64,000 nt of DNA from Mustelus asterias (lineage: Eukaryota): positions 36,394,001-36,458,000 of the forward strand of contig NC_135819.1 in the NCBI RefSeq assembly GCF_964213995.1. The letters are read 5' to 3'. Positions within the stretch are counted from its first letter, which is position 1; each line of letters begins with the position of its first letter. The notes under the pieces are model-generated. The model saw only the letters and a list, made by a program, of their open reading frames with translations, made no database searches and was not told where the DNA came from. The position numbers and the translations under genes are program-made. This document shows positions 1-64,000 of this stretch, piece by piece.

Positions 1-625
1 GCAGGACCTATTGGGGGACGCGATTGGTGGGGGGGAACCCGCTACCATTCTGCCAGAGGATCTGTGGGGGAGGGAGGGAGTGAGGGCGATTGGGGCTGGC
101 CATCTGGGTGGGGGTGGCGGTGGACCGGGGCTGCCAGGATGGTCATCAGGGGTGGGTGGGGGTGAGGGGGGAGGTCAGGACTGTTAGGGAGAGGAGGTGG
201 GTCAGGAGATTAGGGCTGGTGGGAGTGCGGGGGACAAAGGGGCTGGTCCTGGGAAGTCCTGGAGGCCAGCGATCAGTGGGTGGATGGGGTCGGCAGGCCA
301 GCAATGGAGATTGTGGGGCTGGCCAGCGATTGGACTGGCCAGTGGTCTGGAGGCCGGCAATGGGGAGGGGGTTACTGTGCATACGCTGATCTCCACTCTG
401 ACAGATCGGCGCACGCGCAGTGGCCCACTCAGCGCTATGCTGCTGGCCTCTCGGGCGGGAAGAGGCCCTGCCCCCAGATTTCCACAGTGAATCCCGCTAC
501 GGCACTCTGTGATGTGCAGAGTGTCAGAGATTCATTCTGGAAATCATGCTAAAAAAACCCAATGGGAATCACTCCCATTTTCCCGCACGTTGGGAACTTA
601 GAATTTCTTTGGAGACTCCCGGCCC
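1..625. mobile_element. Non-autonomous GC-rich DNA transposon (Harbinger/MITE-like), right part
   Basis: Shares an internal block (tactgygcatrcgctgatct...gacagatcggcgca...cagtggc) and terminal structure with 48220-49240. Confidence 0.6.
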
Positions 626-1065
626 TTATATTTTCCCAATTTTCCAACCTTTCCCTCACCATTCCAATCCTCCACCTGTCTCTCATCCTTTTCCAGTATT
701 TATTTTCTTCAATCTGTTCCGTTGTTTCTTGCCAGTTGCATTGGTCTTTGGGTGTTTTAAACTTAATATGTTATTTCCCTGGATACCATATTGCATTTGC
801 CATTTATTTTGTCATAACAATCTTTTTTCAGCGATTGAACCAATTGATGTGATTTCAGCGACTTGTTCTTCAATATTAAACAGCAGAATTGACCTTTACA
901 GGGATATCTACTCTCAGAACTCCAAAATCTAATTTAGAATATGTTCAATTTTGATACTCCACCAATTAGATTGTGTAAAATACAATTCACGCAATTTACC
1001 AATAATAAACCAATCACCAGAGAGGATAGTTACAATTGCATATATCATCATCATTCAATCAATGT

Positions 1066-1391
1066 TAGAATAGAATAGAATCCCTACAGTGCAGAAGGAG
1101 GCCCTCTGGCCCATCAAGCCTGCACCAACAACAATCCCACACAGGCCATATCCCCGTAAGTCCACACATTTACCCTGCTAGTCCCTCTGACACTAACGGG
1201 TAATTTGGCACGGCCAATCAGCCTGACCCACACATCTTCGGACTGTGGGAGAAAACCGGAGCACCCGGAGGAAACCCACGCAGACACGGGGAGAACGTGC
1301 AAACTCCACACAGACAGTGACCCAAGCCGGGAATCGAACCTGGGTCCCTGGCGCCGTGACGCAGCAGTGCTAACCACTGTGCTACCGTGCT
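1066..1391 (-). mobile_element. HE1-type V-SINE (tRNA head, V core, CR1-like tail)
   Basis: A/B-box head, V-domain ctgcgtgggtttcctccgggtgctccggttt, and an (attct)n tail. Confidence 0.9.
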
Positions 1392-1452
1392 GTTGAAGTG
1401 GGATTTTTCGGATGTGTCACAATTAAGCTTCCCTGAATCATTCGAGCCCTAC

Positions 1453-1545
1453 CTTGTATATCACGTTGATATTTTTGCCCAAAGGGTCTGCGTTGATGAA
1501 GGCAATCTTCAAAGGAACAGCATTTGAGGTGAAATAGGAACATGC
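1453..1545 (-). CDS. pik3c2g: PI3K-C2gamma kinase N-lobe exon: [31 protein letters not shown]
   Basis: Acceptor ctttctctttgcgaatag and donor aag|gtaggg; 93 nt. CSYFxSNAxPLK P-loop, ending at the conserved Lys. The GDDLRQD exon was not found in 1-1452 and probably lies left of the window. Confidence 0.95.
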
Positions 1546-1789
1546 CTATTCGCAAAGAGAAAGACGTAGAAAGATAAATATCATCACCAATTGCTAACAC
1601 TTGTATTAGAACAACATTTGAATCAGATACAGATAGTGAGATGTCCAACTTGATTGCTTTAGCAAAACAGCCAACAAAGACCGATGCACTAAATGATATT
1701 CTTTTGTTCATCCGATTTAGTTTAAGTTTCTTTCCGAGCTTTAACGCATAATTTAGTGGCTGGCGCTTCTGTTCACTACTGAGGCATTG

Positions 1790-2010
1790 TGGCTTTGTAG
1801 GAGGTTCCTACTTTTCAGGTAGGAAGTTAAATTGAATCCCTGTCTTTCTGTTAATGTGTATGGAAAATATCCCATGGAAAAGAGCAGGGAGTTCTCCATA
1901 CTGACCTGGCCAACATGAATCCCGTAACCCCTTCTCCAGAAATGGACTGGCTGGTCATTTATCCCATTCCCATTTGTGGAATCATGCTCTTCATAAATTG
2001 TTTGCCATGT
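1790..2010 (+). mobile_element. Old DeuSINE (SacSINE1/AmnSINE-like) fragment
   Basis: atcccatgg...aagagcagggagttctcc...cctggccaa...ctggtcattt...tttgtgg resembles the Deu core. Confidence 0.55.
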
Positions 2011-2099
2011 TGGCCTGAAAAAACACCCAATGATGATGGGTGGAATTTTCCATTCTGACGACTGACTGTGGTGTGGGTGGGATGAGTGGTTTGATTCCA

Positions 2100-3163
2100 A
2101 TTGGGGGGGTGGGTGGGATTTGGCCTGGGCCTCGGCACCTCCCTCTGCGACTGGATCCTGAACTTCCGAACCCACAGGCCACAATCAGTAAGGATAGGCA
2201 ACAACACCTCCTCCACGATCATCCTCAACACCGGTGCCCCACAAGGCTGTGTTCTCAGCCCCCTACTATACTCCTTATACACCTATGACTGTGCGGCCAA
2301 ATTCCCCTCCAACTCGATTTTCAAGTTTGCTGACAACATCACCGTAGTGGGTCGGATCTCAAACAATGACGAGACAGAGTACAGGAATGAGGTAGAGAAT
2401 CTGGTGATCTAGTGCGACAACAATAATCTCTCCCTCAATGTCAACAAGACGAAGGAGATTGTCATCAACTTCAGGGAACGTAAAGGAGAACATGCCCCTG
2501 TCTACATCAACGGGGACGAAGTAGAAAGGGTCGAGAGCTTCAAGTTTTTAGATGTCCAGATCACCAACAACCAGTCCTGGTACCCCCATGCTGACACTAT
2601 AGTCAAGAAAGTCCACCAATGTCTCTACTTTCTCAGAAGACTAAAGAAATTTGGCCTGTCAGCTACGACTCTCACCAACTTTTACAGATGCACCACAGAA
2701 ACCATTCTTTCTTGTTGTATCACAGCTCTGCCCAGGACCGTAAGAAACTACAAAAGGTCATGAATGTAGCCCAATCCATCACGCAAACCAACCTTCCATT
2801 CATTGACTCTGTTTATACTTCCCGCTGCCTCGGCAAAGCAGCCAGCATAATTAAGGACCCCACGCACCTCGGACATTCTCTCTTCCACCTTCTTCCATCA
2901 GGAAAAAGATGCAAAAGTCTGAGATCGCGTACCAACCATCTCAAGAATAACTTCTTCCTTGCTGCTATCAGACTTTTGAATGGACCTACCTTGCATTAAG
3001 TTGATCTTTCTCTACACCCTAGCTATGACAGTAACACTACATTCTGCACTCTCTCGTTTTCTTCATTATGAACGGTATGCTTTGTCTGTATAGCGCGCAA
3101 GAAACAATACTTTTCACTCTATGTTAATACATTTGACAATAATAAATCAAATCAAATCAAATC
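2100..3163 (+). mobile_element. 5'-truncated Rex1/Babar LINE (RT C-terminal half, degenerate)
   Basis: LCDWILNF...[19 protein letters not shown]...KFADN..VVGRI; stops and frameshifts; (aatca)n tail. Confidence 0.88.
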
Positions 3164-3345
3164 TTGTGCCTGATTGTATGTTTAGAACCGCATTAATAAT
3201 CCGTTGGCAAGCCACTCTCCAAATTACATAATGAGGCAGGCACTGATTTGTTCAACCTATTGGGGTCAAAGGACCTGTTGCCATATTTAAATGCCACCTG
3301 AACACACACATTCGCTCTCTGGTTTTGTGGTCTGTACGTCCTGAC

Positions 3346-4035
3346 ATGGCCCTCAGGAGAATAGAGCCACACGCGTGCTCCAAGGTTCAGCCCCAAATCT
3401 CTGCTGGCTCGTCTCAAAACTGTCCACAAATCCATGATGCCCTCTTCTCGAGGGATGGAACCAGGAGGTCCACCCATGTCACCTCATCAGGCTGGGAGGG
3501 GGTCGTAATGGAGGTCTGTGCCATTGGGACCCAAAAAAGAAATACCCTGCTGTGTGGGAAGTGGAAGAATGATCTCATCTGCTCTGGCAGGGTAAGTCAA
3601 CCTACTGCAATCAGACACACAAAAGGTTACACTGCTCAGGGATCTCACACACGGTTAGCAGAGGAGTGTTAAATGTCTGATTTACAACCTGCAGAAACCA
3701 CATTGTCAGCCTTTACCAGGGAGGGCTCAGCACACACAAGCAGGGACATGCATGTTTCCCAACCTCTGCTCCAGCCCTTCTCATCACATCCCATCCTGCT
3801 GTCTTCATACAGGCCAAGCTCGCCCACAACCAGAGGGAGGGGTCCCAGGCAGGAGGAGGGATGGTGGACTTCTCAGAGTTCACTTCCTTTGAGGAGGAGG
3901 CAGCTGAGTTGGCAGGGGGCTGGTGGACGGGGTGATGGGGGAGGGGTGATGGTTGATGGGGGAGGGGTGATGGGGGTGTGTGTGATAGGGATCACTCCTG
4001 TGGCGAAGGTGAGATCAGCCTCCCCCAGTACGGAT
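3346..4035 (+). pseudogene. Harbinger-type Myb/SANT-like gene remnant with an intron (exon 1 about 3346-3591, exon 2 from 3813)
   Basis: Exon 1 reads RAPRFS...HDALF...GWE.V..EV...CGKWKNDL..SGR|gtaagt; exon 2 reads cag|AKLAHNQRE.SQAGGG....FTSFEEEAAELAG. Frameshifted. Confidence 0.7.
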
Positions 4036-4079
4036 GAAAATTCCTTGTGTTGATGACATCACGATATTCGCAGTGAGTG

Positions 4080-4852
4080 ATTTAATTTTTTTATTATTGA
4101 TTATTGTCACATGTATTGGAATACAGTGAAAAGTATTGTTTCTTGCGTGCTATACAGACAAAGCCTACTGTTCGTAGAGAAGGAAACGAGAGAGTGCCGA
4201 ACGTAGTGTTACTGTCATAGCTAGGGTGTAGAGAAAGATCAACTTAATGCAAGGTAGGTCCATTCAAAGTCTGACAGCAGCAGGGAAAAAGCTGTTCTTG
4301 AGTCGGTTGGTACGTGATCTCAGTGATGCGCGATATAACTCACGAGGCTAGAGGTACTTGGGGAAATAAAGGCTATTATTGACTACAACAATAGAGCTAC
4401 CATATATAATATACGATCCCAGACTAAAGGGTCACCAGGCAGAGCAGTGACCTTTATACCTCTCCCAAGAGGCGGAGCCCGACTGGGATGTACCATAAGA
4501 ACTATATTACAGGTAGAACAGCCCAACCCTAACCCCAACAGTAACATGTAGAACAGCCCAACCCTAACCCCAACAGTAACATATATACAGACTCATAGTA
4601 CTGGTCAGACCCTGGCTCAGCACTACCTGGTGGGAACCAACAATGGTTCACCACACTCAGACTTTTGTGTCTTTTTTCCTGACGGAAGAAGGTGGAAGAG
4701 GGTATGTCTGGGATTCGTGGGATCCTTGCTTATGCTGGCTACTTTTCTGAGGCAGCTGGAATTGTAGACAGAGTTAATGGATGAGAGGCTGATTTGAGTG
4801 ATGGGCTGGGCTTCGTTAAGGACCCTTTGTAGTTTATTGTAGTCTTGGATAG
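4080..4852 (-). mobile_element. Rex/Babar 3' fragment interrupted by a solo LTR
   Basis: Reverse complement of the 2740-3160 tail; continuous across the 4324-4655 insertion. Confidence 0.8.
4324..4655 (-). mobile_element. Solo LTR (Gypsy-like), 332 bp
   Basis: TG...CA ends and a 5-bp TSD CTCAG (4319-4323 and 4656-4660). TATAAAGG on the minus strand. Internal 35-bp tandem duplication at 4513-4582. Confidence 0.85.
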
Positions 4853-4898
4853 TGAGGTACAATATTGCATTCTGCCAGCTCGTGAACTAAATCTATCT

Positions 4899-5246
4899 GG
4901 GGCGGCACGGTAGCACAGTGGTTAGCACTGCTGCTTCACAGCTCCAGGGTCCCTGGTTCGATTCCCAGCTCGGGTCACTGTCTGTGTGGAGTTTGCACAT
5001 TCTCCTCGTGTCTGCGTGGGTTTCCTCCGGGTGCTCCGGTTTCCTCCCACAGTCCAAAGATGTGCGGGTTAGGTTGATTGGCCAGGTTAAAAATTGCCCC
5101 TTAGAGTCCTGGGATGCACAGGTTAGAGGGATTAGCGGGTAAATATGTGGGGGTGGGGCCTGGGTGGGATTGTGGTCGGTGCAGACTCGATGGGCCGAAT
5201 GGCCTCCTTCTGCACTGTAGGGTTTCTATTCTATGATTTCTATGAT
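4899..5246 (+). mobile_element. HE1-type V-SINE, full length
   Basis: Runs from ggcggcacggtagcacagtggttagcac to a ttctatgatttctatga tail. Confidence 0.92.
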
Positions 5247-6227
5247 CTCTTCCAGACACCAACAGGCCCAGACATGGGTCCAAACAGACTATCAGCCCCA
5301 GCAACCAGTAAATCCTGAGAATCTGGAAGATGCTGCATAAAAAGCAAGTTTCTCCTTCATACACTGCTCACGAGCAAGCAATGGTTAACTAAGGGAAAAT
5401 AATGAAGCCTTGATTTTCTAATGAGATTAATGCCAATCATAATTTCTAGGTCCAAATCTTAGAAAAAGAAACCTGAAAATTAGCTCACGCCAAGCCTAAA
5501 AAAAGGTTGTGTGTCAGCATAATACACCATGCAAATATAATACACACCCTCCCGCATTAGCAGAAAGTTAATCATATTTAAGTAATAACCGTTTTGCATG
5601 GGCTCATAAGATGTTTCTATAGAAACAATTCCGAGGTGTATGCCAAATGCATTGGGGCCTGCTTCCCTGTGCTTTGAATCGCTATGTCAAACTAATCACA
5701 GCAAAGCGCCTCATTTAAACAACTAACAAATTATTTTGTTTGACTGCTTGCTATCCAACATTGAGAGTCGAGGTTGTGGAACTGAAGCAATTTTGCTCGA
5801 AGCACAGGCCTTAAGGCTACTGCACTCTTGTAATTTATTTCCCTTGTGACTTCGAGACATCAGAGAACGCGGATCATTAAATTCACCTCACTCTGCGTTG
5901 GATTTCAATTTATTTTCTAATTTAAAAATCAGCATTCCGTTCTGTTGAGCGAATGTGAACATTTAACCCTTTCAGGCAGCAACATGTAACGTGTAAAAGG
6001 GAGATGTCAGTGCACTTACGACCGCTTGGAATTCTGAGAAGTTTTGACTCTGGCATATTTTTGTTGTAGTGCAAAAAACAAAGATTTAGATCCGTCAGAA
6101 AGGCTATTTAATTTTCTAATTAGCTTGGCTCAGTTAGTAACACATTCCAAGGACTGCGGGTGAGATGTGAATCCAGACTCTTGGGTGACATTTCAATGCA
6201 CGCCTGAAGGGTTGCTGCATTTGCCTT

Positions 6228-6525
6228 GGGTGGCCCAGTGGTTAGCACTGCTGCCTCACAGTGCTAAGGCCCCGGGTTCGATTCCCGGCTTGGGTCACTG
6301 TCTGTGTGGATTCTGCACATTCTCCCCGTGTCTGCGTGGGTTTACTCCGGGTGCTCCGGTTTCCTCCCATAGTCTGAAAGATGTGCTGGTCAGGTGCATT
6401 GGCCATGCTAAATTCTCCCTCAGTGTACCCGAACAGGCGCCGGAGTGTGGCGACCAGGGGATTTTCACAGCAACTTCATTGCAGTGTTAATGTAAGCCTA
6501 CTTGTGACACTAATAAATAAGCTTA
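6228..6525 (+). mobile_element. V-SINE subfamily B (alternative tail ...cttgtgacactaataaataa)
   Basis: Same head and V core as HE1 but a different 3' third. Confidence 0.88.
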
Positions 6526-6879
6526 ATTTTTCAGGTGACAGGCAACTGCACTTTGTCTTCTGCGTGAAGAATCATAATGGAAATACTTGCCAGCTCATTT
6601 GCCATTGTAATAATTTTTACAACTATCGAAAGAAGGAGCCTGCGTTTATATACCTTTAATCTTTTCAGGATATCGCAAAGTACTCGATGAATTCACTAAA
6701 TGAATTACTTTGGAAGTGCAGTCAGTGTTACGTAGGCCAAAATGACAGCCAATCTTTGCACAGAAAATGAGCAACTCATTGTATTTTGTGCTATAGGTTA
6801 GGGAAGGAGGGATATAACCAGGATACCAGGTGAATGTCCCATTCTTTTTCTTTTTTGATTCTAAGCTGAATAGCCTACT

Positions 6880-8280
6880 CGACATCCCCAAGACCACTTA
6901 CTGCCACCTCTGTAAAACTGCCCATCTCTCCTGCTGTCTCATCCATAGTTTTGTTACCTCTAAACAGGTACAAAGTTCCATGAAAGTGGTGTCACAGGAG
7001 GCAGGGTGGTGAAAAAGGCATTTGGCAAACTTGCCTACATCAGTCACAGCATTGAGTGCAGGAGTTGGGACGGTGTATTACAAACTGCACAAGATATTGG
7101 TAAGGCCTCATTAAGGAGTACTGCGTACAATTCTGGTCACCCTGCTCTCGGAAGGATGTTAGGCCACATTTGGAGTACTGTGTCCAGTTCTGGTCGCCGC
7201 ACTACCAGAAGGACGGCTTTCGAGAGAGTGCAGAGAAGGTTTACCAGGATGTTGCCTGGTATGGAGGGTCTTAGCTATGAGGAGAGATTGGGTAAACTGG
7301 GCTTGTTCTCCGTGGATGACGGAGAATGAGGGGAGACCTAATAGAGGTGTACAAAATTATGAAGGGTATAGATAGGGTGAACAGTGGGAAGCTTTTTCCC
7401 AGGTCGGAGGTGACGATCATGAGGGGTCACGGGCTCAAGGTGAGAGGGGAGAGGTATAACTCAGATATCAGAGGGACGTTTTTTACACAGAGAGTGGTGG
7501 GGGCCTGGAATGCGCTACCAAGTAGGGTGGTGGAAGCAGACACGCTGACATCGTTTAAGACTTACCTGGATAGTCACATGAGCAGTCTGGGAATGGAGGG
7601 ATACAAACAAATGGTCGAGTTGGACCAATGAGTGGCACAGGCTTGGAGGGCCGAAGGGCCTGTTTCCTGTGCTGTACTGTTCTTTGTTCTTTGTTATTAA
7701 ACTGGAATGGGTGCAAAAAAGATGTGCAAGGATTTTACAGGGACTGGAAGGTTTGGATTATAAAGAGAGGCTGGATAGGCTGGTATTTTTTCCCTAGAGT
7801 GTAGGAGGATGAGGGGTGACCTTATATAAAATCATGAGGGGCATTGATGAGGTGAATAGGCAAGGTATTTTCCCCAGGGTAGAGGAGTCCAAAACTAGAA
7901 GGTGTAGGTTTAAGGTGAAAGGGGAAAGATTTAAAAGGGAGCCGAGGGGCAATTTGTTCACACAGAGGGTGGTACGTATATGGAATGAGCTGCCCAAGGA
8001 GGTGGTAGAGGCGGGTACAATTACAACATTTCAAAGACATTTGGACAGGTAAATGGATGGGAAAGGTTTAGAGGGGTATGGGCCAAACACAGGGCAAATG
8101 GAAACCTGGTCGGCATGGACGAGTTGGGCCGAAGGGCCTGTTTCCATGCTGTATCTCTTCATGACTCTAAACCTCGAGACTATTCCATTGCTCTCCTGCC
8201 TCACCTGCCATCTCTCCTCCCCCCTCCATAAACCTGAGCCCATCCAAAACCCTGCTGCCCATATCCTAACTCGCGCCTCA
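6880..8280 (+). mobile_element. Nested L2 remnant > older CR1 (6966-8164) > young CR1 3' end (about 7158-7693)
   Basis: The L2 motif LIHSFVTS..DYSIALL...IQNPAAHILTR is split by a CR1 with an 8-bp TSD CTCTAAAC. The CR1 C-terminal motif RGDLIEVYKIM-like occurs twice. Confidence 0.8.
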
Positions 8281-8599
8281 GACCTGTCCACTCAGCACCC
8301 ACAAAATAAAATGTGAATTGGGCATTGTTCGGAAGGTGCTGATTCTGAATATTTCATCATGTTTCTTAACACAAATGTCTGTAGCTCCAGCCAAAGAACA
8401 GCGACAAAAAAAAGCACTCCCCTCAAGGAGTTTTCAGAACTGCCCCGGATCCTTTTTGTTCTTCTCGATGTCTAAAACGCTGACTAAGTCAGAATACTGA
8501 AGGAGCTTTTAATTTAAGTGCCGCTCCCATAATAATGAAAGGAAAGAAAGTATGGATAAGAATCTCACCCTCCCGGTTTTTCAAGTTAGGTGTCAGTTT

Positions 8600-9210
8600 A
8601 CCTTGGTACTACTAGCTTGCTCACCTCCAAGTCAATGCTGATGAGCTTTTCAGCCCTGACCTAGAGTTTGAGCAGCTAACCTAGGCTAACCCTTCAGTGC
8701 AGTACTGAGAGTGTGCTACATTATTAGAAGCACTGACTATGGGGTGTAGTGTAAACTGAAACCCTACCTAATGGTGCAGGTGGACATAAAGAAATTCCAT
8801 TCCCAATGTCACATTACTTGAAGAAGAGCAGGTTACTTGGTCAACATTTATCCCTGAATCCTGATCACCAGAATCATTTACCTGGTCAGTTATCTCATTT
8901 GCTGTTTGTTGGACCTAGCCATGTACAAAGTGGCTATCTGTAAACTAACAATAACTTCAAGAGGCAGCTGGATATAGCACTTGGGGTGAATGGGATCAAA
9001 GGTTATGGGGAGAAAGCAGGATTAGGCTATTGAGTTGGACGATCAGTCATGATCGTAATGAATGGCGGAGCAGACTCGAAGGGCCCAATGGCCTCCTCCT
9101 GTTCCTATCTTCCATGTTTCCACTTCATTGTCTGCAATTCATTGGCTGTGAAGTGCTTCAAGAGTTACTGAGGATGTGAAAGATGCTATACAAATGCAAC
9201 GTGTTTCATC
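8600..9210 (+). mobile_element. DeuSINE (SacSINE1-like) interrupted by a CR1 3' end (about 8955-9120)
   Basis: cagtgcagtactgag...gtggacataaaga...gaagaagagcagg...tttgctgtttgt, then resumes at cattggctgtgaagtgctt...gctatacaaatgcaa. Confidence 0.7.
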
Positions 9211-9679
9211 TACCTCACCTCATAGCTTAAGGACATACAAAAATGAAGCATAGGAAAAGACTATTCCTGCCCCGTACTGTTAAGGTGTAGCTCATGCAAA
9301 TCATCTGCTCCCTTAACCAGTACGGGCTAAACCTCCTGGGAGCCTTAAACGCTTAGGCTGATTTTGGGAGAAAATATCCCTTGAGAAATTCTTCTCTAAC
9401 TCCTGAAGATGTTCAAAGAGGTTCCAAGAGTCCACAGTGACTGGTTGACACTTTCCCCATATCCAATTTACACTTGCACTGTGTGCAGATGGTAGGAAGC
9501 TAAAATAAAATTAAAAAGTTGGAAATACTCGGCAGGTCTGGCAGCATCAATGGATTTTTGCAGAGTCAGGTCTTTCAAAAGGGCAAGTGAGCCATTTCTG
9601 GGATTCCCAATCCCACTTCTGGCCTCATTTTGAATGCTTGGTTGAGCTACAAGACTCACTAATGGATCAGATGTGCAGA

Positions 9680-10282
9680 GTCAACATCCTGGAGGTGGTT
9701 ACCATTGACCAGAAGCGAAACTATGTCAGACATAAAAATAATGTGGCGACAAGAGGAGGCCAGAGGCCAGAAATTCTGCAGAGTGTAACTCATCTCCTGA
9801 TTCCCCAAAATCTGTCCACCATTTTTCGGGCACATGTCAGGAGCGTGAGTGAAGACTCCCCACTTACCTGGAAGAGTGCAGTTCCAACACCCCCCCCTAT
9901 CCACCAAGCTAAAGTTTCATTCCATACACCACCAATGCACCGTGGCAGCAATGTGTACCATCTACAAGATGCAGTGCAGCAACTCACCAAGGCTCCTTAG
10001 ACAACATCTTCGAAACCTGTGACCTTCACCACCTGGAAGGTCAAAGGCAGCCGATACATGGGGACACCACCGCAGCAAATTCCTCTTCGAGTCACTCACC
10101 ATCCTGACTTGGAAAAATTCGCTGTCACTGGGTCAAAATCCTGGAATTCCTTCCTGAGCAACACTGTGGGTGTACCTACAGCGGTTCAAGAAGGTAGCTC
10201 GCCACCATCTTATCAAGGGCAACCAGGGATGAATGCTGGCCTAGCCAGTGATGCTCATACCCCATGAATGAATAAATAAAAA
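9680..10282 (+). mobile_element. CR1-clade LINE 3' fragment (distinct family; tail shared with SINE family C)
   Basis: Reads VTIDQK.NY..H..NVATR.GQR...THLL.PQ.LSTI..A.VRS; tail gctggcctagccagtgatgc..atgaatgaataaa. Confidence 0.75.
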
Positions 10283-11071
10283 CTCATGAGGCTCTGCATG
10301 ACGCTGGCCAGACACAGAAGGAGCTCATGTGCTTAAAGTCCTGAGATAGAGTTGAGTTCACCTGCTCCACGGATAGAGATTGCAAAGTCTCAGGGAACTC
10401 CAGCTGTTGGCCACATCTGCTTTTGTTGCTCTAAGTATTGAGTCCCAAACCATGACTCCAGATGCCCTTGCTCATTGTTCCGTGGAGCATCACGGTGACT
10501 CTGCTTCCTCTTTTGAGGGGCCTGTGCTTACATGCCTCTGCCTTAGACACTTTCTCCTGCACACTGGTGCTGCGTTCCTTATCTAGTGCCTTTGACTCCA
10601 CCACCATGAATGCCAGCGAGGCATGGGTTGATACTGTGCTGCAACATTCTTGGGGCCAGATCTCCTTGAGGGGCACGTGTGGATTGGTGTGAAGTGAAGC
10701 TAAGAGTAGCGAGGGGGGTGTTCAGTGGTTGCACTCCTCTGTCGATGTTGTAGGGGTGGGACTGTATGAGGGGAACTAGAGTTTTGGGCTCTTGGAGGGG
10801 GAGCAGACCCTAAGCTGAGCCGCTGTGCTTCATTGTAGCCCTGAGCTGGGACCAGGAGGGGGAGCCTCTTGTAGGGGAGAGCAGAGACAGGTTTGTCCAG
10901 CAGTCCCTCATGCCTGGGTGTCAGAGAGGGCACAGCAGCTCTCATAGGGAGCCTGCAATGGGTTCAAATTTTACTGTCATTAACTTCATGCTGGGCCAAC
11001 AATAACAGGTAGATAAATGACATTTATTCTGCATAGTTTGAAGTTCAGTCAATACTTTCAAATGTTTGCAT

Positions 11072-11935
11072 AGGGGAAGCAGTGGTACTGTCACTGGGCT
11101 CATAATCCAGAGACCCAAGGTAGCGCTCTGTGGACCCAGGTTCGAATTCCACCATGGCAGATGATGGAATTTAAATTCAATAAATTCTGGAATTAAAAGT
11201 TGAATGATGACCATGAAACCATTGCCAAGTGTCGTAAAGAGCCACCTGGTTCACTAATACCTGGTCTGGCCTACATGTGACTCCGGATTCTCAGCAATAT
11301 GGTTGACTCTGAACCGCCCTCTGAAGTGGCCTAGCAAGCCACTCAGGTGTCACCAGTACAAAGAAAGCAGCAAGGAATGAAATAGTAAGGAACACCCGGC
11401 ATCGACCTAGGCACTTAAAACGACCAAGGCAAAGACAAACCTAGCTCTATCGACCTTGCAAAGTCCTCCTTACTAATATCTGGAACAAGCTGCCAGAGGT
11501 AGTAGTAGAGGCGGGTACAATTTTGTCTTTTAAAAAGCATTTAGACAGTTACATGGGTACGATGGGTATAGAGGGATATGGGCCAAATGCGGCAATTGGG
11601 ATTAGCTTAGGGGTTTTAAAAAAAAAGGGCGGCATGGACAGGTTGGGCCGAAGGGCCCGTTTCCATGCTGTAAACCTCTATGACTCTATCTGCGGTCTTG
11701 TGGCTACTACCATGTGATACCTGGGAACACTACCACCTGGAGGTTCCCCCAACCATCCTGACTTGGAAATATATCGCTCTTCCTTACCCATCGCTGGGGC
11801 AAAATCCTGGAATTCCCTCTCTAACAGCACTGTGGGTGCACCTACACCTCAGGGGTCAAGACTGCAGTGATTCAAGAAGGCAGCTCACCCCCACCTTCCT
11901 AAGGATGGGCCTGGCCAGCGATGCCCACATACCAT
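11072..11935 (+). mobile_element. tRNA-headed element (SINE-C head + APE-like start + LINE 3' end), with a CR1 fragment inserted at about 11484-11690
   Basis: B-box ggttcgaattcc; RPCKVLLTNIW at 11451-11483; 11715-11935 matches the 10060-10270 LINE tail. Confidence 0.65.
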
Positions 11936-12011
11936 CAATTTATATAATAGTTCAATCAACCAGGGTCATCTTTATAAATATGTCACCATTTCTTTTTATA
12001 CGTGAACTTAC

Positions 12012-12119
12012 ACTGGCATCAACGCCCTTGACTGCAAATGCAGGATTCAATGGCAGGCGGCAGACATGTTCCTGGTAGAAGAACTTCTCCAATTTTTCAA
12101 TCTCTTTCATTAGTAAAGT
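12012..12119 (-). CDS. pik3c2g: PI3K-C2gamma exon: TLLMKEIEKLEKFFYQEHVCRLPLNPAFAVKGVDAS
   Basis: Acceptor tttttttccatttacag and donor gtaagt; 108 nt, phase 0/0. CRLPLNP...KG motif. Confidence 0.94.
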
Positions 12120-12678
12120 CTGTAAATGGAAAAAAATCGTTCTTTATTTCTATGCAGGAAAAAAACAAAGCAAATTAATTAAAACAATCACAGTACCAGG
12201 AAAAAAGGTGGACATTTCTCTTTTATGAGCAGCAATGAGAAACTAGAGGTTAAAACCCAGTGGTCCCAATGATGGCCTGTGCTCCAGAAATTGAAAAACT
12301 TTCCCATTATATAGGTGAGGGTTAATATTATGAACACTGTTACACTGGGAAGAGGGCGTAATTCCATTACGACACATGGACATGGGAATTGGGAAAAACT
12401 GAGTGGAAGTGCATGCAAATGTCAGATTTTTAAGTATTATACAATAGAGATTTAAGTTATACATACACTTTGAAAAGTTGTGTGGGAGAAAAGGGCAAAT
12501 AATACTGAACAATTCTAACACAGGCTGCAATACGTGGCTCCTTAGCATCAATATTATTTGGTGCTATGAATGTTAATTTTGCCTCCACAATGGGTTCACT
12601 TCCTGCGCACACTTCCATTGCAATTTTTCTACCTGAACCTCAGCAGGGAACAGTCTTTCAGATGTTTCCCCTTTATAT

Positions 12679-13003
12679 GGGCGGCACGGCGGCACAGTGG
12701 TTAGCACTGCTGCCTCACAGCGCCAGGGACCCGGGTTCGATTCCAACCTCGTGTGACTGCCTGTGTGGAGTTTGCATGTTCTCCCCGTGTCTATGTGGGT
12801 TTCCTCCGGGTGCTCCGGTTTCCTCCCACACTCCAAAGATGTGCAGGTTACGTTGATTGGCCATGGTAAATTGCCCCTCAGTGTCAGGGGGATTAGCAGG
12901 GTGAATATATGGGGTTACGGGGATAGGGCCTGGGTGGGATTGTGGTCGGTGCAGGCTCAATGGGCCAAATGGCCTCCTTCTGCACTGTCGGGATTCTATG
13001 ATT
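12679..13003 (+). mobile_element. HE1-type V-SINE
   Basis: Head, core and tail all present. Confidence 0.9.
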
Positions 13004-13431
13004 ATATGATTCACAAAGAATGTCCCCACTAAAAGCTGCCAAACTGCTGTAATTACAAATATTACATCAGAGTTGGGTGAGGATGGAACTGCCAATGGTT
13101 TTGAATGTGACTGCAGTCATTAACTATTTTGTGTCTACTTTCTTCCAGGCTGCAGTTGGCAATAACTCTCCCACTTCTACCCTCAATTTCTATGTAAGAG
13201 AGGTTATTGAGGGTCTATATTTGAAGAGAGCTGAATGCACTTTATTCTCTCTTGTCCAGAAAAACAAGCAGAGTGGGCACTGCAGGCTTCCCCATGGCAC
13301 ACTGACTGTCCGCTGTGCCATCTGTATTTGAGCCATTGAGACACATCAGATGAGAGATACTGGGTGACAATGGCTGTCCTTTGACCATGTGGCTCATGAC
13401 TCTGGGGCACAGCCCACGTACAGATGGGAAC

Positions 13432-13747
13432 CATAGAATCCCTACAATGTAGAAAGAGGTCTTTCGGCCCATCGAGTGTGCATCCACTCTCCAAAAGAGC
13501 ATCCCATCCAGGCCTTCCCCTTCACCCTACCTCAATAGCACCGTGCATTTCCCATGGCTAATCCACCTAATTACATATTATTAAGGGACAATTTAACATG
13601 GCTAATCCACCTAAACTGGATACCTTTTACTGTTGGAGGAAACTGGAGCACCCGGAGGAAACCCACGCAGACAGTCACCCAAGGCCGGAATCGAACCTGG
13701 GTCCCTCGCACTGTGGGGCAGCAGCGCTAACCATTGTGCCGCCGTGC
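13432..13747 (-). mobile_element. Diverged HE1-type V-SINE
   Basis: catagaatccctaca tail; ggagcacccggaggaaacccacgcagac core. Confidence 0.8.
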
Positions 13748-14009
13748 ATGTAACAAAACAATGCTGCCATGCAAAACGTGGGAGAGCAGATCATCGAGGT
13801 GCTTAAACAATGCTTCCACAGCCTGGATTGTCTCATCTACTGTGATACCAATAAACCGCCATTCTCCATTCACCAACTTTATCGCCTCTCTATTACTGAC
13901 CATCACAACAGTCGCTTGACCACAATGCCAAAATTAAAGAAACCAAATAAACTTCCAAAGCAAAGTTTTAAATCAAACCTTGACATACTGCATACAAACA
14001 TCGAACCAC

Positions 14010-14530
14010 AGAATCACACAACTGTTACAGTGCAGAAAGAGGCCATTTGGCCCTTTGTGTCTATACTGGCTCTCCAATTGAGTATCATGACTTAGTGCCA
14101 TTCCCCTGCCTTTTCCCCGTACCCTTGCACATTGTTTCTCTTTAAGTAATCATCTAATGCCCTCTCAAATGCCTCGATTGAACCTGCCTCCACCGCACTT
14201 CCAGACAGTGCATTCCAGAGCTGAACCGCTCGCTGTGTGAAAAAAGGTTTGCCTCAAATCGCAAATCATCTTAAATCTGTGCCCTCTCGTTCTTGATCCT
14301 TTTACAAGCTGGAACAGTTCCTCCCTATCCACTCTGTCCAATCCACGCATGATTTTAAACATATCAATCAAATCTCCTCTGAACCTTCTTCTCTCCAAGA
14401 AGAACAAACTCAACCTCTCCAATCTTTCCTCATAACTGAAGTTTCTCATCGCTGAAACTATTTTTGTGAACCTCCTCTGCACTCTCTCCAATTAGGGTGG
14501 TGTCCAGACTGAACACAATATTCCAGCTGA
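14010..14530 (-). mobile_element. CR1 3' fragment
   Basis: ORF 14165..14491 reads ERVQRRFTK...RGDLIDMFKIMRG. Confidence 0.85.
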
Positions 14531-14682
14531 GCTCTTTCACTGGAGAAGTCCTTGGAGCTCTAGCACTCTGGTCCTAGAAAGCCCAGATTCAGGCTGCACC
14601 ATCTTGGCATGGCTGATAGTCAACAGCAGGGATACAGGCAGAGTGTCAGTGCCAGGAGCATGAATGTTGGCATCATGAGAGA

Positions 14683-15008
14683 GGCGGGACGATGGCAGAG
14701 TGGTTAGCATTGCTGCTTCACAGCGCCAGGGAACCCGGGTTCAATTCTGGCCTCGGGTGACTATCTATGCAGAGTTTGCACATTCTCCCCATGTCTGCGT
14801 GGGTTTCCTCCAGGTGCTCCACTTTCCTCCCACAGTCCAAAGATGTGCGGGTTAAGTGGATTGGCCATGCTAAATTGCCCCTTAGTGTCAGGGGATTGGC
14901 AGGGTAAATACATGGGGTTACGGGGATAGGGCCCGGGTGGGATTCTTGTTGTGCAGGCTCGCTGGGCCGAATGGCCTCCTTCTGCACTGTAGGGGTTCTA
15001 CGATTCTA
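14683..15008 (+). mobile_element. HE1-type V-SINE
   Basis: Head, core and tail all present. Confidence 0.88.
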
Positions 15009-15009
15009 A

Positions 15010-16000
15010 CTGCAGATTGGTACATCATCGAGCACCTACCACTGGCATTGGCTCAGTGGTCCCAGTAACCTATTGGAGGACAGATTGTGTGAGACGCTGA
15101 ACCCTCTTGTAGCATCTTGCAGCCAGGCTGGCAGCGGTGTGAATTTGCCCAGCAGCATGTTCAGCTTGCATAACTAGAGGCTGATCTTCCACTGCAGCAT
15201 CTAGATGCTGGGTTGTCTGTGTTGCAATGAAAACAGAGCCTTCAGCCATCAAAGGCTGCAACAAAGGCTGGGTATGCTGCGTGTGTTAGTGGAATAGGCC
15301 ATGCTGGAATATATAGACTCCAAGCTCTGCACACAGCCCTGTGCCAACCTGGTGCTGGATTCTCCAACAATCCTTGTCCTTCCATGATCATTTTGATGTG
15401 CTTGTATACCAGCCATCTCCAACTGGGTGTCCCAGTGTCCCTATTTCAATCCTCTGCATCAGAACTCCTGGCTGACCTTGTCCTCCAGTGAGCTTGAACC
15501 TTGTTCCCTGCTCTGGCTACCGGCCCTTGTCCGGACTCTCCCAACATGCAGACCCTTGCTTTGAAGTGAATCCTCTAACATACGCACAGTGTTAGTGTCC
15601 GAGCTGATGGCTGCAAGAGTAAGAGCAAATGATGGTATCATTCCTCTTCCAAATCTTTCTCCTGCACCACAGTCTGACCAGCTGGTCATTCTTAGATATC
15701 TGAAAGGAGAAAGATACAAGGGTCGGGTTGAGGTGAGGGTAAAGGGGGAGTTGGGGGTGGTGGGAAGCAAGGGGTGCGTGCTTACACATGTTTACACTAC
15801 CTGGAGCTTGGAAATCAGAAGAGAGTCTGGAATGAGTGGGAAGTGGAATGTGAGAGGGAGGGTGCCATCTTCAATGGTTTCAGCCTCATTGCTGACCGCC
15901 ATCTCAGCAATGGCTGCTCTAACGACGACCACTGTCTTCTCTGTCAGGGTAAGGCTGTGCATCTGTGCTGCGGTGGTTTTTCCAATTTGTTGTTATCAAT
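15010..16000 (-). mobile_element. Degraded Harbinger-like Myb-gene downstream region
   Basis: The minus strand at 15865-15995 reads HSLTLTEKTVVVVRAAIAEMAVSNEAETIEDG, like the second exon of Harbinger Myb proteins. Confidence 0.4.
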
Positions 16001-16039
16001 TATCTAATCAATCGGGATCAACTGAAATCAAAATGGTAA

Positions 16040-16410
16040 ACCAGCCTACCGTCCATTGACTCAGTCTACACTTCCCGCTGCCTTGGCAAAGCAGCCAGCA
16101 TAATCAAAGACCCCACACACACTGCACATTCTCTCTTCCACCTTCTTACGAAAGTTTGAAATCATGTACTAACTGAGTCAAGAACAGCTTCTTCCCTGCT
16201 GCCATCACGTTTTTGAATGGACCTTCTATATATTAAGCTGATCTTTCTCTGCACCTTATCTGTAACTGCAACACTATATTCTGCACCCTCTCTTTTCCTA
16301 CCCCCTGTGTACTCTATGAACAGTAAGCTTTGTCTGTACAGCACGCAAGAAACAAAGCTTTTCACTGTATCCCAACACGTGTGACAGGAATAAATCAATT
16401 CAAATCAAAT
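16040..16410 (+). mobile_element. Rex/Babar 3' end
   Basis: Matches 2790-3160, including an aataaatcaattcaaatc tail. Confidence 0.85.
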
Positions 16411-16736
16411 GATGGGAGTGTGGAGTTTGGTAGCAAATGCCATTAGCTTTAGGAGCGCTGCTCCTTCCTCAGATGGAGTGGATAGCTGCTCATAAATATT
16501 TTATTTATCTCCACATCCGGCATCTCCACATCATATGGAGTTTAGTCAGAGTTTAAGATGGAATATGACACACTAGTTATAAAGAAAAATGACCGTGACA
16601 GTCAGTGAGCACTGATCTGGGTCAGACTGGACAGTTGAGAGTCAATCATTTGATGTGGCTCTGGAGTCACATATAGGCCAAATCAGGTAAGGACAGCAGA
16701 TGTCCTTCCCTAAAGTCATTAGTGAACCAGATGGGT

Positions 16737-17180
16737 TAAGGAGGAGCGGTTGAGGAGTCTGGGTCTATACTCAATGGAGTTTAGAAGGATGAGGAGGGAT
16801 CTAATTGAAACTTACAGAATACTGAGAGGCCTAGATAGAGTGGACGTGGAAAGAATGTTTCCACTCGTGGGAGAGACTAGAACTCAAAGGCACAACCTCA
16901 GAGTGAAGGGACGCTCCTTTAGAACTGAGGTGAGGAGGAATTTCTTCAGCCAGAGGGTGGTGAATCTGTGGAACTCATTGCCACAGAGGGCTGTGGAGGC
17001 CAGGTCATTGAGTGTCTTTAAGACAGAGATAGATAAGTTCTTGATCAATAAGGGGATCAAGGGTTATGGGAGAAGGTAGGAGAATGGGGATGAGAATCAT
17101 ATCAGCCATGATTGAATGGTGGAGTAGACTCGATGGGCTGAATGGCCTCATTCTGCTCCTATTTCTGATGGTCTTATGGA
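16737..17180 (+). mobile_element. CR1 3' fragment
   Basis: Reads LGLYSMEFRRMRRDLIETYRIL...RNFFSQRVVNLWNSLP. Confidence 0.88.
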
Positions 17181-18239
17181 TGACTTGCATAGACGATCAG
17201 CTTTTTCTTTCTTTTTCTTTGTATTTACTGCTTGGTGTTTCATGTCTTTGTGGATTTTTCAAACTACCTAACAGTGCCAAGTGTGGATCTACCCTGAGGA
17301 TCTGTCTACATCACCTGCTTCACTTTATACCCTTTTTCAGGGGTGGACAAGGATGATTTATTTACAGGGTCTTATGATCCAATAAAGTCTTGAGAGTTCT
17401 TTGTCTAAACCATTGGGGCGAAAGCCCTTCTTTAATGTTATCCACCAGCCCTTTGCTTCTTGAGACTTTGCATGTACCTCCCACTCTTGATCAATCAAGC
17501 TCTTATACATCTTATCATTATCTAATCTCAAGCTGTTTTCCCTAATAATTTCCATCCTCTTGAGGGCTCCTTCCATCTCCAGAGGGCAATCTAACTTCCA
17601 GAAGTGTATATCTGTCCTATCACCATTTATTTATCCCCAAAGCTGTTTAGAAGGCTTTTTAACAAGCTGTTCATAATAGCTATTTAGCCCATCTGTCCTT
17701 CGTGTGTACCAGACTGTTGAACCATGGTGATTCACTGAACTAATTCCTATTCTATTCCTACATATCAATTAATTTTCACATTTAAGCAAGCATCCCAATT
17801 AAGCAAGGTTAACTGAAAATTCTAACACAGCTTAGAAGTATGGTTATTAGTTTAAAACATCTCTCCCACAATTGGAAGGTCTTATCTAAGCATGGCTTCA
17901 TTCCAGGCTAGGTACAGCTGCCATCACACAAGAATAACCACCCCACTAACTCTGTTTCTAGGGAAACAAAACCTGAGCAGTTTACAGTAGATTGAAACTT
18001 CAAGCATGAAGCTATTCGCTTGGTGCCTGTCTCCTGCTGGGTCGCTCCTGCCACCTTGTCTTGCAGGAGAGAGGGAAGTGTGTTGGTGAGTGTGGCGCAA
18101 TGTAGCCATGCTAAAGGTGCAAGGGTGATGTGATGTTTTGGATGTTAGGCGCGAGTCATGAGAGGGGTTGCTGGTAGATGTTGAGAGGAGTGGGTACCAT
18201 GTGAGCCTAGTGGTGCAGAGGAAACAGAGGGAGGCAATG

Positions 18240-18594
18240 GCCTGATTGTATTAATGACCATTATTGACTTAGTGACTATTAATCCAAAAACTTAGCTAAT
18301 GTTCTGGGGACCCGGGTTCGAATCCCGCCGTGGCAGGTGGTGGAATTTAAATTCAATAAAAAAAATCTGGAGTGAAGAATCCACTGATGACCATGAAACC
18401 ATTGTCAATTGTCGGAAAAACTCGTCTGGTCCACTAATGCCCTTTCGGGGAGGAAATCTGCCGTCCTTACCTGGTCTGGCTTACATGTGATTCCAGAGCC
18501 ACAGTAATGTGGTTGACTCTCAGCTGCCCTCGGGCAACTAGGGATGGGCAATAAATGCTGGCCAGTCAGCGATGCCCAGGTCCCACAAATGAAC
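18240..18594 (+). mobile_element. SINE family C (tRNA head; tail gggcaataaatgctggcc...aatgaa). Other copies at 28335-28701(-), 33140-33520(-), 59662-60004(-) and 16630-16735(-)
   Basis: B-box ggttcgaatccc; the body is shared among the copies. Confidence 0.85.
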
Positions 18595-18629
18595 AGTTGG
18601 TTGGATATGGGATTTGAAGATACTTTCGC

Positions 18630-18875
18630 TGTCCTTGGACCATTCGTGTGAAGTCACTGATCTTTTTATGGGATTGCACCCAGGTTCTCCAGTTGAGCCC
18701 CTGCCACCAACTGTCACCAGTGTTATCAGTTCCCACTGCCTTTCAAAGATTGCCCTGACTCCCTACCCCTGCAGTAGATAGAGATCATCCCTCCTCATCT
18801 CCACCTCTTGTACCAAGGCCTCCAGTGCAGAGCTGGAAAGCTTTGGAGCTCCCTCTCTGCCACGTTGTGCCATTA
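18630..18875 (-). pseudogene. Harbinger-type Myb/SANT first-exon remnant
   Basis: Reads MAQRGREGAPKLSSSALEALVQEVEMRRDDLY...QWE...RTWVQSHKKISDFTRM, with a stop and frameshifts. Confidence 0.65.
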
Positions 18876-19315
18876 TTGAGCATTCCCCATGCCAAAATAC
18901 TTTTGGAATGACTCCCAGCCCCTGCTGCAGCCGCAATGCTCTTCCTCTTTAAGAGGGGCAGGCAGGTTTTAAGTGAGCTTTAGCTCAGGCTGGCCTCTCA
19001 TGATTTCACACCCGCTACCCATGTGTGCACACACACAGCAGCATGCTTAGTGATGGCAACACATTGCAATTATTTTAATTAGCAGCCAGGTGGGTGCACT
19101 TTCAGCATTAGTCACAGTGGGTGCAGGAGTTCAGCTGTAGAACCTGGATGCAAGCCCATAAAAAGGTCAATGACTTCACACGAACGGCCAAGGACAGCGA
19201 ATGTATCTTCAAATCCCATATCCAACCAACTGTTCATTCGTGGGGCATGGGCATCACAACCCACCCACCTTCTTGGAACAGTTCAATCTCACATTCACTC
19301 TCTATACATGCAGAT

Positions 19316-19545
19316 TAGGGGTCGCGTTAGCTCAGTTGGTTGGATGGCTGGTTCATGATGCAGAGTGACATCAACACTGCGGGTTCAATTCCTGTACCGA
19401 CTGAGGTTATTCATGAAGATTCCGCCCTAAGACCTTGTCCCTTGCCTGTGGTGTGTTGATCCTCAAGTTAAATCATCACCAGTCAGCTCTCCCTCTCAAA
19501 GGGGAAGGAGCCTGCGGCCATCTGGATTATGCCAACTTTACCTTT
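19316..19545 (+). mobile_element. tRNA-derived SINE (another family)
   Basis: A-box tagctcagttgg, B-box ggttcaattcc, tail actttaccttt. Confidence 0.6.
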
Positions 19546-19669
19546 TTAATTATCAAAACCAAATTATGATCGGTCTCAGATGCCAAGGGATTTAAGGATT
19601 GGCTCTGCACTGTCATTGTAGAAAAAAAAATTGGTTCAGTAAATGAAGACAATGCAGCTGGTGAAAGTA

Positions 19670-22472
19670 GAGAACCAGATACATGGTTGCAGGATGGTCA
19701 CGACTGGGAGTTGAATATCCAGGGGTATCAGACTGTTCGGAGGGACTGACAGGAAGGTAAGGGAGGTGGTGTAGCTCTGATATTTAAGGATGACATTAGG
19801 GCGGTAGTGAGAGATGATATAGATTCGATGGAAAAAAAGGTTGAACCCATTTGGGTGGAAATTAGAAATAGTAAGGGGAAAAAGTCACTGATAGGAGTAG
19901 TCTACAGGCCACCAAGTAATGACATAATGGTGGGCGAGAAATAAACAAAGAAATAACTGATGCATGTAAAACTGGTACAGCAATTATCATGGGGGATTTT
20001 AATCTACATATCAATTGGTTATCTAGGTCAGTCAAGGCAGCCTTGAGGAGTTCATAGAATGTATCCGCGATAGCTTCCTTGAACAGTATGTAATGGAACC
20101 TACGAGGGAGCAAGCTATCATAAATCTGGTCATGTTTAATAAGATGGGAATAATTAATGATCTTACAGTTAGGGATCCTCTCGGAAGAAGTGATCACAGT
20201 ATGGTTGAATTTAAAATACAGATGGAGTGTGAGAAGGTAAAATCCAATACCAGTGTCTTGTGCTTAAACAAAGGAAACTACAAAGGGATGAGGGAGGAGT
20301 TGGCTCAGGTAGACTGGGAGCAAAAATTTTATGCTGGGACAATTGAGGAACAGTGGAGGACTTTCAAAGTGATCTTTCACAGTGCTCAACAAACTTATAT
20401 ACCAGTGATAAGGAAGGACTGTAGAAAAAGAGATAATTAGCCATGGATATCTAAGGAAATAAAGGAGGGTATCAAATTGAAAGAAAATGCATACTAAGTG
20501 GCAACGATTAGTGGGAACCGAGAGGATTGGGAAATCTTTAAAGGTCAGCAAAAAGCCACAAAAAAAGCTATTAAGAAAAGTAAGATGGATTATGAGAGTA
20601 AACTAGCTCAGAATATAAAAACAGATCGCAAAAGTTTCCCCAAATATATAAAATGAAAAAGAGTGGCTAAAGTAAACATTGGTCCTTTAGAGGATGAAAA
20701 GGGGGATGTAATAACTGGAAATGAGAAAGTGGCTGAGGCATTGAACAGGTATTTTGTGTCGGTCTTCACAGTGGAAGATACAAATAACATGCCAAAAATT
20801 GATGACGGGAAGGCTATGGCAGGTGACAACCTAGAAACTATCATTATCATGAAAGAGGTAGTGTTGGGCAAGTTAATGAGGCTAAAGGTAGACAAGTCTC
20901 CTGGTCCTGATGGAATGCATCCCAGGGTACTAAAAGAAATAGCGGGAGAAATAGCAAATTCACTAGTGGTAATTTACCAAAATTAGCTGGACTCTGGAGT
21001 GGTTCCCGCAGATTGGAAAACAGCAAATGTGATGCCACTGTTTAAAAAAGGAGGTAGACAAAAGGCTGGTAACTATAGGCCGGTTAGTTAACTTCTGTAG
21101 TAGGGAAAATGCTTGAATCTATCGTCAAGGAAGAAATAGCGAGACATCTGGATATAAATTGTCCCATTGGTAAGACGCAGCATGGGTTCATGAAGGAAAG
21201 GTCATGTTTGACTAATTTGGTGGAATTCTTTGAGAACATTATGTGCGCAATGGACAATGGGGAACCTGTGGATGTAGTGTATCTGGATTTCCAGAAGGCA
21301 TTTGACAAGGTGCCGCCCCAAAGACTGCTGCATAAGATAAAGGTGCACGGTGTTACGGGTAATGTATTAGCATGGATATTGGATTGGTTAACTAACAGAA
21401 AGCAAAAAGTGGGGGAAAATGGGTGTTTTTCTGGTTGGCGATCAGTGACTAGAGTTGTCCCTCAGGGATCAGTGTTGGGACCGCAATTGTTTACGATTTA
21501 CATAGATGATTTGGAGTTGGGGACCAAGTGTAGTGTGTCAAAATTTGCAGATGACACTAAGATGGGTGGCAGAGCAAAGTGTGCAGAGGACGCTGAAAGT
21601 CTGCAAAGGGATATAGACAATCTAAGTGAGTGGGCGAGGGTCTGGCAGATGGAGTACAATGTTGGTAAATTGAGGTCATCCATTTTGGTAGGAATAACAG
21701 CAAAATGGACTATTATTTAAATGGTAAAAAATTGCAGCATGCTGCTGTGCAGAGGGACCTGGGTGTCCTTGTGCAGGAATCACAAGGAGTTGGTTTGCAG
21801 GTGCAGCAGGTAACTAAAAAGGCAAATGGAAATTTGTCCTTTATTGCTAAAGGAATGGAATGTAAAAACAGCGAGGTTATATTGCAGCTGTATAAGGCGC
21901 TGGTGAGGCTACACCTGGAGTACTGTGTACAGTTTTGGTCTCCTTACTTGAGAAAGGATATACTGGCACTGGAGGGGGTGCAGAGGAGATTCACTAGGTT
22001 GATTCCAGAGTTGAGAGGGTTGGCTTATGAAGACAGACTGAGTAGATTGGGGCTATACTCATTGGAATTCGGAAGAATGAGAGTAGATCTTATAGAAACA
22101 TATAAGATTTTGAAGGGAATAGATAAGATAGAAGCAGGGAAGTTGTTTCCACTGGCAGGTGAAACTAGAACTAGGGGCATAGCCTCAAAATAAGGGGAAG
22201 CAGATTTAGGATTGAGTTGAGGAGGAACTTCTTCACACAAAGGGTTGTGAATCTGTGGAATTCCCTGCCCAGTGAAGCAGTTGAGACTATCTCATTGAAT
22301 GTTTTTAAGGCAAGGATAGATAAATTTTTGAACAGTAAAGGAATTAAGGGTAATGGTGAGCGGGCGGGTAAGTGGAGCTGAGTCCACAAAAAGATCAGCC
22401 ATGATCTTATTGAATGGCGGAGCAGGCTCGAGGGGCCAGATGGCCTACTCCTGCTCCTAGTTCTTATGTTCT
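19670..22472 (+). mobile_element. CR1/HER1-like LINE, near-complete but degenerate ORF2 (APE + RT)
   Basis: APE motifs (TWL..., GGGVAL, MGDFN, SDH); RT motifs (QHGFMK, YLDFQKAFDKV, PQGSVLGP, KFADDTK); tail ttcttatgttct; several stops. Confidence 0.95.
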
Positions 22473-22814
22473 GTGGATTACAACACACAACACTCCACGC
22501 TCCCGCTATAGCAAGGTCAGAGAATTTGGCGGACAGCCAAATCTCTGTTCAGTGCAGCGGGATGGGAAAATCCCGCCAGTGTGAACGGTGATAAGATTCC
22601 AGCCTTTACATTTCTAAAGCAGAGCTTCGACCAACAGGAACCAAACATCAGTGAGAACAAAAGGTTCCTGAAACTTATTGATGGTTGCAACATTAACCAT
22701 CTCAGAAATCTAGACCAGGAATATAAATCCTTTATCCAAACCAAGTGGAAGAAGTGGGAGTTACATCACATGGCACCTCTCAAGGAGCAGTGTTCCCTTA
22801 GTTGTAGAGTCAGT

Positions 22815-23380
22815 CATGAGGGCACATAGATTCATGATGAGGGGCAAGAGGTTGAGGGCGATGTGAGGAAAAACATTTTTACCCAGAGGGCAGTGATGGT
22901 CTGGAATGCGCTGCCTGGGAGGGTGGTAGAGGCGGGTTGCCTCACATCCTTTAAAAAGTATCTGGATGAGCACTTGGCACATTCAGGGCTATGGGCTGGC
23001 AGAAAAAGTTTATTTATTCGTCACATGTAGGCTTACATTAACACTGCAATGATTTTACTGTGAAATTCCCTTCGTCGCCACATTCTGGCGCCTGTTTGGG
23101 TCAATGCACCTAACCAGCGCATCTTTCAGACTGTGGGAGGGAACCGGAGCACCGGAGGAAACCCACACAGAGACGGGGAGAAGGTGCAAACTCCACATAG
23201 ACAGTGACCCAAGTTCAGGAATCTAACCCGGGTCCCCTGGCGCTGTGAGGCAACAGCGCTAACCACTGTGCCACCGTGCCGCCCCATGATGGAATTAGGT
23301 GGGAGTTCAGGTGTTTCTAATGTGTCGGTGCAGACTCGATGGGCTGAAGGGTCTCTTTTGCGCTGTGTGATTCTATGATT
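22815..23380 (+). mobile_element. CR1 3' end interrupted by a V-SINE-B (23007-23285, minus)
   Basis: The CR1 tail resumes after the SINE (gcagactcgatgggctgaagg...ttctatgatt). Confidence 0.8.
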
Positions 23381-23749
23381 CGAGCTGCCAGAACCTGTAA
23401 TATTCCCTTGCGGAGCTAGAGACTGACATCGTCCATCAATTGAGCAGCAAGAAACCAGAGCAGCTGAGGTTTTAAATTGCTTGAATCTTATCTACACTGT
23501 TTCTACTGGAACATCTCAGCTTCTGCACCGGTGCTTACTGCGAGATGGGTCCATCTCTACATACTTCTCCCATCATGGAAGTCAGTGCTATTGGAAAAAT
23601 GGATCAACCCCACATCAGCCGCAGCCAGCTAATCTCTCTGAAGGAACACCCCAGACTTTTTATTCTGGACTCTGAACCCACGTGGAACAATAATTCTTAT
23701 TTGTCTGAACCTCTTTCTTTTCCTTACCCCGCTTTTATTGTGTGAATAT

Positions 23750-24081
23750 CTTAGAAACCCTACAGCACAGAAAGAGGCCATTCGGCCCATCGAGTCTGCA
23801 CCAACCACAATCCTACCCAGGCCCTACCCCCATATCCCTACATCTTTTACCCACTAATCCCTCTAACCCACGCATCCCGGGACACTAAGGGGCAATTTTA
23901 GCATGGCCAATCAACCTAACCCGCACATCTTTGGACTGTGGGAGGAAACCGGAGCACCCGGAGGAAACCCACGCAGACATGAGGAGAATGTGCAAACTCC
24001 ACACAGACAGTGACCCAAGCCGGGAATCGAACCCAGGTCCCTGGAGCTGAGAAGCAGCAGTGCTAACCACTGTGCTACCGT
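23750..24081 (-). mobile_element. HE1-type V-SINE
   Basis: Full length, low divergence. Confidence 0.92.
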
Positions 24082-24364
24082 AATATATCGGGGGCTATGC
24101 GACAAATCCCCATTCCCATGAGTGGGAGTGTAAAATAACCTAACCCTCTGATGTTACCCTATCTGGAGTTTGTAATGGGGTTATTAATACAGGATTGGAT
24201 CACTCCAAAACTGAAGGGTTGGAGAATATATGCCACCACTTATAAAGAAGGAAATCAAAAATCCAAAAACACCTTTCTCTTTATTGATGGGTGGTGAGAG
24301 GAGAAAATTAAATTGTTTTAAGTTAAACCCCCCCCCCCGCCCCCCACCCCCATCTGTAACACTT

Positions 24365-25252
24365 AAAGAACAAACAAAGAACAGTACAAGCACAGGAAAC
24401 AGGCCCTTCGGCCCTCCAAGTCTGTGCCGCTCCTTGGTCCAACTAGGCTAATCGTTTGTATCCCTCCATTCCCAGGCTGCTCATGTGACTATCCAGGTAA
24501 GTCTTAAACGATGTCAGTGTGTCTGCCTCCACCACCCTACTTGGCAGCGCATTCCAGGCCCCCACCACCCTCTGTGTAAAAAACATCCCTCTGATATCTG
24601 AGTTATACTTCGCCCCTCTCACCTTGAGCCCGTGACCCCTCGTGATCGTCACTTCTGATCTGGGAAAAAGCTTCCCACCGTTCACCCTATCTATCCTCTT
24701 CATAATCTTGTATACCTCTACTAGATCTCCCCTCATTCTCCGTCTTTCCAGGGAGAACAACCCCAGTTTACGCAATCTCTCCTCATACCTAAGACCCTCC
24801 ATACCAGGCAACATCCTGGTAAACCTTCTCTGCACTCTCTCTAACGCCTCCACGTCCTTCTGGTAGTGCGGCAACCAGAACTGGACGCAGTGCTCCAAAT
24901 GTGGCCTAACCAGTGTTCTATACAGCTGCATCATCAGACTCCAGCTTTTATACTCTATACCCCGTCCCATAAAGGCACGCATACCATATGCCTTCTTCAC
25001 CACCTTCTCCACCTGTGTTGCCACCCTCAAGGATTTGTGGACTTGCACACCTAGGTCCCTCTGTGTTTCTATACTCTTGATGACTCTGCCATTTATTGTA
25101 TAACTCCTCCCTACATTATTTCTTCCAAAATGCATCACTTCACATTTATCCGGATTAAATTCCATCTGCCACCTCTCCGCCCAATTTTCCAGCCTATCTA
25201 TATCCTGCTGTATTGCCCGACAATGCTCATCGCTATCCGCAAGTCCAGCCAC
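24365..25252 (-). mobile_element. Young 5'-truncated CR1 with an intact 269-aa ORF2 C-terminus
   Basis: Uninterrupted ORF 24443..25252; tgttcttt tail; nearly identical to 7158-7693 and 39350-39499. Confidence 0.95.
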
Positions 25253-25660
25253 CTAAATCCAGCCCCCACCTCACATTTCCTATCATTTATGCCAAAGATT
25301 TATTAATGACATTAACGTTTTCTGAACCATATATCCAGATATATCGAACTAAATAAAGGTGCCAAAAGGGGACACACATGTGGCTAGTTGGCCAAGTTAC
25401 TGGGAACAGCTGGTGCCCATATCCAAGCAGGTTCACCCCTGGAGGAGGTTGGAGGGCAAAAGTCTGATTGCAATGAATAAAAATGATGAACCTTGTGGTT
25501 TTTATATTAAAAATACAAGAAAATTACTCCATTTATATTGAGAATTCTTTACCTTTCATCCTGACCTCAGCCCAAGGTCATGGGTAAGTAACTAGACTTA
25601 ATAAAACAAAGAGTGAATGTTTACCAAAGATGCCATTGGACAGCTCTTGCTTGTACTCAC

Positions 25661-25841
25661 CGAGCGCTTTGATTGGTCAGCTGCCCCGACCTTCTCCGCT
25701 ATCTCAGCCAACCTGTCGATGAGCTTGGTCTCTTTGTCAAATTCTTCTCGCATGGCTTGCCCCGAACAGCAAAGCACAGCTGCCAACAGCTGGCCATACC
25801 TCCCCTTAAATCGAGAGTCCGCCAAGCCATCCTTCAATAAC
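25661..25841 (-). CDS. pik3c2g: PI3K-C2gamma exon: LLKDGLADSRFKGRYGQLLAAVLCCSGQAMREEFDKETKLIDRLAEIAEKVGAADQSKRS
   Basis: Acceptor ttcctctgcag and donor gtgagt; 181 nt. Helical/kinase junction, visible inside ORF 25598..25948. Confidence 0.93.
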
Positions 25842-25964
25842 CTGCAGAGGAACACAAAGAACAGTTCGCACTCGAGCCTGCACATAATGAACAGAATTAC
25901 ATCAAAAGTCACGAACACCGAACAGTCGACTATTTCCCTCAATAGCACAAGATTCCAATAATGT

Positions 25965-26440
25965 TCTATTTGATTTGATTTGATTTATTATTGTCACGTG
26001 TACTGGGGTATAGTGAGAAGTATTGTTTCTTCCGCACTATACAGACAAAACATACTGTTCGAAGAGTACATAGGGGAGAAGGAAAGGAGAGAACATAGAA
26101 CAGTACAGCACAGAACAGGCCCTTCGGCCCACGATGTTGTGCCGAGCTTTATCTGAAAAGTATGAAGAGAGGATGCAGAATATAGCGTGACAGTCACAGA
26201 TAGGGTGTAGAGAAAGATCAGATTATTAGAAAGGTTAAAGGAGTTAGAGTTAAGTTTTAAGAGCTTAGAATGAGAGTTAAAGATGTGCGGGTTAGGTGGA
26301 TTGGCCATGCTAAATTGGCCCTTAGTGTCAGGTGGGGGTTAGTAGGGTAAATAAGTAGGGTTATGGGGATTGTGGTCAGTGCAGACTCGATGGGCCAAAT
26401 GGCCTCCTTCTGCACTGTAGGGATTCTATGATTCTATGAA
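25965..26440. mobile_element. Rex tail (minus) with an inserted CR1 tail, followed by the 3' half of an HE1 SINE (plus)
   Basis: Direct matches to other copies in the window. Confidence 0.75.
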
Positions 26441-26574
26441 AAGATAGAACTAGAGGTTATGTTGGGGACAGCTCGCAAAAAGTCGCCATGCTCCGGTGCC
26501 ATTATTTTTTCTCTGCAAGGTAATCCAGAAAATTGTCCCCAAAGGCTGCTAAAATTAGGCCAGAACAATTTGTA

Positions 26575-26735
26575 GATGTGAAGTGGAGATGCCGGCGTTT
26601 GACTGGGGTAGGCTCAGTAGAAATCTCACAACAGCAGGTTAAAGTCCAACAGGTTTATTTGGAATCACAAGCTTTCGGAGCGCTGCCCCTTCATCAATGA
26701 TGGACATTAACCTGGTGTTGTGCGACTTCTTAATT
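26575..26735. mobile_element. Penelope-like collapsed palindrome with a hammerhead remnant. Related pieces at 16425-16515, 41085-41165, 45222-45290 and 59390-59472
   Basis: gtggagatgccggcgtt.gactgggg...gttaaagtccaacaggtttatttgg...gctttcggagcgctgccccttcatca. Confidence 0.7.
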
Positions 26736-27111
26736 TGAAGATGGGCAGTGTTATCTTATCAAAAATACTTACCCCACCCCCCTGCTCCCCTATAACCTAT
26801 GCTGAAAATTTATGAACAACACCAATACTTTCTGAACTGCTTATCCATTCAGTCTAACATTGAAAATATTCATAAAACAGCTTCACAAAGGCACGGAAAT
26901 GGACCTATTCTGTGGCATATGATATTGGATCACTTCTACTTTGTGGGGGGTGTGGGTTGGGGGGAGAGTCTAAAACACATAACAGAGCAGTTGGCAGCAT
27001 TTAGAAGCTGGAAAAACTCGGAAAGCAAAGTAGGGCATTGGGCCTCCTGAGCCTACATTCAATTAGGCCACCTGGGTGCTGATTTGTCCTCTATTTACCT
27101 GCCTCCCAATT

Positions 27112-27298
27112 ATAGAATCATGGAAACCCTACAGTGCAGAAGGAGGCCATTCGGCCCATCGAGTCTGCACCGACCACAATCCCACCCAGGCCCTACCCCC
27201 ACATATTTACCCGCTAATCCCTCTAACCTACACATCCCAGGACTCTAAGGGGCAATTTTTAACCTGGCCAATCAACCTAACCCGCACATCTTTGGACT
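27112..27298 (-). mobile_element. HE1 SINE 3' half (a similar half-copy lies at 40678-40850)
   Basis: Tail and body match 4899-5246. Confidence 0.85.
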
Positions 27299-27849
27299 TC
27301 AGACCCCCTCGACACACTCACTTAATAAAAATCCACCTCCGTCTCAAACTCTCCAAGTGACCCAGGATCCACTGCATTTTGGGGAGAAAATTCCAGATTT
27401 CTATTATCCTTTACGTGAGAAATTGCTTCCTGAATTCCCTTCCAAATCGCCTAGCTTTCATTTAAAAAACCACGCCCCCTTTTTCTGGCTTGTTCTGTTG
27501 GAGTAAATCTTTTCACTCTGCGTGTCCTACTGATTCTTTTTCACACCCAGTCAGGTCATGCCTGAAACTTCTTCAAAGTTAATACAAGACACTCAAGTTA
27601 TCCTCAATATAATACTGCAAGATCAGGTATAATTCTGGTGAAGCAGTATACACACTCCAATGTCAATACAGTGGCTGAAATTCTCCGGTCTGGCAGATCT
27701 GGCTGAGTGCCAAATTCTCAATTCTCACTAGCAGTGGTAGCAGAATGTGTGAGGCTGGAGAATTGTGGCTATCATCTCGGAGGTGTCAAAAATTGGACAC
27801 AGTATTCCAGGTGTGATTATTCCAGCCCTCTTTAAGATAAAGACTAATT

Positions 27850-28332
27850 CCATATTGTGTACAATGTTGGTTCCCTTATCCAAGGAGAGATAGATTTACC
27901 ATAGAGGGGTGCAGCGGAGGGTCTAGATTAATCGCTGCGATGGTGTGATTCTTTTATGAGGAGAGATCGAGGAGACCGGGTCTGTTTTCTCAAGAGTTTC
28001 GAAGAATGAGGGGTGATCTTATCGAAACTTACAAAATTCTTACATGATATGACAGGGTGGGGAAATATCTTATGTTTCCTCTGGCTGGTGTATCTAAAAC
28101 CAAGGAACATGAGCTCATCATAAAGGACAGGCTACTGAAGACTGAGGTGAGGAGGAATTTCTTCACTCACAGGGTGGTGAATCTTTGAAATTCTCTACCC
28201 CAGAGGACTGTGGAAACGCAATCATTGAGTCTATTCAAGACAGAAATCAATAGATTTCTGGCCACTAATAACATCAAGGGATATGGAGGGAGTGTAGGAA
28301 AGTGGCGCTGAGGGAGGTGATCAGCTATGATC
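27850..28332 (+). mobile_element. Degenerate CR1 3' fragment
   Basis: gaagaatgaggggtgatcttatcgaaac...aggaatttcttcactcacagggtggtgaatct. Confidence 0.8.
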
Positions 28333-30079
28333 ATTTTTTTATTTATTCATGGGACATGGGCATCGCTGGCTGGCCAGCATTTATTGCCCATCGCTAGTTG
28401 CCTTTGTTGGGCAGTTGAGAGTCAACCACATTGCTGTGGCTCTGGTGTCACATGTAGGCCAGACCGTTGAAGAACGGCAGATTTCCTTCCCTAAAGGACA
28501 TTAGTGAACCAGATGGGGTTTTTCCGACAAATGACAATGGTTTCACGGTCATCAGTAGATTCCTAATTCCAGATACTTCAGTTTTATTGAATTGAAATTC
28601 CACCATCTGCCGTGGTGGGATTCGAATCCGGATCCCCAGAACATTAGCTGAGTTTCTGGGTTAATAATCTAGTGATAATGCCACTAGACCATTGCCTCCC
28701 CTTGACTAAATCTAACTAAATGGCAGAGGCCGGCTCGACAGGCTGAATGATCTATTAGTCTTTTTGATTACCTTGGGTACTTGCCTGTTAGCTTTACCAG
28801 ACTGGGTTCCTGGCCCCCGAGCTTCCTGAGGACAATTCTCCCTCTGTATAAAGTGAATGGACGGAAACTTTTGGGCCAATGGTTGCAGCAGCAGAAAACC
28901 TTGGCCTTATTTTCCAGGAGCTTTTGGCAGAAAGCAATTGCACGTTTCATTTGGTTCCGATTCACTCCATTTCCAAATCTCTCACACCATAAATAATTTC
29001 ACACAACAACGGTCACCATCTGTCCCCTTCCTGGACTCCCTATGTTGGATCAGCATTGATGAGACCTTTGACATTGGGGCATAAACATCTTTGCAGCTTT
29101 TTGACTGAGGGTGGCATTGACTGCTACTGATTGGAGCAGAGGTGTTTATGTGAACTACCTGTGTCCCTGAGTTTAATTAAGCCATAGGCCTCGCTGATAT
29201 ATGTGGGCTAACACCTCCTTTAGGAGACACAAGCATGCTTAGCTCTGACATACCATTATCTCCCGAGTACATTTTCCAGGCGACACTTCACTTATTAAAG
29301 GGTCTGTTGCCTCAAGCAAGAAACAACAATCACTGCATTAAAGATGTACGAAAGCAGGACTTTCAGAGCAAGATGCTGGAGGAAGAAATGTTTTGCTCCC
29401 AGTCACACATGACCACTAGTGTCTTAATGCAACTCTTCATCATAGTGCGTGGATATTGACTGCTTCAGCATGGATGGTTCAGGGTCTTCCTGCAGTTAAT
29501 AAGGATTCATCCACCAAGGAATTAAATCAATTCCCACCATTAAAGTTTGTAGCTGAGTAACAAGTCCAGCTAACTCCTCATCCGGGTGTTCACTGAGCGA
29601 TACAAGCACCTGATCACAAACACCTTGATTTTAAAATTCTCGTCCTCATGTTCAAATCCTCTCCATGAACCAACCCCTCTCCAGAATGGGGATGAGAATC
29701 ATATCAGCCATGGTTGAATGGCAGAGCAGACACGTTGGGCCGAATGGCCCAATTCTGTTCCTATATCTTATGGTCTTATCTCTGTTATCGCCTTCAACGC
29801 TCTCCGAAGAATTTGCATTCATCTAATTCCAGCCTCTGATGCATCGCCACTTCCTTTTCCCTGCCATCAAGTAGCCATTACTCGATTGGCCTTGAATTCT
29901 GGAACTCCATCCTCGATCTCCCTTGTGCCTGTCCAGACACACCTTAAAATCTTTGACCAAGCTTTTAACATCTTGTGTCACTTTTTGTACGATTATGCTC
30001 CTGCAACATTCCACTACTTTGAAGGTGAATTGTTATTATATCTCACCTACAGTCACACATCACAATAATCCTGTGGTCT

Positions 30080-30403
30080 AAATCAAGGACCCCACACATC
30101 CCGGACACACTGTCTTCTACCTTCTTCCATCGGGAAAAAGATACAAAAGTTTGAGGTCATGTACTAACTGATTCAAGAACAGCTTCTTCCCTGCTGCCAC
30201 GAGACCTTTGAATGGACCTACCTTTGCATTAAGTTGATCTTTCTCTACACCTTAGCTATGACTGTAACACTACATTCCACATCCTCTCCTTTCCTTCTCC
30301 CTTACAACTATATGAATGGTATGCTTTGTCTGTATAGCGTGCAAGAAACAATACTTTTCACTGTATCCCAGTATATATGATGGTAAAAAAATCAAATCAA
30401 ATC
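30080..30403 (+). mobile_element. Rex/Babar 3' end
   Basis: Matches 2850-3160. Confidence 0.85.
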
Positions 30404-30684
30404 CTAAATGCAACTAAGCACAATGCAATTATTAAAATCAAATAAAACTTAGGTGCCATTCTATCTCCATTCCCTAGTTAATTTTCAAATCCAGGCAATT
30501 CGGTAATTGCTGTGATGGAAATGTTCAATTAATCACACTAGGATTTATTCCTCTTAATCCGATGAAACAACTGCATCTAGTCTTGAAGAAACTTGGCATT
30601 AACAGGTAAAGATAACAACTAGGTGGATCCCAGAATCGGCGGGAGAATGAAAAGTTTAAAAGAGTACTGTATTTTAGTATAAAG

Positions 30685-31115
30685 GCAAAATTCCAACGGA
30701 TGCTGGAATCTGAAACAAAAACAGAAAATGCTGGAAAATCTCAGCAGGTTTGACAGCATCTGTGGAGAGAGAATAGAGCCAATGTTTCGAGTCTGGATGA
30801 CCCTTCATCAGAGCTGACTCGAAACGCTGGCTCTATTCTTTCTCCACAGATGATGCTGTCAGGCCAACTGTACTTTAGTGCCTTGCTTGTTATCTCCAAA
30901 TATTTTTTGGGGGACAAACATTAAATAGACACAAGAACAGAGGATGCTGGAAAAGCTCAGCAGGCCTGGCAGCGTCCGTTAGGAGAGAAAGCAACGCTAA
31001 CGTCTCGAGTCCCTTTGGCTCTTCTTCAGAACAAACGGACTCGAAACGTAAACTCTGCTTTCTCTCCTTATGGATGCGGAGTTTTTCTGGCAGCCTCAGT
31101 ATTTTTTGCTTCTTA
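30685..31115. mobile_element. Two adjacent Penelope-type inverted-repeat remnants with minimal hammerhead motifs. Relatives at 9505-9560, 37570-37660 and 50800-51680
   Basis: gatgctggaa..ctcagcagg..tgrcagcatc arms in inverted orientation. The minus strand reads agct-CTGATGA-agggtc-atcca-gactc-GAAAC-att-ggct. Confidence 0.7.
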
Positions 31116-31674
31116 AATAAACACATGTGCGATTGTGACTCAGAAAGTATCTCCTCGTCCTATGTGGTTGTACCCATGTCTATGTGCAACCAACAGTGGG
31201 AGAAAACAAGATTTAACACGTTGTGACTGGTGACATTTCTACCTTTCGGCTAATATGTTTGCTTCAGACAACCTCAAATCTCAGTGCACAAGGAACATGA
31301 GAACTAGAGGTAGGCCATTCAGCTCGTTGAGTTCACTTATGGTTGATTTTCTATTTTAACATCATTTTCCTGCACTGTCCCCATAACGCTAGGTGTAAAA
31401 GCGGGTGTTCTAATACTAAGAAGCTCACACATGGCCTGTAAAGGATGATCAGTGCAGGATGATTGAGTAATGACACCACAAAGTGAGGCAATTCGGCCCA
31501 TCATCTCTGTGTCAGATGGTTCTGTAATTTTATCTGGAGCTCCCATAAAGTAGTTTGTTCCCTCCCCCTAAGCTTGACCATGTGTCTTCCTTTGAGGCAA
31601 CCCATCTTCAAGTATATCCTCCTACTCGTTCCTAAGTTAGGAATGATTAGCTAACTGTTTAGATCTTAAATTCT

Positions 31675-32022
31675 TAGAACCGTAGAACCCCTACAGTGCA
31701 GAAGGAGGCCTTTCGGCCCATTGAGTCTGCACTGGCTCACTGAAAGAGCATCTTACCCAGGCCCCCCACCCCACCACCTTATCCCCAGAACACTGTGTAT
31801 TTACCATGGTTAATCCACCTAACCTGTGCATCTTTGGACACCAAGGGGCAATTTAGCATGGCCAATCCAGCTAACCCGCACGTCTTTGGACACTCAGGGG
31901 CACCCGGAGGAAACAAATGCAGACATGGGGAGAACATGCAAACTCCCCACAGTCACCAGAGGCTGAGAATGGAACCCGGGTCCCTGGCGCTGTGAGGCAG
32001 CAGTGTTAACCACTGTGCCACC
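31675..32022 (-). mobile_element. HE1-type V-SINE (older)
   Basis: Tail, core and head recognisable. Confidence 0.8.
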
Positions 32023-32707
32023 TCAGTATCACATCTTCCAACAATATTCGCTGAATCTCCCTTTGTTATGCAAGTGTGAGAAGTAACTGTGTTGGTTTCT
32101 CACAGAGGCTTAAAGAGGGGACGGGGTTGCCATCAGGAAAGATTCTAACAGCCAGAACTCCAAACTGTAACTTACATCAACGGGGCACAGCAAAATTGCG
32201 CATGTGTGGCTATTTCCATACTACTCCAGCTGCTGCAGAATATAAACAAGCTGATTAACAGCATCTGGGCTCTTATCCAGCATATAAACACTAAATAAAA
32301 GATAGTTGCACTGTTTGGGGATCTGTTGAAAGCCAATGGAGCAGTTAGTACTGAATGTTCTAAGTATAAAACATCAATCTTCCAGTTGCAGCCACCAGTC
32401 AGCACCACATTTAGACTGCCGAATGAAGCTGTACCTCAATGTCCCTTTATCACTGGCTGCTTGGCTGCTCAGCTGTGAAGCTTAGTCTCAACTACCTGGG
32501 CCTGGTTTGGAGAGGGGGAGCTTTTTAAATCTGTGCTAGTTTCCAACAACATCCCAAACCTGCCTGTCACAGTCCTGCTGACTACAAACAGGTCTGGATG
32601 GCAATTCATGAGGTAATAGAGCATTAAACAGCTGGAAAACAATGAAAGATTGGAGCAGGCAGAAGAAAAGTGCCTTTTCCGTGTCTGTTGCAGTTCTACC
32701 AGGTTTC

Positions 32708-33038
32708 ATCATAGAAATCATAGAAACCCTACAGTACAGAAAGAGGCCATTCGGCCCATCGAGTCTGCACCGACCACAATCCCACCCAGGCCCTACCCCC
32801 ATATCCCTACATATTTACCCACTAATCCCTCTAACCTACGCATCTCAGGACACTAAGGGCAATTTTTAGCATAGCCAATCAACCTAACCCGCACATCTTT
32901 GGACTGTGGGAGGAAACCGGAGCACCCGGAGGAAACCCACGCAGACACGAGGAGAATGTGCAAACTCCACACAGACAGTGACCCAAGCCGGGAATCGAAC
33001 CCAGGTCTCTGGAGCTGTGAAGCAGCAGTGCTAACCAT
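32708..33038 (-). mobile_element. HE1-type V-SINE (young)
   Basis: Near-identical to 23750-24081. Confidence 0.92.
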
Positions 33039-34129
33039 GCTAGTGTGTACGCTGGGCTAACTCTAGCACAGTCCCCATTGGAGGGAACACTATAAAGAAC
33101 ATTTTTTGCTGGAATATAGAATAGGCTTCACAACGTTTCATTATTCATTTGTGGGACATGGGCGTCACTGACCAGGCCAGCATTTATTGCCCATCCTAAG
33201 TTGCCCTTGAATTGAGTGGCTTGCTGGGCCATTTCAGAGGGCAGTTGAGAGTCAACCACATTGCTGTGGCTCTGGAGTCACATGTAGGCCAGACCAGGTA
33301 CCGACGGCAGATTTTCTTCCTTAAAGGACATTTGTGAATCAGATGGGTTTTTCCGACAATTGACAATGGTTTCATCAGCAGATTCCTAATTCCAGATTTT
33401 TTTTTACTGAATTCAAATTCCACCATCTGCCGTGGTGGGATTCAAACCCGGGTCCCCAGATCATTAGTGGAGTTTCTGGATTAATAGTCCAGCGATAACA
33501 CCACTAGACCACTGCCTCCCTACAATTGATTTTGATGAATTTGCAGGGAAATCCAATTGGCACCAATCAGATTTGAACCAATCTCGGTCATTTCATATTA
33601 ATCGCCAGAAGTTAACATTGCCACCAACGGGCAACCCAGTTCACAGGGAATAAAACCCTGTAAACATCTAAAGACACAAAAGTTTGTGAGCCGTCTCATA
33701 TCCCTTGCCACGTGGTACCATGTGAAAAGCTTGGAGAAGCTCCCCACTTGCTGCCTGCACTGCAGGTCTTTAAGAACTTCCTCGGATTCAGCCTCCGTGA
33801 CTCTTAGATGAAGCATAAATTCATGTTTGTTAGCGGAGAGGTCAACTTGATGCTACTTCGGTGAGGTGGACCATTTGTCTGCAGTGAGAGCTGACATTTG
33901 ATTGGGTCGGGGAAGGACAATGGGAAAGTCCGGGAGGCAGTGCACGCTGGCTTTGGGCCTCTTGTGCATTTGGTGCTCTTTGGGTTCATGGCCACGACCC
34001 GAAGGTACCCAAAGGTTGAGACATTTCTGTTGCCTTTAAAAAAATGTTTTTACTTCATCCTTAAAGTTACAAAGCCAATGCTCAGAGTCGACCGGGCAAA
34101 CCGGAATCCATTCCTTGCTTGCTCCAAAA

Positions 34130-34580
34130 ACCAAATTCAAAATCCAATTGAATCCAATTCATGATCCCCACAAGGGAGACAAACAAAATCCAAGCTGACA
34201 AGATAAGGATTTGCACCCCAGCTTGGGCTTGGTCTGATGCTTGATCTTAACCAAAAGGCCAAGAATTTTTTTTGTTAGCTACATCCAATCAAATCCAATC
34301 AAAGTCAAATTCAAAGTCTCAACCAGTGAGACATTACAGATCCAAGCTGACAAGACATGCTGGCCGCTTCCTGTCTAGGGCTTGATCTACATGATCCAAG
34401 TTGATAGGAGCAGGCATCGCACCCCCTCCAGTGCCTGATCTCATTTGCATCTTAGCCAAAAGGCCGAGATGCCGTTTGTGAAAAATTGCTTCAAGTGAAG
34501 CCTCAGTGAAACCTCGTTGACTTCTATGAAGTGCAGGACTGCCAATACGACACTTGATCTTAGCCAAAAGGCCTAGAATG
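34130..34580 (-). mobile_element. Tandem units headed by U2 snRNA 5' fragments (Keno/Tx1 5' region or SINEU-like)
   Basis: U2 nt 6-39 at 34578-34545 (32/34), nt 4-27 at 34472-34449 (23/24) and nt 6-31 at 34265-34240 (24/26), compared with the vertebrate U2 5' sequence. Confidence 0.75.
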
Positions 34581-34784
34581 TCACCTCTCCATTTGGCACC
34601 CTGAGGTGCCACTTGGACTGGGGAACAGAACCTAATGTATAAGCACACTCAAACTCTTACTCTTCAAAGTGTACCTTGTATCTTGTGAATGTTCAGGCTG
34701 GAATTTCTACACATTTAAAGTCAATTGGCAAAATATTTAGGTGATAATTTGTAAAAATGTGCATTTTTAGAAAAAAATTTCAGT

Positions 34785-35109
34785 TTAAAATTTAAAGTTT
34801 ATTTATTAGTGTCATAAGTAGGCTTACATTAACACCGCAATGAAGTTACTATGAAAATCCCCTAGTCGCCACACTCCGGCGCCTGTTCGGGTACACTGAG
34901 GGAGAATTTAGCATGGCCAATGCACCTAACTAACGCGTCTTTTGGACTTTGGGAGGAAACCGGAGCACCCGGAGGAAACCCACGCAGACACGGGGAGAAC
35001 GTGCAGACTCTGCACAGACAGTGACCCAAGCTGGGAGTCGAACCCAGGTCCCTGGCGCTGTGAGGCAGCAGTGCTAACCACTGTGCCATCCTGTGCCACC
35101 ATGCCGCCC
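34785..35109 (-). mobile_element. V-SINE subfamily B
   Basis: Head, core and B tail. Confidence 0.9.
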
Positions 35110-35624
35110 TTAGCAAGAAACCATTGCTCATCAGAGAAAAGAGAAACAGAGCCTTATTATTTCAGCTAAGAAGACGAGGATTATCATAATCCAAATGGTA
35201 TGCGACAATCCAAACTGCCGTGATAGAGAATGAATCACACTGATGATAAAGCATTTCATTGGAGTACTGTGACCAAAATGAACCATCCCAGTTTCTGGTG
35301 AACTTGCCAGAGGGATTTCAAAGGCACTTTATTCAAATTGTTTGAAAACCTATTTTTTCAGTGTGACGAACAGCTTTGCATCATCAGGAATCATTGCAAG
35401 ATACAGTGCAGAGAAGCAGGTCATGGCTGGTTGTGTCTGTGATAAAGATATCAAGTTAGTCCCGTCTCCCTGGTCATTCCCCACATTTCTGCAACGTTCT
35501 CCTTTCTTTGTGTATATCCCTTCAGAAAGTGATTATTGAAACATTTCCTACCACCCTTCCAAGGCAATGCATTTCACTTCATAACAGCTCATGGTGTAAA
35601 AGAAGTCTCCTCGATATGCAGGAT

Positions 35625-35831
35625 ACAGTAAGAAGTCTCACAACACCAGGTTAAAGTCCAACAGGTTTATTTGGTATCACGAGCATTCGGAGCGCTGCCC
35701 CTTCATCAGATGAGCCCCACTCCCATGATGAAGGAGTGGGGCTCATCTGATGAAGGGGCAGCGCTCCGAATGCTCGTGATACCAAATAAACCTGTTGGAC
35801 TTTAACCTGGTGTTGTGAGACTTCTTACTGT
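35625..35831. repeat. Perfect palindrome: 99-bp arms, 9-nt loop, Penelope-derived, with a hammerhead motif in each arm
   Basis: 35625-35723 is the exact reverse complement of 35733-35831. Confidence 0.92.
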
Positions 35832-36484
35832 GCCCATCCCAGTCCAACGCTGGCATCTCCATGTCATCATATACAAGATATACAGCACAGAAACAGACCA
35901 TTGTCTCAACCACTCCATGGGGGGTGTACATGTTCCAACAAACCCCCTCTCACATTTTTCTCATTTAAATCTGCCATTTCTCTGAGCCTTTTCTCCCCCA
36001 TTATCTTTAATTTGCATCCTTTTGTTCCTGACCTTCCAGGCAGTGGAAACAGTTTCTCCTTATTCACTATAAAAAAAACCCTTCAGAATACTGAATACCT
36101 CGATCAATCCTCCCCCTAATCTCTGCTCGAAACAGAAAACCACAGTCTCTTCACATAACTGAAATCCATCATTGCTGATTCTAGTAACTTTCCTCTTCAC
36201 TCTCTTTCAGGCGTTAATGACCCAGAATCTCCAAGAGTTTGGACAGGGTGCATAATCTGCCCAATAGGATTTTAGGCGGAGTCTTTGCACCTTCCAATGC
36301 TATTTCCAGCGGGAATGGAAGGGCTGGACACTGTCAGGAGACAAACTGTCGAAAATATTCCACCGCAGCGATGTCCCCTTTTCTCATCGCGCCCCTTAAG
36401 GTCTGCCTTCACTTACTGGAGTTGCATTATTTTAAGTGGAGCTGCCAATCTCAACATTGCACAGGCTTACCTCCCCCACCCTCA

Positions 36485-37195
36485 GCCCCACCCCACCGAC
36501 AGCACTCACCCTCCACCCCCACCCCACCGACAGCACTCACCCCCCACCCCAACCCCACCGACAGCACTCACCCTCCACCCACACCCCCACCCCGCCGACA
36601 GCACTCACACCCCACCCCCATCCCCACTCCACCGACAGCACTCACCCCCCACCCCCACCCCACCAACAGCACTCACCCTCCATCCCCACCCCCACCCCCA
36701 CCCCACCGACAGCACTCACCCCCCACCCCCACCCCACCAACAGCACTCACCCTCCACCCCCACCCCCACCCCGCCGACAGCACTCACCCCCCACCCCCAT
36801 CCCCACTCCACCGACAGCACTCACCCCCACCCTCATCCCACCGACAGTGCTCACCCCCACCCCACCGACAGCGCTCACCCCCACCCCCACCCCGCCGACA
36901 GCAATCACCCCCACCCCCACCCCGCCGACAGCGCTCACCCCCACCCCCACCCTGCCGACAGTGCTCACCCCCCCACCCCCACCCCGCCGACAGTACTCAC
37001 CCCCCACCCCACCCTGCCGACAGTGCTCACCCCCACCCCCACACCGACAGTGCTCAGCCCCCACCATCCGACAGTGCTCACCCCCCACCCCGCTGACAGT
37101 GCTCACCCCCCCTCCCCTACCCCTGCCCCGCCGACAGTGCTCACCCACCTCTCCCACCCCTGCCCCGCCGACAGTGCTCACCCCCACCCGCCTCC
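36485..37195. repeat. C-rich minisatellite (ccgacagcactcacc + cccca runs)
   Basis: More than 20 variable-length units; source of the Pro/His/Thr-rich ORFs. Confidence 0.95.
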
Positions 37196-38189
37196 CCTAC
37201 ATTGACGATGTTACCCCTCACCAGTAAGCACTGATTCCAGCGAGACCCCATGGGTCACCACCCTTTAATCCAAAAGGAATCCGTTTATTCCTACTCTCTG
37301 TCAGTGCTAACCACACCCCCCCCTTCCCCCTAAAGGTGTTCACTTCTCTCAAAATTGTTCAGCCCCCTCTTCCTCACCCACCGAGGAGGGTTCTCACCCC
37401 CCCAGGAGGGAGCGGGCACTATCTAGGGTGTGAGGACTCGGGTGAACATTGCCGGGAAGAATGGGTGGTGGTTAACATTTTCAGGAGGGGGGCTATGAAA
37501 CATTGCTGGGATAGTGGCTGATTATTGTTGTGGGTTCTGAAGCACTTTCACTCTCTGACTCTCCAATAGATTTGACAAAGGGTCATCTGGACTCGAAAGG
37601 TCAGCTCTTTTCTCTCCTCACAGATCTGCTGAGATTTTCCAGCATTTTCTCTTTTGGCTCCAATAGATTTACTTGGAGTTTCGCTGGTTTTCTATTGGCT
37701 CTGAAAAACTTTAGGTAAATCCAGGTAAAAACCAGGGTAAATACAGCACAAACAGCCTTTATCTCTGTGGCTCTAACCATCTGATCCCACTGCCATTGGG
37801 ATCAGGGAGTACTCCCAGCAGGGTAAAACTGGCAATCAGAACTTTAAACTTCCTGTGCAAGTACTGCAGGTGTGTGCAGGTCAGGACTTCCTCAGGGTCT
37901 CGAGGTGCAGACTCTGATTGGGAGAGGTGTTGGCATGGAGAATGCACCAGGGAATAGTTAACTGCCAAGATTGTGTAAATTCAAACACCGACAACTTTCC
38001 AATCAATCAACACTCTCTTCTAATGCAGTACAAATTATTGTTCCTTTTACGATTGCAAATCTGTCGTGATGAGTGAAAGACAAAAAGTTTTGACAGTATG
38101 TCCCTTTATTCATCAATGTCTGTTGGAGTCTTCAATCATGGTTCATACTGAATTAGAAAAGAGAGATTGATATCTCTACCCTAGCTTAC

Positions 38190-38284
38190 CAGTACAAGTG
38201 ATGCGCAACTCGAATACTCCTGATTGAACGATCAAGCAAAAATTCCACAAGAGGGTTGTTAAGGTGCCATTCGAACTTGACTGC
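38190..38284 (-). CDS. pik3c2g: PI3K-C2gamma exon: AVKFEWHLNNPLVEFLLDRSIRSIRVAHHLY(W)
   Basis: Acceptor ttcaacag and donor gtaagc; 95 nt. AVKFEW...AHxLYW motif. TG|G completes Trp with the next exon. Confidence 0.95.
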
Positions 38285-38744
38285 CTGTTGAACGTAGAAT
38301 AAATAGGCTTTTAAAAGTGGCTCATTGCATGCTACACAATTTACCAGTCTACATTTCAAATTTCAGGCACTGACTTAACTCAATATTAATACATGCTATC
38401 ATTCACTGCATGAACCTTTGAGATGTTGATTAGCAATTTATAAGTGGAGCTACGACTCACGATCATCAAGGCACAGACTAAATTAAAGGCCCCATGTGTG
38501 TCTGACATTTTTGTCTGTTGTCACTCACTCACAAACAGTGATTCAGAGTCTGTCAAAGAATTCACACCTCCATCTGTTACTCAAAACTACCTGGGGTGAA
38601 TTTCTAACATGGCAAAATGTACATACACCTCTGGGGCACCGCCAGCCTGCATCTGTTCATGTGTCTGCCAGTATAAAGTCCCAGAAGGGCTTCCAACACA
38701 TATCAAAGATTCATTCCTCCTGTTACTGTCATGCTCCTTCCCCT

Positions 38745-39530
38745 GCCTGGCGGCACAGTGGTTAGCACTGCTGCCTCACAGCGCCCGGGTCCCGGGTTCG
38801 ATTCCCGGCTTGGGTCGTTGTCTGTGCAGATTCTGTACATTCTCCCCGTGTCTGCGTGGCTTTCCTCCAGATGCTCGGGTTTCCTCCCACAGTCTGAGAG
38901 ATATGTTGCTTTGGCCATGCTAAATTCTTTAGATTTGATTTATAATAGATGTATTAGTATACAGTGACAATAATAAATCAGTCTACATTTCAAATTTCAG
39001 GTGCTGACGTAACTCAATATTAATACATGCTCTCATTCGCCGCATGAACCTTTGAGATGTTGATTAGCAATTTATAAGTGAAGCTACAACTCACAATCAA
39101 GACACGGGGTCAAATTAATCAAATACTGATTAAACAATCAGTATTGTTTCTTGCGCGTTATACAGACAAAGCATACTGTTCATAGAGAAGGAAAGGAGAG
39201 AGTGCAGAATGTAGTATTACAGTCATAGCTAGGGTGTAGAGAAAGATCAACTTAGTGTGAAGTAGGTCCCTCAGTGTACCCGAACAGATGCTGGAGTATG
39301 GTGGCTAGGGGATTTTCACAGTAACTTCATTGCTGTGTATATGTAAACCTAAAGAACAAAGAAGAACAAAGAACAAAGAACAGTACAGCACAGGAAACAG
39401 GCCCTTCGGCCCTCCAAGCCTGTGCCGCTCCTTGGTCCAACTAGACCAATCGTTTGTATCCCTCCATTCCCAGGCTGCTCATGTGACTATCCAGGTAAGA
39501 CTTGTGACACTAATAAATAAACTTAAACTT
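38745..39530 (+). mobile_element. V-SINE-B split by a Rex tail (minus, about 38930-39270, itself carrying a local duplication) and a young CR1 tail (minus, about 39350-39499)
   Basis: The SINE resumes at ctcagtgtacccgaacag (about 39270) and at cttgtgacactaataaa (about 39501). Confidence 0.85.
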
Positions 39531-39914
39531 GCCTACTCAAGTGAAAACTGGATCTGACCATGAATTATAATATTATAATGTGCAATGCAGGCATGCATTA
39601 ATCTGTACCTTTGTGTAAGCACGAACAAACGTTAGTACCAGGTTAAGACTATCAGTAACCAGAGTTGACTCATACCCAGAAGCTGTGAGCTTTTAAAATC
39701 ACCAATTAAGGGTAATTACAGACATATGACAGTCAACAAATTAAGGATGCTAAACTTAAAAATGCAATAGTGGAAGCACATTATATTACAATATTAAAGA
39801 GTGATAATATTAATGTTCCAGTGCTACTGTCTCATTGCAAATTCTTGGGGTCATTTTTAAAAATTATTTATTAGTCACAAGTAGGCTTACAATAACACTG
39901 CAATGAAGTTATCA

Positions 39915-40260
39915 GAGAAATCATAGAAACCCTACAGTACAGAAAGAGGCCATTCGGCCCATCGAGTCTGCACCGACCACAATCCCACCCAGGCCCTACC
40001 CCCATGTCCCTACATATTTTACCTGCTAATCCCTCTAATCTACGCATCCCAGGACACTAAGGGGCAATTTTAGCATGGCCAATCAACCTAACCCGCACAT
40101 CTTTGGACTGTGGGTGGAAACCCGAGCTCCCGGAGGAAACCCACGCAGACACGGGGAGAATGTGCAGACTCCGCACAGACAGTGACCTAAGTCTGGAATT
40201 GAACCCGGGTCCCTGGCGCTGTGAGGCAGCAGTGGTAACCACTCTGCCACCGTGCCGCCC
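39915..40260 (-). mobile_element. HE1-type V-SINE abutting a V-SINE-B tail (39860-39912)
   Basis: Full-length copy. Confidence 0.9.
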
Positions 40261-40859
40261 TAGGAAAACTAGTCTGTGTTTTTACTGTCCTTTAATAACC
40301 ATTAACATGTCAGTGAGTTGCTGAATAAAATGCTGCAGAGAGGCTAAATGACTTTCAGGGCTGCAAATCGAAGCCATTTCCTTTCACAGGTCCCATAATC
40401 CCATATTAAGGAGATTCGCTATCAAATATTCAACAGCAGCACAGTTTTAAATATGATGAAAATAAATTTTGTTTTGATTTTAGTCAGCTTGTTTTTCAAC
40501 CATGTGTCAGCAGACATGAAAGAAATGCCAATAAAGCCTTCAATGAATGATCTCCCCACTTAAATATGACACAATAACTATAACATTTTTACAGTACCTT
40601 TAACATAGCAAAATATCCCAAGGTGGTTAGCAGTGCTGCAATTAAACAAAGTTTGACACTAAGCAACATACGGAGATCATAGAACATAGAATCCCTACAG
40701 TGCAGAAGGAGGCCATTCGGCCCATCGAGTCTGGACCGACCACAATCCCACCCAGGTTGTACTCCTGTAACCCCTCATATTTACCCTGCTAATCCCCCTG
40801 ACATTAGGGTCAATTTAGCATGACCAATCCACCCAACCCACACATCTTTGAACCTAAAT

Positions 40860-41510
40860 TGCCTCTTTACTTCCTCCTCACCACTCACAATTCCATCTAG
40901 TTTTGTGTTGTCTGCAAACTTAGAAATATTATATTTCATTCCTTAGACCAAATCACTGATTTATATTGTGAATAGCTGGGGCCCAAGCACTGATTACTGT
41001 GGGACCCCACTAGCCACCACTGTCCATTCCAAAAAGAATCCATTTATTCCTACTCTCTGTTTCCTGTCTGCTAACTTATTCGCAATGTGGAGATGCCAGC
41101 GTTGGACTGGGGTGAACACAGTAAGAGTTTTAACAATGGGGTCTTTAACCTGGTGTTGTTAAAACTGTAACATATTCGCAATCCATGCCACTTGACTACC
41201 TCCAATCCTGTGCATTTTAACTTTGCACTTTCCTCTTATGTAGGACTTTATCAAAAGCTTTCTGAAAATTCAAATACACTGTATCCACAGGTTCTCCCTT
41301 ATCGATTCTACTAGTTATGTCTTCAAACAAAAAGTTCAGCAGATTTTTCAAATGCGATTTCCCTTTGAGAGATCCATGTTAATTTTGTCTAATCTTGTTG
41401 ATATTTTGAAATGCCCGTTATTACAACTTTGAGAATAGACTAGCATTTTCCCATGACGTTAGGCTAACCAGTATGCAATTTCCTCTTTTCTCCCACCCTC
41501 CTTTTTTAAA
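40860..41510 (-). mobile_element. Old CR1 RT fragment
   Basis: Reverse complements of FADxTKL and PVDxVYLNFQKAFDKV motifs. Confidence 0.75.
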
Positions 41511-41635
41511 TATTTTGCAATCAGGCCACTGTAGCAGAGTCAAACCTTTATAGTGTTACAAATATCTCACTATGATACTGGCTCTATTAACTTGACAGCA
41601 AAGTTAGAAACTTTTTTAAAAAGTTCAGCTCCCTG

Positions 41636-42154
41636 TAAGAACATAAGAACATAAGAAATAGGAGCAGGAGTAGGCCATCTAGCCCCTCGAGCCTGCCCCG
41701 CCATTCAATAAGATCATGGCTGATCTGAAGTGGATCAGTTCCACTTACCCGCCTGATCCCTATAAGCCCTAATTCCCTTACCAATCAGGAATCCATCTAT
41801 CCGTGATTTAAACATATTCAACGAGGTAGCCTCCACCACTTCAGTGGGCAGAGAATTCCAGAGATTCACCACCCTCTGAGAGAAGTTCCTCCTCAACTCT
41901 GTCCTAAACTGACCCCCCTTTATTTTGAGGCTGTGCCCTCTAGTTCTAGCTTCCTTTCTAAGTGGAAAGAATCTCTCCACCTCTACCCTATCCAGCCCCT
42001 TCATTATCTTATAGGTTTCTATAAGATCCCCCCTCAGCCTTCTAAATTCCAATGAGTACAAACCCAATCTGCTCAGTCTCTCCTCATAATCAACACCCCT
42101 CATCTCTGGTATCAACCTGGTGAACCTTCTCTGCACTCCCTCCAAGGCCAATAT
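41636..42154 (-). mobile_element. Young CR1 3' fragment
   Basis: ORF 41735..42151; (aagaacat)n tail on the plus strand. Confidence 0.95.
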
Positions 42155-42227
42155 AAGGTAGAATAATGTAAGGTAGAAGAGCGAGGTTCATCTTTAATTC
42201 TGTGATACTTTATCAAAGCCTATTTAC

Positions 42228-42321
42228 CTGAACTAACTGTGGCAGATAATCTAACAGTTCATCATCCAGCATGGTCCCAATCTGTTCGACTGCAGCCTGA
42301 CGAAGCTCTTGATCCGAGAAG
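42228..42321 (-). CDS. pik3c2g: PI3K-C2gamma exon: (S)FSDQELRQAAVEQIGTMLDDELLDYLPQLVQ
   Basis: Acceptor ccatttgataag and donor cag|gtaaat; 94 nt. Carries the canonical DxELLxYLPQLVQ helical-domain motif. Confidence 0.95.
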
Positions 42322-43230
42322 CTTATCAAATGGAAAACAGAAGATACAAAGTGGAACAGTGAGTGAACTTATTCCAACTCTTTAGCACACAAGTCGCAGC
42401 TGAACAACATCATGTTAAAGCCAACTCGGAATTCAACTGAATTTTTAAATTTTACTCATGTTTTTACTCTCAGAACAAAGTTAATTCCATTCCATTCAGG
42501 TGCCAAGCCTCTTTTTTGACCAGAATTTCCTCTTTTCAAATAAAGATGTGCCTCTTTTTATTAGTTTGAACATGGCTTGCTACCAAGATGGTGAGTCCAA
42601 ATGATTTTGCGGAACATAATCTCATCAGTTAGAATGACTGAGGCCCAGGCAATCATGCAGCACATACAGTGATTCTTTAGCTTTCTTGAAGTAACTAACA
42701 TAGTTAGCAATGATGAAAATAAAACCCTCATTGAACTTGCTGTGGCATTTGCAAATGGCATGGTGGCAAATTGATTTAAAATAATTCAATGGTCAAGCTT
42801 TTGTTGAGTGTGGGAGGAAGAAATCGGATGATGTAATTTGACTAGAGGGTTTGTCCCTCGATACCAGTTTAGACAATGAGAACGTGGAAGTGTGGCAGTT
42901 TAACATGGGTCAGATGGATCACATAAACTTCAAACATTTTGTAAGGAAGTTTCACTGTTTGAGAAAGAAAACCAAGGAACAAAAATAGCAAGCTAATGTA
43001 AATAACGCTGCATATGTCATGATGACAATGGGAAAATTCTGCAGGAAGGAATTCCCACAGGACGTATCATCAACTTCATTCACTGACTTCATATTTTAAT
43101 AGGGAGGGAGGCTGCCAAAGGCAATGTCGCCGCTCTGCACAGATTGGGGAATATTAGAAACAGGAGGAAGATATTCAGCTTCCTGAGCCTGCTCCTCCAT
43201 TCAATTAGATATTGGCCGATCTGTACCTCA

Positions 43231-43516
43231 TCTTTAACTTATTAGTTTATTGATTAGTGTCACAAGTAGGCTTACGTTAACACTGCAATGAAGTTACTGT
43301 GAAAATCCCCTAGTCGCCACACTCCGGCGCCTATTCGGGCACACACAGGGAGAATTTAGCACGGCCAATGCACCTAACCAGCACGTCTTTCAAACTGTGG
43401 GAGGAAACCGGAGCACCCGGAGGAAACCCACACAGACATGGGGAGAACGTCACAGACAGTGACCCAAGCCGGGAATTGAACCCGGCTCCCTGGTGCTCTG
43501 AGGCAGAGGTGCTAAA
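43231..43516 (-). mobile_element. V-SINE subfamily B
   Basis: B tail and V core. Confidence 0.88.
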
Positions 43517-43621
43517 TCAGCGAGCTCAGCACACCTGACCTGATATGAATGTCTGTACAAGCTGGTATGGTTAACTTGGGCAAAGGGTCATCCAACACTA
43601 TCATCTATTAACAAACTATTA

Positions 43622-44432
43622 ACAAATGCGAGGTTATTCATTTTGGAAGAAATAATAGCAAACTGGATTATTATCTAAATGGAAAGAAATTACAACATGC
43701 TGCTGTGCAGAGGGACCTGGGGGTCCTTGTGCATGAGACGCAAAAACCCAGTCTACAGGTGCAACAGGTGATCAAGAAGGCAAATGGGATGTTGGCCTAT
43801 ATCGCAAGGGGGATAGAATACAAAAGCAGAGATGTCTTGCTGCATCTGTACAGGGCATTGGTGAGGCCGCAGCTGGAATACTGTGTGCCGTATTGGTCCC
43901 CTTATTTGCGGAAGGATATATTGGCCTTGGAGGGAGTGCAGAGAAGGTTCACCAGGTTGATACCAGAGATGAGGGGTGTTGACTATGAGAAGAGACTGAG
44001 CAGATTGGGTTTGTACTCGTTGGAATTTAGAAGGCTGAGGGGGGATCTTATAGAGACCTATAAGATAATGAAGGGGCTGGATAGGGTAGAGATGGAGAGA
44101 TTCCTTCCACTTAGAAAGGAAGCTAGAACTAGAGGGCACAGCCTCAAAATAAAGGGGGGTCAGTTTAGGACAGAGTTGAGGAGGAACTTCTTCTCTCAGA
44201 GGGTGGTGAATCTCTGGAATTCTCTGCCCACTGAAGTGGTGGAGGCTACCTCGTTGAATATGTTTAAATCACGGATAGATGGATTCCTGATCGGTAAGGG
44301 AATTAGGGGTTATGGGGATCAGGCGGGTAAGTGGAACTGATCCATTTCAGATCAGCCATGATCTTATTGAATGGCAGGGCAGGCTCGAGGGGCTAGATGG
44401 CCTACTCCTGCTCCTATTTCTTATGTTCTTAT
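43622..44432 (+). mobile_element. Young CR1 3' fragment (same subfamily as 41636-42154, opposite orientation)
   Basis: Intact ORF 43705..44340. Confidence 0.95.
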
Positions 44433-46519
44433 CTGTCAATGTGCAGGGAGCAAAACCAATGATAACTGTAGATGTGCTCTCAGTAGTATAGAACATGCCA
44501 TCTCACAAATGCTTCACTAAGTATTGTTTTGGGATTCAAAATTAATCCAGGCAGGCTCAGGCTCAGGCTCACTTGTAGAAAGGGGTGCAGGATAGATATA
44601 AGGGTGGTGTTTAAAGATCTTCTGGGCACCAGACATTATGTGAGAGTGCAGACTAATGGGAATCATCAATGTCTTCTGGCATTGGCAAGCATGGGGAAGG
44701 AGCTGGTTGCCACTGTGACAGCAACCTCTGAAAGTAATGAGCCCACGCTGATGCCAGCAGGGGAGATTTTTGTTACTGATGCAAGTATACCAGGATTAGT
44801 TAAACACAAAGGGAGCAGATGACGGAGGTGCCACTCATCGTAGCTACTCACTCTGCTAACATGCTGAGAACTGGGGCACCCACAGGGTGCACGCAGAACC
44901 TGGCATTCAAAATGAGCCAATACAAGAGGAAGACTTTGAATGTGCTCAACACATGCACTTAAAACAGTGAACAACAGTATTTTATAAATATATCTCGTAG
45001 TCTACCATCTTTTTGCTGTGCAGGACAGAGGGGGTCCTAAGTAAAGCCAACTGAAATAATGACGCCCTCAACAAACGCTGTTGGTTATAAATAAACCCAA
45101 TAGAAATTGGATGACCAACCATATACGAGACATCCACCTCCTGGGCTACAGTGACTGATGAGTACACTATTTGTGTATTAATAGCCGTTGAGTTGTCAGT
45201 AAGCCACTGGGTGACCACATATTTTAACCTGTTGTTGTTAAACTTCTTACTGTGTTTACCCCAGTCCAATGCCGGCATCTCCACATCATGACCACATATC
45301 ACCAGTGAGGTTGCAGCTGGCAACTAATAGCTGCCTCTACTATTGCTGGTTCTCTTTTCGAGTGCAGTTTGTAAAATATAAAAGCAGGATTTGGTTATTG
45401 AGTTGGATGATCAGCCACGATCGTAATGAATGGCGGAGCAGGCTCGAAGGGCCAAATGGCCTCCTCCTGCTCCTATCTTCGATGTGCGAGAGCTTCTGAT
45501 ACCCTCCTGAACGGAGGAGTGAGTGGGGAAGGATTTTGCTGTTGAACATAGGCATTTAAAACGGCATCATTCAGCATACATGGGGCTGATCGAAGTTTCA
45601 GCTGAAATTTGGCACTGACGGTTTGTATGTACCTGTGCAACTCTGCACAAATTGCTCTCGATCAGCAGTTAGGAAGGCTGCTGCCCAGAGCAGTGAAATT
45701 TATTTTCTCTGCTAATTCCCAGCAACAGAGCTGGTGGCACAACTGAACAAATAGGTTGACTACGCTTCTGTCAGAATCGATGTACTGAGCCTGGACATTG
45801 CAATAACTATTCATTTTAGACATTTACTCCACAGGATTTTGGGCAATGGCATAAATCCTTCTCTCCATACTGCACTCATTGAATTCCTGTTTTTTGCCTC
45901 ATTCACCAAAGCACTTTTCCCTGCCCCCCCCTCCCCACCCATGTTTCAAAAACAAGTCATCTTGTCTCCATGCAACATTTCGCCAATATAGTTCCTCCCA
46001 CCTCCGCATCACACCCCAGCAACAGGCAAGATTCAGTTCCACTGAAACAGGTGGTGTTGGTGGCAATATGCCCTGAACCAAATGAATTAGATGGCGCCTG
46101 CCAAGTGCTAAGCCCAACCTGTTTGACATTATGTAGCGTGTTTACAAGTCCATTTGCCAAGCCGATTTTTATTCCCAAATTACGGACAACAGGAGGGTGC
46201 AGTAGAGAACAGGCCCTGCTGACAGAACATTGTCTCAAATTGATTAGCCTGTGGAGACTGGCTTCTTACAGTTCCATTACTGGGGAACGTTGAAAGATGT
46301 TATCAGTTTATCCTGTAATCATAGTGCTGTGAGGTTGCCTATCAAATCCTCCTCCCACTAACATACGCTGCAGTGTCTGTAACTGCTGGTAACGGTATAT
46401 TAACCTGTCAAAAACAGTTTGAAAATCCATAAAAATAAAATTTGCACAGCAGCTTGGTGCAGGCCTTTTGCCTTCTTGGCTAGTCGAAGTACACATCACG
46501 GTAAGCGGAATTAAGAGGA

Positions 46520-47000
46520 TCAACTTATGAGAAGGGGTTACATAGACTAGGTTGCATCCCTTGAATATAGAAGATTATGCTAACTGAGGTATTTACAAAT
46601 GGATAAAGAGCAGGGTAGACGGAGAGAAACTCTTTCTCCTGGTGAAGAAGTCCAAAATAAGGGCGCAGGCTCTTAATAAAGGGTTATCCGTAGGGTGAAG
46701 TCAGGAAGTAATTCTTCTCTCGAATTCTGGTGGAAATCTGGAACTCACTGCTCCAAAAGAGCTGTTGAGGCTTGAGGGGTTGGTGTTGGGGGTGGGCGGT
46801 GGGGGCGGGGTGGGGTAAGGGGGGCAGGGGCATCAACTGAAATGTTCAAAACTGAGAATGCTCGGTTTGCTTTAGGTAAGGGTAAACAGGGCGATAGAAC
46901 AAAGTGGGCAGATAAATCTAAAATACAGATCAGCCATGGTCTAAATGGATGGGTGGAAGAGACACGGAGTGGGGTGGAGGTTGTGAATGATTGACTCAAT
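46520..47000 (+). mobile_element. Old CR1 3' fragment
   Basis: Degenerate CR1 C-terminus and cagatcagccatg tail. Confidence 0.6.
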
Positions 47001-47217
47001 ATATATGTCCCTCGAGAGCCTCAGGGCCCACGTGTGAAGCTGAAATCCAAGTTCCCATCAATTCACTTCCATCTAAAATTGCAGATATGAGCGGACCCCT
47101 GTTCTCTGATTTAGGACTCGTACCTCAGTCAGGCAAATAGCCCCTTTCAAAAACCTGTCTTCCACAAAACCGAAACACTACCAGTGAACAGGAATGAAAC
47201 AAATATGCGCAGATAGG

Positions 47218-49333
47218 TGTGACGATACTGCGCCTTGAAGAAATGTATTTTAATCATGTTTCTTTGAAGGATGTTTCAAGCAGGTCCTGGCATTTTATTG
47301 GTGCTGTGTTATCTGTAACTGGTATCTGTGATTGCTGCTGAGCCAGTATAATTGACATCATGTTCATTTTTAATCTGGACTAATGCAGTGTTCTGAGGTT
47401 TTAGTGGTCTTTTGGGGATTGCTGAGTGGAGCTTGATTTGGGGATGATTGGCCGGTCAGGTGATAGGCTGGGAACAATCTTTTATTCTACAGAGCATTCC
47501 AAGTTTTTAGTTTCATTTCTCAGTTGCTGCCAGGAGCTGGTGGAAGATACAATCTCTCTCTATCTCTCTCTAGAGGCTTTCTGAAAGTTCCAGGACCGGG
47601 AAGCCTCGGAGATCTGATCCAACATACAAAAGGACCAATACACAGTTAAAAAGCTGAAGATCCACCATCACACGATGCTTGCTGTTTGTGCCAAGTCTGA
47701 AGAAAGTGCATGTCTGTGGGATGGTGTTTAACTTGGAACAGCAGAGATAGCTAGCTGTTAGGAGTTATACTGCATCATTTTTAAGCTTCATAATTGATAA
47801 AGATTATACTCATTTATTTTTGTTATATTTTAACTGTGTTCTTAAATAAACTTTGTTTGATAAAAGCTTCCTAGTGGATCACCTTATTTTATTTTTTAAA
47901 ATTTATTTTATTCATTTATTAGTGTCACAAGTAGGCTTACATTAACTCTGCAATGAAGTTACTGTGAAAATCCCCTAGTCGCCACACTCCAGCACCTGTT
48001 CGGATACACTGAGGGAGAATTTAGCATGGCCAATGCACCTAACCAGCACGTCTTTCAGACTGTGCAAGGAAACCGGAGCACCCGGAGGAAACCCACGCAG
48101 ACACGGGGAGAATGTGCAAACTCCGCACAGAGAGGAATTGAACCCGGGTCCCTGGCGCTGCACAGCAGCAGTGCTAACCACCATGCCACTCGAATCATAC
48201 CTGGAGTGAAGCACCTTGTGGGCGATTCTCCCAGCCAATGCAGCAAGCCGGGAGACATCAGCAGAGACTGTTTAGCGGGCTCCCCACTGGACGCCATGGG
48301 ACCCTGCGCGTCATCAGCTCCGTGCCAATTTGAAATATTAAAATTTGAATATCATTGATGGACCCGGGACTGAAGTCTTTAGGTCAGCTAGCTTCTCCTC
48401 CTCTGCCAGGAGTGTTTCACTCCAGCAGGGTTTACAATAGCTCCCCACTAATGGTGGCCCAACCCCGTTGCAGCGAACAAAAGCCATGGATGCCCCCCAA
48501 GGAGGTTGGAGGTAAGGGGCATGCTCCCTGGGCAGTGCCAGCCTGGCCCCCTGACACTGCCCAAGGGGCAAATGGCAATTCCCAAGGGGTACCTTGGCAC
48601 TGCCCACTGTGCATCAGGCAGTGGCAAGGGGGCAGGCCCTATTGGGGGCGGGACCTATAGGGGGCTGATGGGTGAGGGTGGTGGGGATCCCGCTGCCACT
48701 CTGCAAAAGGATTGGTGGCAGAGGGAGTGAAGATGGCGATCGGACTGGCCGTCTGGGCATGGTGTGTGGGGGGAATTGGGGGGGGGGGGGGGGGGGGCGG
48801 GGGGCTGCCGGGGGGGGGGGGGGGGGGGTCGTGGAGATCAGGGCTGGTGGGGGAGAGACATTGGGGCTTGTCCAGAGAGCTCAGAGAGGCCAGCGATGGG
48901 GGGCTGGGGGGGGGGGGGGGGGTCAGAGGGGCAGCAATGGGGTGTTGCGGGGCTGGCTAGCAATCAGGAGGCCGGCAGTGCGGGGCTACTGCGCATGCGC
49001 TGATCTCTGTGCTGACAGATCGGCGCATGTGCAGTGGCGCACTCAGTGCAATGCTGCCGGCCTCTCCAGCGGGAATAGGCCCCGTCCATTGATTTTCAGT
49101 GTGAATCACGCTAGGGCCCTCTGCAGTGCTCAGTGTGTGGGAGAATCATTTTGAAATTCCCGCTAAAAAAAAAAATTCGCGCGAGTTACTCCAGTTTTTA
49201 CGCGAATTTGGCACTTTTTAGGAGAATTCCCCCCCCCCCCCATTATGCGCACCTGTGCTAAAATCAAATGTAAAACTTAGAGTCCAGGCTAACTTCATAG
49301 AACATCTTGGAGTTTCTGGCCTGGGTCTTATCA
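47218..49333 (+). mobile_element. Solo LTR containing a V-SINE-B (about 47905-48188, minus) and a DNA transposon (about 48220-49240)
   Basis: TGT...TCA ends; 4-bp TSD TAGG (47214-47217 and 49334-49337); AATAAA near 47845. Confidence 0.7.
48220..49240. mobile_element. Non-autonomous DNA transposon (Harbinger/MITE-like), about 1 kb
   Basis: Imperfect TIRs gggcgattctcc / ggagaattcccc; homologous to 1-625. Confidence 0.65.
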
Positions 49334-49827
49334 TAGGTTGGAATTATGGGGTTTTGCTTCTTCAAGACTCGAAACCAATTAACGAATTGGACATGCCAGT
49401 TTGATCGACTTGCCTAACAACTTACCACACAGGCATCATTAACTCCAAATTATAACACTTTGAAACAAATAGGCAAAGGCAATTAATTTAAAAAATCATT
49501 TATATAAATTCTGAGTGTACAGAATTGTATAAAACACTGAATCCATGTTTAGTATTTTTAGTCCCAAAGATGAATTGGTGAGGAAATCACTGAAGCAGCA
49601 CTTTCATAGAGTCGCTGATGATTTCGAAAATCCAGCTCTCAAATCAACCAACCTGGAGTGGCCAAATAGTCAATGGTCTGAACTGCGAGGTCAGATACAG
49701 CATTGGACAACCTAAATTAAACTGCAGCCAGCAGTTTGAGCCGCCAGGCCGGATGGCAATTCGGACAGGCTACCTTTAAATACACACAGGTCAGGGGTGA
49801 GAATGAGGTCTGAATGTGGGAGGTATC

Positions 49828-50137
49828 GGCGGCACGGTGGCACTGTGGTTAGCATTGCTGCCTCACAGTGCCAGGGACCCAGGTTCGAATCCTGGCTTGG
49901 GTCACTGCGCCGAGTTTGCATGTTCTCCCCGTGTCTGCGTAGGTTTCCTCCGGGTGCTCCAGTTTCTTCCCACAGTCTGAAAGACATGCTGGTTAGGTGC
50001 ATTGGCCATGCTAAGTTCTCCCTCAGTGTACCCGAACAGACGCCAGAGTGTGGCGGCTAGGGGATTTTCACAGTAAATTCATTCCAGTGTTAATGTAAAC
50101 CTACTTGTGATTAATAAATAAACTTTAACTTTACTTT
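49828..50137 (+). mobile_element. V-SINE subfamily B
   Basis: Head, core and B tail. Confidence 0.9.
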
Positions 50138-50887
50138 AGAAAGGGCAAGCATGGACGTCCTGGAACCAGAGGTGCTCGACCCTGACCAAATAAGGACATT
50201 GTTTTGTGTATTTGCCAGTATCAGCCAGGCCCATCAGTAACTCAGTTATCGTATATGGAAAAGGCCACATGGCACTTCATGCACCTGAGGATGGACAGCT
50301 ATGGTTCTCCTAGCTTCTTCCATATATGGAATCAGCAATCCCATTGGGTGCTTCAACTCCCACCTCGTATCCTCATCGGCTGGAAGCAAGAGAACCTTCC
50401 AGAAGGGAGCGAAGAGGAGGGATAAGAGGAGACACCTGAAGGCCACCCCCAGCGAAGATTCAACCACCGAGCAAAGACACAGCGATGACGGAAGAGGGCG
50501 TGCGAGACCAACCATCGCAAAGATGACCCTGAGTTCAGAGGCAGGATCATCAGAATTGGCAAAGCTCAGCAAAGACAGAGCAGCCGGACCAAGGGGTAAT
50601 ATCAGAGTCTCAGATAGACAGGGTAGTGTGTTAATAAGTTCGATTAAGAGTTGCTTTTTTAAAATAGCACTTTTATAATAAGGTTCTTTAATAAAATTGG
50701 GTTGAACAGTGAATTGACTCTTGTCCTTTGTTCGGTTCATGAGTAAGAGCACCTGGATAAACCGATTAAAGTGTCTAATGTTAGAGACAACACTGGGGTG
50801 AAACGCAAAATGTTAGAAAAAACCTCAGCAGGCCTGTGAAGAGACAAAAAGAGTTAACATTTCAAGCCTCTGTGACTCTTCTTCAGA

Positions 50888-51572
50888 ACTGAAGAGGCCG
50901 TAGAGACTATCTCCCTGCAGAGGCTGTAGGGCCCATCTCCCTGCAGAGGCTGTAGGGCCCATCTCCCTGCAGAGGCTGTAGGGCCCATCTCCCTGCAGAG
51001 GCTGTAGGGTATCTCCTTGAAGAGGCCATAGGTATATCACCCTGCAGAGGGGTAGGGCTATCTCCCCCTAAGAGGGATAGGACCATCTCCCTGAAGAGGG
51101 GTAGGACCATCTCCCTGAAGAGGGGTAGGACCATCTCCCTGAAGAGGGGTAGGACCATCTCCCTGAAGAGGGGTAGGACCATCTCCCTGAAGAGGGGTAG
51201 GACCATCTCCCTGAATAGGGGTAGGACAATATCTCTGAAGAGGGGTAGGACCATCTCCCTGAAGAGGGGTGGACCATCTCCCTGAAGAGGGGTAGGACCA
51301 TTTCCCTGAAGAGGGGTAGGACCATCTCCCTGAAGAGGGGGAGGACCATTTCCCTGAAGAGGGGTAGGACCATCTCCCTGAAGAGGGGTAGGACCATCTC
51401 CCTGAAGAGGGGTAGGGCTATCTCCCTACAGAGGGGTAGGGGCTATTGCCCCGCAGAGGGGTAGGACCATCTCCCTGAAGAGTGATAGGGCTATCTCCCT
51501 GCAGAGGGGTAGGACCATCTCCCTGCAGAGGGGTAGGTCCATCTCCCTGAAGAGGGGTAGGGCTATCTCCCT
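50888..51572. repeat. 24-bp minisatellite (ctgaagaggggtaggaccatctcc)n, about 28 units
   Basis: 8-aa periodic ORFs (MVLPLFRE); embedded between two Penelope-type arms. Confidence 0.95.
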
Positions 51573-52152
51573 TCAGCTCTGAGTCAAAAGATTAGCTCAG
51601 TTTCTCTCACGGCAAATGCTGCTGAGTCTCTCTGGCAATCTCTGCTTCTCCTTCAGATTTTCGGCAGCCACAGTATTTGGACCTAACCTGGGTGAATGAA
51701 CCTTCTGAAATACTTGCAGGTTTCAGTTCACTCAGAATACATTAAAAGTTTCATCTATTTCTCAATGCACCAGCGCTCTGTACCAAATAACACTTCCGTT
51801 TCCTACAACAACCATTGAGAGTCTGTGGGCAGTTTTACACTGTTGAATTACACCCACTTGGCTTGACACTATGCAAAGATATTTTGCTCAAGAACATTTC
51901 ATGACAGAGAAAACAGACTTCTGTCCCATCTGTTTTCGTAAGTCCCAAGGTGAAAAGACAGCATTATAACTCACTGTATCTCCTACACCCAGAACTAAGT
52001 GCATTCGTAATACGGTATAATAAAATGTGTGCAAGTATAAACTGCCGAAAGATAGTCTACAGCAACTATTAGATATAAATAAAGACAAGTACTTCCATAA
52101 CATTTTTATATAAGTGGGAGGAAAAATCCCAGGGAGATAAGTCGAGGTTTAC

Positions 52153-52344
52153 CTTGGAAGCAGTAGTCCCAGTGACTCTAAAGGGTCTGCTGAGAGGTTC
52201 CATCTCCGGAGAACTGCGTAAATCTCAGGCAGAGAACTCGAACCCCAGTTGGGTGCGCTGCCCAGTAAGAGAGGAAGGGAGCAGTTTGAGCTGTTGCAGA
52301 ATGAACGCTTTGTCCAGAGCAAGTTTTTTTCTTCTTTGTCAATT
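52153..52344 (-). CDS. pik3c2g: PI3K-C2gamma helical-domain exon: IDKEEKNLLWTKRSFCNSSNCSLPLLLGSAPNWGSSSLPEIYAVLRRWNLSADPLESLGLLLP(S)
   Basis: Acceptor ttttttgcag and donor gtaaac; 192 nt. The pattern NCSLPLxLGSAPxW...LRRW...PLExLGLL resembles PIK3C2G more than C2A or C2B, as recalled. Confidence 0.93.
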
Positions 52345-53000
52345 CTGCAAAAAAATAACCAACAGAACAGCCGTGAAAATATTGTATATAACCAGCTCAA
52401 AATCCTGCAGGTGTTGTCACAATGAATGATACCGGAATTCCAGAATTGGAACATATCCCCCTGAGTAAAAAAGTCAAAGTCAGACAATGACGCAACTCAA
52501 AACATTCTCTGACAATGTAGCTCAGCACTGATCTGGGGCCAGTCTACGCTGTACGAGTACTATCTTTTTTTTAAAGATTCCTGCACTTCAAATCCCCATC
52601 ATCCTCCATGCGAATTACCAAGACAATCTCAATTGATATCAAATTGCTAAAGCACTTGTGTGTCTGAGGTATTCCGCCCTCTGGACATCTGATCAAAATC
52701 TCTCGTCGAGCATTGTCTCTTAATAACTTGAGAAAGCGCGAGGATTGGATTCCAACCCTGATCAGTGAGATAAATTGTGTTCAGAAACACTGCACTGAAT
52801 AGGGCTTATCCAAACAGAGTCTGTTTCATTCATCTTAGAATGTAATGATATTGATTCAAAAACAGAAAACTTGTTCTGAAATTAAAATTCAAATCATTTC
52901 ATCTCTTCGCGGATTAATGTACAGGGCCAAGCAGATCGGGATCAATCTGTGCTCTGATCTCAGTCAGGTAGGCAAGGGTGGGATAACATTATGTTATATT

Positions 53001-54345
53001 GTCTTCTTCGGTGAGCACTCGCTAATGATTGCCCACCTATGAAACTCCGTGTCACTGGCCATGGGTTCTGTGGGTCCTTGCGTCTCTGATGAGCCCAATC
53101 CGAGAGTGGCATCTCCGACCGCACACTTGGCAGGTGTTTCCAGGAGGTGGGATCGGTCCTTGGATTCTAGATCACTGGTATTCCTTTTCTGGGCCTCCTC
53201 TTGCCGTCAGGTGAGCTTGAAGAATTGGATCCCTTCAACCTGGAGGTTGACCTACTCCATGTAGGTTGCATGTTACATTTCTTGAGGTAAGTCTTCAAAG
53301 TGTCTTTGAAGCACTTCCTTTGTCCTCCTCTTCTTTGGGAGCCTTCCTTGAGCTGGGAGAAGATGATTTGCTTTGGCAGTCGGGACTCTGGCATCCTAAG
53401 CACATCCGGCCCAGGGGAGTTGGTTTAAGATGATCATGGCCTCGATGCTGGTGCTTTCGGCTCCTTTAAGGAGGCTGATATTAGTACGCCTGCCCTCCCA
53501 GCTGATGCTGAGAATCCATCTCAGACAGCATTGATGATACCTCTCTAGGGCCTTGGGGTGACATCTGTATGTGGTCCAAGTTTCTGAGCCATATAGAAGC
53601 ATTTTTAAGTTTTATGTTTATTTATTAGTGTCACAAGTAGGTTTACATTAACACTGCAATGAAGTTACTGTGAAAATCCCCAAGTCGCCACACTCTGGCA
53701 CCTGTTCGGGTACACTGAGGGAGAATTTAGCATGGCCAATGCACCTAACCAGCACGTCTTTCAGACTGCGGGAGGAAACCGGAGCACCCGGAGGAAACTC
53801 ACACAGACACAGGGAGAACGTGCAGACTCTGTACAGACAGTGACCCAAGCCGGGAATCAAACCCGGGTCCTTGGCGCTGTGAGGCAGCAGTATGCAACAC
53901 TGTGCCACCATGCCACCCATTGGGAGGATGTCTGCCTTGTACCTGAGGATCTTGGTGTCAGCACGAATGTCCCAGTTGTCGAAAACTCTCATCCTTAGGC
54001 AACCGAAGACGGCGCTCACGGGATTGGATATGATGTTGGGTCTCTGCATTGAGGTCAGCCTTAGATGAGAGGTGCCTCCCGGGTCGGTGAAATGTTCCAC
54101 GTTAAGGATGGTTTCTCCACTGATCTTGATGGAGGGAGACAGTGGATCTCGCCCTGGGGCGGGTCGGTAAAATACTTGAATCTTCTTGAGATTGAGGCTG
54201 AGACGGATTCTTTGATATGTTTCTGTGAAGGTGTTAAGCATGGCTCGGAGATTCTCTTGACGATGTCATCCACATACTGAGTGACGTCAGTGTCACTTTC
54301 TTCTTGGATTTCAGCTGGTTGAGGCAGCTCACAATGAGTCTGTAT
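53001..54345 (-). mobile_element. 5'-truncated RTE LINE with a nested V-SINE-B (53603-53917)
   Basis: Motifs LLYGSETWT.Y, RMPESRLPKQI.FSQL.EG and RRGGQRKCFKDTLK; gaagaagac tail; about 47-bp flanking direct repeat. Confidence 0.9.
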
Positions 54346-54699
54346 TGTGCACACTGATCTCAGTCAGGCAGGCAAGGGTGGGATGACACTGCTATTATAT
54401 ATTATATTGTGATGCTATACAAAACAATACAAAACACCATGTTAAAAAAAGGAAAAAAAAGCAACACGACCTTCAGCAGTGCAAACGGAAACAAAACAAA
54501 ACTCCTGGATGGAGTTTCTACCCCATAAACCAGGGCACTGAGGCTAATTCAGTGGCCCAATTCTAGCTGCAACACATCAGCTAATTCAAGACAGGTCAGG
54601 GGTCTTGCTAATCTCATGTCTCATTTCCATAACAGCAGTGAATTGATCAGCAGATTAATGGAGGTCAGCTCCTTTATGGTAATTAATTCCATAAGGCTA

Positions 54700-55370
54700 A
54701 ACAAACTGGGAGCAGGCCATTCAGCCTCTCGAGCTTGTCCCACCATTGGATAAGACCATGGCCTCTGCTTTCCTTTTCACCCCCATCTCCTTTGACACCC
54801 TTGTCAAATTTATCCAATCCAGTCTTAAAAATATTCAATGGCCGAGACGCCACCGCTCCCTGGACAAGAGAACTACACAGACTAACAGTCCCCAGAGAAA
54901 ATTGAAATCCCCTAATCTCTGTCTTAAATGGGAGACGCTGTCTTTAAACTGTGTCTCCTAGTTCTACCCTCTCGCACAAGGGGAAGCATCCTTTCAGCAT
55001 CCCCCTGTCAAGTCCCATAGGATCTTATGTTTCACTAAGATCACCTCCCAGATGGATAAACTCCAATGGATACAGGCCCAGTCTGTCCAACCTTTCCTCC
55101 TTAGACAACCTGTTCATACCAGGAATCATTCGAGTGAACCTTTGAAGCTTCCAATGCAATGATATCATTTCTGAAATGTGAAGGCCAGAACTGTACACAA
55201 TTCTCCAAACGTGGTGCCACCAATACCCCGAACAATGGTAGCAAAACTTCCCTACTTAGATAACCATTCCCCTTGCACTAAACAAAATTCCATTTGCCTT
55301 TCTAACCACTTGATGTGATCCTGCATTCCAAACTTCTGTGATTTATGTACCAGGACATCCAGATCCTTCT
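54700..55370 (-). mobile_element. Old CR1 3' fragment
   Basis: LQKDLDVLVHKSQK motif and CR1 tail. Confidence 0.75.
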
Positions 55371-55374
55371 GTAA

Positions 55375-56213
55375 CGCAGCGATGAACGTGGAAGGGGTAA
55401 TGTGACCAAACGTCTCGCATATTTTGAACCTGGTGAAATGGTCAGGATCCGGACCACATGTGGCCAAAACAGATTGGTGCTGGTACACAGTCATGCTCCA
55501 CAGCCAAATAGCTATGTGGTCTCTTGGAGGGTGCTCAGTACATATGGAACCGGCATCACCTACTGCTGGTACCTGAACAACCACCATCAACCAATACTGC
55601 ACTCCAGTATCCAGCCTGCATCCAGGTCCTCCCACACGAATGGAAATGGACGCCCCTCTAGAGGCCAATGCAGCAAGCCCTGCAGCCTCATGGTACATCA
55701 CAAGGACACCTGATGCCAATCACATTGAAGACACAAAACCAAAGGCAACTCAAGTACAACCAACTGGTACAATCACACGCTCAGGGCACCCGAGCCAACC
55801 AAATCCAAAGTTCAAGAGAAAAGGACAATGAATAGACATTGTTTTAAAAGGGCAGGGAGACGTGTTGGACAAGGCGCCTGCTGCAGCAGCTCGATCAGTA
55901 TGTTGCTCTTTGTATATAGTTGGGCGCTGTTAGCCCTGTTTGACTTCATATGTGTAAATAGTTTCTACTTTGTAACTGTTCTCTTATATTGTTACACCTC
56001 AGTATACCAGTTGTCCCAATGTAAATGGGGCAAGCGTAGACCGGGTGGTCACGTGGATGCTGGGATGATGCAGGTACAAAAGGGGTGGCTTGTCAGGAGC
56101 ATGGGAATTCTCCCGGAATGCAGACAAGGACACACCATGTAAAGCTGCTCAATTACTGTCAATCAATATAGGCTATTGTTAGTCCATGGTCGCCAGTTAT
56201 TGGAACCTAATAC
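55375..56213 (+). mobile_element. Gypsy-like pol C-terminal remnant + polypurine tract + probable 3' LTR (about 55861-56213)
   Basis: Reads GEMVRIR...APQPNSYVV and TITRSGHPSQPNPKFK; PPT aaaagggcagggaga. Confidence 0.55.
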
Positions 56214-57129
56214 TTCTATAGAGCAGCCCTCCCTCACATCAATTGAGAAGGGAAATGGTATGAATGGGCATGGACAGTCAGATCCTGGATGCATTGGCTG
56301 GCCTGGCAGGCAGCCTTCTGACGCTATCAAGGAGCTCTAACTTGGACAGAGGTATGTTACGGAGGTTGTCCACTTGACAGCCCTGGCTCTATCTTGCTGC
56401 CATGTTGCAGAGCCAGAGGCATTGCGAATGCTGCCTCCATACATTGCAGGTTTGGTGTGCACAGCGCATCTACTCCTCTGCCATTCCTGCTCGGCTGTGG
56501 CTTCAGCCTCCAGCAAACGCAGACACTCAACAAAAGCACCTATAAAAACACTCAGAGTAAGGGACACGGCAATGGAAAACATCCTGAAAGTGTAACTTAT
56601 CGGTAATCAGAGTGCCTTGCTTCTTAAATACAATACTGTAGAACCCATCTTGCTGCATTCGTATCCTTGTGGAACACTGAAGAGGTCTCACAGGTGGGGA
56701 CTGGCATTGCAACCTGGGCCCTCTCATCAGAAGCCAGCAATGCCATTGAAGTGTCACTGGGAGTTATGGACACAAACGTGATGCTCATTCTTTCTTTCAA
56801 AACAGCTTACAGTGAGGTGCCAAATTGAATACCTTCTGAGAATCCATACAAACTATCTCCACTGTGTCCCCTACACCTGTAGAGTCAGCCACAGTTTCAA
56901 ATACAATTCTATTCATTTTGTCTGTGATAAATACACCCAGATGGTCGGAAATGACACAGACTAGCCCTTAGGTATTAAGCAATTTGAATAATGTATTGAA
57001 TCACAGAGCACAGAAGGAGGTACTTTGGGGCTTTGGTGCTACTGCCAGCTCTTCGAAGGAACGAGGGTGAGACATATGAAGATCAGTTTCCAAGGACATG
57101 GTTAACGAGATGCTTCTCTCATATACACA

Positions 57130-57410
57130 TGCACCAGTGTGCGCGCATACGCACACAGCACACACACACTTGTGCAGCACACACACACATGCGTGCAGCG
57201 CACACACACGTGTGCCGTGCACACACACGTGTGCAGCGCACACACACGCGTGCAGCGTGCACACACATGCGTGCAGCGCGCACACACATGCGTGCAGCGC
57301 GCACACACATGCGTGCAGCGCACACACACACACACATGCATGAAGTGCACACACACACACACGAGTGCAGCACACACACACACACACACATGTGCAGCAC
57401 ACACACACAA
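57130..57410. repeat. CA-rich compound minisatellite (gtgcagcgcacacaca)
   Basis: Direct inspection; abuts the exon donor at 57417. Confidence 0.95.
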
Positions 57411-57417
57411 TACTTAC

Positions 57418-57551
57418 AGAAGCAGGGAATGTTTCTGCTGTATGTAGGTAATCTGTCTTCTGGACACTTCATCTATATCAGTGAAACACGAGTAGTTGGC
57501 TGCAGAAGCAGGTCGTACAAACTTGACCAGGAGAGAGGCTGGGAAATCTAT
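57418..57551 (-). CDS. pik3c2g: PI3K class II gamma exon (C2 end to helical linker): IDFPASLLVKFVRPASAANYSCFTDIDEVSRRQITYIQQKHSLL(L)
   Basis: Acceptor ...aaatgcag and donor gtaagt; 134 nt, phase 0 to 2. The IDFP motif is typical of class II PI3K. Joins the next exon in frame (CT|A = Leu). Confidence 0.9.
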
Positions 57552-58484
57552 CTGCATTTGAAATGATACGAGTTATATTTTAATATTCGGGACACACGCT
57601 TTACCACAATGGCAAGAAATGGTGATGAAATTCATTGCCATTATATTGCTGCACTCAATAATAAGGAGCAACCAAACAAACATTTCATCCAGCTGAAATA
57701 CACATAACGGTCTATTTCCAAGTAATCCATTGCGTGGAGCACTTTAAGATGTTTTGCCATGATAATGTGTTGTAGAAATGCAAATTTTATTTATAATTCC
57801 CACAGATTACAGAAACGAAGAAATCAAAGAACAGGAAGATGGCCATTTGCCTCCTTCCCCAATCTGCATTTAGGATCTTATTGGGACTGAGTTTTCAGTT
57901 TCTTTTGCTTGCTCCTTATCCCCTAGACTTATCTCAATTTTCTGCCTGTCCTATGCTCTTAATTCTGCTTTTAAGTCGTTATGCGGGATCATTATGAATG
58001 CTGTAATCAGCTTCACATCATTCATTCCACACTCTGCCAACTCGGCATGTTGAAATATTCCCTCTAATCATCGCCAGTCTCAGGCTTTACATAAGATTGC
58101 AAACACTTGTCTTTGATTCGCCAATCAATGGGAACAATCTACCCATGTGTACATTGTCCATGTCTTTCATCATTTTGTACCCCGCTGCTAAATTCACTAT
58201 TAGCCTTCTCAGTTTGAAAGAATTTCAAAGAAGGGGCTGGAGGGCTGAATCTTGTGGAGGTGATTGGAGTCCCGGCCAAGTCACCTCTTTCAGGGAAGGC
58301 CCACCACATCTTTTCCCACTCAGGCACTTGACTGGCCAGTGTCAAGGCTTCCCGTGGATCAAGACCTGTCCGCTAAAAGCAGCCAACCAATCAGACGCCA
58401 TTGGAGGCGGATGTTGCCTGTATGACACCCACCCAAAGCTCAGAATCATCAAGGATCGTAGATGCGAATTCTGGGGGTAGTTGG

Positions 58485-58880
58485 TGATGGGGGGAGGGGT
58501 GCATGACGGGGGGAGGGGTGCATGATGGGGGGAGGGGTGCTTGACGGGGGGAGGGGTGCTTGACGGGGGAGGGGTGCTTGACGGGGGAGGGGTGCTTGAC
58601 AGGGGAGCGGTGCTTGACGGGGGAGGGGTGCATGGCGGGGGAGGGGCGCATGGCGGGGGAGGGGCGCATGGCGGGGGAGGGGCGCATGGCGGGGGAGGGG
58701 CGCATGGCGGGGGAGGGGCGCATGGCAGGGGAGGGGCGCATGGCAGGGGAGGGGCGCATGACGGGGAGGGGCGCATGACGGGGGAGGGGCGCATGACGGG
58801 GGAGGGGCGCATGACGGGGGAGGGGCGCATGACGGGGGAGGGGCGCATGACGGGGGAGGGGCGCATGACGGGGGAGGGGT
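58485..58880. repeat. 18-bp G-rich minisatellite (acgggggaggggcgcatg)n
   Basis: 6-aa periodic ORFs; lies inside a MITE-like element (about 58240-59578). Confidence 0.95.
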
Positions 58881-59094
58881 GGGGAGCATGGCGAAGGCAG
58901 GGGGTGACTCTCAGCAGCTCCCCCTTCCAATGCCAGGTCCCTCGATCTTGACACCGAGTGCCTCCGAATGAGGAACCCCACAGGTTGTTATGCTCCCCCA
59001 CCCCCTGCTGGTTAATACCAGCAGCAGCGAGACGAGGCCCTTCATTGAGCATTGATTGCCCACTTAAGGACCTCAGTTGATGGTGGCCCATCCC

Positions 59095-59365
59095 ATCATG
59101 AACTTACTGGGCTTGCTGTAAACAGGTCCAAGGGGGTTGTCCAACCTGACTGACTGTTCCTCTACTGTGGATATATTTGTGACTGGGTATCTCTGGAGAG
59201 GGAGCATGAGGTGTCCACGGGCACTATTGAGGCCTTCCGTGCTCGGTGGGCACCCCAGGGACTGGGGTGCCTTATTGATCCTTATAAGCACCTTTCAGTT
59301 CGATGTTTAATGTTTCATTTCTAATTTGTTTTTGTTTGTGCTGTCCCTCAGTTTGTTTAATTTAG
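59095..59365 (+). mobile_element. Tx1-clade LINE ORF2 C-terminal remnant
   Basis: Reads LAVNRS...VSLEREHEVSTGTIEAFRARWAPQGLGCLID, followed by a T-rich 3' UTR. Confidence 0.65.
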
Positions 59366-60749
59366 TTTAGCTGGTTAACAACAAAAGAGTTGGACTTAAT
59401 TGGGGTAAACACAGTAAGAAGTTTAACAACACCAGGTTAAAGTCCAACAGGTTTATTTGGTAGCAAAAGCCAAAAATTGGGGTGGCAGTGGAGAGATGAC
59501 GAGATCCCAACTGGCCTTCTGAGTAAATGCATCTCCCGCCACCAAACTCACCACAGGGGAGGGCCCAAGATTCCACCTGTAATCTTTCCTTGTACTGCAG
59601 ATGCTTCATTAAAAGTAAAGGTTTACACCTCCTCTTCCAGTGAAATATTAATGTAGCATTTGTTCCAATTTTATGGGACGTGGGCATCGTTGGGTGGGCC
59701 AGCATTTATTGCCCATCCCTAATTGCCCTCCATTCCAGAGGGCATTTTGAGAGTCAACCACATTGCTGAGGATCCGGAGTCAGATCAGGCAAGGATGGCA
59801 GATTTCCTTCCCTAAAGGGCGTTAGGAAACCAGATTAATTTTTACAACCATCAACAATGGTTCCAGGGTCATCTTTAATTCCATATTTTTACTGAATTCT
59901 AATTTCACCATCTGCCATGGTGGGATTCAAACCCGGGTCCCCAGGTAATTACTCTGGGTGTCTGGATTCTAGTCCAGTGACAATACCACTATGCCACTGC
60001 CTCCCATTCACCCCCTGCACTATCGCGATAAGCACTGAATGTGGCTCCATCTGGAACCACGTCCATAACAATCTCACACAGTAAAGATCTACATATTACG
60101 ACATTTAAAATTTGATCAGTGAAATATATGAAAAACCAAAAGAAAATGTCTATTTACTGAAAAGTTTTCTTCTGCTTACTATAGCTCTCCAAATGTTGGG
60201 CACATAGCCAAGAACTTGATTTGTTTTGCAAACAGGAATAAAGGACGGCGTCTTCAGATGAATAGAAAGTGAACTACAGAAACGTCCACGTTTTCTCCCA
60301 GCTGATTTCCTTCATTAAGGCTTGCGTTGGACATTTCATCTGTTCCCTAATTGATTGATTTTGGTCCCTGGCCACAAAACTGTTCAATCTTTCATCAGCC
60401 AAGGCACTAAAATAATATTTATTTTCTCTGTTAATTTTGACTGCAATTTGTGTGGGCACTGACTGATTCCCTGTTGGGCAATGGTTCTCATGACTGTAAC
60501 CTACCCTAGAGTTTTGTACCCAATTTCCCTATTTTCATGCTCAAGCCTTTACAGTAGGCGGACAATTATTATTATTCCCTTAGAGACAGATCACTTTAAA
60601 AAAGAGATTCAAACTTCCTGTTCATAGCTGAAAGCATTAGACAGCAAGATTTCACATTTTCACTCTTTTACTGTAACAAAGGACTCACCACACCATTGAC
60701 TAAATTCTATCTTTGTAGGCATTTATCCCTTAAACCTCAAAACAGGCTG

Positions 60750-61072
60750 TCATGGCACTGTTGCCTCACAGCGCTAGGGACCCGGGTTCAATTCTGGTCT
60801 CGGGTGACTATCTATGTAGAGTTTGCACATTCTCCCTGTTTCCTCTGAGTGCTCTAGTTTCCTCCCACAATCCAGAGTTGTGCAGGTTAGGTGGGTTGGC
60901 CATGCTGAATTGCCCCTTAGTGTCCAGAGATGCATAGGTTAGGTGGATGAGCTATGGTAAATGTGTGGATTATAGAAGGTGGCGGGAAAGGCCAAGGTGG
61001 GATCTCTTCCAGAGAGTCGAGGCAGACTCAATGCGCCAAATGGCCTTTGTTTGCACTGTAGGGATTCTATGA
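60750..61072 (+). mobile_element. Diverged HE1-type V-SINE
   Basis: B box, V core and ggattctatga tail. Confidence 0.8.
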
Positions 61073-61869
61073 ACATTCCCCTTTTCCATTTAGCACACCC
61101 AAAAACACAATTTAGAGATATACTTTATGCTGCACTTTAAGTAGACTTTCAATTCTCGCGGACCTAGTCCAAGATGATACCTAGCTCCTGAGGATTTAAT
61201 TGTGTTCTTTTTCTCTCTTAGCCTGGGAACTTTTAATCTCAGAACTGTCTTTTACTGTGTGGTTTCTTTTTTTACTCAGAGATTTTTACTGTCGCACAAG
61301 TTAGGTGAATCTTCCAGCCTTGTTTTAACTGCTCATGAATTTGGTCTTTTCAATCAGAGCATGTAGCACAGAAACATTTTAGGTGCTCTCTCTTTCCATC
61401 ATCCTGACAGGCTGACCTTATCTGCGAGTTCTCAGGATGTCTTAGACCCTTGTCCTCACAAAACCCATCTTCAAGGCTTTGTGAATCACATGGGCCATGT
61501 ATCAAGGTAGAAAACTCTTCTGAACTCCAGTGGGTACGAGCCTAGTCTGTCCAACTTTCCATCATAAGACAATCTGCCCATTCCAGATATTAGAACCCGC
61601 TACTAACACTTTTACATCCTTCCTTCAATAAGGATTCCAATATTTTACACAGTACTCCAGATGTGGTCTCACCAACGCCCTACACAATTGAAGCCTAATC
61701 TCTCTACTTGTCTATTCAATTGCCCTCACAATAAACAATAACATTCCATTAGCTTTTCCAGTTATTTTCTGTACCTGTTTACTAATCTTCTGGCATTTGT
61801 GCACCATAGCATCCAGATCTCTCTGCACCTGGCCATGGGGGTGGGAGGGGGGTAGTGAGGGGGGGGAGA

Positions 61870-63310
61870 TGAGTACTGGAGGATGGCTAATGTGGTTCCA
61901 CTTTTCAAGAAGAGTGGTAGAGATGAACCAGGAAATTAGAGACTGGTGAGTCTCATGTCAGTGGTAGGAAAACTATTGGAGAAAATCTTGAAGGAGAGAA
62001 TTACTATCCACTTGGACAGTCATGGGTTAATTAGGGATAGTCAGCATGGCTTTGTCAGAGGGAAGTCATGCCTAACAAATTTTTTAGAATTTTTCAAAAA
62101 TGTGACCAAGTGTGTGGATGAGGGAAGTTCAGTTGATGTAGTTTATATGGGTTTTAGCAAAGCTTTTGACAAGGTCGCACATGGGAGATGATCGAGAGGT
62201 TAAAGCACATGGAATTCAGAGAAACTTGGTGAGATGGATCAGAGACTGGCTCGGTAATAGGACTCAAAGGGTAGTGGTAGAAGACTGTTTGAGTGACCGG
62301 ATGCTGGTGTCCAGTGGTGTACCACAAGGACTGTACTGGGACCCTTATTGTTTGTTAGATACATAAACGATATAGATGAAAATGTGGGGGAATGGTAAGC
62401 AAGTTTGCAGAAGACACCTAGATTGGTATGGTGGTTACTAGTGAAGCAAATGGTTGTATGTTATGGGAAGATATAGATGAGTTGGTCAGAAGGGCAGAGC
62501 AGTGGCAGATGATTTTTGACCCTGATAAGTGTGAGGTGATGCACTTTGGAAGAATAAATAAGACAAGGGAGCATTTAATAAATGGCCGGACACTGGGAAG
62601 CTCAGAAGAACAAAGGGATCTTGAGATAATTATTCACAGATCCCTGAAGTTGGCAGAACACTGGAATAGGATAGTTGAGAAGGCATATGGGACATTTGCT
62701 TTCATCAGTCATGGTAAAGAGTATAACAACAAGGAGGTAATGTTGGAGCTGCACAGAGTGTTGGTTAGGCCACAGCTGGAGTATTGTGTGCAGTTCTGGT
62801 CATCTCACTATAGGAAGGATGTGATAGCATTAGAGGGGGTACTGGAAAGGTTCACCAGGATGTTGCCTGGAATGGAGCATTTGAGCTATAAGGAGAGACT
62901 AGGTAGGCTTGGATTATTTTCTTTGGTGCAGAGAAGGCTGAGGAGATCATGATTGAGGTGTCTAAGATTGAGGAGTATGGACAGGGTGAGAAAGAAGCAG
63001 TTCTTCCCCTTAGTTGAGCGGTCAATTACATAGTTTTAGGGTAAGGGGCAGGAGATTCAGAGGGGATTTGAGAAAATACTTTTTCACTCGGTGGGTGGTG
63101 GGAATCTGGTGTGCACTGCCTGGGAAGGTAGTGGAGGCTGGAAACCTTACAACCTTTAAAAAATATTTGGATGAGCACTTGAAAAATCATAACATTCAAG
63201 GCTATGGGACAAGTGCTAGAAAATGGGATTAGCGTGACTTTAGTGGTATTTATTATTGGTGCAGACTCGATGGGCCAAAGGGCCTTTTCTGCAATGTATG
63301 ACTCTGAAAT
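61870..63310 (+). mobile_element. CR1 RT + 3' end, degenerate; flanked by older minus-strand CR1 pieces (about 61500-61830 and 63320-63730)
   Basis: Motifs QHGFVRGKSCLTN, SKAFDKV, GVPQG and LVRPQLEYCVQFW. Confidence 0.9.
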
Positions 63311-64000
63311 CTCATGATTTAAGCAAAATGTTTCTTCTTTATTCTTCCTGCCAATATGAACAACATCACATTTGTCAGATCTTTGTCCCCTCACTTAACT
63401 TCCCTTTGTAGCCTCCTTACGTCCCCTTCATAACTTACTTCCCCATCTATCTTTGTGCCATCAGCAAATTTAGCAACCATACCCATATCCAATTCATTTA
63501 TATAAATCGTAAAAAGTTGCGGCACTGATCCCTGTGGCACACCTCTCATTACACCTTGCCAACCAGAAAATGACCCATTGTTGTCTACTCTGTTTCCTGT
63601 CAGCTTGCCAATCTTCTACCCATGCCAATGCGTAACCCCCCATACCACGAGCTTGTATTTTCCACAATAACCTTCGAGTTGGCACCTGATTAAAAGTTTT
63701 CTGGAAATCGAAGTACGGTACATTCTACAATGTGCAGAACCTGTCAGCACTGTGGATAATCTTGGATTTAATTCATTGTCTCCCTAGATGATAATGAATT
63801 GTTATGCCAGTTTAATATTCAATTACCTCATCATTGGGTGTACAAAGATGTGGCTTCTCACTCATAAAGCTGACAGCTGGTTGGCTAATCATTGCAGGAA
63901 GCATCTTCGACAATTCAAAACTTTCAGACAGCCCAAATAAACCATAAATTTGATTTAATTGTCGATGTGTACTTGCACCCTGCCCATTTCTTTTAGGTGC

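Follow-up and report, generated by a model that had tools for sequence, protein, structure and literature searches.

What kind of sequence joins several pieces of spliceosomal RNA end to end within one shark intron, and was it ever mobile? The question is raised by a block in the window, the whole 64-kb stretch (64,000 nucleotides) of Mustelus asterias contig NC_135819.1 that was analysed. The snRNA-derived block is a 510-base run on the minus strand and contains decayed U2 pieces together with a likely U4 piece and with three predicted hairpin modules related to one another. An earlier reading made from the sequence only had placed it in sense to the host pre-mRNA. This is borne out to the extent that the minus strand carries an exon of a class II PI3K at 25984–25601 (match to a PI3KC2-alpha structure, E 5.7e-10), so the block lies sense in the host intron.

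The U2 heads and the layout of the block

The sequence-only reading described three minus-strand U2 5' fragments (nt 6–39, 4–27 and 6–31), and alignment to each of three Rfam-verified U2 sequences (L073, L104 and L105) places all three within 339 bp. The label "fish-type" for these references is drawn from their sequence. They belong to a set of 41 U2 loci (L072–L112) from a public contig collection, 16 of which were scanned by Rfam, with 16/16 passing at 153–192 bits. The loci are eukaryotic genes in contigs filed as prokaryote MAGs, likely through host contamination, and some of them are tandemly arrayed or have U1, U5 and 5S genes as neighbours. A search for the U2 motif in viral contigs returned only one locus, which is not U2.

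The three heads are 92–96% identical to fish-type U2. Head 1 (34545–34578) corresponds to U2 nt 6–39 with mismatches at nt 10 and 35, the latter within the branch-site pairing hexamer. Head 2 (34449–34472) corresponds to nt 4–27 with one mismatch, and its predicted stem I is lengthened (-15.9 kcal/mol vs -8.2 in reference U2). Head 3 (34240–34265) corresponds to nt 6–31 with two changes (nt 10 and 21), both located in predicted stem I pairs. The 20-nt core of head 3 is unique in the 64 kb at up to five mismatches, and no further head-like site is found elsewhere in the window. The octamer said to overlap the second head is present on the plus strand at 34443–34450, at the junction of head 2 and module 2a, and is one of seven such octamers in the 64 kb. 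It is about as easily explained as a by-product of the changes that lengthen stem I.

Read along the minus strand, head 1 is fused directly to a likely U4 segment (34544–34499) corresponding to U4 nt ~13–47, the 5' stem-loop region, with a 10-nt insertion. A Sm-site-like T-run at 34489–34481 follows, which weakly resembles the U4 3' region in a by-eye comparison with U4 loci. Head 2 is followed by hairpin module 2a (34441–34392), with a 5' arm like U2 24–31, a new inner helix and a 3' arm like U2 44–62, and then by module 2b (34388–34338), which opens with an exact match to U2 24–31 (34388–34381). The remainder of unit 2 (34337–34274) contains a hairpin at the position of U2 stem IIb (34332–34316) and short repeats derived from the region before the Sm site. 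As had been claimed, the middle unit ends in an A-run directly before the next head (eight A at 34273–34266), and the short hairpins attributed to the unit bodies are present in predicted folds. Head 3 is followed by hairpin module 3 (34235–34186) and by the body of unit 3. Unit 2 is approximately 200 nt long with its eight terminal A; unit 3 is trailed by only five A (34051–34047), and unit 1 is without an A-run.

Eight CCAAT words occur on the plus strand between 33525 and 34540 (e.g. 33553–33578, 34075, 34144–34154 and 34285–34295), several at 10-nt spacing, out of 106 in the whole window. The pre-Sm region of U2 is the likely source of those inside the units.

Older U2 cores and a predicted hairpin module

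The statement that no head is followed by the rest of U2 proved wrong for unit 3, which runs on as diverged U2 nt 44–160 at 34203–34068 by profile and alignment. The match is colinear, with 75–76 identities in 114–116 aligned columns, and covers a stem IIa remnant, a hairpin at the stem IIb position, a degenerate Sm site (34132–34124), stem III and the 5' arm of stem IV. The shared "body" of the units is therefore old U2. The proposal that the two downstream units share this body holds in that the unit 2 tail aligned to unit 3 outscores 2124/2124 background windows, but what is shared includes three homologous hairpin modules and not two bodies. A LINE-derived tail for unit 2 was considered and rejected, as its likeness to the tail at 59.3 kb is equalled by 64/2942 background windows and the unit 2 tail aligns better to the U2-derived region of unit 3 (0/2124).

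A head-less U2 profile (U2 nt 39 onward) searched with nhmmer has its top match in the 64 kb at 34137–34068, with an E-value of 0.06 when built with 12 references and 0.046 when built with three. Dinucleotide shuffles reach the body score in 0/1000 cases for unit 3, 11/1000 for 2b and 320/1000 for 2a, which alone is not significant, and the local alignments of 2b and 3 both begin at U2 nt 44. Strict Smith-Waterman alignment does not separate the bodies from background (27–290 of 1598 windows score as well as unit 3). With its head removed, the unit 3 body is matched to U2 by Rfam only at E 0.77, and the 2b body alone gives no match. Across U2 44–70, six true U2 genes keep 23–27 of 26–27 positions, compared with 17–20 of 26 in units 2b and 3. 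Taken with the 92–96% identity of the heads, these values indicate, on sequence comparison, that young, near-intact heads sit on much older U2 cores.

At the junctions of Keno (Tx1 clade) and Utopia elements, U2 resumes at nt 39 (PMC4640811). If insertions of this kind had broken up a genuine U2 gene or array, this would account for head 1, which ends at nt 39 beside the 38/39 site, and for a 12-nt match to U2 40–51 inside module 2a. The Keno break-point had been put forward in the sequence-only reading, but it carries little weight: a stop near 38/39 is seen in head 1 alone, heads 2 and 3 ending at nt 27 and 31, and in 2b and 3 U2 picks up again at nt 44 rather than 39. The match in 2a is the one equalled in 320/1000 shuffles, none of the units contains the target hexamer, and neither an element body nor any element with a confirmed ORF stands between a head and the resumed U2. 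An interrupted U2 gene is thus largely refuted for units 2b and 3 and is highly unlikely as an account of the block.

Modules 2a, 2b and 3 are each about 50 nt long and are identical in pairwise comparison at 32, 33 and 35 of 50 positions (64–70%). All follow one plan, with a start like U2 24–31, approximately 24 new bases replacing U2 32–43 and an end like U2 44–62. Both the segment that pairs with the branch site and the site targeted by Keno/Utopia fall in the replaced nt 32–43. Pairing of U2 with the branch site needs the hexamer at nt 33–38, and an intact copy of this hexamer is absent across 34040–34620, from which it is inferred that branch-site pairing would be impossible for any of the units. 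Folded singly on the U2-sense strand, all three modules give one and the same predicted hairpin (z -1.1, -1.6 and -2.2), with weaker folding of the opposite strand, and the summed minimum free energy is reached by 7/1000 shuffles. Across the three modules 43/48 pair cells are paired, three of them through two-sided changes, and one column holds three different Watson-Crick pairs. In a neutral-decay simulation with an equal number of stem changes, run at three transition rates from 4 of 36 equally good ancestors, both counts (paired cells and two-sided changes) are reached at P 0.0002–0.007. The covariation tool's own shuffles give modest values (8, 15, 27, 48 and 60 of 500), on a basis of three sequences from which the structure itself was derived. 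Conservation of the predicted hairpin by compensatory change is thus suggestive and not firm. No additional copy of the module is found elsewhere in the 64-kb window. The body motif has 0 matches in metagenome contigs, a collection not expected to include the host.

Compensatory changes in both the hairpin and stem I could also belong to an expressed, functional variant snRNA or an intronic regulatory RNA that keeps stem I and the hairpin and cannot read branch sites. Such an RNA would be in keeping with the octamer, which precedes the notional start of unit 3 by 173–180 nt, and with the sense orientation of the block to the host pre-mRNA. The distal element of snRNA promoters, however, sits near -220 (PMC4494074). 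The Rfam RF00004 scores of the block (36.7 and 27.7 bits) are below the gathering score of 46, the Sm sites are degenerate and stem IV is incomplete. A functional variant is very improbable.

The same changes bear on the idea that U2 (and U4) retropseudogenes clustered at one locus, grew by local duplication, decayed and were never a mobile family. Truncated snRNA pseudogenes commonly arise as one-off products, as do snRNA-LINE chimeras (PMC4494074; bioRxiv 10.1101/2025.02.02.635956), and the window contains no second copy of the block. No TSD is found either, the best flank repeat being 9 nt with one mismatch and located away from the block ends, although old copies of SINEU often lack visible TSDs as well (PMC4494074). 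Neutral decay poorly explains near-intact heads on cores that are 30–35% diverged, and it poorly explains a hairpin kept with two-sided changes; a pseudogene cluster is accordingly considered improbable.

The U4-like segment and the flanks

The likeness of the segment after head 1 to U4 was at first an assumption of ours. The U4 references were obtained with a pattern made from the segment and from the expected U4 sequence, which gave 70 metagenome loci; 18 of the 19 scanned pass Rfam as U4, and five sequences form the profile. The best match of this profile in the window is at 34548–34499 (E 0.025) and 0/1000 shuffles score as well against it, in a test that is partly circular because the references were selected for the motif. 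Against other references, the segment's score is reached by 186 (U1), 111 (U5) and 787 (U2 body) of 1000 shuffles. Real background windows score as well as the segment in 0–73 of 5274 cases, depending on the scoring scheme, and Rfam gives no match to the segment alone. A U4 origin of 34499–34544 is likely from these comparisons. Profiles of U1, U5 and 5S, each built from one to three non-vertebrate-type references, have no match in the block. Eight of the U4 copies in metagenome contigs (L008, L013, L029, L035, L043, L054, L056 and L063) break near nt 60–80 into unrelated sequence and are likely truncated retrocopies.

On the 3' side of the block, a putative frame of 159 codons with two stops lies on the minus strand at 33999–33523 and may belong to unrelated flank. 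This frame is central to the proposal that a decayed Tx1-Mar or Keno-like LINE left the block as its 5' UTR, under which the frame would be an ORF1 remnant cut by a SINE at 33520. LINEs of the Tx1-Mar group do carry U1 or U2 heads (PMC4494074), the frame has only its two stops, and 14 CpG occur in 33525–34040 vs 0 in the 200 nt upstream of the block. An ATG is located at 34024, in another frame than 33999–33523. The frame matches no Pfam family in six frames and sub-pieces, and two protein libraries, PDB and Atlas are also negative. A phmmer search of 1.84 billion proteins gave one match, to a FliK-domain protein that is judged to be chance, and the single PDB match (E 0.29) is taken as chance. 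These negatives are weak for the region behind the block, as the word-index search also missed the remnant at 59.1 kb. The openness of the frame is equalled by 126/2400 frames of that length in the window, and the internal run of eight A better fits separate retroposed units than one UTR. A LINE 5' UTR is thus unlikely, though it keeps an appreciable share of the probability.

The Tx1 ORF2 remnant reported at 59.1 kb is a decayed plus-strand frame (59016–59385) followed by a T-rich tail. It resembles Tx1 C-termini and is presumably a Tx1 ORF2 C-terminus, an assignment that Pfam and the protein search leave unconfirmed. A fourth unit at 33640–33522 was tried and rejected, with 50 and 68 of 2124 background windows scoring as well. 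Among other features of the window, a perfect inverted repeat with two 99-nt arms set 9 nt apart is located at 35625–35831, and a C-rich minisatellite with units of 30–43 nt occupies 36442–37000. A long hairpin at 30755–30854 scores 45 bits against Rfam mir-3202 (gathering score 90) and belongs to a repeat that has further occurrences in the window.

Relation to known snRNA-linked retroposons

The SINEU elements are reported from crocodilians only, and SINEU-1 and SINEU-2 gained U1 or U2 heads repeatedly (Kojima 2015, PMC4494074). SINEU-3 consists of the first 32 nt of U2 joined to a later 83-nt part of U2 and occurs in tandem insertions (PMC4494074). Typical SINEU elements are under 500 bp with a 3' A tail, are dispersed in many copies and show a preference for Mariner-N4. 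The block resembles SINEU-3 and SINEU-1 in having short, non-coding units of U2 pieces in which a 5' part to about nt 31–32 is joined to a later part of U2. The repeated 5' addition of snRNA, the partial internal duplication, the A-run of unit 2 and the tandem arrangement are further points of likeness, and the 5' U1/U2 head feature of SINEU is represented by the three U2 heads. Whereas SINEU-3 has a deletion of approximately 50 nt, the block has nt 32–43 replaced and a new predicted hairpin in their place. It also carries the likely U4 piece, none being described for SINEU, in a comparison drawn with the descriptions of SINEU and not with consensus sequences.

Among the Tx1-Mar LINEs, Tx1-11_Crp carries a U2 head and Tx1-2_Crp, Tx1-2B_Crp and Tx1-4_AMi carry U1 heads (PMC4494074). 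Both these elements and the block would place snRNA-derived sequence at the 5' end of a Tx1-related retroelement, but the block has several heads and cores in series with no confirmed ORF behind them. Chimeras of U6 with L1 and other snRNA-LINE chimeras similarly acquire an snRNA in sense orientation at their 5' end as they retrotranspose (bioRxiv 10.1101/2025.02.02.635956). These are one-off products that do not propagate themselves, whereas the compensatory changes in the block suggest a replicating lineage.

The description of the block as a snRNA-headed retroposon holds for its anatomy, which fits the SINEU / Tx1-Mar kind in that its bodies derive from old U2, as in SINEU-3, and its heads show far less divergence; the terms "family" and "system" are unproven. 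It is a real, composite snRNA-derived block and probably a variant of that kind, distinguished by the predicted hairpin in place of the branch-site segment and by the likely U4 piece. The best explanation, to which we assign an even chance, is a dead SINEU-like retroposon candidate in which an old U2 core took up fresh snRNA heads by template switching.

Such a retroposon would be a non-autonomous element copied by a Tx1-type LINE. An ancestral U2 copy would have lost the branch-site segment and then replicated for long enough that its hairpin, kept under selection, could diverge with compensatory changes. Loss of the branch-site hexamer would end U2 function and would also spare the RNA from U2-targeting elements. 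On completing a cDNA, the partner reverse transcriptase would repeatedly have jumped to cellular snRNAs, from which it gained new 5' pieces, the U2 heads earlier and the U4 piece and U2 6–39 subsequently at the far 5' end. The head-to-tail units may have arisen by adjacent insertion or, as for modules 2a and 2b, by internal duplication. As snRNA promoters are external, transcription would have relied on an outside, flanking Pol II promoter.

A shark candidate family of SINEU-like elements, independent of those in crocodilians, with a selected hairpin in place of the branch-site/Keno-target segment and repeated 5' capture of U2 and U4, is a tentative proposal that we hold to be less likely than not. 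No report of a shark snRNA-headed SINE or of a U4-headed Tx1 element was found in the openly accessible literature that was searched. The matched passages of PMC5381603, PMC5786205, PMC5753468, PMC4758252, PMC7922186 and bioRxiv 10.1101/2025.02.02.635956 make no mention of a shark SINEU or of a U4 head. Should the block prove to be single-copy, it would amount to no more than an unusual pseudogene cluster. If the proposal is true, a family of snRNA-headed SINEs would for the first time be known beyond crocodilians, and it would be the first such family with U4, as far as the literature searched goes. How snRNA-headed SINEs are transcribed and recognised is a stated open question (PMC4494074), and the predicted hairpin would then be a testable candidate for what SINE transcription or LINE recognition needs. 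With a conserved structural module in a second, independent case, it would become visible which changes are selected as a spliceosomal RNA becomes a retroposon, namely the loss of the branch-site segment and the gain of a hairpin.
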